Of a stretch of 64,000 bases of DNA, positions 1-64,000 are shown piece by piece. The translations under genes were made by a program, and so were the position numbers. The notes beneath the pieces are model-generated. The model searched no databases, was not told the DNA's origin, and worked only from the letters and a program-made list of their open reading frames with translations. Numbering within the stretch: position 1 is the first letter of the stretch; each line of letters begins with the position of its first letter. This stretch comes from an uncultured Actinomycetota bacterium (GTDB lineage: Bacteria; Actinomycetota; Actinomycetes; Mycobacteriales; Mycobacteriaceae). The DNA is taken from NCBI GenBank assembly GCA_963830605.1, contig CAWHML010000007.1, forward strand, positions 30,053-94,052, written 5' to 3'.

Positions 1-1245
1 TTCCACCGCAGTCAGAATTAGAAAAGGCCGCGCAGATTCTCAACGACGGCGAGAAGGTCGCGATTGTTATTGGGCAAGGTGCTGCCGAGGCCGTCGACGA
101 GGTCATCGAGACAGCGGAACTGCTCGGCGCCGGTGTGGCCAAGACTTCGCTGGGTCGCGCGGTCCTGCCAGACGAACTGCCATACGTGACCGGCCCGATC
201 GGATTGCTGGGTTCCACCGCCAGCCAGGCCATGATGACGGACGCCGACACCCTGTTCTTCATCGGGACCAGCTTCCCGTACGCGGAGTGGTTACCGAAGG
301 AAGGTCAATGCCGCGGCGTGGAAATCAATATGGACGGCCGCATGATCGGCACCCGCTATCCGATGGAGGCCAACCTGATCGGCGACTCCAAAGACACGCT
401 GAAAGAGCTTATCCCGCTGCTGCAGCGCAAGGATGACCGGTCCTGGCGGTCAAAGATCGAAAAAGAGGTCGGCTGAGTGGTGGCGGGTGCTCGACAAGCG
501 GGCTCACGACAAAGCCGATCCGCTCAACCCCGAACTCGTCGCCCACGAGCTGTCCAAACGCCTGCCCGACAACGCGATCCTCACTACTGACGCCGGCTCG
601 GTGGCAAATTGGTGGGCCCGGCACCTGAAGATGCGCCGCGGAATGGCCGCGTCGCTGGCCGGAAACCTCGCCACCATGGGGCCGGGCACGCCGTACGCGA
701 TCAGCGCAAAGCTGGCCCACCCCGGCCGGCCGGTGATCGCCATGATCGGTGACGGCGTATTCCAGATGAACGGCATGGCCGAGATGATCACCGTCAAGCG
801 CTACAGGGATCGGCTCTCTGATGGTCCGCTGATCTTCTGCGTCTTCAACAATCAGGACCTCAACCAGGTCACCTGGGAACAGCGCGCGATGGGCGGCGAA
901 CCGAAGTTCGAAGGTTCGCAATATATTCCGGATGTGCCCTACGCCGAGTTTGCGAACCTGCTGGGGTTGACCGGAATCCGCTGCGACGACCCGAAGACGA
1001 TCGGGGAAGCGTGGGACCGCGCCCTGGCGGCGAACGGCCCAGCGGTGCTGGAAGTGGTCGTCGACAAGGACATCCCACCAGTGCCGCCGCACATCGAAAC
1101 GGTGATGGCGAAGAAGACCGCGAAGGCGATCCTGAAGGACCCGGACCGGGTAAGCATTGCCAAAAAGGGCGCAAAGCAAAAAATCCATGAGTTCACCGAG
1201 TCGGTCAAGCCGTCCGGCCGGCGTTCGAAGAACGGCGACGAATGA
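1..1245 (+). pseudogene. Thiamine-pyrophosphate-requiring enzyme (pyruvate oxidase/acetolactate synthase-like), 5'-truncated by window edge, +1 frameshift at ~471
   Basis: The frame from position 3 reads PPQSELEKAAQILNDGEKVAIVIGQGA...IEKEVG* (stop 474-476). The next frame continues AEWWRVLDKRA... and has the TPP-binding motif GDGVFQMNG...FNNQDLN. Removing one G at 471/472 joins the two frames. Confidence 0.8.
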
Positions 1246-1455
1246 GCCCGCTCTAGGCAGGCGATGTGCAGACCCTCCCGCGTGGACGGATAATTAGCCG
1301 TCGCGGCTACCGATGGTTGAAGGGTGCCCTATTTGGCAATCATCCAGTAGCCCTTGCATCGTTCAACGAAGGACGCGGTTAACTGTTCGCGGCGCCGCTT
1401 CAGCCGGGTCGATGGGGGTTGATGCTACCGGCGACAGAGTCGATGGCGCCGTCGA

Positions 1456-2199
1456 GTGGGGAGGCACGTGATGGTCGTGAACTTCGAAGAAGAGCATGCT
1501 CAGCGTCGGAATGAGCATGAAACGGAAAACGGATCCTCGGAGCCGACCGTAGAGGCGTTCGTGTCCGATGCGGTCGAGGAAGAGGAACTCAGTGCGATTG
1601 ACCTGGTCCTGGGACTAGGACAGCCGCAACGAGTCGGCAGATTCCGGTTCTTTCTGGATGACGAACGCTGGGAGTGGTCCGACGCGGTAGCCCGCATGCA
1701 CGGCTACGAGCCCGGAACCGTAGAGCCCACTACGGAACTTCTGTTGCAACACAAGCATCCCGACGATCGTGAGCGAGTTGCGGCCGTCCTCGAACACGTG
1801 CTCAAGGGCAAGCCGTTCAGCAGCCGGCACCGGATCATCGACACTGCGGGTCAAACCCGGTGCGTCGTAGTTGTGGGGGATCGGATGTTGAATCCCACCG
1901 GTGAGGTGATCGGCTCCTCCGGCTTCTACATCGACGTCACCGAATCGCTCAGTTCCGACATCAGCACAGTCCTCTCCCAGGTTGCCGCTTCTCGGGCCCG
2001 GATCGAGCAAGCCAAAGGGGTGCTCATGGCCACTTACGGCATCTCGGAGGAACGAGCGTTCGACATCCTGGTCTGGCGTTCCCAAGAGTCGAACCTCAAG
2101 GTGCGGGATCTGGCTGCCCGGTTCCTACAAGCCATCGCCGGCAAGGCGTCGCCCGATACGCTGAGTCACGTCGACCAGGCCCTCCTCACCCTGGAATAA
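1456..2199 (+). CDS. PAS and ANTAR domain-containing protein
   Basis: PAS_3-like segment WEWSDAVARMHGY...HKHPDDRERV...RHRIID and C-terminal ANTAR signature IEQAKGVLMATYGISEERAFDILVWRSQESNLKVRDLA; start may be 1456 or 1471. Confidence 0.88.
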   Translation: MGRHVMVVNFEEEHAQRRNEHETENGSSEPTVEAFVSDAVEEEELSAIDLVLGLGQPQRVGRFRFFLDDERWEWSDAVARMHGYEPGTVEPTTELLLQHKHPDDRERVAAVLEHVLKGKPFSSRHRIIDTAGQTRCVVVVGDRMLNPTGEVIGSSGFYIDVTESLSSDISTVLSQVAASRARIEQAKGVLMATYGISEERAFDILVWRSQESNLKVRDLAARFLQAIAGKASPDTLSHVDQALLTLE

Positions 2200-2211
2200 G
2201 AGCGGCGGCCC

Positions 2212-3132
2212 TCAGCGCGCCCGCAGCATCGCGGTGCAGTAGTAGTTATTGGCGAAAGGGGCCTCGCCGTCATTGCTCGGCAGCGGCGGTAATCCACTGT
2301 CGATCAGCAGTTGGCTGGCCAGGATGCGTGTCGTGCGCCAACCGTGATCCTCCAGGTAGGCCGCGACCTCGCTGCGGTCACCGGGGTATCCCAGATCGTC
2401 GAGTCGCACGTCAAGCCCGTGCTCGTACCATTTTTTCGTCGCGGCTTCCATGGCTTGTTGCGAGTCCGGAGAATTCCAGAAAACTTCGGCTATCAGCCGA
2501 CTTCCGTCTGTGCTGAGCTCGGTGATGTCGTCCAGCAACCGATTCTGCGCGTCCGGTGGGAGAAAGGCGAGCAAACCCTCGGCGATCCACGCCGTCGGCT
2601 GGGCCGCGTCGAACCCCGCCGTACGCAATGCCGCCGGCCAGTCGTCGCGCAAATCTATTGCCACGGCGCGCAAGTCGGCCGTAGGCGTAGCGCCGGCGTG
2701 GGCCAGCGTCGCAGCCTTGAATTCCAGCACCTGCGGTTGGTCGATCTCGAACAACGTCGTTCCTGGCGGCCACGGCAACCGATAACCGCGCGCATCCAAT
2801 CCTGAAGCAAGTATCACCACCTGGCGGACACCCGCCGCTGCAGCATCGGCGACGAACCCGTCGATGTGGCGGGTACGCACCGCCAGCAGATCGGTCATCT
2901 GCTGCATCCCCCAGGCATGGCCCGGGATGTCGACCTCCGCAGCGTCGAGTTCACCGCCGGCCCACCGCGTGAAGAAGTCGACGCCGACGGCGCGCACCAG
3001 CGGCTCGGCGAATCGGTCTTCGATCAGAGGATGATCGGCCGCAGTGGCCCGGGCCCGACCCGCGGCCACCATGGTGGCGGTAGCCCCCACGCTAGTCGCC
3101 AGATCCCAGGTGTCGTTGTCGGTGCGTGCCAT
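2212..3132 (-). CDS. Class I SAM-dependent methyltransferase (mycobacterial TIGR00027/LCM family)
   Basis: Typical N-terminus [27 protein letters not shown]; motifs [27 protein letters not shown] and [10 protein letters not shown]. Confidence 0.93.
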
Positions 3133-3262
3133 CGCGCCTCTCCCTTACGCCGCTAGCTAGTACTTAGCCAGCGTAGTGGCGCAGGTGCTAAGACCTGCGT
3201 GCGATCAAGGAGATGTAGAGGACTGCAAACTGCGGCTTCCCGAATTCTCGAGTGTCGATGCG

Positions 3263-3853
3263 TCAGCCGCCATCTTGGCCGCGCCGGAAACAGGCCCAGC
3301 ACCGATGGATGTTGTTTATCGTCTCGACCCGACCACCGCAGCTTCCGCATCGGCTGACCGAGTCATGGTAGCGCCCTGGGGCGGTCACTTCCGGCGGTAA
3401 GGCCGCCCAAGCTTTCTCTCGAGCCGCGGCACCCTTTTGACACTCCGCCCAAACCGCTTGCTCGGCCTTCGCGTCCGCGGTTACTTTCTCTAGCTCGTCT
3501 GTCCTCGCCAGCTGTTGCTTTGAAGTCAATGCGGCGTAGCTCTCGCGCTCCTGCTCGGCACTGTAGAAATCGTCGCTGAGCTGTTGCACTCTGCCGGCGA
3601 GGTCGTGCAGAACTCTGTAGGCGTTTCCCTGGAACTCGTGCCGAGAAAATTTACGAACATTGAACTCGTCGGTGCCGGGATAGCTCATTTCGGAAACATG
3701 CGTTTCCAACACACTGATCGTTTTTTCGAGGTCGCCGATCGACGAACCGATCGTGGCCAGCGATGAATCAGTGAGCATGTGAGGATCTTCCTTCGTCGAC
3801 AGCTTGGGTTGCGAGGACGAGGTGGATGCCGCCGATCGTTTCCGGGTGGACAT
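3263..3853 (-). CDS. Hypothetical protein, coiled-coil with C-terminal CxxC-x12-CxxC zinc ribbon
   Basis: 196-aa ORF; GAAAGG Shine-Dalgarno ~7 nt before the ATG; ends ...RCGSCGGRVETINNIHRCWACFRR; alternative start at MLTDSS. Confidence 0.6.
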   Translation of the reverse strand: MSTRKRSAASTSSSQPKLSTKEDPHMLTDSSLATIGSSIGDLEKTISVLETHVSEMSYPGTDEFNVRKFSRHEFQGNAYRVLHDLAGRVQQLSDDFYSAEQERESYAALTSKQQLARTDELEKVTADAKAEQAVWAECQKGAAAREKAWAALPPEVTAPGRYHDSVSRCGSCGGRVETINNIHRCWACFRRGQDGG

Positions 3854-3984
3854 TCGTTTGCCTTTCAGTGTCTAGGTGAGTCACTAGCGTGGTGGATAGT
3901 TAGTCAAAACGAAGCATTGCGATTCGCCGTCTCCGTTTGGTCAATGAAATACGCATCATCGAGCCACGTCGACGCCGATGCCAG

Positions 3985-4260
3985 TCAATAGGCACGAAGA
4001 GCGTCTCGAAGTCTCATCTCATCATCGGTGCGCCGAAAGTCGCGATACCTCTGCCCGTAGGCCCATAGCGCGGCCCTTTCGGCGAACTGGTCCGCAAGGG
4101 AAATAATGGCTGGATCGTCACACTCGCTGGGACTGGCCGCACAATCCATCAACTCGACGGCGGCGCAAGGGATATCGGGGAGAGCAACTGTCGGATCGGC
4201 CAGGCTGGCTTCCACCAGAGCAGAGAGTTTCGCCGTCGCGGTGTGTATCGGGGTCGTCAT
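3985..4260 (-). CDS. Hypothetical protein (orphan, ~91 aa)
   Basis: ORF MTTPIHTATAKLSALVEASLADP...LRDALRAY, co-oriented with the zinc-ribbon ORF; no recognisable family. Confidence 0.4.
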   Translation of the reverse strand: MTTPIHTATAKLSALVEASLADPTVALPDIPCAAVELMDCAASPSECDDPAIISLADQFAERAALWAYGQRYRDFRRTDDEMRLRDALRAY

Positions 4261-4492
4261 GTCAACATCTCTGTCTTCTGCTCGGTCGGGCGTTCCTGGA
4301 AGCCGTTCAGTGGCTACCGGTTCGACGCGCAGGAAACAGCGAAGTCTCAAGCGGTAAGGCCATGCTACCCGGCCTTGCCGGCGATCACCCCGGACGCGGC
4401 GTATGCGCGGGTGAAGACATCGGGCTTTGTCGTTACGTGAGTGAGGGTGTGCCGATCAAACGGATGTTGAGGCTGAGCTCTACCATCGCCGG

Positions 4493-5182
4493 GTGACCTC
4501 CTCACGCCCAATCGATTCTGCCGGGCTGGCTGGCGATGGCCGCTGCCAGACGGCCGGGGGTTCCGCGGTCACCCGCGACGCGGCATGGCATCGCCGCGCG
4601 CACTGGGCTCGACGGCTGGCATGGATCAGTCTTACCGTCATGCTGACCGAGGGAGCGTTGGGTCTCTGGCAGGGTTTGGCGGTCGGGTCCATCGCCTTGA
4701 CCGGATGGGCGTTGGGCAGCGCGCCGGAGGGCTTGGCCAGCGCGATGGTGATATGGCGGTTCAGCGGCTCGCGAACCTTGTCGGAAACGGCCGAGCGGCG
4801 CGCGCAACAAGGCGTTGCGGTGTCGTTCTGGTTGACCGCGCCCTACATCGCCGCCGAGTGCATTCGCGACTTGCAGGATGCGCACCACGCTGAACGCTCT
4901 CTCATCGGCATTGTGCTGACTGCGGTCGCCTTGATGTTGATGCCGCTGCTCGGCCGGGCCAAACATCAGCTCGCCGCGCGACTGGGTTCGGCGGCCACCG
5001 CCGGTGAAGGCACGCAGAACTACTTGTGCGGAGCTCAGGCGGCGGCGGTGCTGATCGGCCTTGTGGTGACCGCCGGCTGGCCGGGCTGCTGGTGGCTCGA
5101 CCCCGGCATCGGTCTCGGCATTGCGGCCGCGGCCATTTGGCAGGGGATCCGCGCGTGGCGCGGAAAAGACTGCGGCTGCTGA
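4493..5182 (+). CDS. Cation efflux (CDF-like) integral membrane protein, Rv3271c ortholog
   Basis: WARRLAWISL...EGALGLWQG...AGEGTQNYLCGAQA...WRGKDCGC matches recalled Rv3271c; syntenic with ctpC. Confidence 0.88.
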   Translation: MTSSRPIDSAGLAGDGRCQTAGGSAVTRDAAWHRRAHWARRLAWISLTVMLTEGALGLWQGLAVGSIALTGWALGSAPEGLASAMVIWRFSGSRTLSETAERRAQQGVAVSFWLTAPYIAAECIRDLQDAHHAERSLIGIVLTAVALMLMPLLGRAKHQLAARLGSAATAGEGTQNYLCGAQAAAVLIGLVVTAGWPGCWWLDPGIGLGIAAAAIWQGIRAWRGKDCGC

Positions 5183-5187
5183 AACCC

Positions 5188-6171
5188 GTGGGTGCGACAG
5201 AGCCGAACAAGCTGCCGCCACTCCGGCGCGGCGAGGTCCGCAACCTTGGTCCGATCGCGGGAACGGGCTCAGCGACGAAGATACTTGGCGTCGGCGGCAC
5301 CGACTTGATGGAAATCACTCCCGACGGGACGCTGGCGCTGGGGGGCGATACGTACACCGGTGACGGGAACAGTCGAGGCGACTGGAGCAGGTCGCAGGCG
5401 TTCAGGGTCAAGCCCGAGTCGATCAACGACCCCGATGGTGTCAAATTCGACGGCACTTTCGGTCATCGCAACGACCTGTATGCCGATCCGCTGGCGCCAG
5501 GAGCGACGACGCAACTGCCGGCGGGCACCGTCATGGTCAACGGCAATACGTATGTGATGGTGAACAACACCGTTTTCGATGATGGCCTGTTCCCGGTCAA
5601 TTCGAGATTGGTCGAGGTGGATCCGGATGACGTGGGCTGGAAAACCGTGGCCGGTTCGGTACGGTCGGCCGATCATGCGGGCGGTTCACAATCACAGATC
5701 AGTGGATATCAAGCCGAAGACGGCGCGGTGTACATCGTTGCCTGCGGCCAGGGCCGATGCCATCAGCCGGTGCTGTATCGGGCCGACCCGAACACCTTCA
5801 CCGACCGGTCCACCTGGCAACCGCTGGGTCGCGACGGCGCCGGAAGACCGCTGTGGGATGCGCCCGGCGCGCCGGCAACCCTGGAGTCACGGTATGGCGA
5901 GGTGAGTCTGCGTCTCATCGAGGGCAGAACTGTGCTGTCGGGATTCAATGCGTCCACCGGTCGGGTGGAAATCCGTGTGGCCGACGACCCGACGCAGTTG
6001 TTCACCGAAAACTTCAAACTCACCGTGGTCGCATCGCAACACGATGTTCCGCAGAACTATGGCGGGTACATCGTGCCGGGTTCGACGCTGGACAGTATGA
6101 AAATACTTGTCAGTCAATGGCACGGTGACACCTACAACGTGCAGCAGTTCGAAGTCAACGCCCACCGCTAG
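5188..6171 (+). CDS. DUF4185-family protein (Rv3707c-like, candidate GH183 endo-D-arabinanase)
   Basis: Motifs GPIAGTG, GGTDL, GDT, QLPAG, SQISGY, FTDRSTW, SGFNASTG and YGGYIVPGSTLD..VSQW match recalled Rv3707c; the GTG start at 5188 is uncertain. Confidence 0.8.
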   Translation: MGATEPNKLPPLRRGEVRNLGPIAGTGSATKILGVGGTDLMEITPDGTLALGGDTYTGDGNSRGDWSRSQAFRVKPESINDPDGVKFDGTFGHRNDLYADPLAPGATTQLPAGTVMVNGNTYVMVNNTVFDDGLFPVNSRLVEVDPDDVGWKTVAGSVRSADHAGGSQSQISGYQAEDGAVYIVACGQGRCHQPVLYRADPNTFTDRSTWQPLGRDGAGRPLWDAPGAPATLESRYGEVSLRLIEGRTVLSGFNASTGRVEIRVADDPTQLFTENFKLTVVASQHDVPQNYGGYIVPGSTLDSMKILVSQWHGDTYNVQQFEVNAHR

Positions 6172-6211
6172 GGCGGTCGACAACTGTAGCTGCCGCGCTG
6201 GCGATCCTCCA

Positions 6212-8374
6212 CTACTCCAAACGGTACCGAATCAGCCGAGAGCTGTTCGTCACCACCGCAACTGACGACGCATTGTGCAAAATCGCCGCCAGCACCGGCG
6301 AAAGTGCCCCGCCGGCGCCGATCAGCAGGCCGGCAGCGTTGACCGCGATCGACATGCCGTAGTTCTCCCGGATGACATCGACCGCCCGCGCGCCCAGGTC
6401 CCGTACGTCGAGCAGGCGGTTCAAGTCGTCGTTGGCCAGCGCCACGTCGGCAGTCTCCACCGCGACGTCGGTTCCGGCCAGACCCATCGCGATGCCGATG
6501 TCGGCGGCCGCCAGTGCGGGGGCGTCGTTGATGCCGTCGCCGACCATCCCCACGACATGACCGTCCTTTTGCAGATCGCGCACCACCTGCAGTTTGTCGT
6601 CCGGCAGCACTTCAGCCCGCCACTCGTCGATGCCGAGCTCGCCGGCGACCACCTCGGCTATCTCGGGATGATCACCGGTGAGCATGACAATGCGGCGAAT
6701 CCCGTTGTCGCGCAACCTCTTCAATACCTCCGGCGCCTCAGGCCGTACCTCGTCGCGCAGACTGATCAGCCCCACCAAGGTGCCGTCAACCGCCAGCAAC
6801 AGGGGAGTTTCGGCCTGCCGGCGCAGCTTGTCGACCCAGTCCGCCGCTTCGGCGGATACGTCGACGTTCTCCGAGCTCAGTAACGACGGGCTGCCCAGCA
6901 GCAGGGTGCGTCCGTCCGCCCAGGTGCGCATGCCGAGACCGACCAGCACTTCACACTCCTCGTGCGGAGGGATGCTGATGTGACGTTCTTCGGTTGAGCG
7001 GATCACCGCCTCGGCCAGCGGATGCCGGGAATGGATCTCCGAGCTGGCAGCATAGGCCAGCACCTGCTCGGGTTGCCAATCATCATGCATGGCAACGATA
7101 TTGGTGACAACCGGGCGTCCGACGGTGAGTGTCCCGGTCTTGTCGAAGACAATGGCGTCTACTTGTCCGGCCTGTTCCAGGTGGGATCCGCCTTTGATGA
7201 GGATGCCGCGGCGGGCCCCGTTGCCGATCGCGGCACTGATCGCGGTCGGCGTCGCGAGTCCCACTGCGCAGGGGCAGGCGATCAGCAGCATGGTCATCGC
7301 GCGCCGCACATCCCCGGTCAGCGCCAGGGTGATAGCGGACACGATGAACGACGTCGGGACGAATCGACGGGAGAAGTTGTCTCCGACGGTCTGGATGGGG
7401 GCCCGGTCGTGCTGAGCCTCTTCGACGCGGGCGATGATGCGGCCGATCGCGGTCTGACTCCCCACAGCGCGGGCGCGTACCACCAGACGGCCCCGCACGA
7501 CCACCGATCCGGCGTGCACCGCCCCACCGGCAACGATGCTGACCGGCAGGGTTTCACCGGTGATCGCGGACTGATCGACCACGGCTTCGCCGTCGACCAC
7601 GTCACCATCGACCGGAATCGCCACGTGGTCGTGCACCACCACCTCGTCGCCGATCTGCACGGTGTCGATCGGCACCTGGACTTCGGTACCGGCGTCCGGG
7701 CCGGCTGTCACGCGGATCCAGGCGGTGTCCTGGGTTCCGCGTAACAGCTCGGAGATGGCGCGCCGGGTCCGCCGCAGCGTGAGATCTTGCAGGTATTCAC
7801 CGATGTTGAGCAGCCACAGCACCGTCAGCGCGACCACATTCTCGCGCAGCACCAGGCTCGCCACCGTCGCCGCGGACACCAAGGCGTCGGTACCCGCCCG
7901 GCCGGAGCGAAGCGAGCGCAGCGCGCCGCGCAGGAAGGGATACCCGGTGAAGACGGTGACGCCGGTGGCGGCCAGTCGTCCGGTCGGTCCCAGCAACGGC
8001 GGGCGGGCGAAAACATAACGTCGCACGCCCAGTAAGGCCAGCGCCGCACCGCCGATAACCATGCGCAGCACGTCAGTATTACGAATATCCGCCGAGTGCG
8101 GCGCGCGTACCGGGATCAGCTGGGCGGCGAGCCGGGCGGCCTGTCGGATTGCGGAGAGCACCGCGGTGCGGTCACAGCGCTTGGGCGAATACCACACCAC
8201 AACCGAGCCGGTGCGCGGATAGGCGTGGACCACCCGGACACCGTTCTGCTGGGCGACCGTCTCCTCTACGGCTACCGCACGGCGGGGATCCGAGCGTACC
8301 CACGGCACCCGGACCCGCATCCGTCCGGCGGCGTCGGAAACGACGAGCAGGTCAGTGTTGGTGCTGGTCGACAT
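6212..8374 (-). CDS. ctpC: Heavy-metal (Zn/Mn)-translocating P1B-type ATPase CtpC
   Basis: VVSDAAGRMRV N-terminus; TGE, CPC, DKTGT, SRHPLAE and GDGINDAPALA motifs; start approximate. Confidence 0.95.
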   Translation of the reverse strand: MSTSTNTDLLVVSDAAGRMRVRVPWVRSDPRRAVAVEETVAQQNGVRVVHAYPRTGSVVVWYSPKRCDRTAVLSAIRQAARLAAQLIPVRAPHSADIRNTDVLRMVIGGAALALLGVRRYVFARPPLLGPTGRLAATGVTVFTGYPFLRGALRSLRSGRAGTDALVSAATVASLVLRENVVALTVLWLLNIGEYLQDLTLRRTRRAISELLRGTQDTAWIRVTAGPDAGTEVQVPIDTVQIGDEVVVHDHVAIPVDGDVVDGEAVVDQSAITGETLPVSIVAGGAVHAGSVVVRGRLVVRARAVGSQTAIGRIIARVEEAQHDRAPIQTVGDNFSRRFVPTSFIVSAITLALTGDVRRAMTMLLIACPCAVGLATPTAISAAIGNGARRGILIKGGSHLEQAGQVDAIVFDKTGTLTVGRPVVTNIVAMHDDWQPEQVLAYAASSEIHSRHPLAEAVIRSTEERHISIPPHEECEVLVGLGMRTWADGRTLLLGSPSLLSSENVDVSAEAADWVDKLRRQAETPLLLAVDGTLVGLISLRDEVRPEAPEVLKRLRDNGIRRIVMLTGDHPEIAEVVAGELGIDEWRAEVLPDDKLQVVRDLQKDGHVVGMVGDGINDAPALAAADIGIAMGLAGTDVAVETADVALANDDLNRLLDVRDLGARAVDVIRENYGMSIAVNAAGLLIGAGGALSPVLAAILHNASSVAVVTNSSRLIRYRLE

Positions 8375-8633
8375 CGGAGATCGCCGGGGTGGGTGCCTCT
8401 TCACCGAGACGCTCACGGGCTTCGGCCATCACGTCAGCCAGCCGGAGCCGGGCCGACTCGGCGGCCTCCTCGGCCCGACGGGTTCCGCGCAGACTCCATT
8501 CCGCAGCGGTCACGGCCGATTCGTGAATCGGAGCCTTAGCCACGGCTTTGCGGAGCACCTCATATGCGGTCACCCCGGCCAGCCCGGTGACTACCGTCGT
8601 AGCTGCCTTCGCGAAAAGCCCGGAAACCGCCAT
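8352..8633 (-). CDS. DUF1490 P-ATPase-associated chaperone-like protein PacL1 (Rv3269 ortholog)
   Basis: 93 aa, one N-terminal TM segment, Ala/Glu-rich helix, His-containing C-terminus; directly upstream of ctpC. Confidence 0.9.
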   Translation of the reverse strand: MAVSGLFAKAATTVVTGLAGVTAYEVLRKAVAKAPIHESAVTAAEWSLRGTRRAEEAAESARLRLADVMAEARERLGEEAPTPAISDVDQHQH

Positions 8634-8797
8634 TGCCCGATCCTCCTGCCAGTCGTGCGTCGAGAACCGACGTTAACATAGAAATATTGCGATACCAACA
8701 TGTGTCTTGGGCTCTGCGCTCCTTTTGCCGCGAGTGCGCGTGGTTGTGCGCCGACACGGCGCGGAGCGTGCATTCTGCGCACGCTCACGCCGGGGGA

Positions 8798-9520
8798 TTA
8801 GAGGACGCGAGTGACTTTCTCGGTCTCGATGCGTCGCGGCATGGCCACCGGGTCAGGATTGGCCACCTGAACCAACGACGCGCCGATCGCCAGAACCGCC
8901 AACATGCCGTCGATCAATTCGCTCGGCTCGGTCCACGCCGACGTAGACAGCACGCGGTCCGCCGAGGTCAAACCCTTGGCACGCGCCGACGTTTCACACG
9001 CGGCCAACACCTCGTCCACCGAAAGGCCCGCGAGCGCCGGACCGGGATGGCGCTCGGCGATGATCTGGTCGCCATGCACTCGCACCGCGGTCGCATAATC
9101 GGTGACACCGACCGGAAGATCCGCTGCCGGGCGTCCGAAAGCATCCATCGACAGCACCGCCACCTCCCCTATCCCGGAGCCGGCGGCGACGGCCTCGTCA
9201 GCTTCGGCCAGCCGTGCCGCGGTGCACAACGCCACGTCAGCCGGTGTCCCGCCGAGCACGACCTCAGCTCCGATCCACCACACCCCGAACAGCACCGCCG
9301 CGGTCTGCCAATGCGCCGGCAGCAACACCGCCACCCGGCTGCTGGCCCCGGCGCCCAGCTCATTTCGCAACAGGTTGCCGGTTTTCGCAGCCCAATTGGC
9401 CAATGTCGACGCGGACAGCTCGATCCGTTCACCGGTGGCGTCGTCGTAGTAGGTGACGCGCGGACCAACCGGGTCGGCATGCAGCATGGGGTCGAGGACC
9501 GCCGTGCTGAGCGTCGTCAC
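8798..9520 (-). CDS. TIGR03089 family protein (Rv3268 ortholog)
   Basis: PRVTYYDDATGERIELSASTLANWAAKTGNLL motif; synteny. Confidence 0.9.
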   Translation of the reverse strand: MTTLSTAVLDPMLHADPVGPRVTYYDDATGERIELSASTLANWAAKTGNLLRNELGAGASSRVAVLLPAHWQTAAVLFGVWWIGAEVVLGGTPADVALCTAARLAEADEAVAAGSGIGEVAVLSMDAFGRPAADLPVGVTDYATAVRVHGDQIIAERHPGPALAGLSVDEVLAACETSARAKGLTSADRVLSTSAWTEPSELIDGMLAVLAIGASLVQVANPDPVAMPRRIETEKVTRVL

Positions 9521-9531
9521 GCTAGATCACG

Positions 9532-11013
9532 CTAATTGACACATTCGGGTCGATCCGAACCTGCGGTAATGATCGGCGACACCGGCGGCGCAGAGCCGTC
9601 GGCCGAGCCTGCGCCGGCCGCCGCCGAACCCGAGCCCGCCGGCAGCGTCGAGCCCCCGCCCTCCAGACCCGAGCCCGGTCCGCTGTAGTCGTTGGCCAGC
9701 ACGACGCGAACAATTCCCGGCGGTATCGCCGCGTTGCCGATCACGGGCAACCCACCGAGATCTTTGGCCACCGCCTGCGCGCCCACGTCGTCGGCTTTGG
9801 CCGCCTGCACCTGGCTGCCGGCCACGTGCGCCGCGTCGTTGTTGCCGACGGTACCCACACTGAAACCGTTGTCCGTCAACACGTTGGACACCGCGGCAGC
9901 CAAGCCGTTGATGTCGGTGTCGTTGACCACATCCGCGGTGGTCTTGCCGGGCGTGTACGCCAGCTCGTCGGTCTTGCCTTGCTCTTGATCGTGCAACAGG
10001 CTGGCGACCCACTCCTGAACTTTGTTGGGGTCCACTCGCACCACGCTGTGCATACCGTCGTCGCTCCAGCCGGACTCGTCGACCACCGGGATGGTGGCGA
10101 AGGCGACGTTGCCGGCGGCCAACTTCTCCAGCTGCTTGACGAAATCGATGATGTCCCAGCCGGACGACAGCACGACAGAACGTTGGATGGCCTGCTGCAG
10201 GCGGTCCAGTCGGGCTGGACTGGACAGCGTGTTGGCGGAGATGACTTGGTGGGCCAGCGACGCCATCACCACCTGCTGGCGCACCACCCGGTCGAGGTCG
10301 CCGCGGGGCAGATCGTGGCGCTGCCGAACGAAACTGAGCGCCTGCGGCCCGTTGAGCCGCTGCCAGCCGGCCGGGAAATCGGCGCCCGACATCGGTTCGT
10401 AGACAGGCTCTTTCAGGCATACGTTGACTCCGCCGAGCGCGTCGGTGATCAGCGCGAAGCCGAGCAGCCCGATCTCGGCGTAGTGGTCCACGGTCACGCC
10501 GGTTAGGTCGGCGACGGTCTTGATCAGCGCCTCCCGGCCGGCTTCGGTGCCGCGGGCTTCGGCCTCGTCGAGTGCGGTGCCGGACTCGACCAGGCTGACC
10601 CGCTTGTCTTCCTTGACCTGGCCGTAGACCCCGTTGATCTTGGTCTTGCCCAGCCCGGGCGCGACCACGTAGGAGTCACGCGGAATCGAGATCGCGGTAG
10701 CGGACCTGCCGTTGTTGGGAATCCGGACCAGGATGATCGTGTCGGTGTTGGTCGCGACGTCGTCGCCGGCGCGCAGCGTAGCCAGCTCTTCGTTGGTCAG
10801 TGGGTTGCCGTGGGCGTCGGCGCGGCTGTCCATGCCGACCAGCAGGATGTCGATCGCGCCGTCGTCGCCGCCCTGCCCGAGTGAAGGGGCGAAGACGTGA
10901 TAGATCCCGTCCTCGAAAGACCGGATCTTGCTCCACGCGACGCCGGTGCCGAGAACCACGGCGACAGCCGCGACGGTGGCGATCACACGAGTCACATGTT
11001 GCGCAGGCATCAC
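9532..11013 (-). CDS. LytR-CpsA-Psr (LCP) family arabinogalactan-peptidoglycan ligase, Rv3267 ortholog
   Basis: N-terminal TM; ILLVGMDSR, NTDTIILVRIP, SIPRDS, ALSFVRQRH and GDLDRVVRQQ; LytR_C domain. Confidence 0.92.
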   Translation of the reverse strand: MMPAQHVTRVIATVAAVAVVLGTGVAWSKIRSFEDGIYHVFAPSLGQGGDDGAIDILLVGMDSRADAHGNPLTNEELATLRAGDDVATNTDTIILVRIPNNGRSATAISIPRDSYVVAPGLGKTKINGVYGQVKEDKRVSLVESGTALDEAEARGTEAGREALIKTVADLTGVTVDHYAEIGLLGFALITDALGGVNVCLKEPVYEPMSGADFPAGWQRLNGPQALSFVRQRHDLPRGDLDRVVRQQVVMASLAHQVISANTLSSPARLDRLQQAIQRSVVLSSGWDIIDFVKQLEKLAAGNVAFATIPVVDESGWSDDGMHSVVRVDPNKVQEWVASLLHDQEQGKTDELAYTPGKTTADVVNDTDINGLAAAVSNVLTDNGFSVGTVGNNDAAHVAGSQVQAAKADDVGAQAVAKDLGGLPVIGNAAIPPGIVRVVLANDYSGPGSGLEGGGSTLPAGSGSAAAGAGSADGSAPPVSPIITAGSDRPECVN

Positions 11014-11080
11014 TGTAGATTACTTGCGCCTCAGCGGGATGTGGGGTAGCTGCGGTCTCGGCGTGCCAGACTTCTGAGGT

Positions 11081-11956
11081 ATGACCACCCCCGCGAGGAT
11101 CGTGATCACCGGGGCCGCCGGCCAGCTCGGAACACGGTTGACGGCTGACGCGGCTGGCGAAGGCCGGGATGTGCTAGCGCTGACGTCGGCACAGTGGGAT
11201 ATCACCGACGCCGCCGCCGCCGAGCAAATCGTCGTAAACGGCGACGTGGTCATCAACTGTGCGGCGTACACCAATGTGGATGGCGCCGAGAGCGACGAAC
11301 CCGCCGCCTACGCCGTCAACACCGCCGGGCCTGCCAACATCGCCCGGGCCTGCGCGCGTGCCGGTGCCCAGATGGTGCACATCTCCACCGACTATGTCTT
11401 CAGCGGCGATTTCACCGGATCGGCACCTCGCCCCTACGAGCCGGGTGACGAACCGTCACCGTTGAGCGTCTACGGCCGCACCAAGCTGGCGGGTGAATTG
11501 GCGGTGTTGGCAACGCTGCCCCAGGCGGTCGTGGTGCGTACCGCCTGGGTTTACACCGGCGGCAGCGGCGGCGATTTCGTGGCCACCATGCGTCGGCTGG
11601 CGGCCGGCGACAGCACTGTCACGGTGGTTGACGATCAGACCGGTTCGCCTACCTACTTAGCCGACTTGTCCGCGGCGCTGCTGCAGGTGGCCGATGGTCG
11701 GGTGCGCGGCCGGATGCTGCACATTGCCAACGACGGGGCGGTTACGCGGCATCAGCAGGCCAGCGCGGTGTTCGAACTGGTGGGTGCCGACCCGCAGCGG
11801 GTGCGGCCGGTCAGCAGCGAAACCCAGCGCCGGCCGGCTCGGCGGCCGCCCTACTCAGCGCTGTCGAGCCGGCAGTCAGTGCAGGCCGGTCTCACGCCGT
11901 TGCGGCCCTGGCGGGACGCGCTTGCGGTCGCTCTCGGGGTAGCCTCGCGGCCCTGA
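11081..11956 (+). CDS. rmlD: dTDP-4-dehydrorhamnose reductase
   Basis: GAAGQLG, INCAAYTNVD, HISTDYVF and YGRTK motifs. Confidence 0.95.
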   Translation: MTTPARIVITGAAGQLGTRLTADAAGEGRDVLALTSAQWDITDAAAAEQIVVNGDVVINCAAYTNVDGAESDEPAAYAVNTAGPANIARACARAGAQMVHISTDYVFSGDFTGSAPRPYEPGDEPSPLSVYGRTKLAGELAVLATLPQAVVVRTAWVYTGGSGGDFVATMRRLAAGDSTVTVVDDQTGSPTYLADLSAALLQVADGRVRGRMLHIANDGAVTRHQQASAVFELVGADPQRVRPVSSETQRRPARRPPYSALSSRQSVQAGLTPLRPWRDALAVALGVASRP

Positions 11957-11972
11957 CCGCTACTCTCGACGC

Positions 11973-12866
11973 GTGAGTGACGTCCTGTCGGTCGTGACGG
12001 TGACCTATTCGCCGGGCCCGCACCTCGACCGCTTCTTGGCGTCATTGTCGCTGGCCACCGAGCGACCGGTACAGGTGCTGATGGCCGACAACGGTTCCAC
12101 CGATGGGACACCGCAGGCGGCGCTCGAGCGCTATCCCGATGTGCGAATGTTCGACACCGGCGACAACCTCGGCTACGGGGCGGCGATCAACCGCGCGGTT
12201 GCCCAGCTCGCGCGGGAAGGTGGCGCCGCCGGCGAGTGGATCGTGGTGGCCAACCCTGATGTGCAATGGGGTCCGGGCAGTATCGATGCCTTGCTCGAAG
12301 CTGCCGCTCGATGGCCTCGTGCGGCTGCGCTGGGCCCGCTGATCCGAGAACCCGACGGGTCGGTGTACCCGTCGGCGCGACACTTACCCAGCTTGGTCAG
12401 AGGCGGCATGCATGCGGTTCTCGGCCCGCTGTGGCGAAAAAACCCGTGGTCGCTGACTTACCGGCAAGAGCGGCTCGAGCCCACAGAGCGGCCGGTGGGC
12501 TGGCTGTCCGGATCCTGCCTGCTGATGCGCCGCGCGGCCTTCGACCAGGTCGGCGGCTTCGACGAGCGTTATTTCATGTATTTCGAGGATGTCGACCTCG
12601 GTGACCGGCTGCAGAAGGCCGGCTGGCTGAACGTCTACGTGCCTTCTGCTGAGGTGCTGCACCACAAGGGCCATGCCACCAGCCGCGATCCCGCGCACAA
12701 TCTGACCGCTCACCACGAAAGCACCTATATATTTCTCGCCGACCGGTATTCCGGTTGGCGGCGTGCCCCGCTGCGGTGGACGATGCGCGCCGGGTTGGCG
12801 CTGCGCTCACGGCTGATGGTGCGCAGCGCGCGGCGCAGACAGGCAGGGAGGCGGCGGGCACGATGA
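11973..12866 (+). CDS. wbbL1: dTDP-Rha:GlcNAc-PP-decaprenol rhamnosyltransferase WbbL1 (GT2)
   Basis: ADNGSTDG, ANPDV, GWLSGSCLL and YFEDVDLG; follows rmlD. Confidence 0.93.
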   Translation: MSDVLSVVTVTYSPGPHLDRFLASLSLATERPVQVLMADNGSTDGTPQAALERYPDVRMFDTGDNLGYGAAINRAVAQLAREGGAAGEWIVVANPDVQWGPGSIDALLEAAARWPRAAALGPLIREPDGSVYPSARHLPSLVRGGMHAVLGPLWRKNPWSLTYRQERLEPTERPVGWLSGSCLLMRRAAFDQVGGFDERYFMYFEDVDLGDRLQKAGWLNVYVPSAEVLHHKGHATSRDPAHNLTAHHESTYIFLADRYSGWRRAPLRWTMRAGLALRSRLMVRSARRRQAGRRRAR

Positions 12867-13936
12867 CCCGACTCGACGTCGATGCGGTGGTGCTTGTCGG
12901 CGGCAAGGGCACCAGACTGCGGCCGTTGACGCTGTCGGCGCCCAAGCCGATGCTGCCGACGGCAGGATTGCCGTTTCTGACTCACCTGTTGTCGAGGATC
13001 GCCGCGGCCGGTATTCGGCACGTCATCCTCGGCACGTCGTATCAAACCGGGGTCTTCGAGGCCGAGTTCGGCGACGGCTCCAAGCTCGGCCTGCAGATCG
13101 ACTATGTCAGCGAGCAGCGCCCGCTGGGAACCGGCGGCGGGATCGCCAACGTCGCTTCCCATCTGCACCGCGACACCGTGCTGGTGTTCAACGGCGATGT
13201 GCTTTCCGGCGTCGACCTGCACCAGATGCTGGACCACCATCGCAGCCACCAGGCCGACCTCACCCTGCACCTGGTGCGGGTGTCCGATCCGCGGGCCTTC
13301 GGGTGTGTGCCCACCGAAGACGGCGTCGTCACGGCCTTCCTGGAAAAGACGCAGGATCCGCCCAGCGACCAGATCAACGCCGGCTGCTATGTGTTCTCCC
13401 GCGAGATCATCGACCGCATTCCACGCGGCCGCGAGGTGTCCGTGGAGCGAGAAGTGTTTCCCGCGCTGCTGTCCGATGGTGTGAAGGTGTGCGGCTATGT
13501 CGACGCCAGCTACTGGCGAGACATGGGCACACCGGAGGACTTCGTCCGCGGCTCAGCGGATCTGGTGCGCGGCATCGCACCGTCGCCGGCGCTGCGGGGC
13601 CATCGCGGTGAGCACTTGGTGCATGACGGCGCGGCGGTGTCGCCGGGAGCCTTACTGATCGGCGGCACGGTCGTGGGGCGCGGCGCCGAAATCGGGCCGG
13701 GCGCCCGGCTGGACGGGGCGGTCATCTTCGACGGGGTTCGCGTCGAGGCCGGCTGCGTCATCGAGCGGTCGATCGTGGGCTTCGGCGCCCGGATCGGTCC
13801 ACGGGCGCTGATCCGTGACGGCGTGATCGGCGACGGCGCCGACATCGGCGCCCGCTGCGAGCTGTTGCGGGGTGCGCGGGTGTGGCCCGGGGTTTCGATT
13901 CCCGACGGCGGCATCCGCTACTCGTCCGACGTCTGA
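12863..13936 (+). CDS. manB: Mannose-1-phosphate guanylyltransferase (Rv3264c ortholog)
   Basis: LVGGKGTRLRPLTLSAPKPML, PLGTGGGI, YWRDMGTPEDF and hexapeptide repeats; ATG overlaps the wbbL stop. Confidence 0.95.
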   Translation: MTRLDVDAVVLVGGKGTRLRPLTLSAPKPMLPTAGLPFLTHLLSRIAAAGIRHVILGTSYQTGVFEAEFGDGSKLGLQIDYVSEQRPLGTGGGIANVASHLHRDTVLVFNGDVLSGVDLHQMLDHHRSHQADLTLHLVRVSDPRAFGCVPTEDGVVTAFLEKTQDPPSDQINAGCYVFSREIIDRIPRGREVSVEREVFPALLSDGVKVCGYVDASYWRDMGTPEDFVRGSADLVRGIAPSPALRGHRGEHLVHDGAAVSPGALLIGGTVVGRGAEIGPGARLDGAVIFDGVRVEAGCVIERSIVGFGARIGPRALIRDGVIGDGADIGARCELLRGARVWPGVSIPDGGIRYSSDV

Positions 13937-13982
13937 GCGCGCCGAGTGGCCAATTATGAAACGCCAGAAGCCTCGCAGAGTG

Positions 13983-14525
13983 TCATAACTGGCCGCTCGA
14001 CGCCCTGTTGACCAGATACGTCAGCGCGTCATCGGCCCCGCTGGGCAAGGCGTCGGCCGGCCACCAGCGCAAGTCCACCGATTCGTCGCTGAGCCTGATC
14101 TGCGCGCCGGCCGGAGCGTGCGCGACGAACTGCAGGTCGAGGTGACGGGTCGGCACGCCCAGCGAGCAGGTGACCGGATGGACGTGCACGGCAGCCAGTT
14201 GCGAGTCGATCCGTAGGCCGGCGACGCCGGATTCCTCGCTGGCTTCACGCAACGCCGCCGCGACGATGTCGTCGTCGTCGTCCTCGCAGTGCCCGCCCAG
14301 CTGCACCCACCGGCCCAATCGCGGATGCAATGTCAGCAGCACCCGGGTGCCGCTGTCGTCGAGCACCAGCGCAGAGGCGGTGACATGACCGGCAACGCAA
14401 TCTCGCCGGCATGAGTCACTGCGACCGTGCACGAATGCCAGCACGGCGTGCCGCAGGGAGTCCTGGGTTGCGTTCGGAGCCTGCCAGCCGGCCAACAGTC
14501 CGACTACCGAATCACGAACGCTCAC
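13983..14525 (-). CDS. NUDIX hydrolase
   Basis: Nudix box [24 protein letters not shown]; HVTASALV motif. Confidence 0.9.
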
Positions 14526-15865
14526 TTGACGATCAACATGCCATCAACCGGCGCCGGTGGTCGGGGTTGCTGCTCAGGTGTTGTCGGATAGCCGATTGCG
14601 ATGGCGCCCAGCGGTTCCCACTCCGTCGGCAGCTGCAGCTCAGCACGCACGACGTTTGCGGCGAAGATGGTCGAGCCGATCCAGCAGCTACCCACGCCGC
14701 GCACCGCCAGCGCGACCAGCAGCGCTTGCACAGCGGCTCCGACCGCGACGGTGAACATGGTGCGCTCAGCCTGGGTGCGGGCGGTGTCGGGATAGCTGTG
14801 GGCACCGTCGGGCGCCAGCATTGGAACGACGACTTCTGGTGCTTCGTAGAGAATTTGGCCGCGGGCTATCCGCCGCTCGATGGCATCGGCGGGCTTGCCG
14901 TCACCGCCGAGATCGGATCGCCACTTGTCTTGCATGCGGTCGAGCAGGCGGCGGCGAATCGCAGCGTCGCGCAGCCAGACGAACCGCACCGGCCGGGTGT
15001 GGTGCGGCGCCGGGGCGGTCAGGGCCTCGGCCGTCGCCGCTTCGATCAGCTGGGCGGGCACCGGCTCGGCACTGAACTGTCGTATCGATCGGCGCAGCAG
15101 TTGGGCTTGGCGGCGGCCGGCGTCGAGTGCTTCGGCGGTGCCGAGCCAAAACAGGTCGTCAGTACCCGAGCGCACCAGCTGCCGTGCCGTCGAGCCGTCG
15201 TCGCCGAAGCGCAAACCGCGTACCACGGCGGCCGGGATGGCGGTCAGTTTGCCCTTGACCAGATCGGCCGCTGCGGCCACCTCGTCGGCGACGGCGATCT
15301 CGGTAACGATCAGCTCGTTGCCGTGCGGATCAGTCGCACCGGCGTAGCCGTGCAACACGGCCATCCCGGCGCTGCCCACCGCCACGTCGGTTTGGCCGTT
15401 GCGCCAGGCTCGGCCCATCGTGTCGGTGATAACAACGCCCACGGTGACACCGAGCAGCTCGGCCAGCGCGGTGCGGAGCCTCGCAGCGCTGGTGTCCGGA
15501 TCGACCGGGAGCAAGGCCAATTCGGCCGCGTCGACGTTGGAGCCGTCGACACCTGCGGCGGCCTGCACCAGTCCGAGCCGATTTTCGGTGATCAACGTGC
15601 GTCCCTTGCGGGCCAGCACCCGAACCGCTTCATCGTCAATCAAGCTGCGCCGCAACGTGTCGCGAGCCTCGGCGTTCGTGGGCGCGGATACCAGCCGGCC
15701 CTCGCACTTGGACACCACCTTGCTGGTCACTACCACGACGTCACCGTCGCGCAGCCATGGTGCCGCCTGCGTGAGAGCTGCGGCCAGGTCGTCACCGGGC
15801 CGAAATTCCGGAAGTCCTTCGATCGGCAGGATTTCCACTGTCGAGGCGCTGCCGTGATCTGTCAC
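14522..15865 (-). CDS. fbiB: Coenzyme F420-0:gamma-glutamyl ligase FbiB
   Basis: [23 protein letters not shown] and DTMGRAWR plus a C-terminal nitroreductase-like domain; GTG start overlaps the fbiA stop. Confidence 0.95.
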
Positions 15866-16851
15866 GCCGCCACACCTGCCAGCTCGAGCCCAGCGCGCAC
15901 CATGGCGGCGGTGGCTTCCGAGTCGGTCATCAACAGCGGTATAGAGCGCACCACCACCCCGTCGATCTCGGCGAAGTCGCCGTCGTGGACGAGCCAGCAG
16001 TCCAGTATTCCGGTACCGCTTCGGGCCCCGTAATAGCGGCCCACCGCCTCGGCGGTCGACTCGACGCCGACCACGGTCAAGCATTCGTAGGCCATGCCGC
16101 GCAACGGCTTTCCCGCGATGAGAGGCGAATAACCGACGATCGGCGCCGGCGCGGATCGCAGCGCACCGCGAATACCCGGGATCGCGAGGATGGCGCCGAC
16201 ACTCACGACCGGGTTCGACGGCGCCACCAAGATGACGTCCGCATCGGCGATCGCTGCCACCACGTCGGTTGCGGCTTGGGCCTTTTCGGCTCCGACGAAC
16301 GCGAAGCTGTGTGTCGGCACCTGTGCGCGGTAGCGCACCCACCATTCCTGAAAATGAATCGCCCGCCGATCGCCGTCGGCAGGGTCGCTGATGACCACGT
16401 GGGTTTCACAGCGGTCGTCACTGGCCGGCAGCAACCGGGCACCGGGCTGCCAGCGGTCACACAGCGCCGCGGTGACCTGCGAGAGCGGGTAGCCGGCACG
16501 CAGCATCTGACTACGCACCAAATGGGTGGCCAAGTCGCGGTCGCCGAGTGCGAACCAGTCCGGCTGCACGCCGTAGCGGGCCAATTCCTCCTTGGCATGC
16601 CACGTTTCATCGCGGTGTCCCCAGCCGCGCTGCGGGTCGACGCCGCCCCCCAAGGTGTACATGCAGGTGTCGAGGTCCGGGCAGATGCGCACGCCGTGCA
16701 TCCAGGCGTCGTCACCGATGTTGACGACCGCGGTCAGCTCATGGTCACTTGACGCGCCGGCACCGGAGAACTGTCCCAGTCCCAACAATTGCTGGACACC
16801 GACGAGGAAGCGCGCGCCGCCGACGCCACCGACCAGAACCGTCACCTTCAC
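15862..16851 (-). CDS. fbiA: 2-phospho-L-lactate/phosphoenolpyruvate transferase FbiA (CofD)
   Basis: [37 protein letters not shown] and APSNPVVS. Confidence 0.96.
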
Positions 16852-17173
16852 ATCGCACGACCCTACGCCCGGCGCGGATGAAGCTTCGACTCCTTCCGCG
16901 GCGGCCGATGACCGGTGTGAGCAACACGCCGGAATCCCAACGGCCGCAGAGTGGCTAAATTTCGGTCACGACATGATATTTAATTTCGTTTCAACGCTTG
17001 ACCAGACCAGCTCACGCGTGTGTAATCACAGCAGTGTCATTTCCCGGTTGGCCGGCCGGATTCGGTGTCGCAGACCGAGATTCGATCATATGTTCGAATC
17101 GAGATGGCCGCAGTACTACAGCAGCACAGCGGGCGACATTCATAATCACCGATTCAGTTCAGGAGGCGGCCCA

Positions 17174-17545
17174 ATGTCCTTAGAGCAGCGATGGGGCTTA
17201 GCGGAAGGCATAGTGGGCGGCACACCGCACACGACCGCCGTTCCGGCGGCGACAGCGGCGATGACGCGACCCCACTTAAGTCTAGTTCCCAGTGCGGCAC
17301 CGGTTTTCGAGTCGGCCCCACTGAGCAGTGACCAATGGCAGGACCGCGCACTGTGCGCCCAAACCGACCCCGAGGCGTTCTTTCCGGAGAAGGGCGGCTC
17401 CACCCGCGAGGCGAAAAAAATCTGCTTGGGCTGCGAGGTACGTGCGGAGTGCCTGGAGTACGCCCTTGCCCACGACGAGCGCTTCGGCATCTGGGGCGGG
17501 CTCTCCGAGCGTGAGCGCCGTCGGCTCAAGCGCGGCATCATCTAG
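17174..17545 (+). CDS. whiB2: WhiB family transcriptional regulator WhiB2 (WhmD)
   Basis: WQDRALCAQTDPEAFFPEKGGSTREAKKICLGCEVRAECLEYALAHDERFGIWGG; AGGAGG SD at 17161. Confidence 0.96.
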   Translation: MSLEQRWGLAEGIVGGTPHTTAVPAATAAMTRPHLSLVPSAAPVFESAPLSSDQWQDRALCAQTDPEAFFPEKGGSTREAKKICLGCEVRAECLEYALAHDERFGIWGGLSERERRRLKRGII

Positions 17546-17560
17546 CAATCGGCTGTCGGA

Positions 17561-17983
17561 CTAACTGTCCTCGATCGTCGGGTCGATCACCGAGGGCTCG
17601 ACGTCCAAGTAGGTGGCGACCTGAGCCACCAGCACCTCGTGCAGTAGTTCGGCGAGTTCGACGGTGTCCTTTGCGCGTCGTTCGATGGGTTTGCGGAACA
17701 GCACGATTCGCGCCCGGGTGGCGTTGCCACGGACGTCGACACCGGCCGGGATCAGCCGGGCCAGCGCGATCGGGCCGTCGGCGACAACTTCAGGTGGCCA
17801 CTGCACGTTCTCGGGGTCTTTGGCCGCAATGCGCGGAATCTCGTCGACCGCGACATCGAGCCCCGACACCCGCTCCTGCCAGCGCCGTTCGATCGGTTCG
17901 TAAGCCTCCAGCACCGCCATATCGAAGCGTTCGGCCCGGCTGCGCCACCCCGGCACCGTCGGGGGAAGCAACGGCCCCCGCAT
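17561..17983 (-). CDS. Zincin-like metallopeptidase family protein (Rv3259 ortholog)
   Basis: MRGPLLPPTVPGWRSRAERFD...RIVLFRKPIERRA...HEVLV. Confidence 0.9.
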   Translation of the reverse strand: MRGPLLPPTVPGWRSRAERFDMAVLEAYEPIERRWQERVSGLDVAVDEIPRIAAKDPENVQWPPEVVADGPIALARLIPAGVDVRGNATRARIVLFRKPIERRAKDTVELAELLHEVLVAQVATYLDVEPSVIDPTIEDS

Positions 17984-18138
17984 TTCGCGTCCTCGACGAG
18001 AGGACCTCCGCGCTGAGCGGGCATTTCGGGAGCTGCGCACATCGCCCACCTGGCGATGGTAACGGTTGAACATCGCGGCTCGGCCGATTGCGCGTGTCCG
18101 CCACTGCGACGGCGTTTTTGCACGATAGCCTCTCGATC

Positions 18139-18576
18139 GTGAAGGTTCCCCGTCGCTGCTGCCGGCCCGGGTGTCCGCTTTACGCGGTGGCGACGTTGAC
18201 CTTCGTGTACTCCGATTCCACCGCGGTGGTCGGTCCGCTGGCTACCGCCAACGAGCCGCACTCGTGGGATCTGTGTGTTGGCCACGCCAGCCGCATCACT
18301 GCGCCCCGCGGTTGGCAACTCGTCCGCCACGCCGGCGCACTGGTCGCACCTCCCGAGGACGACGACCTGGTCGCGCTGGCCAACGCGGTGCGCGAAGGTG
18401 TCCGGGAGGGCCGCCCGCCGGTCAATGGCTTCTCCGACTCGGCCCGTCACGCAAACGGCGCAGCGGTCCCGGTCTCCGGCAACGGTGCGCTGGCACCGGC
18501 AACGACACACCACCCCAGCGGCACCGGCCGCCGACGTGGCCACCTGCGGGTATTGCCGGATCCGCCGGCTAACTAA
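18139..18576 (+). CDS. DUF3499 family protein (Rv3258c ortholog)
   Basis: RRCCRPGC...AVATLTFVYSDSTAVVGPL...HSWDLCVGHA..ITAPRGW; C-terminal RGHLRVL. Confidence 0.9.
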   Translation: MKVPRRCCRPGCPLYAVATLTFVYSDSTAVVGPLATANEPHSWDLCVGHASRITAPRGWQLVRHAGALVAPPEDDDLVALANAVREGVREGRPPVNGFSDSARHANGAAVPVSGNGALAPATTHHPSGTGRRRGHLRVLPDPPAN

Positions 18577-18599
18577 TCGACCTTCTCCAAGGTGTCGAC

Positions 18600-20360
18600 T
18601 CAGCGTGCGCCACGCACGAGCCGGCCCGGGCGCGCACCGGTGTCGACGCCGTCGCGTCGGGTGACGACGCCGTTGACGATCGTCGCGCTATAGCCCGAAG
18701 CGCCCTGGATCAGACGGTGACCCCCGGCGGGAAGGTCGTAGGCCATGCGTGGGGGATGCAACCTCAGTGCGGCCATGTCGATGACGTTGAGGTCAGCCTT
18801 CTTGCCTGTTGCGATCACTCCGCGATCGGTGAGCCCGAACAGCTGCGCTGTGTCGTGCGACTGCTTGCGGATCACGTACTCCAAAGGCAGCTTCTCGCCG
18901 CGGTGCCGATCGCGCGCCCAGTGCGTCAGAAGAAACGTCGGGTACGACGCGTCACAGATCATGCTGCAATGCGCCCCACCGTCGGACAACCCCACCACCC
19001 CGGCTGGATGCATCAACATCTCGCGAATCGCGTCATGGTTGCCGTAGAAGTAGTTGTAGAACGGCAGCATCAGCATGGCGCTGGCGTCGGACTCCAGCAT
19101 CAGGTCGTACAGCGTGGACAACGGGTCTTCGCCTCGATCGGCGGCGATATTGGCGACGACCCGTTCGGGGGTCGGCTCGTAGTCGGGCGGATCGCCCAGC
19201 GCATAGATTCGCCCCAGCGAGTACTGCACCAGCGCGAACATGTTGTCGAACAGCAACGTTGGGTCGGGCGGCAGATCGTCTTCGGCCAGAATCGCCGCTT
19301 TCACCGCGGGATCGGCCAGCCGCCGCGCCAGCTCCTCACGGTCACATTCGGCCTTCAGCCGACGAAACGTCGGACGATGGGTGAACGCGTGATGGCCCGG
19401 GAAGCCGAAGAGCATGCCGAACGGGCGCGCGGCGATCTGCGGATACAACTGACTGCCTGCCGCATGAGCAGCCGCCGAGATATCCAGTTGCTCCCGCCAC
19501 AGGTCGGGGGCCGCGTCGACCTGGATCATGCCGAAGGAGATCGGCCGGTCGATCTCGGCGCCGAGGCGCTGCATCCACTCCAGTTCCTTCTTGGGCGCGA
19601 TAATGTCCTCGCCCGCAACGCCCTGCGGAGCCAGCTCGAAAACGGCCCGGCCGCCGGCCGCCATAGCCCGGCCAAGACCGAACAATTCGTCTTCTGCGGC
19701 ATACGTTCCCGGGACCGGCTCCCCGTCGATGGCGCGGTGACCGAGGGTCCGGGAAGTCGAAAAACCCAGCGCGCCGGCCTCGACCGCCTCCTGCACCAGT
19801 TGAGCCATCGCTTCGATGTCCTCGGGCGAAGCAGGCTCGTTGCGGGCGCCGCGTTCGCCCATCGCGTAGGCGCGCACCGCGCCGTGCGCCACCTGGCTGC
19901 CCACGTCGACAGCGAATCGCTGCTTCTCGACGACGTCGAGGTATTCGGGATAGCTCTCCCAGCCCCACGAGATGCCCTCGGTGAGTGCAGTGCCGGGAAT
20001 GTCCTCGACACCCTCCATCAGTCCGATGAGCCAGTCCTCGTGTCCTGGCCGCACCGGAGCGAAGCCGACGCCGCAATTGCCGCCGACGACGGTCGTCACC
20101 CCATGTCCGCTGGACGGCTCCAGCAGGCTGTCCCAACTGATCTGGCCGTCGTAGTGAGTGTGGATGTCGACAAATCCCGGCGCGACGAGCCTTCCCGTCG
20201 CGTCAATCGTCTCGGCGGCGTCACCTTCCAGCGCAGAGTCACCCGGCGAGCGGCGACGAACCTCGACGATCTTGCCGTCGGCGACGGCGACGTCGGCCAG
20301 AAATCGGTCCACGCCCGTCCCATCGACGACGGTGCCGTTAGTGATCTTGAGGTCGAACAC
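18600..20360 (-). CDS. N-acyl-D-amino-acid deacylase family amidohydrolase
   Basis: [43 protein letters not shown] and [10 protein letters not shown]. Confidence 0.9.
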
Positions 20361-20402
20361 GATGACTCCCTCGAATGCCGCACGAGCCGCTACGGTGGTC
20401 AA

Positions 20403-20417
20403 TGTAACACTGTTACA
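20403..20417. promoter_or_regulatory. Candidate TetR operator in the divergent promoter
   Basis: Perfect inverted repeat TGTAACA-C-TGTTACA between the divergent amidohydrolase and Rieske starts. Confidence 0.6.
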
Positions 20418-20444
20418 GACAGTCGTCTGCTGTGAAGGTGAACC

Positions 20445-21779
20445 GTGAAGCAACCAGCCGACGCGATCGGCACGCCGCCGGCACGCCCGACGTCGGTGCC
20501 GGCGCAGCGCTACTACTCGCCGGCGTTCGCACAGCTCGAGGTCGAGCGAATGTGGCCCAAGGTGTGGCAGCTGGCCTGCACCGTCGACCATGTCGCCGAA
20601 ACGGGTGACTACTTCGAGTACCGTTGCGGCCCTTACTCGGTGCTCGTCGTTCGCGGCGACGACGGGCAACTTCGCGCGTTTCAGAATGTGTGCCGCCATC
20701 GCGGCAACTCACTGTGCACGGGCTCCGGTTCGGACTTGCGCACACTGCGGTGCGGCTATCACGGCTGGACGTGGGACCTCTCCGGCGCGCTGAAGCGAAT
20801 CCCGAACCGCAAAGGCTTCGGAGCGCTGCGAATGTCGGACTTCCCCTTGGTCAGCGTCACCGTCGATGTCTGGGAGCGGCTCGTTTTCGTCAACCTCGAC
20901 GTCGATGCGATGCCGCTGGTCGACTATCTGGAGACGATGCCGGACGACATCGAGTGGTGCGGGCTCGGTGACTTCCGCTGCTACGCCACCATGACGATCG
21001 AGGTCGAGGCGAATTGGAAGACGATCGCCGACGGTTACAGCGAGACCTACCACGTGCAGACGTTGCATCCCGAATTGCAGAGGTGCATGGACGACGTCCA
21101 TGCACCGCAAGCGATCTGGACTCATACCGGCAAGTCCGAACAGTTCTACGGTGTCGCAAGCCCGCAGCTCAAAAAGACGCTCAGCGACGCCGAGGTGTGG
21201 GACGCATACGTCCAGACGCAGGGTGCGCTGATGGGTGTCTGCGACGGCACTCCGTTCCCGGTCGACCGAGCGGCGCCGGGACGGTCCGTTGCAGAGGTGA
21301 TCGCCGAGCGCACAAAAACTTTCGCCGCTGAGCGCGGTGTCGATTTAAGCTGGGCCAGCACCGACCAGATGATGCGACTGCACCAGTACAACGTTTTTCC
21401 GAACATGACGCTGCTCGCCAACGCCGACCACCTCACGGTCATGACCTCTCGCCCCGGGCCGGATCCGGATCACGGTGAGCTGGTGATGTTCCTGTGGACG
21501 CGAATGCCGCCCGGTGCGCCGCGAGCGAAGCCGGCCGAGGTACGGATGACCGCGGCTGAGGCTGAACCCGGGCTGGTGATGACCCAGGACATCACCGTGC
21601 TGGCGGGGCTGCAACGCGGCTTGCGTCAGCCGGGGCTCAGCCACTTGACGCTGTCCAACGAAGAACGGCGCATCATCAACATGCACCGGAATCTGGAACG
21701 CTACCTCGACTTGCCGCAGGCTGAGTGCATGACCGGGGGTGAGACCGTTGACTGCCTTGCGGCCCAAAACGAGGGGTGA
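20445..21779 (+). CDS. Rieske non-heme iron oxygenase alpha subunit (ring-hydroxylating/demethylase type)
   Basis: Rieske motif NVCRHRG...CGYHGW; mononuclear Fe ligands NWK...ETYHVQTLH and late QD. Confidence 0.92.
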   Translation: MKQPADAIGTPPARPTSVPAQRYYSPAFAQLEVERMWPKVWQLACTVDHVAETGDYFEYRCGPYSVLVVRGDDGQLRAFQNVCRHRGNSLCTGSGSDLRTLRCGYHGWTWDLSGALKRIPNRKGFGALRMSDFPLVSVTVDVWERLVFVNLDVDAMPLVDYLETMPDDIEWCGLGDFRCYATMTIEVEANWKTIADGYSETYHVQTLHPELQRCMDDVHAPQAIWTHTGKSEQFYGVASPQLKKTLSDAEVWDAYVQTQGALMGVCDGTPFPVDRAAPGRSVAEVIAERTKTFAAERGVDLSWASTDQMMRLHQYNVFPNMTLLANADHLTVMTSRPGPDPDHGELVMFLWTRMPPGAPRAKPAEVRMTAAEAEPGLVMTQDITVLAGLQRGLRQPGLSHLTLSNEERRIINMHRNLERYLDLPQAECMTGGETVDCLAAQNEG

Positions 21780-22395
21780 TCCCGCCGGCCAACGGGGCGC
21801 CGGTATCAACGCAGAACTGATTCTGGCAACCGCGGCGGAGCTGATCGAGCGGGACGGCGTCGAGGCGTTCACGATGCGTGGCCTCGCCGAGCAACTCGGG
21901 GTGGCAGTCACTTCGATTTACTGGCATGTCGGCGGGCGGGACAAACTGTTCGACAGCCTGGTCGATCTACTGCTCAGCGAGATGGCGCAGCTGTCGGTCA
22001 ACGGCGATTCTGCGGTGGAACGAATTGCTTCGCTTGCCCGGTCCCAGCGCAAAGCACTGATCGACCGGCAGCATCTGCTGCGCATCGCTCACGAACGCGA
22101 CCGAACGCCGCTGCTGTTTCTGCCCATTCAACAAAAACTGGTGGCAGAGCTGGCGCGCATCGGCGTGACCGGAACCGAGGCCGCACTCGTCTTGCGCGCC
22201 ATCGAAGTGCACGTGATCGCCTCTGCGGTGATGCAGTTCTCGGCTGTTCGCGGCCCCAAACACGACGAGGAGGATCCCTCACTCTGGACTGGGGACTGGC
22301 CCGACCAGGCGCTCGTCCAAGCGCTGCAATCGCCGACCGACTATGACACCGTTTTCGAATACGGGCTGGGCGCCTTGCTGGCGACCCTGAGATGA
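21739..22395 (+). CDS. TetR/AcrR family transcriptional regulator
   Basis: HTH AAELIERDGVEAFTMRGLAEQLGVAVTSIYWHVGGRDKL; start overlaps the Rieske 3' end and is uncertain. Confidence 0.9.
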   Translation: MRPLTALRPKTRGDPAGQRGAGINAELILATAAELIERDGVEAFTMRGLAEQLGVAVTSIYWHVGGRDKLFDSLVDLLLSEMAQLSVNGDSAVERIASLARSQRKALIDRQHLLRIAHERDRTPLLFLPIQQKLVAELARIGVTGTEAALVLRAIEVHVIASAVMQFSAVRGPKHDEEDPSLWTGDWPDQALVQALQSPTDYDTVFEYGLGALLATLR

Positions 22396-22475
22396 GTCAT
22401 TGGCATCGGCCACGATGGTCGCGGCGCAACGGCTAGGCTGACGACCGAAAGATCCCCATCGTCAGGAGCCCGGTG

Positions 22476-23876
22476 ATGTCTCGGCCCGCAGCGGCGGTCA
22501 ACCGTGTGGTCAAGGCTTACGACGTGCGTGGCCTGGTGGGCGAGGAAATCGACGAGTCCCTGGCCGCAGATGTCGGCGCGGCATTTGCCCGGATGATGCG
22601 AGGCGAGGGCGCGCGGAGAGTCGCTATCGGTCACGACATGCGCGACAGCTCACCGGCATTGGCGGCCGCGTTCGCTCGCGGTGTCACCAGCCAGGGTCTC
22701 GACGTCGTCCGCATCGGCCTGTCCTCGACCGACCAGGTCTACTTCGCCTCGGGATTGCTGGAATGTCCAGGGGCGATGTTCACCGCAAGCCACAACCCGG
22801 CTGCCTACAACGGCATCAAGATGTGTCGCGCAGGCGCCAAGCCGGTCGGCGAGGACACCGGACTCGGCACTATCCGCGACGAGCTGGTCGCCGGTGTGCC
22901 GGACTACGACGGGCCGCCCGGAACAGCGACCGATCAGGATGTGCTGGTCGGGTACGGAGCGTATCTGCGCTCGCTGGTCGACCTTTCCGGCCTGCGTCCA
23001 CTGCGGGTCGCCGTGGACGCAGGCAACGGCATGGCCGGGCATACTGCGCCCGCCGTACTGGGTTCCATCGACTCGATCACGTTGCTGCCGTTGTTTTTTG
23101 AGCTCGACGGATCGTTTCCCAACCATGAAGCCAATCCGCTCGATCCGGCCAACCTGGTCGACCTGCAGGAGCACGTCGGGGCCGTCACTGCTGATATCGG
23201 GCTGGCCTTCGACGGGGACGCCGACCGCTGCTTCGTCGTCGACGAGTGCGGCCGGGCGGTGTCGCCGTCGACGGTGACCGCGCTGGTTGCCGCGCGCGAA
23301 CTCGAGCGCGAGATCGGTGCCACCGTCATCCACAACTTGATCACTTCGCGGGCCGTCCCCGAGTTGGTGGTCGAGCGCGGGGGCACACCGGTGCGGTGCC
23401 GCGTCGGCCACTCCTACATCAAGGCGCTGATGGCCGACACCGGCGCCATCTTCGGCGGTGAGCACTCGGCGCACTACTATTTCCGCGACTTCTGGGGTGC
23501 CGACTCCGGGATGCTGGCCGCCCTGTATGTGCTTGCTGCGCTCGGCGAACAGCAGCGGCCGCTGTCGGAGCTCGCGGCGGACTACCAGCGCTACGAATCG
23601 TCCGGCGAAATCAACTTCACCGTGGCCGACGCGGCGTCCTGCGTCGAGGCGGTGCTGAAGTCTTTCGGCGGGCGCATCCACTCCATCGACCACCTCGACG
23701 GTGTGACGGTGGACCTGGGCGACGGCAGCTGGTTCAATCTGCGCAGCTCCAACACCGAGCCGCTGCTGCGGCTGAACGTCGAGGGGCGCTGCGCCGAGGA
23801 CGTTGCCGCAGTGGTCCGTCACATCAGTGCCCACATCAGTGCCCAGACGAACGGCACGGCCGAGGCGGCTTCGTGA
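22476..23876 (+). CDS. pmmA: Phosphomannomutase/phosphoglucomutase (Rv3257c ortholog)
   Basis: KAYDVRG, TASHNP, DGDADR and GGEHSAHYYF. Confidence 0.95.
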   Translation: MSRPAAAVNRVVKAYDVRGLVGEEIDESLAADVGAAFARMMRGEGARRVAIGHDMRDSSPALAAAFARGVTSQGLDVVRIGLSSTDQVYFASGLLECPGAMFTASHNPAAYNGIKMCRAGAKPVGEDTGLGTIRDELVAGVPDYDGPPGTATDQDVLVGYGAYLRSLVDLSGLRPLRVAVDAGNGMAGHTAPAVLGSIDSITLLPLFFELDGSFPNHEANPLDPANLVDLQEHVGAVTADIGLAFDGDADRCFVVDECGRAVSPSTVTALVAARELEREIGATVIHNLITSRAVPELVVERGGTPVRCRVGHSYIKALMADTGAIFGGEHSAHYYFRDFWGADSGMLAALYVLAALGEQQRPLSELAADYQRYESSGEINFTVADAASCVEAVLKSFGGRIHSIDHLDGVTVDLGDGSWFNLRSSNTEPLLRLNVEGRCAEDVAAVVRHISAHISAQTNGTAEAAS

Positions 23877-24961
23877 ACGCCGTGGGCGCCGCGGTCGACC
23901 TCGACGACGCCGAGGGGTTGATCGCCGCTGACCGCGACGCTCTACTGCGGGCCGCGTCATCGGCGGGCGCCCAGGTGCGGTCGACCGCGGCGGCACTGGA
24001 CGAAGGCGCGCTGGACTCGGTGCGCGGTCCCGGTCCGCCTCGCACGGTGGTCTGGGTCGCCGGCCAAGGCACTGCCGAGACGGCCGGTGCGATGCTGGCC
24101 GCGTCGCTGGCCGGGGTAGCCGCCGAACCGATTGTGTTGGCCGCCGATGCACCGCCGTGGATCGGGGCGTTGGACGTGCTGGTAGTGGCCGGCGACGATC
24201 CGGGCGACCCAGCGCTGGTGAGTGCCGCCGCGACCGGTGTGCGCCGGGGCGCCCGGGTCGTCGTCGCCGCGCCCTACGAAGGCCCGCTGCGGGACACGAC
24301 CGCCGGTCGGGTGGCGGTGCTGCAGCCGCGGATAGCGATGCCCGACGAGTTCCGGCTGTGCCGGTACCTGGCCGCAGGGCTGGCTGTATTGGAGAGTGTG
24401 GATGCCGGGCTGCGGACCGACCTCGGGCTGCTGGCCGACGAGCTGGACAGCGAAGCGCTGCGCAACAGCGCCGGCCGGGAGGTGTTCACCAACCCGGCGA
24501 AGGCGCTCGCCCTGCGCTTGTCCGAGCACCGCGCCGCGCTGGCCGGCGACTGCGCCGCCACTCTGGCGCTGGCCAGGCACGCGTCGTCGGTGTTGCTGAG
24601 AATCGGACACCAGGTAGTGTCCGCGGCCGGGCTGGCGGACGCGCTGATCGCGCTGCACACCACACCCGAGCACCTCGATCCGGCGGACGCGCTGTTCCAC
24701 GACGAACAGATCGACGGTCCGCTGCCGCAGCGGCTCCGCGTCTTCGCACTGACGCTGGCCGCCGAGCGCACCGTGGTGGCCGCGCGACTGGCCGGGCTCC
24801 GCGACGTCGAGCTGGTCGGTGCCGACGACATTCCTGACCTGCCGGACCCTGCAGCCAGCGCACCGGCGCCGCTCGGTGTGCAACGCACCGAGCAGCAGCT
24901 GGCAATACTGGCCGTCCGGCTGGAGATGGCCGCCGTTTACGCGCGACTGGTGCGGGGATAA
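23873..24961 (+). CDS. SIS-like protein, Rv3256c/TobH ortholog
   Basis: VDLDDAEGLIAADRDALLRAASSAGAQVR...ILAVRLEMAAVY; lies between pmmA and manA. Confidence 0.85.
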   Translation: MNAVGAAVDLDDAEGLIAADRDALLRAASSAGAQVRSTAAALDEGALDSVRGPGPPRTVVWVAGQGTAETAGAMLAASLAGVAAEPIVLAADAPPWIGALDVLVVAGDDPGDPALVSAAATGVRRGARVVVAAPYEGPLRDTTAGRVAVLQPRIAMPDEFRLCRYLAAGLAVLESVDAGLRTDLGLLADELDSEALRNSAGREVFTNPAKALALRLSEHRAALAGDCAATLALARHASSVLLRIGHQVVSAAGLADALIALHTTPEHLDPADALFHDEQIDGPLPQRLRVFALTLAAERTVVAARLAGLRDVELVGADDIPDLPDPAASAPAPLGVQRTEQQLAILAVRLEMAAVYARLVRG

Positions 24962-24969
24962 CTAGAACC

Positions 24970-26196
24970 GTGGAACTGCTACGCGGAGCGATACGGACCT
25001 ACGCCTGGGGGTCGCGCACCGCAATCGCGGAATTCACCGGGCGGCCGGTGCCGGCCGCTCACCCCGAGGCGGAATTGTGGCTGGGCGCGCACCCGGCCGA
25101 CCCTGCGCGGCTGGAGACCGACGACGGCGAAAGCTCACTGTTGGAGGCCGTGGTCGCCGACCCCGAGGGACAACTCGGGTCGGTGGCGCGCTCCCGGTTC
25201 GGTGATGTGCTGCCGTTTCTGGTCAAGGTTTTGGCGGCCGACGAGCCGCTGTCGCTGCAGGCTCATCCGAGCGCCGAGCAGGCGGTCGAGGGTTACCTGC
25301 GCGAGGAGAAACTTGGCATCCCGCTTGCCTCGCCAATGCGCAACTACCGCGACACCAGTCACAAGCCCGAGTTGCTGGTGGCGCTGCAACCGTTTGAGGC
25401 GCTCGCCGGTTTCCGGCCGGCCGCGCTGACCGTCGAGCTGCTGCGTGCGCTGGCGGTCGGCGACCTCGACCCTTACATCGGATTGCTCAACGACCAGTCC
25501 GATGCCGACGGGCTGCGAGCGCTGTTCACCACCTGGATCACCGCTCCCCAGCCGCACATCGATGCCCTGGTGCCCGCCGTGCTGGACGGCGCCATCCAGT
25601 ACATCACGTCGGGGGCGACCCGCTTCGCCGCCGAAGCAAAGACCGTGCTGGAACTGGGCGAGCGCTATCCCGGCGACGCAGGCGTGCTGGCGTCGTTGCT
25701 GCTGAACCGGATAACTTTGGCACCGGGAGAAGCGATCTTCCTGCCGGCCGGCAACCTGCACACCTATCTACGCGGCGTAGCCTTCGAGGTGATGGCCAAC
25801 TCGGACAACGTTTTACGCGGCGGGCTGACGCCCAAACACGTCGACGTGCCCGAACTGTTGCGGGTGCTGGACTTCACTCCGACCACCGAGGCGCAGTTGC
25901 GGCCGCCCATCCGGTGTGACGGCATCAGCCTGGTGTATGTGACCGCAGCCGAGGAGTTCGCCTTATCGGTGCTGAAGCTCGACGGCGAACACCTCGGGCA
26001 TGAGGTCGATGCTCCATCCCGTCACGACGGGCCGCAGATTCTGCTGTGCACCGAAGGTGCGGCGACGGTGCACGGCAAGTCGAAAAGGCTGACCTTGCAG
26101 CGGGGAATGGCCGCCTGGGTTACGGCCGACGACGGTCCCATCCGACTGGTCGCGCGCCGGCCCGCGACACTGTTTCGGGCTACCGTCGGCCTTTGA
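24970..26196 (+). CDS. manA: Mannose-6-phosphate isomerase class I
   Basis: YAWGS, AELWLGAHP, LSLQAHP, HKPEL and EVMANSDNVLRGGLT. Confidence 0.96.
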   Translation: MELLRGAIRTYAWGSRTAIAEFTGRPVPAAHPEAELWLGAHPADPARLETDDGESSLLEAVVADPEGQLGSVARSRFGDVLPFLVKVLAADEPLSLQAHPSAEQAVEGYLREEKLGIPLASPMRNYRDTSHKPELLVALQPFEALAGFRPAALTVELLRALAVGDLDPYIGLLNDQSDADGLRALFTTWITAPQPHIDALVPAVLDGAIQYITSGATRFAAEAKTVLELGERYPGDAGVLASLLLNRITLAPGEAIFLPAGNLHTYLRGVAFEVMANSDNVLRGGLTPKHVDVPELLRVLDFTPTTEAQLRPPIRCDGISLVYVTAAEEFALSVLKLDGEHLGHEVDAPSRHDGPQILLCTEGAATVHGKSKRLTLQRGMAAWVTADDGPIRLVARRPATLFRATVGL

Positions 26197-26214
26197 GCAC
26201 CAGAGCGGGCTGAC

Positions 26215-27663
26215 TTATCGTGTCGCGGGCAGCTTTTCGCGTTGCTCTCGGCGGGTGTTCCGCCGTTCGCGCCACAGTTGCCGGCGCTCGCCGAGCCACA
26301 GCCGCATGTTGTGCCGGACTGTGCGGGTAATCAACCCCGCCGACGGAATCAGGTACAAGCTGTCGAGCAGACTGAACCGGCGCAAAAACCACTCCGCCAA
26401 TACAGGATCGGTCTCGGCGGCACCGAGGAACTGGTCGAACAGACTGCCGACGGGCCGATACCACCACGGTGTTTGGCCGCTGGCATGGTGGAACGCGAAA
26501 TCGCCGATACTGTTCATCACCCACACCGGGTAGGTGGTCTTGGCGGTGGCGCGGTTGACTTCACGCACCACATCTCCGCTGCGCGACTCCAGCGCCCGGC
26601 GCAGATGACCGGCCTGCAGCGACGTCATCGTCATACCCTGCCCATAAGTCGGGTCGAAGCTGGCCACCGCGTCCCCTAACGGCACGATGCCGGCGGGGAA
26701 GCGTCTGAGCTTGTCATAGCGGCGCCACCTGGTGGCGGGAAAGCGGTGAAAAGCCACCTCCCCGACCGGTTCCGCCTGTGCGATGGCCGCGGCCAGGTGG
26801 GGCGGCAGCAGTGTGTCGGCGAGTGCTCGCATCTCGGGAAAAGTATGCGGCGGTTCGACTTTGGCAACGCCGAAGGTGGTCAGTACCCAGGCGCGGTCCT
26901 CGTAGCAGAGCATGCCGAGCCCGAGCGGATGCTCGCGCGACGCTCCGGCCACCACCACCTTCTGGTCGATCAGGCCGTCGGGAATGCGCAGTTGCTGGGA
27001 GGCATAACCGATGCCCACGTCGACGGTGTCCTCACGCGGCCGCTCGAAACCCCACTGCTCGAGCCACACCGGCAGCCTGGTGCCGCGGCCGGCCGCGTCG
27101 ACCACCAGGTCTGCGGGCACGAACTGCGAGCCGCCGCCATCCGCGGAGTCCAGCAGCACGCCCGTCACCCGCTGCGTGCCCTCGTCGAATCGCGGTTCGC
27201 GGACCGAGCCGTCGCGGACGTCGACGTTGGCGATTTGCAAGACCCGGCGGCGGATCTGCCATTCCAGCTGCGGGCGGCTCGGCACGTAGGCGGTGAACTC
27301 GTCGCGCAACCGATGGCCCGTACCAAGCACATGGCCGGCAGCGCCGAAGTAAATGCAGTCCGGGCGGTTCTCCAGAATCGGGACTCCGGCGCTGACCATC
27401 TCGTCGAGCAATCCGGGGAACAATGCGTCGAACTCTGCTGCACCGCGCGCCATCAGCAGATGCACGTGCCGCCCCTGCGGCACCGCCGTGCGGTTCACCG
27501 GAGAGCCTGGCAGTTCGTCGCGTTCGAAGACGGTCACCCGGTCGTAGAAGTCCGAGAGCACGCGTGCGGCGCACAGCCCCGCGATACTCGCCCCGATTAC
27601 CACCGCGTGGGTCGGTGCCGGTTTGCCGGCGTGTTCCCCCGCGTTTTCCTCACCCACCCGCAT
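26215..27663 (-). CDS. FAD-dependent oxidoreductase (Rv3254 ortholog)
   Basis: VVIGASIAGL, VPQGRHVH, VVDAAGRG and GDAVASFDPTYGQGMT; start uncertain. Confidence 0.88.
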   Translation of the reverse strand: MRVGEENAGEHAGKPAPTHAVVIGASIAGLCAARVLSDFYDRVTVFERDELPGSPVNRTAVPQGRHVHLLMARGAAEFDALFPGLLDEMVSAGVPILENRPDCIYFGAAGHVLGTGHRLRDEFTAYVPSRPQLEWQIRRRVLQIANVDVRDGSVREPRFDEGTQRVTGVLLDSADGGGSQFVPADLVVDAAGRGTRLPVWLEQWGFERPREDTVDVGIGYASQQLRIPDGLIDQKVVVAGASREHPLGLGMLCYEDRAWVLTTFGVAKVEPPHTFPEMRALADTLLPPHLAAAIAQAEPVGEVAFHRFPATRWRRYDKLRRFPAGIVPLGDAVASFDPTYGQGMTMTSLQAGHLRRALESRSGDVVREVNRATAKTTYPVWVMNSIGDFAFHHASGQTPWWYRPVGSLFDQFLGAAETDPVLAEWFLRRFSLLDSLYLIPSAGLITRTVRHNMRLWLGERRQLWRERRNTRREQREKLPATR

Positions 27664-27714
27664 TCCCGCACAGTACTAGGTACATTGCCGTCACACGAAA
27701 AGAAGGGATGGCGC

Positions 27715-29238
27715 ATGGTCCGTCAGCGCCGCATGAAGTCGGTCGAACAGTCGATCGCCGACACCGACGAGGTGAGCACGCGACTGCGCAAGGATCTCAG
27801 CTGGTGGCACCTGACCGTTTTCGGGGTGTCGGTGGTCATCGGAGCCGGCATCTTCACCGTCACCGCATCCACCGCGGGTGATGTCACCGGCCCGGCCATC
27901 TGGATCTCGTTTCTGATCGCGGCTGTCACCTGTGGCCTGGCCGCCCTGTGCTACGCCGAGTTCGCCTCGATGCTGCCGGTGGCCGGCAGCGCTTACACGT
28001 TCTCCTACGCGACGTTCGGTGAGTTTCTGGCTTGGACCATCGGCTGGAACCTGGTGCTGGAACTGGCGATCGGGGGCGCCGTGGTGTCCAAGGGATGGTC
28101 GAGCTACCTCGGGGCGGTGTTCGGATTCGCCGACGGCATCGTGACTTTGGGCTCGTTCGACTTCGACTGGGGTGCGGCGCTGATCGTCGCGCTGGTGGCC
28201 ACCCTGCTCGCCCTGGGCACCAAACTCTCGTCGCAGTTTTCGGCGGCGGTCACCGCGGTCAAGGTGTCAGTGGTGCTGCTGGTGGTAGTCGTCGGTGCCT
28301 TCTACGTCAAGGCCGCCAACTACAAACCGTTCATCCCGCCGCCCGAAGTCGACCACGCCGGAACCGGTGTCGACCAGTCGGCGCTGTCGTTGCTGACCGG
28401 GGCACACAGCAGCCATTACGGCTGGTACGGAGTGCTGGCCGGGGCATCGATCGTGTTCTTCGCGTTCATCGGCTTCGACATCGTGGCCACCATGGCTGAG
28501 GAGACCAAGCAACCGCAGCGCGATGTGCCGCGCGGCATTCTGGTGACGCTGGGGCTTGTGACGGTGCTCTACATCGCGGTCGCGGTCGTCCTGTCCGGGA
28601 TGGTGCCTTACACCGAACTCCGCGATACCGGCGACGGGCGGCGCGCGAACCTGGCCACCGCCTTCGCGGCCAACGGCGTGCACTGGGCCAGCGGTGTGAT
28701 TTCCGTGGGCGCGCTCGCCGGGCTGACCACTGTCGTGATGGTGTTACTGCTCGGCGGCTGCCGGGTGCTGTTCGCGATGGCCCGAGACGGGCTGTTACCG
28801 CGGCAACTGGCCAACACCGGCACGCGCGGGACCCCGGTGCGGCTCACCGTGCTGGTCGCGTTGCTGGTCGCGGGGACGGCGTCGCTCTTCCCCACGGCCA
28901 AACTCGAGGAGATGGTCAACGTGGGCACCTTGTTCGCCTTCCTGCTGGTGTCAGCCGGGGTGATCGTGCTGCGCCGGACTCGCCCCGACCTACCCCGTGG
29001 TTTCCGCACACCGTGGGTGCCGGTGTTGCCGATCGCCTCGGTGCTGGCATGTCTGTGGCTGATGCTGAACCTCACCGCGTTGACCTGGATCAGATTCGCG
29101 ATCTGGATGGCTGTCGGAACACTTATCTACTTCGGTTACGGCCGCCGGCACTCGGTGCTGGCCGCCCGGTTGGCCGGCGCGCATCCCGCTCCGATGCCGT
29201 CGGAAGCCGATCGCGCGTGGACCGATACCCGCCGCTGA
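27715..29238 (+). CDS. Cationic amino acid permease (APC family, Rv3253c ortholog)
   Basis: GVSVVIGAGIF, LCYAEFASMLPVAGSAY and FFAFIGFDIV; multiple TM helices. Confidence 0.93.
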   Translation: MVRQRRMKSVEQSIADTDEVSTRLRKDLSWWHLTVFGVSVVIGAGIFTVTASTAGDVTGPAIWISFLIAAVTCGLAALCYAEFASMLPVAGSAYTFSYATFGEFLAWTIGWNLVLELAIGGAVVSKGWSSYLGAVFGFADGIVTLGSFDFDWGAALIVALVATLLALGTKLSSQFSAAVTAVKVSVVLLVVVVGAFYVKAANYKPFIPPPEVDHAGTGVDQSALSLLTGAHSSHYGWYGVLAGASIVFFAFIGFDIVATMAEETKQPQRDVPRGILVTLGLVTVLYIAVAVVLSGMVPYTELRDTGDGRRANLATAFAANGVHWASGVISVGALAGLTTVVMVLLLGGCRVLFAMARDGLLPRQLANTGTRGTPVRLTVLVALLVAGTASLFPTAKLEEMVNVGTLFAFLLVSAGVIVLRRTRPDLPRGFRTPWVPVLPIASVLACLWLMLNLTALTWIRFAIWMAVGTLIYFGYGRRHSVLAARLAGAHPAPMPSEADRAWTDTRR

Positions 29239-29349
29239 CAGCCGCTACTCCACCGGGCGCAGCTGTTGCATCAGGTTGCCGCCCGACCCGGCCACCACCG
29301 GCGCACTGTCGATGACTCGGTACATGCGCCTTTACATATGCCCGTCTCG

Positions 29350-29359
29350 TGTCTAGACA
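29350..29359. promoter_or_regulatory. Palindrome upstream of alkB (possible site for the downstream TetR/AlkX repressor)
   Basis: Perfect palindrome TGTCTAGACA ~65 nt before the alkB start. Confidence 0.4.
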
Positions 29360-29425
29360 AAAGACGCAAACCGGGGTAATGTCCAACACACGGCTTGGTG
29401 ACTCGCAGGAAAGGAGGTTGGCGGT

Positions 29426-30631
29426 ATGACGGGTCAGATCGCCCCAGAGGTGTGGCAGGACAGAAAGCGTTATCTGTGGTTGCTCGGGCTCATCGCCCCG
29501 ACCATGCTGACGGCAATCTTGCCGATCGTGTGGGGCATGAACCAGCTCGGCTGGCGGACCGCCTCACAGACGCTGTTCTGGGTCGGCCCGATCCTGGTCT
29601 ACATTGTGTTGCCCGTGCTTGACCTGCGGTTCGGACCCGACGGCCAGAACCCGCCCGACGAGGTAATGGAGCGGCTGGAGAACGACAAGTACTACCGCTT
29701 CTGCACCTACCTCTACCTTCCCTTCCAATACCTCAGCGTCGTCCTGGCGGCCTACCTGTTCACCGCGTCGAACCTCGGCTGGCTGGGCTACGCCGGCCCG
29801 CTCAGCTGGCCGGCAAAAATCGGGCTGGCGTTGTCGGTGGGTGTTCTCGGCGCAGTGGGCATGAACGCCGCGCACGAGATGGGCCACAAGAAGGACGCGC
29901 TCGAGCGGTGGCTCGCCAAGATCACGCTGGCCCAGAGTTGCTACGGCCACTTCTACATCGAGCACAACCGGGGGCACCACGTGCGGGTCGCCACGCCCGA
30001 AGACCCGGCGTCGGCTCGCTTCGGCGAATCGTTCTGGGAATTCTTGCCGCGCAGTGTTTTCGGGAGCTTGCGCTCGGCGTGGCGGCTGGAGTTCCAGCGG
30101 CTGCGCCGGCTGAACAAAAGCCCCTGGCACCTGTCCAACGACGTGCTCAATGCCTGGCTGATGTCGGTTGTCCTGTGGGGAATGATGATCGCGGTGTTCG
30201 GCCCGGCCCTGATCCCGTTGGTGATAGTCCAGGCGGTATACGCCTTCAGCACATTCGAGACGGTGAACTATCTCGAACACTACGGATTGCTCCGGCAGAA
30301 AACCGCCAACGGCCGCTACGAGCGCTGCGCACCCGAGCACAGCTGGAACTCCGATCACATCGTGACCAACCTGTTCCTCTACCACCTGCAGCGTCATAGC
30401 GATCACCACGCCAACCCGACACGGCGCTACCAGACATTGCGCAGCATCGACGGCTCGCCCAACTTGCCCGGCGGATACGCGTCGATGATTTCGCTGACCT
30501 ACTTTCCGCCGCTGTGGCGAAAAGTCATGGACCACCGGGTGCTCAGCCACTACGACGGTGACATCACCAGGGTCAACGTGCATCCGCGGCGCAGGCGGCA
30601 GCTGCTGGCCCGGCATGCGGCGGTGTCGTAA
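29426..30631 (+). CDS. alkB: Alkane 1-monooxygenase
   Basis: His boxes AHEMGHK, EHNRGHH, NYLEHYGL and LQRHSDHHA. Confidence 0.97.
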   Translation: MTGQIAPEVWQDRKRYLWLLGLIAPTMLTAILPIVWGMNQLGWRTASQTLFWVGPILVYIVLPVLDLRFGPDGQNPPDEVMERLENDKYYRFCTYLYLPFQYLSVVLAAYLFTASNLGWLGYAGPLSWPAKIGLALSVGVLGAVGMNAAHEMGHKKDALERWLAKITLAQSCYGHFYIEHNRGHHVRVATPEDPASARFGESFWEFLPRSVFGSLRSAWRLEFQRLRRLNKSPWHLSNDVLNAWLMSVVLWGMMIAVFGPALIPLVIVQAVYAFSTFETVNYLEHYGLLRQKTANGRYERCAPEHSWNSDHIVTNLFLYHLQRHSDHHANPTRRYQTLRSIDGSPNLPGGYASMISLTYFPPLWRKVMDHRVLSHYDGDITRVNVHPRRRRQLLARHAAVS

Positions 30632-30819
30632 TGGTCGCATTCTGCTGCCCGGTCTGCGGCTACGTCTACGACGAAGCTAAAGGCGCTGCGCGCGAAGGTT
30701 TCCCGGCCGGTACGGCTTGGGACCGCATTCCCGACGATTGGTGCTGCCCAGACTGCGGTGTGCGCGAGAAAGTGGACTTCGAACCGACGTCCGGCGACGA
30801 CGCTTCCGCGCTGCGATGA
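30631..30819 (+). CDS. rubA: Rubredoxin A
   Basis: CPVCGYVYD...WCCPDCG. Confidence 0.93.
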   Translation: MVAFCCPVCGYVYDEAKGAAREGFPAGTAWDRIPDDWCCPDCGVREKVDFEPTSGDDASALR

Positions 30820-30852
30820 GGAGGAGCCGGACAATTGGAAAGGAGCAAACCA

Positions 30853-31035
30853 GTGAATGATTACAAGCTGTTCCGCTGCATCCAATGTGGCTTCGAATAC
30901 GACGAGGCGCTGGGCTGGCCGGAAGACGGCATCGCCGCCGGCACCCGCTGGGACGACATCGGAGAGGATTGGAGCTGCCCGGACTGCGGTGCGGCCAAAT
31001 CCGACTTCGAGATGATCGAAGTCGCTCGTTCTTGA
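30853..31035 (+). CDS. rubB: Rubredoxin B
   Basis: [18 protein letters not shown]...[13 protein letters not shown]. Confidence 0.95.
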
Positions 31036-31065
31036 TCGGCGCGGTTCAGCAGTAATGTCGCGGCC

Positions 31066-31704
31066 ATGAAGCGGGTCCCGTACGCGGAAGCCTCACGGGC
31101 CCTGCTGCGCGATTCGGTCCTCGACGCGATGCGCGATTTGCTGCTTACCCGTGACTGGTCGACGATCACCCTGGCCGACGTGGCCCGCGAAGCCGGCATC
31201 AGCAGGCAGACCATCTACAACGAGTTCGGATCGCGGCAGGGGCTGGCTCAGGGTTACGCGCTGCGGCTGGCCGATCGGTTGGTGGACCTGGTCGACGACG
31301 CCGTTAACTCCAACGTCGGCGACATCTACGCGGCCTTCCTGCAAGGGTTTCGGGCATTCTTCTCCGAGTCGGCCGCCGACCCGCTGGTCATCTCGCTGCT
31401 GACCGGCGTGGCGAAACCCGATCTGCTGCAGTTGATCACCATCGACAGCGGCCCGATCATCACCCGCTGTTCACAGCGCTTGACTTCGTCCTTCATGGAT
31501 AGCTGGGTCAAGGCCAGTGCCGACGATGCGGGGATACTGGCCCGCGCCATCGTGCGACTCGCGATGAGCTATGTGCCGATGCCGCCGGAGGCCGATCACG
31601 ACGTGGCCGCCGACTTGGCGCGGCTGATGACACCTGCGGCCGAACGCTACGGCGTACTGCGGGACGACGCGGGCCGGTGGGACCGGGGAGAAGCACAGCC
31701 ATAG
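31066..31704 (+). CDS. TetR family regulator of the alk operon (Rv3249c/AlkX ortholog)
   Basis: HTH TLADVAREAGISRQTIYNEFGSRQGL; follows alkB-rubAB. Confidence 0.92.
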   Translation: MKRVPYAEASRALLRDSVLDAMRDLLLTRDWSTITLADVAREAGISRQTIYNEFGSRQGLAQGYALRLADRLVDLVDDAVNSNVGDIYAAFLQGFRAFFSESAADPLVISLLTGVAKPDLLQLITIDSGPIITRCSQRLTSSFMDSWVKASADDAGILARAIVRLAMSYVPMPPEADHDVAADLARLMTPAAERYGVLRDDAGRWDRGEAQP

Positions 31705-31801
31705 GCTGGTGTCGCAACCAGACTCTCCCGGGGGCAGGGCACTGCGCAGCTGGGATAATATATATGCAAGCTAACTATTGACGACAAGGATTGACTCACC
31801 C

Positions 31802-33274
31802 ATGACGACGACCGAACAATCGCTCCGCGCTGACGTCCGTAACGGCATCGAATTCAAGGTCGCCGACCTGTCACTTGCCGACTATGGCCGCCGGGACATC
31901 GAACTCTCCGAACACGAGATGCCGGGTTTGATGTCGCTTCGACGCGAGTACGCCGATGTGCAACCGCTCAAGGGTGCCCGAGTCTCCGGTTCGCTGCACA
32001 TGACGGTGCAGACGGCGGTGCTCATCGAGACCCTGGTCTCGCTGGGCGCTCAAGTCCGCTGGGCGTCGTGCAACATCTTCTCCACCCAGGACCACGCCGC
32101 CGCCGCCGTCGTCGTCGGACCGCACGGCACCCCAGAGGAGCCGAAGGGCGTGCCGGTGTTCGCGTGGAAGGGCGAGACGCTTGAGGAGTACTGGTGGGCC
32201 GCCGAGCAGGCCCTGACCTGGCCGGACGAGCCGGCCAACATGATTCTCGATGACGGCGGCGACGCCACCATGCTGGTGCTGCGCGGCGCGCAATACGAAA
32301 AAGCCGGCGTGGTGCCGCCGGCCGAAGAGGATGACTCGGCCGAGCACAAAGTGTTCCTCAACCTGCTGAACGAGCGCTTCGAGACCGACAAGGACAAGTG
32401 GACCAAGATCGCTGAGTCCGTCAAAGGCGTCACCGAGGAGACCACCACCGGCGTGCTGCGGCTCTACCAGTTCGCCGCCGCCGGTGATCTGACGTTCCCG
32501 GCGATCAATGTCAACGACTCGGTGACCAAATCCAAGTTCGACAACAAGTACGGCTGCCGACACTCGCTGATCGACGGCATCAACCGCGGCACCGACGTGC
32601 TGATCGGCGGCAAGACCGTGCTGGTCTGCGGCTACGGCGACGTCGGCAAGGGCTGCGTGGAATCGATGGCGGGTCAGGGTGCCCGGGTCACCGTGACCGA
32701 GGTCGACCCGATCAACGCGCTGCAAGCTCTGATGGAGGGCCACGACGTCAAGCGGGTGGACGAGGTCATCGGCAACGCCGACATCGTCATCACCGCCACC
32801 GGCAACAAGGACATCATCACGCTGGACCACATGAAGGCGATGAAGGACAAGGCGATCCTGGGCAACATCGGTCACTTCGACAACGAGATCCAGATGGCCG
32901 CGTTGGAGCGTTCCGGCGCCACCAAGGTCAATATCAGGCCGCAAGTGGACCTGTGGACCTTCGGCGACACCGGCAAGTCGATCATCGTGCTCTCCGAGGG
33001 CCGGCTACTGAACCTGGGTAACGCAACTGGACACCCGTCGTTCGTGATGAGCAACAGCTTTTCCAACCAGGTCATCGCCCAGATCGAGCTGTGGACCAAA
33101 AACGACGAGTACGACAACGAGGTGTACCGGCTGCCCAAGCACCTCGACGAAAAGGTGGCCCGCGTGCACGTCACCGCGCTCGGTGGCGAGCTGACGAAGC
33201 TGACCAAGGAGCAGGCCGAGTACATCGGCGTCGACGTCGACGGGCCCTACAAGCCCGACCACTACCGCTACTGA
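31802..33274 (+). CDS. sahH: Adenosylhomocysteinase
   Basis: [47 protein letters not shown] and GYGDVGKG. Confidence 0.98.
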
Positions 33275-33283
33275 GCCTGGCTC

Positions 33284-33338
33284 CGCCGAACGTCACGCCA
33301 GCGTGGCCTCCGGCGCCGAAAGTCCCGCCAGCGTGACG
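33284..33338. repeat. REP-like short intergenic repeat
   Basis: Two imperfect 22-bp direct copies 30 bp apart (cgccgaacgtcacgccagcgtg / cgccgaaagtcccgccagcgtg), with inverted ends cgtcacgc...gcgtgacg. Confidence 0.55.
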
Positions 33339-33479
33339 CGCAGGAGCGCGGGGTAGGCTCCCGCCGTCTTGTGCCGCCGACCAGGGCACCGCGGCCGCGC
33401 AGTGCTCATCCCGGCGAGTATGCCAAGGCGAGTCCGCCGCTTCGTCCTTCATGTCGGTGCTTGTCGGTAGGCTCGCGCC

Positions 33480-34115
33480 GTGCTGATCGCGATCGAAGGG
33501 GTGGACGGCGCGGGCAAGCGAACGTTGTCCACCGGCTTGACCGCGGCATTTCAGGCGGTCGGGCAGTCGGTGGCCACCCTGGCGTTCCCACGCTATGGCC
33601 AGTCGGTGGCCGCCGACGTCGCCGCGGAGGCGTTACACGGCAGCCACGGCGACCTCGCGACGTCGGTGTATGCGATGGCGATGCTGTTCGCGCTGGACCG
33701 CGCCGCTGCGCGCGACGACATCGAGAAGCTCGGCCATGACCACGACGTGGTGATCCTGGATCGCTACGTTGCCTCCAACGCCGCCTACAGTGCGGCCCGC
33801 CTGCGCCAAGGCGCCGACGGTGAGGTGGTGGCCTGGGTGCACGAGGTCGAATACCAGCGGCTGCACCTGCCGACGCCGGATCGGCAGGTGCTGCTGAATG
33901 TCTCGGCCGAACTCGCCGCCCAGCGCGCCCGCGAGCGGGCCAGCCGGGAAATAGGCCGGGCGCGCGATGCCTACGAGCGCGACAACGACCTGCAGCGGCG
34001 CACCGGTGCGGTGTACTCCGGTCTGGCCGCCGGCGGCTGGGGCGGGCCATGGCTGGTGGTCGATGCGGACGTCGATCCCGGCAAACTGGCCGCGACGCTG
34101 ACCGCTCGATCGTGA
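33480..34115 (+). CDS. tmk: Thymidylate kinase
   Basis: MLIAIEGVDGAGKRT P-loop; DRYVASNAAY. Confidence 0.96.
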   Translation: MLIAIEGVDGAGKRTLSTGLTAAFQAVGQSVATLAFPRYGQSVAADVAAEALHGSHGDLATSVYAMAMLFALDRAAARDDIEKLGHDHDVVILDRYVASNAAYSAARLRQGADGEVVAWVHEVEYQRLHLPTPDRQVLLNVSAELAAQRARERASREIGRARDAYERDNDLQRRTGAVYSGLAAGGWGGPWLVVDADVDPGKLAATLTARS

Positions 34116-34180
34116 GCTGTGGTTAATCCTGCAAGAAACACGCGCGTAGTAAACGAGTTTTATCGCGTTCTGGTGACACC

Positions 34181-34867
34181 ATGGAGACCATGAGGCAAAG
34201 GATTCTCGTCGTCGATGACGACGCTTCGCTGGCTGAGATGCTCACCATCGTGCTGCGCGGTGAGGGTTTCGACACAGCGGTAATCGGTGACGGCAGCCAA
34301 GCGCTCACCGCGGTTCGCGAGCTCCGTCCGGATTTGGTGCTGTTGGACCTGATGCTGCCCGGGATGAACGGCATCGACGTGTGCCGGGTGCTGCGGGCCG
34401 ACTCCGGTGTGCCGATCGTCATGCTGACGGCCAAGACCGACACCGTTGACGTGGTGCTCGGTCTGGAGTCGGGCGCCGACGACTATGTGATGAAGCCGTT
34501 CAAGCCGAAGGAACTGGTCGCACGGGTGCGAGCACGGCTACGACGCAACGACGACGAGCCCGCGGAGATGCTGTCGATCGCCGATGTCGACATCGACGTG
34601 CCGGCGCACAAGGTAACCCGCAACGGTGAGCAGATTTCGCTGACACCGCTGGAATTCGACCTGTTGGTGGCGTTGGCGCGCAAACCGCGTCAGGTGTTTA
34701 CTCGTGATGTGCTGCTCGAACAGGTGTGGGGATACCGTCACCCAGCTGACACGCGCCTGGTGAACGTGCATGTCCAGCGTCTGCGGGCGAAGGTGGAGAA
34801 AGACCCGGAGAACCCGACTGTTGTGCTGACCGTTCGAGGAGTGGGTTACAAGGCCGGACCTCCGTGA
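34181..34867 (+). CDS. mtrA: Response regulator MtrA
   Basis: RQRILVVDDDASLAEML...DLVLLDLMLPG...TVRGVGYKAGPP. Confidence 0.98.
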   Translation: METMRQRILVVDDDASLAEMLTIVLRGEGFDTAVIGDGSQALTAVRELRPDLVLLDLMLPGMNGIDVCRVLRADSGVPIVMLTAKTDTVDVVLGLESGADDYVMKPFKPKELVARVRARLRRNDDEPAEMLSIADVDIDVPAHKVTRNGEQISLTPLEFDLLVALARKPRQVFTRDVLLEQVWGYRHPADTRLVNVHVQRLRAKVEKDPENPTVVLTVRGVGYKAGPP

Positions 34868-34901
34868 TCCCAGGCGGCCGCCGTGAGGAGAAGCGGCGCG
34901 G

Positions 34902-36560
34902 GTGATGTGGGGCTCGAGGCGACGGACGCGGGGTCGCTGGGGGCGCTCGGGCCCAATGGCGAGCGGAATGAGCGCGTTGAGTCGAGCCGTCGGGGCCGCG
35001 TGGCGCCGCTCGTTGCAGCTGCGGGTGGTCGTGTTGACCATCGGTCTGTCGTTCGCGGTGATCGTGGTACTGGGTTTCGTGCTGACCAGCCAAGTGACCA
35101 ACCGGGTGCTCGACGTCAAGGTCCGTGCCGCTACCGAACAGATCGAGCGGTCCCGCACCACCGTCAGCGGGATCGTCAGCGGCGAGGAGGCGCGCTCACT
35201 CGATAGCAGCCTGCAACTGGCGCGCAACACCTTGACGTCGAAAACCGAGGCGTCGTCGGGCGCGGGGTTGGCGGGTGCGTTCGACGCGGTGCTGGTGGTG
35301 CCCGGTGATGGGCCGCGCCCAGCGACGACGGCGGGTCCGGTCAACCAGATCCCGCCGACGTTGCGAGATTTCGTGAAAGCCGGACAGGTGAGCTATCAGT
35401 ACGCCACCGTGCACACCGACGGCTTCTCCGGCCCTGCGCTGATCATCGGCACGCCGGCGTCGTCTCGGGTCACCAACTTGGAGTTGTACCTGATCTTTCC
35501 GCTGGCCAGTGAGGCCAGCACGATCTCGCTAGTGCGCGGCACCATGGCGACCGGTGGTGTAGTGCTGCTGGTGTTGCTCGCCGGTATCGCGCTACTGGTT
35601 TCGCGGCAGGTGGTGGTGCCGGTGCGGTCGGCCTCGCGGATCGCCGAACGGTTCGCTGAAGGGCATCTGTCCGAGCGGATGCCGGTGCGCGGTGAGGACG
35701 ACATGGCGCGGTTGGCGGTGTCGTTCAACGACATGGCCGAAAGCCTGTCGAGGCAGATCACCCAGCTCGAAGAGTTCGGTAATCTGCAGCGGCGCTTCAC
35801 CTCCGACGTCAGCCACGAACTGCGGACGCCGTTGACCACGGTACGAATGGCTGCCGACCTGATCTACGATCACAGCGCCGACCTGGACCCGGCGTTGCGG
35901 CGGTCCACCGAGCTGCTGGTCAGCGAGCTTGATCGCTTCGAGTCGCTGCTCACCGACCTCCTGGAAATTTCCCGGCACGACGCCGGTGTCGCCGAATTGT
36001 CGGTCGAGGCGGTCGATCTGCGTTCCACGGTGAGCAGCGCGCTGGGCAATGTCGGGCACCTGGCCGAGGAAGCCGGCATCGAGTTGCTGGTCGATATGCC
36101 CCCCAGCGAAGTGATCGCCGAAGTCGACGCGCGCCGGGTGGAGCGGATTCTGCGCAACTTGATCGCCAACGCCATCGACCATGCCGAGCGCAAGCCGGTA
36201 CGGATCCGGATGGCCACTGACGAAGACACCGTCGCGGTGACGGTCCGCGACTACGGGGTCGGGCTGCGACCCGGCGAAGAGAAGCTGGTCTTCAGCCGGT
36301 TCTGGCGCTCCGACCCGTCGCGGGTACGTCGATCCGGCGGCACCGGTCTGGGTTTGGCGATCAGCGTGGAGGATGCGCGGCTGCATCAGGGCCGGCTCGA
36401 GGCTTGGGGGGAGCCGGGCAGCGGCGCCTGTTTCCGCTTGACACTGCCGCTGGTTCGCGGTCACAAGGTGACGACCAGCCCATTGCCGATGAAACCCTTT
36501 GTGGCAGAGCGCAAGGAGCGTCAGCTGCGGCAGCGCGAGCATGCCGAGCGGGGCGCCTGA
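34902..36560 (+). CDS. mtrB: Sensor histidine kinase MtrB
   Basis: HAMP domain, [14 protein letters not shown]-box and GGTGLGLAI; follows mtrA. Confidence 0.97.
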
Positions 36561-38380
36561 TGCGTTTGCCTCATCGCCTGGATCATCCTCCTCGTCCCGT
36601 TCCGGTCCGCATCGTCACCAGGCGGAAATTGGCCGTGCTGCTTCTCGGTGCGGTGACGGTGCTCGCCGGATGTGCTGGAGTGCCCAGTTCGTCGGAGCCG
36701 CAAGCCGTTGGCACCGTCGCGCGTCCGGCACCGTCGAACCTGCCGAAGCCGACGGCGGGCATGGATCCCGATGTCCTGCTGCGCGAGTTCCTCAAGGCCA
36801 CCGCCGATCCGGCGAACCGGCACCTGGCAGCACGTCAGTTTCTCACCAAGTCAGCGTCGGACGGATGGGACGACGCTGGCAGCGCCCTGCTGATCGACCA
36901 TGTAGTTTTTCTCGAGACCCGAAATGCCGAACGGGTTTCGGTCAACATGCGGGCCGACATCTTGGGGTCGCTGTCGGACATGGGTGTCTTCGAGACCGCC
37001 GAAGGAGTGCTGCCGGATCCTGGTCCGATCGAGTTGGTCAACACTCCGGACGGCTGGCGCATCAATCGTCTACCCAACGGAGTGTTCCTGGACTGGCAGC
37101 AGTTTCAGGCCACTTACAAACGCAACACACTGTATTTTCCTGATCCGACCGGCAAGACGGTGGTTCCCGATCCGCGTTATGTGGCGGTGGCTGATTCCGA
37201 TCAACTGGCGACCGAGTTGATTTCGAAGCTGATCGCCGGGCCGCGCCCCGAGCTGGCCAACGCGGTGCGCAACATGCTGGGTCCGCCGTTGCGGTTGCGC
37301 GGCCCGGTGACCCGCGCCGACGGCGGCAAGAGCGGTGTGGGCCGTGGTTACGGCGGCGCCAAAGTCGACCTCGAGAGCTTGTCCACCACCGATCCGCACA
37401 GCCGCCAATTACTTGCCGCGCAGATCATCTGGACGTTGGCGCGAGCCGACATCAAAGGGCCCTACGTAATCGATGCGGACGGCACCGCGATGGACGACCG
37501 GTTCGCCGACGGCTGGACCACCTCCGATGTTGCCGCCACCGATCCAGGTGTCGCCGACGGTGCCGGAGCCGGAGTGCACGCCCTGATCGGTGGATCGTTG
37601 ATGATGCTGGACGGGCAACAATCTACGGCGGTGCCCGGGCAATTCGGAGAGATGCCCGATCAAACCGCGGCGGCACTGTCGCGCAACGGCCAACGGGTGG
37701 CGTCTGTGGTGACGCTGCGCCCGGGTGCTCCGGATTCCGCGGCTGCGTTGTGGATTGGCGACCTTGGTGGTGCGGCGGTGCAGTCAGCAGACGGGCACAG
37801 TCTGTCGCGGCCGAGCTGGTCACTCGACGACACCGTTTGGGTGGTGGTGGACGGCAACAGCGTGTTGCGTGCGATCCAGGAACCGGCGTCAGGGCAGCCG
37901 ACGCGAATCCCGGTCGATTCGGCGGCGGTGTCCAACCGCTTCCCGGGCGTGATCAAGGATCTGCAGCTTTCGCGGGACAGCACCAGGGCTGCGATGGTCA
38001 TCGAGGGTCAGGTCATCCTCGCCAGTGTCGAACAGACGCAAGCCGGCCAGTTCGCCCTCACTTATCCGCGACGGTTGGGTTTCGGACTGGGCAATTCCGT
38101 GCTTTCTTTGGCATGGCGGACCGATGGGGATATTGCGGTTACCCGCAACGACGCCACGCATCCGGTGTCGTATGTGAACCTCGACGGCGTGAATTCCGAC
38201 GCGCCGAGCCGCGGTCTGCAAACTCCGGTGTCGGCGATCGCGGCCAACCCGTCGACGGTCTACGTTGCCGATCCGCGCGGGGTGGTGCAGCTTTCGGGCT
38301 CTGCGGCCGAGAACGAACAGAGCTGGGCAGACGTTGCGGCGTTCATGAAGGGCGGCGCGGTGCCGGTGCTGCCGGGGTGA
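36560..38380 (+). CDS. lpqB: Lipoprotein LpqB
   Basis: Lipobox LAGC; [29 protein letters not shown]; third gene of the mtrAB operon. Confidence 0.95.
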
Positions 38381-38622
38381 ATTGTGAAGGTCGCCGTTAG
38401 TCGCTAGGTTCCTGGCGTGGCCGCTGAGGTATAAGGGTTGGAGCCGTCATTCGCTGGAGTCAATAGCGGCCGGTCCGTAGGCTGCCTGTGGTCAAAGAGT
38501 GCGGATGGCCCGTGATATCGCATACATCATCAGTTGGCTAAAGCACTTTTCCTTAGAACAGAGGCGACGCAAACTGCAGCGTCTGATGTTCCCCTGTCCC
38601 CCCCGACCGCCACACTGGCCGA

Positions 38623-39261
38623 ATGCTCGACCTGATCCTCCCCTTGGAATGCGGCGGCTGTGGCGCGCCGTCGACGCCATGGTGCGACGTCTGCGCCAGG
38701 GAGCTGGCAGTCGGCCCCGATGAGCCGCATGTGGTCAGCCCGCGGATCGACCCGCAGGTGCCGGTGTTCGCACTCGGCCGTTACGCCGGCGCGCGCCGCC
38801 AAGCAATCATCGCGATGAAAGAGCGGGGCCGTGCCGATCTCATCGCCCCGCTGGCGCAGGCGCTTGCCGTCGGCGTCCACCGACTCCTGACGTGGGGCAT
38901 GATCGAGGCGCCGATCACCATCGTGCCGGCGCCGACCCGTCGCTCGGCGGCCCGGCGACGTGGCGGCGATCCCGTCACCCGCATGGTCACCGCCGCGGTG
39001 ACACATCATCCGCAGATCGACGTCGCTCAGGCGTTACGCATCAAAGCCCTCGCCCGCGACTCTGCCCGACTGGGTAGCGCCGACCGCGAGCGCAACCTCG
39101 CAGGCGCGGTCATCCTCCGGCGTCACCGCATACCCGCCGAACGCGAGGTGCTACTCGTCGACGACATCGTCACCACCGGCGCGACGGCTCGCGAGTCGGC
39201 GCGGGTGTTACACGGCAACCGCGCACGGGTCGCCGCTGTGCTCGCCGTCGCCCACGCCTGA
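38623..39261 (+). CDS. ComF family phosphoribosyltransferase-like protein (Rv3242c ortholog)
   Basis: N-terminal CGGC..WCDVC Zn site; PRPP motif LLVDDIVTTGAT. Confidence 0.92.
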   Translation: MLDLILPLECGGCGAPSTPWCDVCARELAVGPDEPHVVSPRIDPQVPVFALGRYAGARRQAIIAMKERGRADLIAPLAQALAVGVHRLLTWGMIEAPITIVPAPTRRSAARRRGGDPVTRMVTAAVTHHPQIDVAQALRIKALARDSARLGSADRERNLAGAVILRRHRIPAEREVLLVDDIVTTGATARESARVLHGNRARVAAVLAVAHA

Positions 39262-39564
39262 GCCGCCTTGCGACAGCCTGCAATTAACGCGGCGTCAACG
39301 ATGTGAAGAACTCGCAAGAGCTGAACCAAAATAGTGGCACCTCACGCGCACGGGGGTTACCGTCGGGTCAAGCATCCGTGAACACCTCACGGCGGCGTTT
39401 CGAAAAAAGTTGAGGCGCCACGTCACCGACAGCGGTAGGAGGTGAATTCTCGACACCTTGCACCGGCGGGCGGACTGCGCCAAACCCCTTGAACCCGTCG
39501 GCGCCTGCAATTGATAGCTGGGCACGCCAAGCGCGTGCGACGCGACAGAAACGAGTTGTGAAGT

Positions 39565-40233
39565 ATGTCGAGGCAAACCGTGGACTCCAGCCAGCTGCTG
39601 GCCGACACCGACGAGCAGGCCGAACCCACAGCGAAAGTTGAGGTCGTCGTCAAAGGCCGCAACGTCGAGATTCCTGACCACTACCGCACCTATGTCTCGC
39701 AAAAGCTCGCCCGCCTGGAACGGTTCGACCGCACGATCTACCTGTTCGACGTCGAACTCAAACATGCCCCTAACAGACGTCAGCGCAAATCGTGTCAACG
39801 GGTGGAAATCACCGCGCGGGGTCGTGGACCGGTAGTCCGTGGGGAGGCGCGTGCCGACAGCTTCTATGCCGCTTTCGAGTCCGCGGTCAACAAATTGGAG
39901 AGCGGCCTGCGTCGCGGGAAGGACCGCCGCAAAGTTCATTACGGCAACAAGACGCCGGTATCGCTGGGTGAGGCCACGTCACCGGCGCCGCCACTGCAGT
40001 CCACTGGCGACGAAGAACCCGCGCCACGCGATGGCGCGACCGACGACCACGTGCCGGGCCGGATCGTCCGTACCAAGGAGCATCCGGCCAAGCCGATGTC
40101 GGTCGACGACGCCCTCTATGAAATGGAGCTGGTAGGCCACGACTTCTTTCTGTTTTTCGACAAGCACACCGAACGGCCCTCAGTGGTGTACCGGCGTCAC
40201 GCCTACGACTATGGCCTGATCCGGCTGGCCTGA
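39565..40233 (+). CDS. hpf: Ribosome hibernation promotion factor (long HPF, Rv3241c ortholog)
   Basis: VVKGRNVEIPDH; KPMSVDDALYEMELVGHDFFLF...YRRHAYDYGLI. Confidence 0.95.
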   Translation: MSRQTVDSSQLLADTDEQAEPTAKVEVVVKGRNVEIPDHYRTYVSQKLARLERFDRTIYLFDVELKHAPNRRQRKSCQRVEITARGRGPVVRGEARADSFYAAFESAVNKLESGLRRGKDRRKVHYGNKTPVSLGEATSPAPPLQSTGDEEPAPRDGATDDHVPGRIVRTKEHPAKPMSVDDALYEMELVGHDFFLFFDKHTERPSVVYRRHAYDYGLIRLA

Positions 40234-40371
40234 CGCACTCGTCCCCGCGAACCTCGAGTTGTGGGGCAGCCAAGAAGCAAATCGGCGCAACCAGTCGACG
40301 TTCGACGGCTGAACAAGCAAGTCACCTAGGATGGGGGCGCTCACCATTCCTACCCAACAGGGGACCTAGCT

Positions 40372-43218
40372 GTGCTGTCGAAGTTGCTGCGCCTTGGTGA
40401 AGGACGCATGGTCAAGCGCCTCGGGCGCGTCGCCGATTACGTCAATAGCTTGGCCGACGACGTCGAGAAGCTCACCGACGAAGAGCTGCGCGCCAAGACC
40501 GACGAGTTCAAGAAGCGGCACACCGAAGGCGAAAGTCTCGACGACCTGCTGCCCGAAGCGTTCGCGGTGGCCCGGGAAGCGGCCTGGCGGGTGCTCGACC
40601 AGCGTCCCTTCGACGTGCAGGTGATGGGTGCCGCGGCGCTGCACTTCGGCAACGTCGCAGAGATGAAGACCGGCGAGGGCAAGACGTTGACCTCGGTGCT
40701 GCCCGCCTATCTGAACGGCATCGGCGGCAAGGGCGTGCACATTGTCACCGTCAACGACTATCTGGCGAAACGCGACAGCGAGTGGATGGGCCGGGTGCAC
40801 CGCTTCCTGGGCCTCGACGTCGGCGTGATCCTCGCGCAGATGTCGCCCGACGAACGGCGAGTGGCCTACGCCGCCGACATCACCTACGGCACGAACAACG
40901 AATTCGGCTTCGACTATCTGCGCGACAACATGGCCCATTCGCTGGAGGAATGTGTTCAGCGCGGCCACAACTTCGCGATCGTCGACGAAGTCGACTCGAT
41001 TCTCATCGACGAGGCCCGCACTCCGCTGATCATTTCCGGGCCCGCCGACGGCGCCTCCAACTGGTACTCCGAGTTCGCCCGGTTATCGCCGTTGATGGAG
41101 AAAGACGTGCACTACGAGGTCGATCTGCGCAAGCGGACGGTCGGCGTGCACGAAGTCGGGGTGGAATTCGTCGAAGACCAGCTCGGCATCGACAACCTCT
41201 ACGAAGCCGCAAACTCGCCGCTGGTCAGCTACCTCAACAACGCGCTCAAGGCCAAAGAACTGTTCACCCGCGACAAGGACTACATCGTGCGTAACGGCGA
41301 AGTGCTCATCGTCGACGAGTTCACCGGTCGCGTGCTGATCGGCCGCCGTTACAACGAGGGCATGCACCAGGCCATCGAAGCCAAAGAGCATGTCGAGATC
41401 AAAGCCGAGAACCAGACGCTGGCGACGATCACGCTGCAGAATTACTTCCGTCTCTACGACAAGCTCGCCGGCATGACCGGCACCGCGCAGACCGAGGCCT
41501 CCGAGCTGCACGAGATCTACAAGCTCGGGGTGGTTCCCATCCCGACCAACAAGCCGATGATTCGGACCGACCAGTCCGACCTCATCTACAAAACCGAGGA
41601 AGCCAAATACATCGCGGTGGTCGACGATGTCTCTGAGCGCTACGAAAAGGGACAGCCGGTGCTCATCGGTACCACCAGCGTGGAACGTTCGGAGTATCTG
41701 TCCCGGCAGTTCACCAAGCGACGAATTCCGCACAACGTCCTCAACGCCAAGTACCACGAGCAGGAGGCCGGCATCATCGCCGAGGCGGGCCGCCGCGGCG
41801 CCATCACCGTCGCCACCAACATGGCCGGCCGCGGCACCGACATCGTGCTGGGCGGCAACGTCGACTTCTTGACCGACACCCGGCTGCGCGCGCAGGGCCT
41901 GGACCCGGTGGAAACCGCCGAGGACTACGAGCAGGCCTGGCACGAGGAGTTGCCGAGAGTCAAAACCGAGGCCGCCGCCGAGGCCAAGGAAGTGATCGAC
42001 GCCGGTGGGCTGTACGTGTTGGGCACTGAGCGGCACGAGGCGCGGCGCATCGACAATCAGCTGCGCGGCCGCTCCGGCCGTCAGGGCGACCCCGGCGAGT
42101 CGCGGTTCTACCTGTCGCTGGGTGACGAGCTCATGCGTCGCTTCAACGGCGCTGCGCTGGAGTCGTTGCTTACCCGGCTCAATCTGCCCGACGACGTGCC
42201 GATCGAGGCCAAGATGGTGACCCGCGCGATCAAGAGCGCGCAGACCCAGGTCGAGCAGCAGAATTTCGAGGTCCGCAAGAACGTCTTGAAATACGACGAA
42301 GTGATGAATCAGCAGCGCAAGGTGATCTATGCCGAGCGCCGCCGCATCCTGGAAGGGGAGAACCTCAGGGAGCAGGCCCTGGACATGGTCCGCGACGTGA
42401 TCACCGCGTACGTCGACGGGGCGACGGCCGAGGGTTACGCCGAAGACTGGGATCTGGCAAAGCTGTGGGAAGCGCTGAAGACGCTGTTCCCGGTCTCGAT
42501 CGATCACAAGGACCTGCTTGACTCCGACGCTGTCGGCGAGCCCGGCGAGCTGACCCGCGAAGAGCTGCTCGACGCGTTGATCGAAGACGCCGAACGGGCC
42601 TATGCCGCCCGCGAATCCGAACTCGAGCAACTGGCGGGCGAGGGCGCGATGCGTCAGTTGGAACGCAACGTGCTGCTCAACGTCATCGACCGCAAGTGGC
42701 GCGAGCACCTCTACGAGATGGACTACCTCAAGGAAGGCATCGGCCTGCGCGCGATGGCCCAGCGCGACCCCTTGGTGGAATACCAGCGCGAGGGCTACGA
42801 CATGTTCATCGCCATGCTGGACGGGCTCAAGGAAGAGTCGGTCGGCTTCCTGTTCAACGTCGCGGTGGAGGCGGTCCCCGCGCCGAGTAGCGAAGCCGTG
42901 GCGCCGATGGCCGCGCCGGAAGGATTGGCGGAGTTCGCTACCGCGGCCGCGGCCGGTGCCGGAAAGCAGAGCGGTGCCGACGCCGCCGGGGCGCGTGACA
43001 GCGCAGCAAACACCTTGCGTGCCCGAGGCATCGACAACGAGTCGCCGGCGCTCACCTACACGGGTCCAGCTGAAGACGGCTCGGCCCAAGTGCACCGCAA
43101 CGGCGGCGATTCGCACAAAGCCGGGGTGTCGGCCGGGACGAGTCGACGCGAGCGTCGGGAAGCCGCCCGCCGGCAGGGCAGGACAGGCAAACACGCCAAA
43201 CCGGCGAAGCGGCGCTAG
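40372..43218 (+). CDS. secA1: Preprotein translocase ATPase SecA1
   Basis: [40 protein letters not shown] and RSGRQGDPG. Confidence 0.98.
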
Positions 43219-43248
43219 CTAGCGGCCCTATCGACCACTATTGACGCC

Positions 43249-43731
43249 ATGGACGTCAAAGAGGTGCTCATCCCCGGCATCGGCTTGCGGTACGAATTCA
43301 AAAGTCACGACGGCGACCGCATCGGGATCGTGGCCCGGCGAAGCGGCGACTTCGAGATCGTGCTCTACGCTCACGACGATCCGGACCAGGCTCGACCGGT
43401 CTTCCACCTCACCGACGAAGAGGCCGACGCCGTCGCCCAAATCCTCGGCGCGCCCAAAATCGCCGAACGCTTCACCGAGCTGACCTCCGAAATTCCCGGA
43501 ATCGACGCCGGCCAGGTGCGGTTGGTGGCAGGCAGCCCTTTCGTGGACCGGCCGCTGGGTGAGACTCACGCCCGGACCCGAACCGGCGCGTCGATAGTGG
43601 CGATTGTGCGTCAGGACCAAGTGCTCGCTTCACCGAGCCCGGCCGAGGTATTACGGGCAGACGATGTGCTGGTCGTGATCGGCACCCACGACGGAATCGC
43701 CGGAGTCGAGCAGCTCGTCGACAAAGGCTGA
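43249..43731 (+). CDS. Cation:proton antiporter regulatory subunit (TrkA-C/RCK_C; Rv3237c ortholog)
   Basis: MDVKEVLIPGIGLRYEF...RTRTGASIVAIVR. Confidence 0.9.
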   Translation: MDVKEVLIPGIGLRYEFKSHDGDRIGIVARRSGDFEIVLYAHDDPDQARPVFHLTDEEADAVAQILGAPKIAERFTELTSEIPGIDAGQVRLVAGSPFVDRPLGETHARTRTGASIVAIVRQDQVLASPSPAEVLRADDVLVVIGTHDGIAGVEQLVDKG

Positions 43732-43734
43732 TCC

Positions 43735-44892
43735 GTGGAAGTTTCGGTGCCGTTGCTGCTGGAGCTCGGCACCGTCCTGACTTTGCTTGCGTTGTTGGCT
43801 TCTGTCGCACGCCGATTCGCCCTCTCCCCGATACCGGTGTATCTGCTGGCCGGTTTGGGGCTGGGTAACGGCGGCATAGCACCGGTTGGCGCGGCGGGCC
43901 AATTCATCACTACGGGTGCGCCGATCGGTCTGGTACTGCTGCTGCTCACGTTGGGCCTGGAATTCTCGGCCACCGAATTCGCCAGCAGCCTGCGTCGCCA
44001 TCTGCCCTCGGCCGGCGTCGATGTCGTGCTCAACGCCACGCCGGGCGCAGTAGCGGGCTGGCTGCTCGGGCTCGACGGGATCGGTGTCCTAGCCCTGGCC
44101 GGCGTCACCTACGTCTCCTCCTCGGGTCTGATCGCACGCCTCCTCGAGGACTTACATCGACTCGCCAACCGAGAAACCCCGGCGGTGCTCGCCTTGCTGG
44201 TGCTCGAGGACTTCGCCATGGCTGCTTACCTGCCATTCCTGGCCGTGCTGGCCTCCGGCCGCAGTTGGGCGCTGGCAGTCGGCTGGATGGCAGCCGCGGT
44301 CTTCGCGCTGTGGCTGGCGTTCACCGCGTCGTATCGCTGGGGTCACCATTTCGGCAGGTTGGTCGGCCATCCGGATTCCGAGCAGCTGCTGCTGCGAGTG
44401 TTGGGCATCACGCTGATCGTCGCGGCGCTGGCCGAGCATGTGCACGCCTCGTCCGCGGTGGGCGCCTTCCTGGTCGGGCTGACGTTGACCGGGGAGACCG
44501 CGGACCGGGCCCGCAAGGTGCTGGGACCGCTGCGCGATCTGTTCGCCGCGATCTTTTTCCTCAGCATCGGAGTGTCGGTCGATCCGCATCAGTTGGTGCC
44601 GGTGCTTCCAGTGGCCGTTGCACTCGCCGCCGTCACCGCAGCGACGAAGGTCGCCACCGGAGTGTTTGCGGCGCGCCAAGAGGGGGTGGCCCGTCGAGGG
44701 CAATGGCGCGCAGGCGCCACGCTGATTGCGCGGGCGGAGTTCTCGCTCATCATCATCGGTCTGGTCGGCTCGTCGGTTGCGGGGCTGGCCCCCCTTGCTA
44801 TGGCATACGTCTTCGTCGTCGCGACCGTCGGCCCGGTGCTGGCCCGCTTCGCCGGAGGCCCCGTACCGGTGGCGCACCGCAAGCCGGCGTAA
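43735..44892 (+). CDS. CPA2 cation:proton antiporter (Rv3236c/KefB-like)
   Basis: Hydrophobic TM helices; LLLTLGLEFS, SSSGLIA, LVLEDF and PLRDLFAAIFF. Confidence 0.92.
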   Translation: MEVSVPLLLELGTVLTLLALLASVARRFALSPIPVYLLAGLGLGNGGIAPVGAAGQFITTGAPIGLVLLLLTLGLEFSATEFASSLRRHLPSAGVDVVLNATPGAVAGWLLGLDGIGVLALAGVTYVSSSGLIARLLEDLHRLANRETPAVLALLVLEDFAMAAYLPFLAVLASGRSWALAVGWMAAAVFALWLAFTASYRWGHHFGRLVGHPDSEQLLLRVLGITLIVAALAEHVHASSAVGAFLVGLTLTGETADRARKVLGPLRDLFAAIFFLSIGVSVDPHQLVPVLPVAVALAAVTAATKVATGVFAARQEGVARRGQWRAGATLIARAEFSLIIIGLVGSSVAGLAPLAMAYVFVVATVGPVLARFAGGPVPVAHRKPA

Positions 44893-44903
44893 CGCCGTCG
44901 CGG

Positions 44904-45494
44904 TCAGCCGATGTGCAGAGCCACCACCTGCCACTGCACTCCGTCAGCCACCCGAACCTGGGCGACCCGGCAGGCAATAGCGTGAATGCGGCGTCCACGG
45001 CTATATGTGCCGAACACCTCGGCCGCAGCGACCGGCCGCAGCGAATCCTCGTTGCCGACGGCCTGCAGTCGAAGCCGCCGAAGCACTGCCGCGGTGTGTT
45101 GGCCGACGGTCACCCGGTTCGCCGCCAGAACGGAGTCCACCAAAGGGCTGGAGAGCAGCGGGCGCAGCTGAGAGGCCGGCCGGCGGCGGTCGATGACTTC
45201 CAGGACCCGGCGCAGAGCGGCGTCGGCGAACACGGCCGCCGGCCGCAATGTCGGTGACATCGTGTCGACGGGCTTCCGGTTGTCGCAGTCGCGGGTGAGG
45301 CGTGGCGTTCGGCACCGCAACACCGGCGACAGCGGTGCACACTGCCGGACGTCACGGGCCGGCGGCTCATAGTCGACAACGGGCCGCACAGCATCAACCG
45401 CGTGGTCGGTGGGATTGATGGTCACGGGCACACTCCAGCGGTCGACCGATCGGGGCGAGCCTGCCGGGGAGTCACAGACAGCTGCCGTCATCAT
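44904..45494 (-). CDS. Rv3235 family protein
   Basis: RPVVDYEPP; AALRRVLEVIDRRRPASQLRPL; AAEVFGTYSRGRRIHAIACR. Confidence 0.85.
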   Translation of the reverse strand: MMTAAVCDSPAGSPRSVDRWSVPVTINPTDHAVDAVRPVVDYEPPARDVRQCAPLSPVLRCRTPRLTRDCDNRKPVDTMSPTLRPAAVFADAALRRVLEVIDRRRPASQLRPLLSSPLVDSVLAANRVTVGQHTAAVLRRLRLQAVGNEDSLRPVAAAEVFGTYSRGRRIHAIACRVAQVRVADGVQWQVVALHIG

Positions 45495-45598
45495 GGCATA
45501 ACCGGCGCATTCGCGTACCCGCTCGGCCTGGCACCTGTGTTGGCAGATACCGTGGGCGACAACATCAATGGTTTCGGAGCTAGCGAGGGGGACCGGAA

Positions 45599-47005
45599 GT
45601 GACGCGCTTGTCCACTTCGGACGCGTCCTTCTATCAGCTGGAGAATACCGACACGCCGATGTATGTCGGGACCTTGCTGATCTTGCGCAAGCCGCGCGCC
45701 GGCTTGAGTTACGAGACGTTGCTGTCCACTGTCGAACAGCGGCTCCCGCAGATCCCGCGGTACCGGCAGAAGGTTCGCAAAGTGACGTTGGGCTTGGCGC
45801 GGCCGGTATGGGTCGACGACCGCGACTTCGACATCACGTACCACATTCGCCGGTCCGCGCTGCCGTCGCCGGGCAGCGAGGATCAACTTCACGAACTGAT
45901 TGCGCGACTGGCCGAGCGGCCGCTGGACCAGGCTCGCCCGCTGTGGGAGATGTACCTTGTCGAGGGTCTGGCCAAGAACCGCATCGCGATCTACACCAAA
46001 TCCCATCAAGCGCTGGTCAACGGGGTAACGGCCCTGGCGCTCGCGCATGTGATCGGCGACCGAACGCGCCGCCCGCCACCGTTCGCCGAGGACATTTGGG
46101 TACCGGCCCGCGAACCGAGCACAACTCAGTTGTTGCTTGGCGCCATCGCCGACTGGGTGTCCGCTCCGCGTACTCAGCTCCAGGCCGTTAGCTCCTCAGT
46201 CGCTGGGCTGGCAACGAACAACGGGGTTTTTGTTGACTTCGGCCGACGGTTCCTTGATACCGCGCGCCTGGTGGCGCGGGGCACCGCCCCGAACAGCCCA
46301 CTCAACGCTACGGTCTCCCGTAATCGGTTGTTCACGGTCGCACGCGGCCGCCTGGAGGACTACCGGACCATCCGGGCCCGATTCGACTGCGACATCAACG
46401 ATGTGGTCCTCGCGGTGGTGACAGGTGCGCTGCGGAATTGGTTGTTGTCTCGCGGTGAGGCGGTGGCACCGCCGGCGGCGGTCCGGGCAATGGCGCCGCT
46501 GTCTGTGCAATCCGAAGAGCATCATCAGTCGTTCAGCCCGGGTCAGGCGATCGGCCAGGTGATGCCCTTCCTGGTCGATCTGCCGGTAGGGGAGGGCAAT
46601 GCGGTTATACGGCTGTCCCAGATCTCGCACGCCACCGAATCGCATCCAGCAGCGGCCAGCCGCGTGGACGCTCAAACCATCGTCACCTTGTCGGGCTTCG
46701 CGCCACCGACTTTGCACGCCATGGCGGTACGGGTGGCGACCACTTTCGCTGCCCGCTCGTTCAACCTGTTGATCACCAATGCACCGGGTGCCCAGTCGCA
46801 GATTTACATTGCCGGTGCCAAACTGCTGGAGTCCTTCACGGTGCCGCCGCTACTGCACAATCAAGCTCTGGCCATCGGAGTGACCTCCTACAACGGCATG
46901 CTCTACTACGCGATCAACGCCGACCGCAAAGCGATGAGCGACGTCCACGTGATGCCGACGCTGATGCAGGAAGCGCTCAATGAGCTGCTGGAAGCAGCAC
47001 AGTAG
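45599..47005 (+). CDS. tgs3: Wax ester/triacylglycerol synthase (WS/DGAT), single ORF covering Rv3234c+Rv3233c
   Basis: MTRLSTSDASFYQLE, RPLWEMYLVEGL, KSHQALVNG and NLLITNAPG. Confidence 0.85.
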   Translation: MTRLSTSDASFYQLENTDTPMYVGTLLILRKPRAGLSYETLLSTVEQRLPQIPRYRQKVRKVTLGLARPVWVDDRDFDITYHIRRSALPSPGSEDQLHELIARLAERPLDQARPLWEMYLVEGLAKNRIAIYTKSHQALVNGVTALALAHVIGDRTRRPPPFAEDIWVPAREPSTTQLLLGAIADWVSAPRTQLQAVSSSVAGLATNNGVFVDFGRRFLDTARLVARGTAPNSPLNATVSRNRLFTVARGRLEDYRTIRARFDCDINDVVLAVVTGALRNWLLSRGEAVAPPAAVRAMAPLSVQSEEHHQSFSPGQAIGQVMPFLVDLPVGEGNAVIRLSQISHATESHPAAASRVDAQTIVTLSGFAPPTLHAMAVRVATTFAARSFNLLITNAPGAQSQIYIAGAKLLESFTVPPLLHNQALAIGVTSYNGMLYYAINADRKAMSDVHVMPTLMQEALNELLEAAQ

Positions 47006-47034
47006 CCGGTGTCCAAGGCCGCTACAGTCGCCTG

Positions 47035-47526
47035 ATGCGGGTCTACCTCCCGGCGACGCTGACCATGCTGCAGCAGCTGGTCGCCGAAGGGTCGTTGTGG
47101 CCCGTCAACGGCACCGGATTCGCGGTGACGCCGCGGTTGCGGGAGGCCTACGCTCAGGGCGACGACGACGAGTTGGGCGAGGTGGCACTGCGTGATGCCG
47201 CGCTGGCCTCGCTGCGGCTGCTTGCTGGTTCTGAGGAGTCGCCGCGGCGCCGAGCGGTGCTCGTCGCTGACGTCGACGATGTGACGCCGCGGCCGGATCT
47301 CGACGATGCGGTGGTCCGCCTCGGCCGCCCGGTCGCCATGGAAGATGTTGTCGCCGCATTTGTGGACAACGCGGCTGCGGAAGCGGCTGTGACGGCAGCG
47401 ATCGCCGTCGTGGACGATGCTGACTTGGGCGATGAGGACGCTGAACTGCTGGTCGGCGACGCCCAAGACCACGACCTGGCGTGGTACGCGACCCAGGAGC
47501 TGCCGTTCCTGCTCGACTTGCTGTAG
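47035..47526 (+). CDS. Conserved hypothetical protein (Rv3231c ortholog)
   Basis: [12 protein letters not shown]...[15 protein letters not shown]. Confidence 0.88.
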
Positions 47527-47551
47527 CACAGTGCCAAAACGAATCCGACCG

Positions 47552-47571
47552 AAGTTACGGTACCGTAGGTT
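47552..47571. promoter_or_regulatory. Candidate operator, TACG-N4-CGTA family
   Basis: AAGTTACGGTACCGTAGGTT, 16/20 identical to the site upstream of desA3. Confidence 0.55.
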
Positions 47572-47620
47572 GCAGCAGCGGGTTCGGGGCTACTCCGACC
47601 CTCATCCTGCAGGAGTTTCC

Positions 47621-48757
47621 ATGACCAGAAAAACCGCGAAGGTGACGGCTGAGGTCGTCGACACCCGACGCCCCACTGTCGCCGGCGTCGACAAGCATCC
47701 CGGTTGGCATCGGGTACGCAGGGCCGTCTCGCGGATCACGACGCCGCTGCTGCCAGATGACTATTTGCATCTGGCGAATCCGCTGTGGACCGCCCGTGAG
47801 GTGCGGGGCCGGGTGCTGGAGGTCCGCCGGGAGACTGAGGACTCGGCGACGCTGGTAATCAAACCGGGTTGGGGCTTCACCTTCGACTACCAGCCCGGCC
47901 AGTACATCGGAATCGGTGTGCCGGTGCAAGGCCGCTGGCGGTGGCGATCGTATTCGTTGACCTCCAGCCCTGTGACACGGGCGCGCACCATCACCATCAC
48001 AGTCAAGGCGATGCCAGAAGGTTTTCTGTCAAGCCATCTGGTCGAGGGCGTCGCGCCGGGAACCATCGTCCGGTTGGCAGCACCGCAAGGCAACTTCGTG
48101 TTACCGGACCCGGCACCGCCGGAAATCCTGTTCATCACCGCCGGATCGGGCATCACGCCAGTGATGTCGATGCTGCGCACCTTGGTTCGTCGCGAACAGC
48201 TCACCGATGTGGTCCACCTGCATTCAGCTCCTACCGTCGCCGATGTGATGTTCGCCGCGGAGCTTGACCAGCTGAACCGCGATCATGGCGGATACAAATT
48301 GCAATTGCGCACGACGCGAAGCCAGGGTCGGGTTGACCTTGATCGACTGGATGGTGAAGTGCCGGACTGGCGGGTGCGCCACGCCTGGGCGTGCGGACCT
48401 GAAGCCATGCTCGACGATGCCCAACGGGTGTGGTCGGCAGCCGGGGTCTCCGAGCGGCTGAACCTCGAGCGGTTTGCGGTGTCGCGCGCGGCCCCGGCCG
48501 GGGCCGGCGGGACCGTGACCTTCGCGAAGTCCGGAAAGAGCGCCGTCGCCGACGCGGCCACCTCGCTGATGGACGCCGGCGAGCGGGCGGGTGTGCAAAT
48601 GCCCTTCGGCTGCCGGATGGGTATTTGTCAGTCGTGTGTGGTCGACCTGCTCGAAGGCCACGTTCGTGACTTGCGGAGTGGCGATGAGCACGAACCGGGT
48701 ACTCGCATTCAGACCTGCATCTCCTCAGCATCCGGGGACTGCGTGCTGGACGTGTAA
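47621..48757 (+). CDS. NADPH oxidoreductase partner of DesA3 (ferredoxin reductase family, Rv3230c ortholog)
   Basis: [25 protein letters not shown] and 2Fe-2S motif [10 protein letters not shown]. Confidence 0.93.
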
Positions 48758-48770
48758 AAGCTACTAACTG

Positions 48771-48807
48771 GTAACCTACGGTTTCGTAGGTTACGATAGC
48801 GTAGGTG
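48771..48807. promoter_or_regulatory. Tandem candidate operators upstream of desA3
   Basis: Perfect IR GTAACCTACG-GTTT-CGTAGGTTAC (48771-48794) overlapping a second TACG-ATAG-CGTA site. Confidence 0.6.
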
Positions 48808-48836
48808 CGACTGCACGACGGGAAGGCAACCAAACG

Positions 48837-50123
48837 ATGGCGATCACTGACGTCGACGTATTCACACATTTGACCGATACCGATATTGACAACCTGGCGA
48901 CGGAGCTGGATGCCATCCGCCAGGACATCGAGGACTCGCGGGGCGAGCGGGACGCTCGCTACATCCACCGCACGATCGCCGCTCAGCGGGCGCTGGAAGT
49001 CGCCGGCCGAGTGCTGCTGGCAGCAAGCAAGCGCAGATCAGCCTGGTGGGCGGGTACGGTGACTCTCGGTGTGGCCAAGATCATCGAGAACATGGAAATC
49101 GGCCACAACGTCATGCACGGCCAATGGGACTGGATGAACGACCCGGAGATCCACTCTTCCACCTGGGAGTGGGACATGAGTGGATCGTCCAAGCACTGGC
49201 GGTACACGCACAACTTCTTGCATCACAAGTACGCCAACATCCTCGGCATGGATGACGACGTCGGCTACGGCATGCTGCGCGTCACCCGCGATCAGCGCTG
49301 GAAGCGTTTCAACCTGCTCAACCTGGTGTTCAACACCGTGCTTGCGTTGGGATTCGAGTGGGGAGTCGGTCTGCAGCACGTGGAGATCGGCAAGATTGTC
49401 ATGGGCCGAGCGGACCAAGAGGAGGCCCAGGCGCGGATTGACGAGTTCCTGGCCAAAGCCGGCCGGCAGGTGGTCAAGGACTACGTAGCGTTCCCGGCGC
49501 TGACGTCACTGTCACCCGGCGCGTCGTACACCTCCACGCTCAAGGCCAATGCGCTGGCGAATGTGATCCGCAACGTGTGGGCGAACGCCGTCATCTTCTG
49601 TGGCCACTTCCCCGACGGTGCGGAGAAGTTCACCAAGACCGACATGATCGGTGAGACCAAGGGTCAGTGGTATCTGCGCCAGATGCTCGGCAGCGCCAAC
49701 TTCAACGCCGGGCCTGCATTGCGATTCATGAGCGGCAACTTGTGCCTGCAGATCGAACACCATCTGTATCCCGATCTGCCCAGCAACCGGCTCGCCGAAA
49801 TTTCGGTGCGGGTGCGCGAGATCTGCGACAAATACGACTTGCCGTACACGACAGGCCCGTTCCTGCTGCAATACGCCAAGACGTGGCGCACGCTGGCCAA
49901 GCTGTCGCTGCCGGACAAGTACCTACGGGACACCCCCGACAACGCTCCTGAGACGCGCAGTGAGCGGATGTTCGCCAGTCTGGAGCCGGGTTTCATCGGC
50001 ACCGATGCAGCGACCGGTCGCCGGCGTGGCTTGAAAAGCGCCATCGCCGCCGTGCGGGGTTGGCGACGGGACAAGCGGGCGAAAGCGCAAGCGGCCCGGC
50101 GCCCGAACGACCTGGCAGCTTAG
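48837..50123 (+). CDS. desA3: Stearoyl-CoA 9-desaturase DesA3
   Basis: MAITDVDVFTHL; His boxes HNVMHGQW, HNFLHH and QIEHHLYP. Confidence 0.96.
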   Translation: MAITDVDVFTHLTDTDIDNLATELDAIRQDIEDSRGERDARYIHRTIAAQRALEVAGRVLLAASKRRSAWWAGTVTLGVAKIIENMEIGHNVMHGQWDWMNDPEIHSSTWEWDMSGSSKHWRYTHNFLHHKYANILGMDDDVGYGMLRVTRDQRWKRFNLLNLVFNTVLALGFEWGVGLQHVEIGKIVMGRADQEEAQARIDEFLAKAGRQVVKDYVAFPALTSLSPGASYTSTLKANALANVIRNVWANAVIFCGHFPDGAEKFTKTDMIGETKGQWYLRQMLGSANFNAGPALRFMSGNLCLQIEHHLYPDLPSNRLAEISVRVREICDKYDLPYTTGPFLLQYAKTWRTLAKLSLPDKYLRDTPDNAPETRSERMFASLEPGFIGTDAATGRRRGLKSAIAAVRGWRRDKRAKAQAARRPNDLAA

Positions 50124-50144
50124 CGCCCGTCGCCGCTTCTGCGC

Positions 50145-50200
50145 GAGCGTGCGCAGTTGTACGCGGTTCAGCAGCTAATCGGCGGCAAAAACGAACGCTC
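50145..50200. repeat. REP-like imperfect palindrome
   Basis: gagcgtgcg...cgaacgctc arms just downstream of desA3. Confidence 0.4.
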
Positions 50201-50220
50201 TGCGTACGGCCATCCACGTT

Positions 50221-50242
50221 AGTAATACTTCTGGGTATTACT
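50221..50242. promoter_or_regulatory. TA-operon operator candidate
   Basis: Perfect IR AGTAATAC-TTCTGG-GTATTACT ending 19 nt before the antitoxin ATG. Confidence 0.65.
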
Positions 50243-50261
50243 TCCTGCTAGGCTGGCTTGT

Positions 50262-50486
50262 ATGCGGGTGACGAGCAAAGGTCAGGTAACCATTCCGCAC
50301 GCGGTGCGGCGCAAGCTTGGTATAGAGGCCGGTTCCGAGGTCGACTTCGAGTTTGACGAGTTCGGCGTCAGACTGGTGCGGAAGAAGACCGCGCGGGGAA
50401 AGTCAGTGGCACGTCGGATGCGCGGCCGCAGCACCATCGCGATGAGCACGGACGAGATCATGGCGCTCACCCGCGGCGAAGAATAG
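50262..50486 (+). CDS. AbrB/MazE/SpoVT-family antitoxin (VapB-like)
   Basis: MRVTSKGQVTIPHAVRRKLGIEAGSEVDF; C-terminal STDEIMALTRGE. Confidence 0.92.
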   Translation: MRVTSKGQVTIPHAVRRKLGIEAGSEVDFEFDEFGVRLVRKKTARGKSVARRMRGRSTIAMSTDEIMALTRGEE

Positions 50487-50493
50487 CTCATCG

Positions 50494-50895
50494 GTGGCAG
50501 GTACGCTCGTCGATTCGAATGTGCTCCTTGACTTGTTCACCGAGGATCCGCAGTGGTGTGAATGGTCTGAGACGCAGCTTGCCGATGCGTTCGACCACGG
50601 CCAAACGTTGATCAATCCGCTCGTATACGCAGAGGTCTCGATCGGCTTCGAGCGGATCGAGGATCTCGAGCAGGCGTTGCCGGAAGAGTTGGAGCGCGAG
50701 GCAGTGCCGTGGGAGGGAGCCTTTCTGGCCGGCAAATGCTTCATCGAGTACCGGCGGTTAGGAGGCCAGAAACGCTCACCGCTGCCAGACTTCTACATTG
50801 GCGCCCACGCCGCAGTAACCGGCCGCTCACTCCTGACCCGCGATCCCCGACGCTATCGATCGTTGTTTTCCCGCCTTGAGCTGATCTCGCCGTGA
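50494..50895 (+). CDS. PIN-domain ribonuclease toxin (VapC family)
   Basis: LVDSNVLLD, VYAEVS, PDFYIGAHA and LLTRD acidic PIN residues; directly after the antitoxin. Confidence 0.93.
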   Translation: MAGTLVDSNVLLDLFTEDPQWCEWSETQLADAFDHGQTLINPLVYAEVSIGFERIEDLEQALPEELEREAVPWEGAFLAGKCFIEYRRLGGQKRSPLPDFYIGAHAAVTGRSLLTRDPRRYRSLFSRLELISP

Positions 50896-50927
50896 ACGCC
50901 GCACTTATGCTGGCGATCGCTCAACCC

Positions 50928-50981
50928 GACACTGCGGTTTCGCACGAGACACGCTGGCAGAATGTACGAATCCGCAGAGTC
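50928..50981. repeat. REP-like imperfect palindrome
   Basis: gacactgcgg-tttcg ... cgaat-ccgcagagtc arms (1 mismatch in the outer 10 bp) downstream of vapC. Confidence 0.45.
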
Positions 50982-51047
50982 ACGGCTGGCTTAATGAGAT
51001 CTCGTCGCCGATCGACTTGTTAACGACCGGGCACTGACAACGCGCAG

Positions 51048-52085
51048 CTAAGCGGTGTCAACGATGCTGACCAGCTGCTCGAGAATTGCCAGCTGCTGTC
51101 GGTAGTCGCCGTCCAGCTTGGCGAGCAGCGTGGTGACGCCCACGGCGTGGTAGCGGCGCACCCGCTCGGCGATTGCCTCGGGCGTGCCGAGCAGATTCGT
51201 CAGGCGGCCGAGATCCAGCGGCACCGCGCTGCGGGCGTCGTCGTGCTTCCCGGCTTGCCACAATGTCCGCACCGTTTCGACTTCGGCGCCGTAGCCCAGC
51301 CGGGTGAAGGCGTCGTTGTAAAAATTCTGGCCGCTCGATCCGCGTGAACCCATGGCGCCGATGGTGAAGGCGTATCCGTCGGCGTGGCGACGTGCAGCGG
51401 CGTCCGCCGACGCGTCGTCGTCGTCGTGGAATTCCACGGCGACCGGGGCGACCAGGTCGAGGTCGTCGAGGGCGCGTCCGGCCCGCGACGCTCCATCTCG
51501 CAGCGGATCCAGGAAGACGTCGGCGGCCTCGGGGATGAATGCGTTGCCCAGCCAGCCGTCGGCCAGCTCTCCGGTCAGCCGCAGGTTTTGCGGACCCATC
51601 GCCGCTACGTAGACCGGTACGTGCCCAGGTCGCACCATGGGTCGCAGCGCAGCGCCGCGGCTTTCCGGCAGTGGTAGCGGGTAGATCTCGCCGGTGTGCT
51701 CCAGCCGGTCGCCGCGGCTCACCATGCGGATGATTTCGATGGTTTCCCGGGTGGCCTGCACCGGCTTGCGAAACCGCACACCATGCCAGCCCTCCATCAC
51801 CCTTGGGCCCGACGTGCCGACACCCAGCAGGAAACGGCCACCCGACAGTTCCTGCAGGCTCAGCGCTGACGTCGCCAGCAGCGCCGGGGTGCGAGAGCCC
51901 AATTGAACGACGAACGTGCCCAGGCCGATCGAAGACGTCTTGGCCGCCAGATACGCCAACCCGGTGAGCGCGTCGTAGCCCCAGACTTCAGGAATCCAGA
52001 GCGACGCGACGCCGATCCGCTCGGCGGCTACCGCAAAGTCGACCGCACCCGGCAGGCGGGGTTCGACGATGGCGCCGACTTTCAT
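51048..52085 (-). CDS. LLM-class (luciferase-like, probably F420-dependent) oxidoreductase
   Basis: WIPEVWGYDA, RFLLGVGTSGP, PVYVAAMGPQNLRLTGELADGW. Confidence 0.9.
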   Translation of the reverse strand: MKVGAIVEPRLPGAVDFAVAAERIGVASLWIPEVWGYDALTGLAYLAAKTSSIGLGTFVVQLGSRTPALLATSALSLQELSGGRFLLGVGTSGPRVMEGWHGVRFRKPVQATRETIEIIRMVSRGDRLEHTGEIYPLPLPESRGAALRPMVRPGHVPVYVAAMGPQNLRLTGELADGWLGNAFIPEAADVFLDPLRDGASRAGRALDDLDLVAPVAVEFHDDDDASADAAARRHADGYAFTIGAMGSRGSSGQNFYNDAFTRLGYGAEVETVRTLWQAGKHDDARSAVPLDLGRLTNLLGTPEAIAERVRRYHAVGVTTLLAKLDGDYRQQLAILEQLVSIVDTA

Positions 52086-52136
52086 TGCGGTTGATTGTGG
52101 CATGCTCCGGAAGGTCTACAAGATAAGGTGCCGGTG

Positions 52137-52628
52137 ATGCGCTATCGGGATCAACCCACCATCGAAGTAACGCAGCGGGTCCCGTGCGATGTGCGCACGG
52201 CGTGGGAATACGTCACCGACATCGGCTTACCGGCGCACAACTCGCCGGAGCTGCAGGCGGTCGAGTGGCTGGGTGATTCGGACACCGTTGAAGTCGGTGC
52301 ACAGTTTCGGGGCCGCAACAAGCACGAGGCGTTCGGTGACTGGGCGACCGTATGTGAAGTCGTCGAGGTGGAGCCCGAACGCCGGTGGGTGTACAACGTC
52401 ACTGGACCGGCGGGTGTCAGCGCGACGTGGGGGTTCGAAGTCGAGCCGGCCAGCAACGGCGTGCTGGTTCGGCAGTGGGCGAAGATGGGGCCCGGGCCGT
52501 CTGGGCTGAGCCCCGCCATTGCCGCTCAGCCGGAGAAGGAAGCCCGAATCGTGGCACGTCGGTTAGCGGAGTGGCATCAGAACATGCAGGCCAATCTCGA
52601 CTGGATCGCTGCGCAGGTCGCCGGTTGA
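52137..52628 (+). CDS. SRPBCC (START-like/polyketide cyclase) family protein
   Basis: AWEYVTDI..P.HNSPELQAVEWL, GAQFRGRNKH, CEVVEVEPERRWVY. Confidence 0.88.
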   Translation: MRYRDQPTIEVTQRVPCDVRTAWEYVTDIGLPAHNSPELQAVEWLGDSDTVEVGAQFRGRNKHEAFGDWATVCEVVEVEPERRWVYNVTGPAGVSATWGFEVEPASNGVLVRQWAKMGPGPSGLSPAIAAQPEKEARIVARRLAEWHQNMQANLDWIAAQVAG

Positions 52629-52629
52629 G

Positions 52630-53604
52630 TCACTGCCAGTCGAGGCGTTGCATGTTCGCGGCGTCCTGCCGTACCGGCTCGGGCCGACCGCTGGCCAGGG
52701 CAGCCAGTGCCGCGTCTATCACGGTGTTGCTGGCATATCCGTCGTAGGCCGACGCTCCAGTCTGTGTCTTCGCCGCCACTGCGGCCAGCCACGCAGCGTC
52801 CTGGGCACGGTAGGCCTGATGGAAGCGCTGTATCCAGTTGTCGGTCGGTGCGGGCGAGGCGAGCGTGAGGGCGCCGCGGCTGCCGACAATCTCGCAGCCG
52901 ATGTCGTATTGCAGCCCCGGCCCGCGGCCTAGCGACATGACGCCGAGCACGCCGGACTGCGACGTCAACGTGAGGACGACGATCACGGTGTCGCCGTCTC
53001 GGCTGGTTTTCGTTATGGCGGAGACTTCTCTGATGTCTTCGCCGCACAACCAGCGGAACACGTCGATGTCGTGGGATGCGCTGCTGGAGATGAGCTCTCG
53101 TTCGTCGAAGCCGATAACCGCGAGCGGATTATGGTGACGCTGGTTGATCAGGACGGGCTCTCCGACGTCTCCAGCCCGCAGGCTCCGGTGCAGGTTCTGG
53201 TAGTCGGTGTCGAAGCGCCGCATGAAGCCGACCTGCACCAGCCGGTGACCGCTGGCGCGTTCGGCGTTGACCAATTGCCACGACTGGTCGGCTGATGTGG
53301 TCAGCGGCTTCTCGCAGAGTACGAATAAGCCTCGGAGGATGCACTTTTCGACGATGCGGTGATGAGTGTCGTCAGCGGTCGCCACCAAAACGGCGTCGAC
53401 GTCGGCGTCATTCACGCAATCAACCGGATCGTGAAACACGACTGCTTCGGGCACGACTGAGGCGGCGCGCTCGGCGAATGGAGCGTGACTGTCGGCAAGG
53501 GCGCAGATGCGCACGTGCGGCCGCAATCTTGCGAAGATCGCGAGGTGCTCCATCCCCATCTTGCCCAGCCCGATCAGGGCCAGCCGCACCGGCTCGTCAA
53601 CCAT
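52630..53604 (-). CDS. Gfo/Idh/MocA oxidoreductase (inositol 2-dehydrogenase-like)
   Basis: LIGLGKMG, VLCEKPL, VQVGFMRRFD and HDIDVFRWL. Confidence 0.88.
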   Translation of the reverse strand: MVDEPVRLALIGLGKMGMEHLAIFARLRPHVRICALADSHAPFAERAASVVPEAVVFHDPVDCVNDADVDAVLVATADDTHHRIVEKCILRGLFVLCEKPLTTSADQSWQLVNAERASGHRLVQVGFMRRFDTDYQNLHRSLRAGDVGEPVLINQRHHNPLAVIGFDERELISSSASHDIDVFRWLCGEDIREVSAITKTSRDGDTVIVVLTLTSQSGVLGVMSLGRGPGLQYDIGCEIVGSRGALTLASPAPTDNWIQRFHQAYRAQDAAWLAAVAAKTQTGASAYDGYASNTVIDAALAALASGRPEPVRQDAANMQRLDWQ

Positions 53605-54670
53605 GACCGGCTACCTCTGTCCAGGCACCGCTGGACACCGAGGCGGCTACCGCGGCGTGAATCACCGCCGCTCGCAAACCATCAGCGAACATCGGGAGCC
53701 CCTCTGGCGCGGTGCCGGTACGGATTGCCTCGTACACATCGGCGACGAACAGGTTGAAGCAATCCTGGTAGCCCTGCGGATGGCCGGCCGGCAACATCGA
53801 ATAGCGCACACTGCGTGGATCGAGCACCGCCCCGTCGCGCAGCAGCACCGTACTACCACGCAGTCCGCCGATGACAAGCTCATCGGGACGTTCTTGGTTG
53901 AACTGTACCGCCGCCTCCCGACCGTCGAAGGAGAAGGACAACTGGTTCTTCCGACCCGGTGAAAATTGGCTGACCACCACGCTTCCCACCGCACCACGAT
54001 CGGTGCGGAAAGCGACCACCGCACCGTCGTCCTGACGAACACCGCGGCGTGCGGCCACGCCTTCGGTGGCGAAGACAGCGCTGATGCGATGGCCGGTGAC
54101 GAATTCCATCAGGTCGCACCAATGCGAGCCGATGTCGGCGAACGTCATCGAAATCCCGCTCTGCGCCGGGTCGGAGCGCCAACCAACCGGATCAGCTTGG
54201 GCCATATGGTCTTGCAAATAGCCGCCGTGCATCAGCCATACAGCCGCGTCGGCGATCCGGCAACGGGCTTCACGCACCATTGGGTAAAACCGGTAGATAA
54301 ACGGCACAGCTGCCACTGTGCCGGCTTTTTCGGCGGCCACGGCAAGGGCGGCAGCGTCGCGAACCGTTGTCGCCAAAGGTTTTTCGCAGATGACATGCTT
54401 CCCCGCTGCCAGAGCTGCGGCGGTCTGCCCGAAGTGCAGACTGTTGGGTGTGCAGATATGCACGACGTCGACGTCCGCTGCGGTGCAGACTTCCTCTGCA
54501 GTGGCCGAGCGTTCGGCCCCGAATCGCGGCGCGGAGCGTTCACTGCTTTGCGGCGTACTGGCAGCAACGGCGGCAATTAGGCCGCCGGCTCGACGTACGG
54601 CGTGGGCATGCACCGAACCGACCATGCCGGCGCCGATGATCGCGCTGCGTAGTGGAGGTGGCTGGCTCAC
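53597..54670 (-). CDS. Gfo/Idh/MocA oxidoreductase
   Basis: IIGAGMVG, HICTPNSLH, VICEKPLA, DIGSHWCDL and GHPQGY. Confidence 0.9.
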   Translation of the reverse strand: MSQPPPLRSAIIGAGMVGSVHAHAVRRAGGLIAAVAASTPQSSERSAPRFGAERSATAEEVCTAADVDVVHICTPNSLHFGQTAAALAAGKHVICEKPLATTVRDAAALAVAAEKAGTVAAVPFIYRFYPMVREARCRIADAAVWLMHGGYLQDHMAQADPVGWRSDPAQSGISMTFADIGSHWCDLMEFVTGHRISAVFATEGVAARRGVRQDDGAVVAFRTDRGAVGSVVVSQFSPGRKNQLSFSFDGREAAVQFNQERPDELVIGGLRGSTVLLRDGAVLDPRSVRYSMLPAGHPQGYQDCFNLFVADVYEAIRTGTAPEGLPMFADGLRAAVIHAAVAASVSSGAWTEVAGHG

Positions 54671-54674
54671 CGTG

Positions 54675-55439
54675 CTAGCTCGGCTTGCGGGCTTCGATCA
54701 GCACCCGCGAGCTGTGGGTGACGAAGGGGCCGTCGGCCTCGATCCGTTGGTGCAGTGCGCGCAGTTCGTCGCGATACGCAGCGACAGTGAAGCCCGGAAT
54801 GATCCAGATCAGCTTGCGTAGAAAATACGTGACGGCGCCGACGTCGAAGAACTCCAACCGAATTTGCTCATGACGTAGGTCGACCACGTCGAGCCCGGCC
54901 GCGCCCACTTCGGCGGCGACGGTGTCTGGGTTCAACTGTCCGCGAATGGGTTTGTGCTCCCGCGTTCCGACGAAATGCTCAATCAGTGTTCGGAAATAGA
55001 TGACGCCGACGTGCTGGGCGAAGTAGGTGCCGTCCGGTTCTAGCAGCCGAAAGATCTCGTCCCACCACACTGCCGACGGGTGTCGCGCTGTCACCAGATC
55101 GAATGCGGCGTCGGCGAACGGCAGGGATGGCGATTCACCGGTGGCGACCACTACCACACCCAGCGGATGTAGCAGCCGAGTGGCCAGGGCGATGTTCGGT
55201 GGCCACGGCTCGGTGGCGGCCATCGTCGGAGGAAAGGGCCCAGCGCCGGCGAGAACCTCACCGCCGCCGGTGTAGATGTCCAACGCGGACTTCGCCTGTG
55301 CCAGGCGATCGCGTAGGAGTCGTTGGTAGCCCCAGGACGGACGCTGCTCAGTGGCCCTGCCGTTCAGCCAGGAGAAGTCCCAGCCCGCGACCGATACCGA
55401 CTCGGCCTCGGCGACGAGCTGGTCGAAGGTGCGTTCCAC
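54675..55439 (-). CDS. Class I SAM-dependent methyltransferase
   Basis: MERTFDQLVAEA..GWDFSWL, LDIYTGGGE, LPFADAAFDLVTARH. Confidence 0.88.
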   Translation of the reverse strand: MERTFDQLVAEAESVSVAGWDFSWLNGRATEQRPSWGYQRLLRDRLAQAKSALDIYTGGGEVLAGAGPFPPTMAATEPWPPNIALATRLLHPLGVVVVATGESPSLPFADAAFDLVTARHPSAVWWDEIFRLLEPDGTYFAQHVGVIYFRTLIEHFVGTREHKPIRGQLNPDTVAAEVGAAGLDVVDLRHEQIRLEFFDVGAVTYFLRKLIWIIPGFTVAAYRDELRALHQRIEADGPFVTHSSRVLIEARKPS

Positions 55440-55629
55440 GCCGCAGATCGTCGCATGCGCCGACGCCCGGGTGTCCCAGCAGCCCCAGCTTTCTCTGCCT
55501 AAAGGAGGGTGTCGTTGTGCCCACCTCCGAGCGACTTCTCCACCCGAATTCAGATTGTCGCTGTGAGACGGGCATAACGGATGCACCTGCTGGCCCGATA
55601 GGAAAGGGCGGAAGTGATAATGCAGTCGG

Positions 55630-56610
55630 TCAAGGATGGTTGAGGACGGCCAGCAGCCGCCGCGCCGCCTCGACCCGCCGGGTGGCCGGCCCGGCCAGCG
55701 CGTCCAGAGCGCACTCGGGATCGGCGGGCGGTCCCAGGTGCCCACAGCCACGCGGGCAGGTGTCGATCGCTTCGGCCAGATCCGGGAACGCCATCAGCAC
55801 GTCGTCCGGCGCGATCAGGGCCAGCCCGAACGAGCGGACGCCCGGTGTGTCGATCACCCACCCATGCCCAGCCAGCGGCAACGCCACCGACTGCGCCGAC
55901 GTATGCCGACCCTTACCCACACCAGACACGTTCCCGGTGGCCCGATCTGCTTGCGGCACCAGACGATTGACCAACGTCGACTTTCCCACCCCGGAGTGGC
56001 CGAGCAGAACGGTGATCTGGTCGGTCAGCAGGGGAGCGACGACGTCGAGCGGATCGTCGCGGCCCGCGGTGGCGACGGTCAGACCTAAACCGGCGAAGTG
56101 TTCGGCAAACGGCACCCAGGGCGCCAAATCGGTCTTCGTCAAACACAATATCGGGGTCAAGCCACCGGCGTATGCGGCGATCAGCGCGCGATCGACGAAA
56201 CCGGTCCGCGGTGGCGGGTCGGCCAGTGCGACCACGATCAGCAGCTGGTCGGCGTTGGCCACCACGACCCGCTCGGTGGGATCGGTGTCATCGGCGCTGC
56301 GCCGCAACACGGTTCGCCGTTCGCTGCGCCGCACAATGCGGGCAAGACTGTCGGGCCGGCCGGACAGGTCGCCCACCACGTCGACGTCGTCGCCGACCAC
56401 GATCGGGGTACGGCCCAGCTCTCGGGCGCGCATGGCGGTGACCCGATGGTCCGGGTCACCGTCGAGCACGCAGCCCCAGCGGCCGCGGTCGACGCTGACC
56501 ACCATGGCCGCTTTGGCGTCGGCGTGCTCGGGTCGGGTTTTGGTCCGCGGCCGCGAGCCTCGCCCGGACCGGATCCTGACGTCGGATTCGTCGTAGTCGC
56601 CGGGCCTCAA
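55630..56610 (-). CDS. rsgA: Ribosome small subunit-dependent GTPase A
   Basis: [18 protein letters not shown] and DTPG motifs plus Zn finger C..C.H....EC; TTG start overlaps the aroA stop. Confidence 0.95.
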
Positions 56611-57899
56611 CCGCGAAACCCGTTGTCGGCGACCATGTCCGTCCACAGCTGTGCGAACGCGGGCAGGGTCTTGGCGGTGGTGGCGATGTCATCCACTGCG
56701 ACGCCTTCGACGCGAAGGCCGATAATCGCGCCGGCCATCGCCATCCGGTGATCGGCGTACGAGCGCCAGGTCCCTGGACGCAGCGGGGTGGCGGTGACCT
56801 GCAGACCGTCGGGCGTTTGCCGGCAGTCTCCGCCCAGCCGGTTTATCTCGGTGCTCAACGCGGCGAGCCGGTCGGTTTCGTGGCCGCGCAGGTGCCCGAT
56901 GCCCGTCAGCCGTGACACCGATCCGGGCCGGGCCAGGGCGGCCAGCGCAGCCACCGCCGGTGTCAGTTCGCCTACGTCACGCAAGTCGACATCGAACCCG
57001 CCGTAGTCCTTCGGTCCGCGCACCTCCAGGAACGAATCAGCCCGTCGCACATCAACATTAAGCTTCCGCAGGACGGCTTGGATGATGCCGGCGGGTTGGA
57101 TGCTGTCGGCCGGCCAGCTGGCGATGCGCACAGCGCCGCCGGTTGCCACGGCCGCGGCCAGGAACGGAACCGCGTTGGAGAGATCCGGTTCGATGTCCCA
57201 TCGCCGAGCGGCCACCGCGCCAGGGCGCACCTGCCAGCGGGCCGGCATCGAATCGTCGACGTCGACTCCTGCCAGGCGCAGCATCGCCACCGTCATCGCG
57301 ATGTGCGGAGCAGACGGCAGCGTCGCGCCGCGGTGCTGAACCGTCAACCCTTCGGCGAACGACGCCCCGCCCAACAGCAGCCCAGAGACGAACTGCGACG
57401 ACGCCGACGCATCGATAGCCACCGTGCCGCCACCCACCGATCCCACACCGTGGACCCGAAACGGCAGACCCTCACCGTCGACGTCGACGCCGAGGCGGCG
57501 CAGCGCATCCAGCAGCGGGGCGATGGGCCGCACGCGGGCCTGCGCGTCGCCGTCGAAAACGACCGTCGCGGTACTCAGCGCCGCCAGCGGCGGGACGAAG
57601 CGCAATACCGTACCCGCCAATCCGCAGTCCACCCGGGCGCCTGACGCCGGGGCCAGCCGGCCGCTGACCGTCAACTTCGACCCGGTTCCCTCGATCCGCA
57701 GCCCCAGGCTGGTCAGCGCGCCGATCATCAGGTCGGTGTCCCGGCTGCGCAGTGCCCCGCAAACCGTCGAAGCGCCATTGCCGGCCGCGGCCGCCAACGC
57801 CGACAGGACCAGGGCGCGGTTTGTCTGCGATTTCGACCCCGGGACGGAGACGGTCGCGCACACCGGGATCGGTGTGTACGGGGCCGGCCAGGTGGTCAC
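56607..57899 (-). CDS. aroA: 3-phosphoshikimate 1-carboxyvinyltransferase (EPSP synthase)
   Basis: [37 protein letters not shown] and DHRMAMA. Confidence 0.97.
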
Positions 57900-57954
57900 T
57901 TGTCCATCATCGCTTGTCCATCGCTGATCTAAGGGCTCTGCCACCATGGAAGGT

Positions 57955-58716
57955 ATGTGCGGACGATTCGCGGTGACGACCGACCCGGCGCTGCTGGCCG
58001 AGAAGATCAAGGCGATCGACGAGGCGTCCGGCGGCGCTGCTGTAGCCGGCCCGAACTACAACGTGGCTCCGACGACGACGATCGCGACCGTGGTGAGCCG
58101 GCACACCGAGCCGGACGACGAACCGACCCGGCGGGTACGGATGATGCGATGGGGGTTGGTTCCGCCGTGGGCCAAGGCCGGTGCCGACGGCGCACCCGAG
58201 ACCAAGGGGCCGCAGCTGATCAATGCCCGCGCCGAGAAAGTCACCACCTCGCCCGCTTTTCGCTCCAGCGCCAAATCCAAGCGCTGCCTGGTGCCGATGG
58301 ACGGCTATTACGAATGGCGCGCCAACCCGGGCCAGAAAGGCGGAAAAACGCCGTTCTACCTGCACCGTTCGGACGGCGAGCTGCTGTTCATGGCGGGGCT
58401 CTGGTCGGTCTGGAAACCGGCTCAGAAACCCGCGAAAGACGCCGCGCCGCTACTGAGCTGCACGATCGTCACTACCGATGCGGTCGGGGAGCTGGCGCAG
58501 ATACACGACCGGATGCCGCTGGTGGTGGCCGAACGCGATTGGGATCGCTGGTTGAGTCCCGACGCTCCAGCCGACGAGCGGCTGTTGGCCAGCCCGCCCG
58601 ATGTACGGGCTATCGAGCTGCGTGAGATATCGACACTGGTCAACAGTGTCCGTAACAATGGGCCGGAGCTGCTCGCGCCGGCCGACCCGCAGCCGCAGCA
58701 GGCGACGCTGCTCTGA
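57955..58716 (+). CDS. SOS response-associated peptidase (SRAP/YedK/HMCES; Rv3226c ortholog)
   Basis: MCGRF with catalytic Cys2; NYNVAPT, WGLVPPW, INARAE, GYYEW and HDRMP. Confidence 0.95.
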
Positions 58717-58728
58717 GCCGGGCCGAGA

Positions 58729-59577
58729 CTAGGGCGCCTGGTATCCCGGCGGGTTGACCTCTTCCACCCACAGGTCGACGCCGAGCTGAGCTCCCGGGAC
58801 GCAGTCGTACACCGACAGGTCGGTGACCCCGGACTCCACCAGCACGTCCTCGCAGAAAACCGAGTTGCCGGTGTACTCGGGGGCGCGTTTGTTGAGGATG
58901 ACATAGGCGGCGTCGGCGTACACCTCCGGCTTACGGGCCCGCCCCATCGCCTCCTCACCGCCCAGCAAATTCTGCACCGCGGCGGTGGCCACCAGCGTGC
59001 GCGGCCACAGCGTGTTCGAGGCGATCCCGTCGGCGCGCAATTCCTCGGCGATGCCCAGCGCGCACAGCGTCATGCCGAACTTGGCCATCATGTACGCCGT
59101 CGGCTTGAGCCATTTCGGGTCCAGCAGCACCGGCGGCGACAGCGTCAGAATGTGGGGATTCTCCCGGCCTTTCAGGTGCGGTATGCAGGCCTGCGACACC
59201 GCGTAGGTGCCCCGTACCTGGATGCCGTTCATCAGGTCGAACCGCTTCATCGGTACCTCGGTGATCGAGCCCAGGTTGATCGCCGACGCGTTGTTGACGC
59301 AGATGTCGATGCCGCCGAACTGCTCCACGGCCTTGGCGACCGCGGATTCGACGGAATCTGGGTCGCGCACATCTCCGACGATGGGCAACGCCTGACCGCC
59401 GGCGTCCTCGAGCTCTTGAGCCGCGGTGAACACCGTGCCAGGCAGCTTGGGATGCGGCTCGGCGGTCTTGGCAATCAGCGCGATGTTGGCGCCGTCTTGG
59501 GCGGCGCGCTTGGCGATCGCCAGGCCGATTCCACGGCTGGCGCCCGAAACGAACAAGGTTTTGCCCTGCAGTGACAT
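58729..59577 (-). CDS. NAD(P)-dependent short-chain dehydrogenase (Rv3224 ortholog)
   Basis: GKTLFVSGASRGIG, VNNAS and YMMAK. Confidence 0.93.
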   Translation of the reverse strand: MSLQGKTLFVSGASRGIGLAIAKRAAQDGANIALIAKTAEPHPKLPGTVFTAAQELEDAGGQALPIVGDVRDPDSVESAVAKAVEQFGGIDICVNNASAINLGSITEVPMKRFDLMNGIQVRGTYAVSQACIPHLKGRENPHILTLSPPVLLDPKWLKPTAYMMAKFGMTLCALGIAEELRADGIASNTLWPRTLVATAAVQNLLGGEEAMGRARKPEVYADAAYVILNKRAPEYTGNSVFCEDVLVESGVTDLSVYDCVPGAQLGVDLWVEEVNPPGYQAP

Positions 59578-59855
59578 GGCGTCACAGTAACGCGGGTCGT
59601 CACGCCTGGGTGCGGCGGTCTTCTGCCAGCGCCGGCGGCGGAAATAGCTCGACCGGCGGCGCTGTTGACTGGTGCGGTCGGCCGGCAGCGCAGGACACCT
59701 GTCGGACGCAGCCCCTAGATTAGGAGGGAGGAAGGCTGGTGTCAGCGGCAATGAGCCTCGTCGGCGACGAGCGGTTGGCCGGGTGCCTAATGCATCCGGT
59801 GTGGGTACTCGACCCGTCTGGTGACACCGCGACAGAAGGGACCCTGTTAATCAAG

Positions 59856-60524
59856 ATGGTCGACACCGATGGGGTGGCCGGTTCGGAGACGTCGAACGTC
59901 CCTCAAACCTCCGCGCCCGTGCGCTCCGAGGAGACCGACGAGCAGTTGACGGCACGGTTCGAGCGCGACGCGATTCCGTTGCTGGATCAGCTCTACGGTG
60001 GCGCTTTGCGCATGACGCGCAATCCGGCCGATGCCGAGGACCTGCTGCAAGAGACGATGGTCAAGGCGTACGCCGGGTTTCGGTCATTTCGCGAGGGCAC
60101 CAATCTCAAAGCGTGGCTGTACCGGATCCTGACCAATACTTACATCAACAGCTACCGGAAGAAGCAGCGGCAACCGGCGCAATATCCGACCGACGAGATC
60201 ACCGACTGGCAGTTGGCCGCCACCGCCGAGCATTCCTCTACCGGCCTGCGCTCAGCTGAGGTCGAGGCGCTCGAAGCGCTGCCGGACACCGAAATCAAGC
60301 AGGCGCTGCAGGCATTGCCCGAAGAATTCCGGATGGCTGTGTACTACGCCGACGTCGAAGGCTTCCCGTACAAAGAAATCGCCGAGATCATGGATACGCC
60401 GATTGGCACCGTGATGTCGCGGCTGCACCGCGGTAGGCGTCAATTGCGTGGACTGCTCGCCGACGTCGCCAAAGAGCGCGGGTTCATGCGCGGTGAGCAG
60501 GCACCGGAGGAGGTGTCGTCGTGA
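59856..60524 (+). CDS. sigH: ECF sigma factor SigH
   Basis: [43 protein letters not shown]; an upstream start (e.g. 59781) is possible. Confidence 0.96.
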
Positions 60525-60823
60525 CCGAGTTCACCGGCTCCGGCAGCCACGAGTCGCACGCCCGGGCCGACTGCTCGCAAGTTATCGCCGAGGTGTGGAC
60601 ACTACTCGACGGCGAATGCACGGCAGAGACCAGGGAAAAACTTCGCGACCATCTCGAGAAGTGCCCGGGATGCTTGCGTCATTACGGACTCGAGGAGCGG
60701 ATCAAGGCGCTGATCGCGATGAAGTGCCGAGGAGAGAAAGCGCCGGAAGGCCTTCGCGAGCGATTAAGGCTGGAGATCCGCCGGACCACGATCATCCACG
60801 GTGAGGCGTCCTGGCCGTCCTGA
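60521..60823 (+). CDS. rshA: Anti-sigma factor RshA (ZAS)
   Basis: [17 protein letters not shown]...HLEKCPGC (HxxxCxxC); overlaps the sigH stop. Confidence 0.95.
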
Positions 60824-60838
60824 GTCAGCGGCCGCGGG

Positions 60839-60913
60839 CTAAGAGTTCGGGCGCTTGCCGTGATTGGCCTTGCTGTTCTTGCGGTCGCGCTTCTTACGGC
60901 CACGCTTGGCCAT
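60839..60913 (-). CDS. 50S ribosomal protein bL37 (24 aa)
   Basis: Read by hand: MAKRGRKKRDRKNSKANHGKRPNS*; AAGGAGG SD upstream; too short for the ORF track. Confidence 0.9.
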   Translation of the reverse strand: MAKRGRKKRDRKNSKANHGKRPNS

Positions 60914-60982
60914 GACGGATCCTCCTTGCAGCTGTAACAGCAGGCCAGTCTCTCATGCGGTCGGCTGTGCTGGCTGAGAGGC

Positions 60983-61738
60983 CTAGATCACCGGAGCAGA
61001 CTGCCCCCGGGCAAGTGAGCTCTGCACGGGCGAACCGGCGCCGGGATAGCCCGGCTGCGCGCCGCCCTGTCCCGGTGCGACGGCGTTGGGGTAGCCCGGT
61101 TGGCCGGGGACCTGCTGGGGTGTGGTGCCGTTGGGGTAGCCCGGTTGGCCGGGGACCTGCTGGGGTGCGATGCCATTGGGGAAGCTGGTCTGCGGTGGGA
61201 CTCCGGGAGTCACCGCGCTGGGGTAGCCCGGTTGGCCGGGGACCTGCTGGGGTGCGATGCCATTGGGGAAGCTGGTCTGCGGTGGGACTCCGGGAGTCAC
61301 CGCGCTGGGGTAGCCCGGCTGCCCAGGAAGCTGCCCGGGTGCGACGCCATTGGAGTAGTCCGGGTAGGCCGGGGCTTGTCCAGGTGTGACCCCGCTGGGA
61401 TAGCCCGGTGTCACGGGCAGCTGCGCCGGCGATGCCGGCGACAGCGACGTCGACCCCGGAGCGCCCGGTATCAGCGAACTGCCGCCGGGAAAGAAGGAAT
61501 TCAGCAGCGAGTTCAGGGGGCCCAGAAGCGCGTTGGCGACGGTGACCGCCGACGAAGGGTCGGGCAGCGCGGGTGCGGGCGCGGGATCGTCGGCGAGCAC
61601 AGGTGAGTTGGGGTTCGCCGTCGCGACACCGCCGCCGAGTCCGATCACACCAGCCGCGGCCAGCGCCAGCGCCAGTCCAGCGGTCGCTCTGGCCCGGGGC
61701 CGGGCAGAATCGCTGATCGCAGACAAAGTTTTGTACAC
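60983..61738 (-). CDS. Putative secreted Pro/Gly/Gln-rich repeat protein
   Basis: AGGAG SD before the GTG; signal-peptide-like RPRARATAGLALALAAAGVIGLGGGVATA; repeated GQPGYP motifs. Confidence 0.7.
   Translation of the reverse strand: MYKTLSAISDSARPRARATAGLALALAAAGVIGLGGGVATANPNSPVLADDPAPAPALPDPSSAVTVANALLGPLNSLLNSFFPGGSSLIPGAPGSTSLSPASPAQLPVTPGYPSGVTPGQAPAYPDYSNGVAPGQLPGQPGYPSAVTPGVPPQTSFPNGIAPQQVPGQPGYPSAVTPGVPPQTSFPNGIAPQQVPGQPGYPNGTTPQQVPGQPGYPNAVAPGQGGAQPGYPGAGSPVQSSLARGQSAPVI
61133..61318. repeat. Exact 87-bp tandem repeat (~2.1 copies) inside the CDS, plus a partial copy at 61086-61122
   Basis: ggggtagcccggttggccggggacctgc... recurs at 61133 and 61220, and its first 12 bp at 61307. 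Confidence 0.9.
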
Positions 61739-61993
61739 GGGAGCTCCTATCGTTACGACACGGTTGCACTTCCGACACTTAAGTCACTTGAGCAACTGTC
61801 GTTGCCAGGAGTCACAAAGGAAACACGTGGGGGTAACGGAAGGAACTCTATAGATCCCCTTACTAACCTTGAGATTCGCTTACTCTTTGGGTTCAGAACG
61901 GTGCCGCACCGCTGCCTCGCCAAGGTGATCGACTGTGGTTCGATGGGACGACGGAATTGCTCAAACACCGCCTGGGTGATGAACGGGGTGATG

Positions 61994-62209
61994 ATGGCCG
62001 AGGATGTTCGGGCCGAGATCGTAGCCAGCGTGCTCGAAGTCGTCGTCAGTGAGGGCGATCAGATCGATGCGGGTGACACTGTGGTGCTGCTCGAGTCAAT
62101 GAAGATGGAAATTCCGGTGTTGGCCGAAGTGGCGGGCACTGTCAGCGAGGTCAGCGTGTCGGTGGGCGATGTCATTCAGGCGGGCGACCTCATCGCCGTG
62201 ATCAGCTAA
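61994..62209 (+). CDS. Biotin/lipoyl-binding carrier protein TB7.3 (Rv3221c ortholog)
   Basis: MAEDVRAEIVASVLEVVV...LLESMKME biotinylation motif; 71 aa. Confidence 0.95.
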   Translation: MAEDVRAEIVASVLEVVVSEGDQIDAGDTVVLLESMKMEIPVLAEVAGTVSEVSVSVGDVIQAGDLIAVIS

Positions 62210-62259
62210 CAATTGGCTCGCGTGGACCGCTGTCGGGCAGCGAGTTTGGAGTAACGCTT

Positions 62260-63756
62260 TTGTCTACTCTCGGTGACCTGCTCGCCGAACACACCATGTT
62301 GCCGGGCGACGCCGTCGAGCACCTGCATGCCGTGGTCGGGGAGTGGCAATTGCTGGCCGATCTTTCGTTCGCCGACTACCTGATGTGGGTGCGCCGCGAC
62401 GACGGCGCGCTGGTCTGTGTCGCGCAGTGCCGGCCGAATACGGCGCCGACTGCTCTGCTCGGGGACCCGGTCGGCACCGTCTGCTCCACTGGGCGGGTGC
62501 CGCTGGTCGCTGCGGCGTTTGATTCAGGCGCGATCGGGCGGGACAGCGAACGACTAGAACACGGTTCGAACCGCGCACACGCCCATGTGGAAGCCGTGCC
62601 GGTGCGGTTCGGCGACCGTGTGGTGGCCGTACTGACTCACCAAACGGCGCTCGAAGCGCATCGCAAGTTGAGTTCGCTGGAAACCGCCTACCTCGGCTGC
62701 GCCGCAGACCTCGTCCACATGCTGTCCGAAGGGACCTTTCCTAACGTCGGCGACGTGGCGATGTCGCGCTCCAGTCCGCGCGCCGGTGACGGCTTCATCC
62801 GCTTGGACGGCGCTGGTGTGGTGGCCTACGCGAGCCCGAACGCGGTGTCGGCTTACCACCGGATGGGCCTGACCTCGGAACTGGCCGGCCACAACTTGAT
62901 TGAGGTCACGCGTCCGCTCATCTCGGATCCCTTCGATGCACAGGAATTGGCCGAACACGTCTGCGACTCACTGACGGGCGGTTCGAGCATGCGAATGGAG
63001 GTCGATGCAGGTGGTGCGGCGGTCCTGCTGAGGACCCTGCCGCTGGTGGTCGACGGCCGTGCCGCTGGGGCTGCGGTGCTGGTCCGCGACGTGACCGAGG
63101 TCAAGCGCCGAGATCGTGCGCTGATGTCCAAGGACGCGACGATCCGCGAGATCCATCACCGCGTCAAGAACAATCTGCAGACAGTGGCGGCGCTGCTGCG
63201 GTTGCAGGCCCGCCGGACCGTCAACGTGGAGGGACGGGAGGCGTTGATCGAGTCGGTGCGCCGGGTGTCGTCCATCGCGCTGGTACACGACGCGCTGTCG
63301 ATGTCGGTCAACGAGGAGGTCAACCTCGACGAGGTCATCGACCGGATTCTGCCGATCATGAACGACGTGGCCACAGTCGACACCCCGATTCGGATCAACC
63401 GCGTCGGGACCCTCGGCGTGCTCGACTCCGACCGCGCCACGGCGTTGATCATGGTGATCACCGAACTGGTGCAGAACGCGATCGAGCACGCGTTCGATCC
63501 GGCATCCGGGCAAGGCTGTGTGACGATCCGCGCCGAACGGTCGGCGCGCTGGCTCGACGTGGTCGTCCACGACGACGGCCGCGGGTTACCGGAAGGATTC
63601 AGTCTCGACGCGTCCGATCGGCTGGGCCTTCAGATTGTGCGGACTCTGGTGTCGGCAGAGCTGGACGGATCGCTGCGCATGCAAGATGCCCCCGCTGGTG
63701 GGACCGACGTGGTGCTGCGAGTGCCGATCGGTCGGCGCGCCCGCCTGGCGCAATAG
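62260..63756 (+). CDS. pdtaS: Cytoplasmic sensor histidine kinase PdtaS (GAF-PAS-HWE/HisKA_2)
   Basis: WQLLADLSFADYLMWV, EIHHRVKNNLQ, ELVQNAIEHA and DDGRGLP. Confidence 0.95.
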   Translation: MSTLGDLLAEHTMLPGDAVEHLHAVVGEWQLLADLSFADYLMWVRRDDGALVCVAQCRPNTAPTALLGDPVGTVCSTGRVPLVAAAFDSGAIGRDSERLEHGSNRAHAHVEAVPVRFGDRVVAVLTHQTALEAHRKLSSLETAYLGCAADLVHMLSEGTFPNVGDVAMSRSSPRAGDGFIRLDGAGVVAYASPNAVSAYHRMGLTSELAGHNLIEVTRPLISDPFDAQELAEHVCDSLTGGSSMRMEVDAGGAAVLLRTLPLVVDGRAAGAAVLVRDVTEVKRRDRALMSKDATIREIHHRVKNNLQTVAALLRLQARRTVNVEGREALIESVRRVSSIALVHDALSMSVNEEVNLDEVIDRILPIMNDVATVDTPIRINRVGTLGVLDSDRATALIMVITELVQNAIEHAFDPASGQGCVTIRAERSARWLDVVVHDDGRGLPEGFSLDASDRLGLQIVRTLVSAELDGSLRMQDAPAGGTDVVLRVPIGRRARLAQ

Positions 63757-63779
63757 CGCGCATTCAGGCCGTTACGCGG

Positions 63780-63812
63780 TTGCGGCCCCGACATTAGTTG
63801 TCGGGGCCGCAA
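63780..63812. terminator. Bidirectional intrinsic terminator between convergent pdtaS and whiB1
   Basis: 13-bp perfect stem TTGCGGCCCCGAC / GTCGGGGCCGCAA with a 7-nt loop. Confidence 0.85.
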
Positions 63813-63828
63813 TCCTCGCTAGATGCTG

Positions 63829-64000
63829 TCAGACTCCGGAGCGAGCTTTCGTCCGGGCGTTGCGGCGCTTGAGCGCGCGCCGCTCGTCTTCGCTCATTCC
63901 GCCCCACACGCCGGAGTCCTGGCCGGTGTTCAGCGCCCAGGCGAGGCACTCCGTGGTCACCGGGCAGCGGTTACAGACCAGTTTCGCGTCGGCAATCTGG
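63829..64000 (-). CDS. whiB1: WhiB1 (3' part; 5' end outside the window)
   Basis: Read by hand: QIADAKLVCNRCPVTTECLAWALNTGQDSGVWGGMSEDERRALKRRNARTKARSGV*. Confidence 0.95.
   Translation of the reverse strand, partial: QIADAKLVCNRCPVTTECLAWALNTGQDSGVWGGMSEDERRALKRRNARTKARSGV

Follow-up and report, generated by a model that had tools for sequence, protein, structure and literature searches.

The open reading frame (ORF) at positions 5188..6171 (+) of the window (the whole 64,000-nucleotide stretch of DNA that we analyzed) is, with a probability of about 0.68, the catalytic payload of an EatA-like type VII secretion (T7SS) polymorphic-toxin module that lost its delivery parts by deletion and was kept intact by selection. 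GH183 arabinanases have been recognized only recently, as housekeeping enzymes (AraH1 and AraH2) and as inter-mycobacterial toxins delivered by the T7SS (EatA, Esx-associated toxin A). The locus described here would represent a third GH183 state, that is, a payload without delivery apparatus on which purifying selection still acts in several lineages of soil mycobacteria.

The ORF is intact and encodes 327 aa from a GTG start at 5188 to a stop codon at 6169-6171, and we confirmed that its product belongs to GH183/DUF4185 and has both catalytic Asp residues. A Pfam search matched PF13810/DUF4185 at 136.5 bits (cut-off, 39.5) over residues 28-321 and profile positions 5-308 of 309. Every Rv3707c motif listed in the preliminary description, which had assigned the ~327-aa ORF to DUF4185, is present in the translation. 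A phmmer search of the PDB with the 327-aa protein matched 8an0 (AraH2, M. tuberculosis, Rv3707c; E=1e-62) and EatA (E=1e-44). Structure prediction, which had been suggested as a check, gave an AraH2-like fold: with the AF2 model (pLDDT, 92.9; pTM, 0.91), the top Foldseek match was 8an0 "AraH2 from M. tuberculosis" (2.4e-23; TM, 0.74/0.85), and 8ic1/8hhv EndoMA1 were also retrieved (about 1e-15). The two N-terminal Asp residues pointed out earlier, D39 (TDL motif; codon 5302..5304, +) and D54 (GDT motif; codon 5347..5349, +), align with D39 and D56 of Rv3707c and with D206 and D228 of EatA, and each of the two columns is at least 90% conserved across 61 homologues. For EatA, D206 has been described as the nucleophile and D228 as the acid/base, and the D228A mutant is inactive (PMC13444075); the catalytic Asp residues with which D39 and D54 align were defined by mutagenesis (PMC13444075, PMC10115798). 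The 327-aa protein is predicted to be a still active retaining endo-alpha-1,5-D-arabinofuranase.

The reading frame of the gene is already open from 5026, and the GTG at 5188 lies 5 nt past the TGA (5180-5182) of an upstream CDF-like gene. The public gene call for an identical sequence (P0001) starts at GTG 5155, which gives a protein of 338 aa with the N-terminus MARKRLRLLKPVGATEP. The additional segment (5155..5187, +; 33 nt) overlaps the last part of the CDF-like gene, which is read in a different frame, and encodes no hydrophobic leader. No hydrophobic segment was found at the N-terminus of the 327-aa protein either (best 12-residue Kyte-Doolittle mean, 0.1), and the beta-propeller of the AF2 model starts at residue 17, with no room for a leader before it, in agreement with the earlier remark that a signal peptide is missing. 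We saw no obvious Shine-Dalgarno sequence for the gene starting at 5188, and a promoter/terminator scan of 3800-6400 found nothing. The 5-nt spacing is close enough for the co-transcription with the upstream membrane gene that had been raised as possible, and the GH183 gene probably depends on the CDF-like gene for its transcription and translational coupling. We also considered a fusion of the CDF-like protein and GH183 by programmed frameshifting and set it aside because the spacing and overlap of the two genes vary among relatives, with a 5-nt gap, a 24-nt gap, or 207 nt to the called start (L005) between the CDF-like stop and the GH183 start.

The CDF-like gene (4493..5182, +) encodes an Rv3271c-like membrane protein that consists solely of a CDF-type transmembrane domain and ends in CGC. 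Its longest ORF runs from 4493, while ATG 4640 gives the 180-aa form called in relatives, and its Cation_efflux/CDF matches are weak (Cation_efflux, 24.3 bits, below the cut-off). Every relative, L002 with its full-length locus among them, has this same gene upstream of GH183. On the other side, a 40-nt spacer (6172..6211) separates the GH183 stop from the stop of a convergent gene for a ctpC-like heavy-metal P-type ATPase (6212..8416, -; E1-E2_ATPase; TIGR01525, 559 bits), which according to synteny in relatives marks the flank of the insertion site and lies outside the module. Beyond ctpC follow, in order, DUF1490, Lcp, RmlD, WbbL, and ManB. The neighbors are as the preliminary description had them, with the ORF between an Rv3271c-like CDF gene and ctpC and near lcp-rmlD-wbbL-manB; Rv3271c and ctpC themselves are, we assume, adjacent in H37Rv. 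No second DUF4185 was found elsewhere in the 64-kb window, and neither Rfam families nor tRNAs were detected anywhere in it. Around the locus, the repeats were only short, chance-level matches, transposon ends were not found, and there was no prophage context.

Evidence for a lost delivery apparatus comes from a soil contig (L002) that represents the same site. Here the CDF-like gene is followed by a Tap-like gene (94 aa; YxxxE motif, YLLNE) and then by a gene for a 504-aa protein (P0004), in which an N-terminal domain of four helices, bearing a WxG motif, is fused to GH183. The GH183 part of P0004 is 80% identical to that of the window. Alignment with L002 (A1) indicated that the segment holding the helper gene and the N-domain, about 0.85-0.9 kb, is missing in the window, L001, L003, and L004. 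The deletion junction of the window (5183..5205, +), as placed by DNA and protein alignment with L002, comprises the 5-nt spacer together with codons 1-6 (VGATEP), which are what is left of the linker between the two domains in the ancestral 504-aa protein; homology resumes at NKLPPL (5206). The window's junction also has an extra 12-nt loss, which is in frame. In L005, part of the N-domain end is still present (VGRTGEF..GGPETNKLPPL) and the junction is not that of the window; two or more distinct junctions occur among the short alleles. It is important to note that the full-length form is known from a single 2.5-kb Logan contig (L002), and that five of the six known alleles at this site are short, all five with an open frame. 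A scan of JGI metagenomes yielded no further full-length alleles. The soil metagenome contigs that fell on the window were pieces of 100-450 nt, two of which crossed the junction and had the short-allele sequence, and a scan of genome collections returned three related MAGs only (MFD09603 bins).

We examined the N-terminal domain as a family of its own. The AF2 model of P0004 has helices at residues 15-45, 51-82, 88-118, and 124-165, with W48-E-G50 in the first loop, although the confidence of the model is low in this domain. The only Pfam match for the N-domain or the 94-aa helper was a weak, sub-threshold one to PPE (18 bits). An HMM search with the N-domain recovered 963 cluster representatives; among 150 listed matches, almost all start within the first 25 residues of proteins of about 100-618 aa. 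The payloads joined to the domain include Ribonuclease, Abhydrolase_8, GH-E HNH nuclease, and Peptidase_C2. For instance, L012 encodes a 93-aa helper homologous to that of L002 (46% identity; E=2e-18), the same N-domain with another payload, and, downstream, a product of 127 aa. These comparisons suggest that the N-domain family is a large, unnamed marker of polymorphic T7SS effectors. Its similarity to the N-domain of the canonical plasmid eatA is weak (hhalign probability, 62%). Loci of the eat type, including a polymorphic N-domain family, have been described (Benedict et al. 2026, PMC13444075), and the architecture of L002 and L012 together with the varied payloads matches those loci.

EatA is known from M. 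abscessus subsp. massiliense and M. avium subsp. paratuberculosis (PDB 9MXM, 9MYT, and 9MZ5). The P0004 locus resembles it in having a small helper upstream and a helical WxG N-terminal domain followed by GH183, but L002 has one Tap-like gene, not two. The window gene, for its part, keeps the GH183 payload with the same Asp pair, at only 44% identity to the EatA domain, and lacks both the N-terminal helical WxG targeting domain that is present in P0004 and the upstream Tap-like helper, with the CDF-like stop only 5 nt away. It also differs in having no EatI lipoprotein gene downstream, unlike the canonical plasmid eat locus L015, where a 179-aa LSGC lipoprotein is encoded. No lipobox ORF that could be an EatI-like immunity gene was found near the window locus, and the 40-nt spacer leaves no room for one; none was seen after the full-length L002 gene within the 28 nt present downstream. 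A self-toxic effector without adjacent immunity is unusual.

The short gene is nevertheless constrained. Among the window, L001, and L003, which all share one junction, dN/dS was 0.139-0.147 (bootstrap CIs, 0.09-0.23), and the GH183 dS of 0.41-0.67 was the same as that of the flanking genes. The GH183 gene has been inherited vertically at this site, and these substitution rates show that the truncated payload has been under purifying selection since the deletion. Continued selection implies that the payload serves some purpose. Under simulated neutral evolution, a frame was open with a probability of 0.003 at 0.2 substitutions per site. At 0.61-0.62, the GC content of the payload is below both the 0.68 of the N-domain and the value of the flanks.

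The best match of the window protein in the PDB, in both sequence and structure, is AraH2/Rv3707c (PDB 8AN0; Al-Jourani et al. 2023, PMC10115798), with which it shares a five-bladed propeller fold, as modeled, and equivalents of D39 and D56. AraH2 has an N-terminal Sec signal and then a Pro-rich linker (PMC13444075, PMC10115798), whereas the window protein has neither a Sec signal nor a Pro-rich N-terminal extension. Moreover, the window gene stands between the Rv3271c-like gene and ctpC and not beside leuA-ask-asd; the one AraH2 orthologue checked (P0297) has leuA-ask-asd-AraH2 synteny. The window protein is 48% identical to Rv3707c, while the best 120 relatives of Rv3707c are 80-100% identical to it and 333-387 aa long. 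The identity of 48%, the non-asd synteny, and the history of the locus rule out a translocated Rv3707c orthologue, and the preliminary description was right to call the protein divergent. The nearest relatives outside the clade are GH183 paralogues of ~375 aa from environmental and fast-growing mycobacteria (e.g., P0011 of Mycobacteroides franklinii and P0112 of Mycolicibacterium brisbanense), with 50-54% identity over the whole domain. Unlike the window protein, these have a Pro-rich N-terminal region of 70-100 aa with a conserved AVLAAAVQALALP-type segment; they are found at other loci than the window gene and have no T7SS-type domain. That this group consists of the AraH2 orthologues of fast growers was rejected, as neither of the two members checked was at the asd locus.

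We propose that a small clade of uncultured soil mycobacteria descends from an ancestor in which an EatA-like module had become inserted between the Rv3271c-like gene and ctpC, and that the order in L002 (CDF-like gene, 94-aa Tap/PE-like helper, 504-aa fusion) would be the surviving ancestral state. In the window's lineage, a deletion of ~0.85-0.9 kb took out the helper gene and the targeting domain, so that GH183 now begins at a GTG 5 nt past the CDF-like stop codon. Its expression would depend on the gene upstream, by read-through together with termination-reinitiation. The truncated protein would no longer be deliverable by the T7SS and would remain in the cytoplasm, away from wall arabinan. 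The window protein is most readily understood as a disarmed, probably non-secreted endo-D-arabinanase. Its likeliest use might be the intracellular hydrolysis of D-arabinofuranoside oligomers, which is the weakest step of the proposal. An alternative export route may be conceivable, given purifying selection without a known cytoplasmic substrate. The non-classical export raised as one possibility in the preliminary description is not supported: the signal peptide is missing because the T7SS-targeting domain was lost, and hence its absence is no evidence of such a route.

Other readings of the locus share much of this evidence. We tentatively entertain, as a possibility on the doubtful side, that the payload was domesticated after loss of the T7SS domain, possibly more than once, either as a leaderless intracellular GH183 coupled to the Rv3271c-like protein (degrading imported D-arabinan fragments, for example) or as an enzyme that reaches the envelope via that membrane protein. 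Less probable, and unlikely overall, is the reading, along the lines of the preliminary description, that the gene is an accessory housekeeping paralogue of AraH2, co-regulated with metal efflux and acting on the cell's own AG/LAM after non-classical export. An intact active site and purifying selection would be expected of such an enzyme, the gene does follow the CDF-like gene at a distance of 5 nt, with lcp-rmlD-wbbL-manB about 3.4 kb away, and its nearest relatives outside the clade (50-54%) are the ~375-aa paralogues with Pro-rich N-termini. However, the adjacency of the CDF-like gene and GH183 was created by the ~0.85-0.9-kb deletion (in L002 the helper and a 180-aa targeting domain stand between them), and neither the suggested link between metal stress and the wall nor a functional link to lcp-rmlD-wbbL is supported. 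The comparative loci point to a remnant of an EatA-like T7SS toxin module, there is no sign of metal regulation in the empty promoter/terminator scan, and housekeeping GH183 enzymes bear Sec signals (PMC13444075), which the window protein does not.

The window gene also bears comparison with the orphan toxin modules of CDI (cdiA-CT/cdiI) and Rhs systems, in being a C-terminal toxin domain without the N-terminal delivery region. Such orphans normally keep an immunity gene and an upstream homology block and lie downstream of an intact gene; the window payload has no immunity gene and no homology block (only about 6-10 linker codons are left upstream as a recombination handle), and it sits at the ancestral locus itself, not behind an intact gene. 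We thus think it quite unlikely that the gene is a silent payload reservoir able to recombine into a full-length eat-type gene elsewhere. The modularity of the N-domain family, with its many different payloads, favors this idea and the low GC of the payload is consistent with payload mobility, but a dN/dS of 0.14 over a dS of 0.4-0.7 is not normal for a silent cassette. The opposite direction of change, in which the short GH183 is ancestral and L002 gained the helper and the N-domain by insertion (a toxin made from a captured resident enzyme), would fit the prevalence of short alleles and the position of the short L004 allele as outgroup by GH183 and flank divergence. We consider it very unlikely, as L005 keeps about 15-25 codons of the C-terminal end of the N-domain with no upstream start codon, which is a deletion scar, the short alleles do not share a single junction, and a leaderless ancestral GH183 would lack a route to its substrate. 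Finally, the loss of the delivery domain and helper gene, the variable start positions among relatives, and the lack of an obvious Shine-Dalgarno sequence or promoter are what one would see in a decaying relic, a pseudogene-to-be in which disabling mutations have not yet accumulated. We give this very little credence, since the dN/dS confidence intervals among alleles with a common deletion are far below 1, all five short alleles are open against the neutral expectation of 0.003, and the window's additional 12-nt loss preserved the frame.

Under the preferred reading, that of a payload stripped of its delivery parts, L002 and the short alleles would form a natural full-length/truncated pair for the contributions of the N-domain and the Tap-like protein to secretion. 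If the enzyme is active, the question becomes what selects an arabinanase without an export signal. If instead the domestication reading is true, this would be the first GH183 with non-secreted or non-canonical action, a disarmed inter-bacterial toxin turned resident enzyme. The locus is also a warning for annotation, as not every short DUF4185 ORF would be an Rv3707c-like wall-remodeling enzyme.

A phage or plasmid origin of the gene was rejected, with identities of 27-30% for the best phage matches and 37-39% for the best plasmid matches. The GH183 proteins of phages (annotated as lysin A or endolysin; for instance, Gordonia phage lysin A and Mycobacterium phage Myrna gp244) are signal-less like the window GH183 and reach the wall by another device, but their GH183 domains are only 27-30% identical to the window protein.

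The DUF4185 frame in the window is open from position 5026. Read from the GTG at 5188 to the stop codon at 6169-6171 on the plus strand, it encodes 327 aa, as the preliminary description had it. The TGA of the upstream gene lies at 5180-5182, leaving 5 nt before this GTG; the public gene call of identical sequence (P0001) takes the GTG at 5155 as its start codon and is 338 aa long. The ORF matched the Pfam DUF4185 profile (PF13810) over nearly its entire length at 136.5 bits (cut-off, 39.5), which confirms the proposed family, while NCBIfam had no model for it. In a phmmer search of the PDB, it matched 8an0 (1e-62), listed in the structure library as [quoted passage not shown] (i.e., Rv3707c), and three chains of EatA (Esx-associated toxin A; ∼1e-44 to 1e-41). 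An AlphaFold2 model built from 61 homologues was confident (pLDDT, 92.9; pTM, 0.91), and its top structural matches were 8an0 and EndoMA1. The two N-terminal Asp residues singled out earlier, D39 (TDL) and D54 (GDT), align in the phmmer PDB alignments with D39 and D56 of Rv3707c, assigned as catalytic in published work (PMC10115798), and with D206 and D228 of EatA, the nucleophile and acid/base, of which the D228A mutant is inactive (PMC13444075). The anticipated absence of a signal peptide also held, as no hydrophobic segment was found at the N terminus and the first β-strand of the modeled propeller begins at residue 17. No second DUF4185 gene was found in the 64-kb window.

AraH1 and AraH2 are both reported from virtually all mycobacteria (PMC13444075). 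The window protein and Rv3707c are 48% identical, in keeping with the divergence described earlier, whereas a search with the Rv3707c domain listed at least 120 clusters of 80 to 100% identity (333 to 387 aa), including M. marinum, M. kansasii, and M. lepromatosis. The one such relative checked, P0297, has the order leuA-ask-asd-AraH2, like Rv3707c. The window protein belongs to a six-member clade that is monophyletic in a neighbor-joining tree. Based on identity, synteny, and this clade, we rejected a translocated Rv3707c orthologue. The nearest relatives outside the clade are 50 to 54% identical, ∼375 aa long, and have Pro-rich N termini; neither of the two that we located (Mycobacteroides franklinii and Mycolicibacterium brisbanense) is at the asd locus. 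The group as a whole (P0007-P0120; ∼375 to 400 aa) thus appears to be a third set of GH183 paralogues, widespread among environmental mycobacteria. Its members share a conserved amphipathic segment, AVLAAAVQALALPQLPQP, directly before the catalytic domain and after a Lys/Pro-rich region.

Only five close relatives of the window protein (74 to 88% identity) were found among 5.8 billion sequences, the next being at ∼53%. Three are in MAGs named uncultured Actinomycetota bacterium MFD09603.bin.1.259,.4, and.127, whose loci have the same order as the window: LCM methyltransferase (-), CDF-like gene (+), short GH183 gene (+), ctpC (-), DUF1490, Lcp, rmlD, wbbL, and manB. The fourth, P0005, has neighbors identical in kind on soil-run contigs (L005-L008). 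The fifth, P0004, is a full-length allele of 504 aa known from one short metagenomic contig (L002; 2.5 kb). There, the CDF-like orthologue (ending WRGKDCGC) is followed by a 94-aa gene and then by the directly abutting 504-aa gene. Over its C-terminal 320 residues, P0004 shares 80% identity with the window protein, whereas its first ∼180 residues have no window counterpart. DNA alignment with L002 showed that the segment carrying the 94-aa gene and the N-domain (∼0.85 to 0.9 kb) is missing in the window and in the MAG loci L001, L003, and L004, with homology restarting at the NKLPPL codons. L005 retains an extra stretch, VGRTGEFGVYESGGPETNKLPPL, with clear homology to the last part of the N-domain in P0004 (VGRIGEFSFSETGGPGGFGTNKLPPL). 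No start codon lies upstream of this stretch, so the deletion in L005 differs from that of the other short alleles. The junction of L004 differs again, and a single junction is common to the window, L001, and L003, with an additional 12-nt in-frame loss in the window. Together, the missing segment, the L005 remnant, and the differing junctions indicate that the short genes are deletion derivatives of the long gene. Judged from these alignments, at least two deletion events, independent or nested, lie behind them; their exact number depends on the tree, which the GH183 and CDF-like genes resolve differently. The window sequence itself was matched in soil metagenome runs only, at a low share. 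Four soil-metagenome runs aligned to the window gave fragments of just 100 to 450 nt, and the two junction-crossing contigs (loose ends at 5190 and 5203) carried short-allele, L003-like sequence.

The full-length locus has the same architecture as the eat loci of Benedict et al. (2026), which comprise one or more Tap-like genes, a helical bundle, a toxin payload that differs between loci (the commonest including alpha/beta hydrolases and HNH nucleases), and varying numbers of helper/immunity genes (PMC13444075). The P0004 N-region was modeled as four long helices (15-45, 51-82, 88-118, and 124-165), the loop between the first two of which contains W48-E-G50; confidence was low because the alignment was shallow. 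Its only Pfam match was to PPE, below threshold. The 94-aa protein carries a YxxxD/E-type motif (Y75-LLN-E79); in PE/PPE pairs, WxG on one partner and YxxxD/E on the other form a composite T7SS signal (PMC13444075). After the P0004 stop codon, 28 nt remain, the final ∼10 resembling the ctpC 3′ end; with so short a stretch, an immunity gene may still lie elsewhere. A related N-domain (56% identity) occurs in P0121, on a JGI metagenome contig (L012), downstream of a 93-aa homologue of the 94-aa protein (46% identity; E = 2e-18) with a YxxxE motif; the P0121 C terminus (∼55 aa) is unrelated, and a 127-aa gene follows. This stretch (L012, 6518-7908) forms an eat-like module of 93-aa helper, 234-aa protein with a Cys/aromatic-rich C terminus, and 127-aa candidate immunity protein, none of which has a Pfam family.

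An N-domain profile searched against 1.84 billion cluster representatives (50% identity level) retrieved 963 proteins at E ≤ 1e-3 and 641 at E ≤ 1e-10, one family member being a RefSeq Mycobacterium protein. Among 150 matches listed, the domain begins within the first 25 residues in almost all, and lengths range from ∼100 to 618 aa. Payloads were recognizable in 4 of 20 sampled proteins (a barnase-type Ribonuclease, an Abhydrolase_8, a GH-E HNH/EndoVII nuclease, and a calpain-type protease), the other 16 having no Pfam match. The N-domain defines a large unnamed family (P0123-P0272 listed) of apparent T7SS polymorphic-toxin carriers. A complete canonical eat-type locus is found on a 27-kb mobilizable plasmid of M. 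paragordonae (NZ_CP025549.1). It comprises a 117-aa helper, a 547-aa DUF4185 protein whose N-domain has a WxG motif, and, overlapping, a 179-aa lipoprotein (LSGC lipobox). The match of this N-domain to the P0004-based profile was weak (hhalign probability, 62%; E = 7.7e-5). Similar DUF4185 genes are found on plasmids of M. avium.

We conclude that the window gene, 44% identical at the protein level to EatA of M. abscessus, derives from an EatA-like T7SS arabinanase toxin of which it keeps the payload alone (probability, roughly two in three). It encodes a catalytic domain with an intact active-site pair but without a leader, and no helper/immunity gene is adjacent. The payload also has a lower GC content (0.62; 0.61 in L002) than the N-domain (0.68) and flanks (0.67 to 0.69), which fits a modular, once-mobile payload, although amino acid composition may contribute.

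The remnant is under selection. Pairwise Nei-Gojobori dN/dS of the GH183 domain was 0.11 to 0.19 for all pairs and, among the window, L001, and L003, 0.139 to 0.147 (bootstrap 95% intervals, 0.09 to 0.23; dS, 0.41 to 0.67). None of the five short alleles has a broken frame, and each retains the two Asp residues. A simple neutral simulation put the probability of an open frame at 0.06 after 0.1 substitutions per site and at 0.003 after 0.2. The low dN/dS and open frames indicate that the payload-only gene has been selectively maintained since loss of the delivery domain. For the flanks, dN/dS was 0.07 to 0.19 (CDF-like gene) and 0.05 to 0.09 (ctpC), with dS close to that of GH183, which points to vertical inheritance at the site.

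The main interest of the gene is that a disarmed enzyme is still conserved. The module's own promoter was presumably in the deleted stretch, and neither a promoter-like site nor a Shine-Dalgarno sequence was found for the GH183 gene; transcription and translation would thus depend on the upstream membrane-protein gene. Without the targeting domain, the protein would have no T7SS route. Since EatA requires ESX-4 for toxicity and delivery (PMC13444075), a cytoplasmic copy should be harmless, which would account for an immunity gene being unneeded. Our best guess for the selected role is intracellular hydrolysis of D-arabinofuranoside oligomers; alternatively, the protein might be exported by an as yet unknown route. 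The preliminary description was accurate in its observations, and its reading as a GH183 enzyme distinct from Rv3707c stands. Its possible link between metal stress and wall remodeling has adjacency as its sole support, and this adjacency is itself a by-product of the deletion.

The flanking genes are those described before. Upstream (4493/4640-5182, +) is the Rv3271c-like CDF-type membrane protein gene, with a sub-threshold Cation_efflux match; ctpC is convergent, 40 nt from stop to stop, followed by DUF1490, an Rv3268-like gene, Lcp, RmlD, WbbL, and ManB. The Rv3271c-like protein (4493-5182) and its orthologues consist of a CDF-type transmembrane domain, lack the cytoplasmic C-terminal domain, fall below Pfam and TIGRFAM thresholds, and have an invariant DCGC end in all six loci. 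Between the LCM methyltransferase and CDF-like genes, ∼1.3 kb (∼3177-4480) of lower GC content (0.54 to 0.60) is missing in L001, L003, and L005 and occupies the expected promoter region of the CDF-like/GH183 pair. Its two minus-strand ORFs, of 196 aa (3263-3853; coiled-coil-like, with a C-terminal CxxC...CxxC pair) and 121 aa (3985-4350), had no Pfam, phage, or plasmid match. No tRNA genes or Rfam families (gathering threshold) were found across the whole 64-kb window. In L004 (MFD09603.bin.1.127), the most divergent relative, a 415-aa GT28/EryCIII-like glycosyltransferase gene (11121-12368) separates the short GH183 gene from ctpC; the other loci have no insert there. The usual stop codon of ctpC is absent from L003, so that the annotated 3′ end of this gene runs 17 nt into that of GH183 on the opposite strand (11013-11029), and the ctpC protein ends in RYRLDPPSGGR.

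Follow-up and report, generated by a model that had tools for sequence, protein, structure and literature searches.

Within the stretch of DNA analysed here (64,000 nucleotides, hereafter the window), a three-gene cassette at positions 18600-22395 probably constitutes a TetR-repressed divergent unit encoding a two-enzyme module, and its sequence suggests that this module may act on an amide, possibly a cationic one. The cassette comprised an amidohydrolase gene on the minus strand, an 84-bp spacer and, both on the plus strand, the genes for a Rieske oxygenase alpha subunit and for a TetR-family regulator. An earlier note on this DNA had described the hydrolase and oxygenase genes as diverging from that spacer, with the TetR gene overlapping the 3' end of the oxygenase gene, and both features were recovered. 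The same note termed the cassette self-contained, which is too strong, as it harbored neither a reductase nor a transporter.

The cassette occupied a position unique to the present genome among the 400 same-genus genomes scored. A DUF3499 protein was encoded on its left (18088..18576, plus strand; Pfam DUF3499, E 3.9e-45), with 23 bp between the DUF3499 and amidohydrolase stops, and a phosphomannomutase/phosphoglucomutase of the pmmA type on its right (22473..23876, plus strand; NCBIfam NF007088, 830 bits vs a cut-off of 618), separated from the TetR gene by 77 bp. The DUF3499 gene is presumably of the Rv3258c type, as the earlier note assigned it, and the same note gives Rv3258c and Rv3257c as neighbours in H37Rv. 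That the cassette was inserted between the two flanking genes was borne out by their direct adjacency in all 27 other same-genus genomes displaying a DUF3499 match (30 searched). A 441-nt probe spanning the DUF3499/amidohydrolase junction gave a full-length match in 1 of 400 same-genus genomes, the present one only (G000; the tally takes in the unpublished genome G951 and leaves out one more, G829). The 55-60 nt preceding the pmmA start could be aligned to the DUF3499-pmmA intergenic region of the closest relative. No mobile-element trace was found where the cassette entered this housekeeping row, and the three-gene block would have moved cleanly into a strongly syntenic neighbourhood. Genes within ~5 kb of the cassette (fbiB-like, NUDIX, WhiB, zincin, DUF3499, pmmA, an unnamed ORF, manA-like and an amino-acid permease) encoded no beta subunit, ferredoxin or reductase, in agreement with the earlier note.

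The three genes were conserved together well beyond this genome. The earlier note had counted a lack of such conservation among the grounds for refuting its interpretation, a test that did not refute it: of the 80 loci most closely related, all from Mycobacteriaceae, 73 displayed all three genes in the same layout. Five of the seven loci lacking the full trio were cut by a contig end, one retained a remnant of the amidohydrolase and no TetR gene (L066), and one had no amidohydrolase (L077). In 76 of the 80, the oxygenase was followed downstream by a TetR orthologue. The genes around the cassette fell into five or more unrelated contexts that had no reductase or transporter in common, which identifies the trio itself as the conserved unit.

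The divergent control region (84 bp, 20361..20444) was read directly between the two start codons and contained a 15-bp palindrome, TGTAACACTGTTACA (20403..20417), proposed as the TetR operator. It matched once in the window, against 0.01 matches expected by chance, and this was its sole exact match in the whole genome. The motif TGTAAC-N3-GTTACA recurred in all but one of 76 related spacers (75 of 76) and followed the regulator closely: TetR orthologue and motif occurred together in 82 loci, neither was found in 8, the TetR orthologue alone in 2 and the motif alone in none. Palindrome and co-occurrence would thus fit control by this TetR. A hexamer resembling the TANNNT -10 consensus, TACGGT (20391..20396, plus strand), ended 6 nt before the palindrome, and a TANNNT hexamer ended 5-7 nt upstream of it in 61 of 77 spacers. 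A sigma-70 scan returned no site; TACGGT is put forward as a putative rightward promoter.

The regulator itself (21739..22395, plus strand) showed the N-terminal helix-turn-helix (HTH) and ligand-binding C-terminal domains of a TetR-family repressor (Pfam TetR_N, E 1.1e-10; TetR_C_1, E 1.7e-5), with the palindromic candidate operator located in the promoter region of the adjacent genes. Its three possible starts (21739, 21748 and 21757) all precede the oxygenase stop codon (21777-21779), so that the two genes overlap by 23-41 nt, while the next in-frame ATG (21874) would cut the HTH. The gene is probably co-transcribed with that of the oxygenase. The best solved relatives in the PDB were ActR (E 6.6e-12) and the TetR classes, which have in common with the cassette regulator the HTH, the TetR_C_1 ligand domain and a palindrome close to the promoters under control (here the 15-bp candidate operator). 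These regulators govern an efflux pump, whereas the cassette TetR is predicted to control two enzymes.

The oxygenase (20445..21779, plus strand, 444 aa) was recognized as a Rieske non-haem-iron oxygenase alpha subunit (Pfam Rieske, E 5.4e-18; Ring_hydroxyl_A, E 3.2e-27) and carried the cluster ligands, iron site and bridging carboxylate of such a subunit. The Rieske 2Fe-2S ligands C83, H85, C103 and H106 were invariant in all 81 aligned sequences, as were the iron ligands of the 2-His-1-carboxylate site (H203, H208 and D382). The bridging glutamate, E200, was present in 79 of the 81 (6/6 orthologues, 73/75 relatives). Y198 fell at the position of CntA Tyr203 in a phmmer alignment to CntA; all 6 orthologues had Tyr or Phe there, and 62 of the 75 relatives had Phe. 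In group V (quaternary-ammonium) Rieske monooxygenases, the bridging Glu goes with Tyr/Phe at CntA-203 in clade Va and with Asn in clade Vb (PMC7948474), a pattern to which E200 and Y198 conform. The top NCBIfam model was GbcA, an identity rejected at 117.6 bits vs a 670-bit cut-off, and the oxygenase and all 18 of its nearest full-length relatives failed the equivalog cut-offs, so that no named family fits.

The best match in both sequence and fold was CntA of the carnitine monooxygenase CntA/CntB (group Va, a quaternary-ammonium Rieske monooxygenase; PDB 6Y8J, 6Y9C; E 1e-29, TMt ~0.8), followed in both searches by the group Vb enzymes Stc2 and GbcA (stachydrine demethylase and glycine betaine monooxygenase; Stc2, E 3e-25). 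CntA and Stc2, the best Foldseek matches of the AF2 model (pLDDT 92.2), are alpha3 enzymes, and Ring_hydroxyl_B (Pfam) had no match across the 100%-complete genome; the cassette oxygenase is thus predicted to work without a beta subunit, in an alpha-only architecture like that of CntA. Both proteins use His-x4-His plus Asp as iron ligands, and E200 and Y198 correspond to E205 and Y203 of CntA, the aromatic residue standing two positions before the Glu (PMC7948474). The bridging Glu is also common to Stc2 and GbcA, which have Asn where the cassette oxygenase has Tyr (PMC7948474). The likeness has its limits: identity to CntA and Stc2 was only 19-20% over the fold alignment, the sequence alignment to CntA spanned residues 4-226 only, and the oxygenase has 444 aa vs 391 aa in the solved CntA chain. 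Some group V members carry a Cys-x-x-Cys pair beside the iron site, and CntA requires it for activity (PMC10952381). This pair (Cys206/Cys209 in CntA) was replaced by T201 and V204, the latter column holding Ile in 5 of 6 orthologues, and no Cys stood at either column among the tabulated orthologues and relatives. The cassette oxygenase also differs from CntA/CntB in having no adjacent reductase gene and in being paired with an amidohydrolase, a pairing that the available portions of the CntA literature do not mention. The suggestion of the earlier note that quaternary amines might be substrates thus gains some support from the bridging Glu and from the aromatic side chain aligned with CntA Tyr203 (PMC7948474).

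With neither a beta subunit nor a reductase in or near the cassette, electron carriers would have to be supplied in trans, as the earlier note proposed. This appears feasible, since three reductases combining FAD_binding_6, NAD_binding_1 and Fer2 domains (FNR-like plus 2Fe-2S) are encoded elsewhere in the genome.

The oxygenase could also be read as a ring-hydroxylating dioxygenase in aromatic-amide catabolism, in which anilides, phenylureas or aryl-acylamides would be split by the hydrolase to give an aniline or an aromatic acid. Its catalytic domain is indeed Ring_hydroxyl_A, the alpha subunits of biphenyl, benzene and naphthalene dioxygenases scored only slightly below CntA and Stc2, weak NCBIfam matches included HcaE, AndAc and BenA, and ActR and TetR, which the regulator resembles, bind aromatic polyketides. 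However, dioxygenases with this domain normally need the beta subunit that the genome lacks, the bridging Glu and the aromatic residue at the -2 position are those of CntA-type enzymes (PMC7948474), and no ring-cleavage or dihydrodiol dehydrogenase gene accompanied the trio in the flanks of related loci. Aromatic-amide catabolism is accordingly considered unlikely.

The distribution of the cassette bears on whether its substrate comes from outside the cell. Orthologues were almost confined to one genus, no transporter belongs to the cassette and the hydrolase was very strongly conserved (120 orthologues at 85-95% identity, with 285 of the 586 positions invariant), all of which would suit a cassette that recycles or breaks down one of the mycobacterium's own metabolites, for example an N-acylated or N-methylated fragment of the cell envelope or of a cofactor, rather than one that uses a foreign nutrient or xenobiotic. 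Set against this, the orthologues were patchy within the genus (11 of 24 congeners), and relatives displayed decay: the closest one kept the amidohydrolase alone (G013), another had a frameshifted oxygenase (G042), and L066 has the hydrolase remnant mentioned above. Substrate-inducible control by a TetR is, moreover, typical of accessory functions, and an endogenous role appears improbable. The cassette is an old, patchily retained accessory unit of Mycobacterium. An orthologous oxygenase in Embleya (59% identity) had no amidohydrolase alongside; together with the lone hydrolase of the closest relative, this indicates that the hydrolase-oxygenase pair is not obligatory.

The amidohydrolase (18600..20360, minus strand, 586 aa; GTG start at 20360) matched Pfam Amidohydro_3 (E 5e-55), and its best solved relatives in the PDB were D-aminoacylases (E ~1e-30). 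Foldseek placed its AF2 model (pLDDT 91.2) in the D-aminoacylase TIM-barrel subset, with 1m7j, 1rjq, 1v4y, 3gip and 9g5m (E 1e-33 to 1e-30, TMt 0.75-0.77) and likewise 9kb3 (TMt ~0.76) as best matches; without exception, these enzymes are N-acyl C-N hydrolases. CRMPs, non-catalytic members of the superfamily, were also observed among the fold matches. In sequence and fold alike, the closest enzymes were the Alcaligenes faecalis D-aminoacylase (1M7J) and the N-acyl-D-glutamate deacylase Bb3285 (3GIP), which have in common with the cassette hydrolase the His-x-His, the GNCG cysteine and the strand-8 Asp. The cassette hydrolase is ~100 residues longer and 24% identical to this type.

H67, H69, C96, H159, H208, E242, D460 and H464 were invariant in all 120 hydrolase orthologues. 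Among them, H67 and H69 (strand 1), C96 (strand 2) and D460 (strand 8) aligned to their counterparts in 1M7J, and 28 of 28 relatives, the most distant at 35% identity, kept all four. D-aminoacylase has its tight zinc (beta) site at His220 and His250, positions that agree with the aligned chains, but the cassette hydrolase has A244 and M278 instead, the last residues of predicted strands 5 (240-244) and 6 (274-278). Every one of the 120 orthologues had Ala at position 244 and Met, Leu or Val at position 278, and the 28 relatives never had His at either. The strand-5 position is His in the wild-type chain 1m7j and Ala in chain 1v4y, which is listed under a metal-centre study; 1rjq is listed as a D366A mutant. 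As the histidines of the tight zinc site have no equivalents, we infer catalytic competence rather than take it as given. The label of N-acyl-D-amino-acid deacylase given in the earlier note is loose: it fits the fold, the HxH, the Cys and the Asp, but not the beta site, where both histidines are missing.

Loss of both beta-site histidines across the clade could also point to a non-catalytic partner that serves the beta-less oxygenase, for instance as a scaffold or by binding its substrate; non-catalytic proteins such as CRMPs exist in the superfamily, and the two genes stood side by side in three gene orders in all. Such a role is nevertheless very unlikely given the persistence of H67, H69, C96 and D460 in distant relatives. 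Homologues at 53-70% identity, often several paralogues per genome, also lacked a neighbouring Rieske gene, which indicates that the hydrolase works on its own.

Apart from the layout described above, the pair was arranged as TetR-APH kinase-amidohydrolase-Rieske in two Mycobacterium loci (L123, L124) and as SDR-amidohydrolase-Rieske in a second genus, from another actinobacterial family (55% and 66-71% identity). That common descent alone keeps the three genes side by side, with unrelated functions, is scarcely credible: although Embleya and the closest relative show that either enzyme can occur without the other, the trio was kept in at least five different flanking contexts, the pair survived rearrangement and recurred in a second family, and the shared control region holds a conserved palindrome. 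Neighbours in the other layouts (SDRs, P450, SnoaL-like proteins, APH/EcKL kinase and MMPL) hint at a bulky hydrophobic compound rather than a small betaine.

For the preferred reading, a TetR-repressed two-enzyme module, the following course is proposed. Without inducer, a TetR dimer would sit on the 15-bp palindrome of the spacer and block both divergent promoters; its own expression would be blocked too, since transcription of the oxygenase gene would run on into tetR. TetR would then be released by the substrate or an intermediate, and the cytoplasmic metallo-amidohydrolase, probably with metal only at the His-x-His/Asp site, would cut a C-N (amide) bond. The alpha-only Rieske monooxygenase, of CntA/Stc2-like build, would hydroxylate or dealkylate the same compound or the hydrolysis product, so that the steps may run in either order; the oxygenated compound would most likely carry a cationic nitrogen. 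Electrons would come from one of the FNR-type reductases encoded elsewhere in the genome. The overall interpretation of the earlier note is thus supported in part, by the conservation of the trio, the palindrome in the spacer and the persistent enzyme pairing, and in its proposal of carriers in trans; it is amended for self-containment and for the deacylase label. More tentatively, the pair could form an undescribed two-step route for compounds bearing both an amide and a quaternary or tertiary nitrogen, with an oxygenase from a CntA-like branch devoid of the Cys pair and a hydrolase whose metal has shifted to the His-x-His/Asp site, away from the beta site; this fuller proposition is a doubtful one.

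This reading of the cassette overturns no current view. Its relocation is a small, tidy case of gene-order change in Mycobacterium, and the conserved candidate operator with its TetR offers a direct handle on the inducer, and thence on the substrate. If the preferred reading were true, a widespread accessory module of environmental mycobacteria, with orthologues in about half of the sampled congeners, would gain a function; CntA-like Rieske monooxygenases would come to include actinobacterial enzymes and enzymes that lack the Cys pair, and D-aminoacylase-fold hydrolases would gain an altered metal site.

The cassette at window positions 18600-22395 encoded an amidohydrolase of 586 aa (18600-20360, minus strand, GTG start; Pfam Amidohydro_3, E 5e-55), the alpha subunit of a Rieske oxygenase of 444 aa (20445-21779, plus strand; Pfam Rieske and Ring_hydroxyl_A) and a TetR regulator of 218 aa (21739-22395, plus strand; TetR_N and TetR_C_1). 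The hydrolase and oxygenase genes were divergent and separated by an 84-bp spacer, and the TetR gene overlapped the oxygenase gene by 23 to 41 nt, as all three candidate TetR starts precede the oxygenase stop. The stop of a DUF3499 gene was found 23 bp to the left of the cassette, and a phosphomannomutase gene (pmmA type; NF007088, 830 bits) 77 bp to the right. Farther neighbours were fbiB-like, NUDIX, WhiB, zincin, manA-like and permease genes; the Rv numbers attached to the flanking genes were taken over from the earlier note and are assumed here. Upstream of the cassette, the conserved housekeeping row displayed an fbiB-like fusion of F420 ligase and nitroreductase (14522-16345, minus strand) and a WhiB-family gene (17240-17545, plus strand). 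The description of the locus in that note was borne out at each testable point (genes, spacer, overlap and flanks), including its statement that no beta subunit, ferredoxin or reductase is encoded nearby: none of the genes flanking the cassette encoded a redox partner for the oxygenase. No Rfam match at E <= 0.1 was obtained between positions 16500 and 24500, PADLOC returned no match for the hydrolase, oxygenase or TetR, and a full-text literature search, judged on titles and abstract starts, found no paper describing the cassette.

Oxygenase relatives were collected by scanning one genome per species, which yielded 382 stretches, and the best 80 (76 to 83% identity) were retained. Among these best 80 of 382 loci, a hydrolase orthologue was present in 76, a TetR orthologue in 76 and both in 73; the check originally proposed, co-occurrence of the trio elsewhere, thus came out in its favour, and the genes travel together. 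Five of the seven incomplete loci were truncated by contig ends (L022, L038, L043, L071 and L073), L066 displayed only a remnant of the hydrolase and no TetR, and L077 had no hydrolase; in L078, an insertion of about 2 kb separated the two enzyme genes. Taxon-titled records among the best 80 of 382 were Mycobacterium, Mycolicibacterium and Mycobacteriaceae, the remainder being 'Actinomycetota' MAGs. When the flanking ORFs were clustered, at least five neighbourhoods unrelated to one another emerged, with no reductase, ferredoxin or transporter common to them, and the pmmA, DUF3499 and zincin genes were within 6 kb of the cassette in none of the 80 best loci.

Other gene orders were found around the hydrolase-oxygenase pair. 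Two mycobacterial loci (L123 and L124) displayed the order TetR (a different one), APH/EcKL-type kinase, amidohydrolase and Rieske, all co-directional. In a second genus, which belongs to a different family within the same class, the order was SDR, amidohydrolase and Rieske (hydrolase 55%, oxygenase 66-71% identity), and the neighbours at this locus were a P450, two SnoaL_4 proteins, a zinc ADH, another SDR and an Amidohydro_2 protein. As the adjacency of hydrolase and oxygenase is kept in three gene orders, there is good evidence that the two predicted enzymes function together. The pairing has exceptions: an oxygenase orthologue from Embleya (59% identity) adjoined SBP_bac_5 binding protein, MMPL, TetR and MFS genes, without a hydrolase, and G013, the closest relative, had no oxygenase to go with its hydrolase. 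The gene for the APH/EcKL-type small-molecule kinase was located before the pair at L123 7031-8173 and L124 12481-13623, a layout which is a hint that some species also phosphorylate the target compound.

The spacer contained a perfect palindrome, TGTAACACTGTTACA (20403-20417), as a putative operator that precedes the oxygenase start by 35 bp and the hydrolase start by 42 bp. Its pattern, TGTAAC-N3-GTTACA, occurred once in the window (0.01 expected by chance) and, as an exact pattern, once in the whole 4.47-Mb genome; it was found in 75 of 76 related spacers, the 76th (L066) having one mismatch. Of the 92 loci that had an oxygenase orthologue and could be evaluated, among which a few genomes were possibly counted twice, 82 contained both TetR orthologue and motif and eight contained neither, while TetR without the motif was found in two (L077 and L078, both rearranged) and the motif without TetR in none. 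A TANNNT hexamer, TACGGT (20391-20396), was located upstream of the palindrome, and such a hexamer ended 5-7 nt before it in 61 of 77 spacers; we liken this hexamer to the mycobacterial -10 element. A scan with a generic sigma-70 consensus gave no promoter-like site between positions 18400 and 22600. From the spacer sequences we infer that the cassette is a classical TetR divergon with one predicted operator. TetR acting on this single spacer operator would control the divergent hydrolase and oxygenase genes, and read-through from the oxygenase gene would lead to autoregulation of tetR. A wider TetR regulon was considered and rejected, as the genome had no second exact operator and its two one-mismatch sites fell inside long ORFs. 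The spacer of L003 (about 6 kb into that locus) harbored a second, imperfect palindrome, TGTAATAGCGTTACA, 8 nt after the first; this tandem arrangement suggests that species differ in their number of operators.

An oxygenase orthologue was present in 11 of 24 congeners, in none of 16 other genera of the order and, class-wide, in 12 of 301 genomes (including the host genome, G000) from two genera. The cassette is an accessory unit, found mostly in mycobacteria and subject to occasional loss. The closest relative, G013, harbored the hydrolase alone, without oxygenase, TetR or palindrome (G013:C10, L177). Decay of the cassette was also displayed by another relative, G042, in which the oxygenase gene was split over two frames (L175/L176, G042:C1:164783-166083), and by L066 with its hydrolase remnant. 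Carriage by plasmids was rejected: among 72,556 plasmid records, one match alone exceeded 60% coverage-identity, a linear Embleya replicon of 3.1 Mb (58.7%), without amidohydrolase. One soil-metagenome DNA run (n = 1) contained 0.27 of the sampled words.

The DUF3499 and pmmA genes were adjacent in all 27 congeners with a DUF3499 match (30 searched). A probe for the left junction matched end to end in G000 only, among 400 congeners scored (a tally including the unpublished G951 and leaving out G829), and the remaining probe matches listed covered the hydrolase portion only. In the near relatives G043, G045 and G046, the cassette was found on other contigs or far from DUF3499. The block boundaries were no more than a few bases away from the outer stop codons, and 55-60 nt upstream of pmmA were kept beside the inserted block. 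A mobile-element signature was discarded, with no target-site duplication or terminal inverted repeats at 18577-18600 and 22395-22472, and so was a foreign composition, the GC of the cassette being 0.648 vs 0.656 for the window and 0.665-0.672 for the flanks, with neighbour-like GC3. Identities between the cassette of G000 and those of relatives (hydrolase 81-89%, oxygenase 79-82%) were similar to those of housekeeping neighbours (pmmA, 84-89%). The unique junction, the other positions in relatives, the clean block and the lack of repeats or compositional anomaly together argue that the cassette of G000 was either relocated within the genus or re-acquired by intragenus transfer.

The Rieske ligands (C83, H85, C103 and H106) and iron ligands (H203, H208 and D382) of the oxygenase were invariant in an alignment of 81 sequences, down to about 30% identity, and its AF2 model had a pLDDT of 92.2. 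The best matches by sequence and fold were the alpha3 quaternary-ammonium monooxygenases CntA (carnitine monooxygenase) and Stc2 (stachydrine demethylase), closely followed by the alpha subunits of biphenyl and naphthalene dioxygenases, all at 17-21% identity. Since no Ring_hydroxyl_B gene was found in the complete genome, the predicted oxygenase must work without a beta subunit. In the CntA structure paper (PMC7948474), group V (quaternary-ammonium Rieske monooxygenases) is defined by a bridging Glu and by a residue 203 that is Tyr/Phe (clade Va) or Asn (clade Vb), and residue 203 of CntA makes a pi-cation contact to the ammonium group. The oxygenase resembled CntA in a phmmer alignment, with E200 at the bridging-Glu position and Y198 at the 203 position; this CntA-203 column displayed Tyr/Phe in six of six orthologues, and among 75 relatives at greater distance it displayed Phe in 62. 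In CntA and Stc2, the first iron histidine has on either side a Cys of a Cys-x-x-Cys pair, which CntA requires for activity (PMC10952381); in place of this pair, the window oxygenase displayed T201 and V204. Against the model for GbcA (glycine betaine monooxygenase), it scored 117.6 bits for a cut-off of 670. The oxygenase would be group V-like in architecture and in two signature residues, while the Cys pair and the GbcA score count against membership. A search of 1.84 billion representatives gave one full-length sequence at 75% identity and the next full-length ones at 35-39%, and none of 18 full-length relatives scanned passed a named family model; by these comparisons, the oxygenase family is an isolated one.

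No reductant for the Rieske centre was encoded in or near the cassette. The genome encoded three reductases with FAD_binding_6, NAD_binding_1 and Fer2 domains, of 355 aa (which we take to be of the KshB type), 432 aa and 446 aa, and it is feasible that one of the three would serve the oxygenase in trans. The 446-aa protein, FNR-like with a C-terminal 2Fe-2S domain, was encoded about 25 kb from the cassette (47417-48757, plus strand), with a fatty-acid desaturase gene directly downstream (48837-50123, plus strand).

Fold matches of the hydrolase (AF2 model, pLDDT 91.2) were D-aminoacylases, N-acyl-D-glutamate deacylase and the sugar de-N-acetylase PpOngB (TMt about 0.76, 20-24% identity), all of them N-acyl C-N hydrolases. 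The His-x-His, the GNCG cysteine and the strand-8 Asp were common to the hydrolase and 1M7J, the D-aminoacylase of Alcaligenes faecalis. Strands 5 and 6 each end with a histidine in 1M7J, whereas in their place the window hydrolase displayed Ala244 and Met278, which terminate predicted strands 240-244 and 274-278 in the AF2 model. We take these beta-site histidines, His220 and His250, to be the tight zinc site of D-aminoacylase, a numbering that agrees with the aligned chains; the strand-5 position is His in wild-type 1m7j and Ala in 1v4y, which is listed under a binuclear metal-centre study. No His was found at positions 244 and 278 in 120 orthologues, nor in 28 relatives down to 35% identity, and H67, H69, C96, H159, H208, E242, D460 and H464 were invariant in the hydrolase comparisons. 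From this pattern we infer that the hydrolase uses a His-x-His/Asp site, and its database name should not be read as a substrate assignment.

Hydrolase orthologues were unusually conserved (85-95% identity). Actinobacteria of other classes also encoded homologues (46-70% identity), in many cases three or four in one genome, and no Rieske gene adjoined them. In L132-L146 (other classes, genomes of about 2-5 Mb), three or four paralogues of the hydrolase subfamily were encoded in each (38-69% identity), all without the beta-site histidines, next to SDR, alpha/beta-hydrolase, dienelactone hydrolase, acyl-CoA synthetase or thiolase genes; they seem to form a hydrolase clade of their own, as yet uncharacterised. 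G000 itself harbored two more paralogues (G000:C3:1575127-1576833, 43%; G000:C5:424552-426246, 35%), neither of them near a Rieske gene.

SDR genes were close to the pair in clusters 4, 15 and 17, in the second-genus operon and in L132, but no substrate conclusion is drawn from them, as these loci are mutually related and SDRs are common. Taken as a whole, the neighbours in other layouts (SDRs, P450, SnoaL-like, APH/EcKL kinase and MMPL) lean toward a larger hydrophobic molecule, while the two CntA-like residues would lean toward a cationic nitrogen. One compound combining hydrophobic bulk with a cationic nitrogen would reconcile both hints, which is speculation. The enzymes of the cassette belong to known superfamilies and to uncharacterised branches of them, from which they depart by an oxygenase without the Cys pair and a hydrolase without the beta-site histidines. 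As a three-gene module, the locus is real, conserved and well bounded; its regulatory design is clear and its redox sites are intact.
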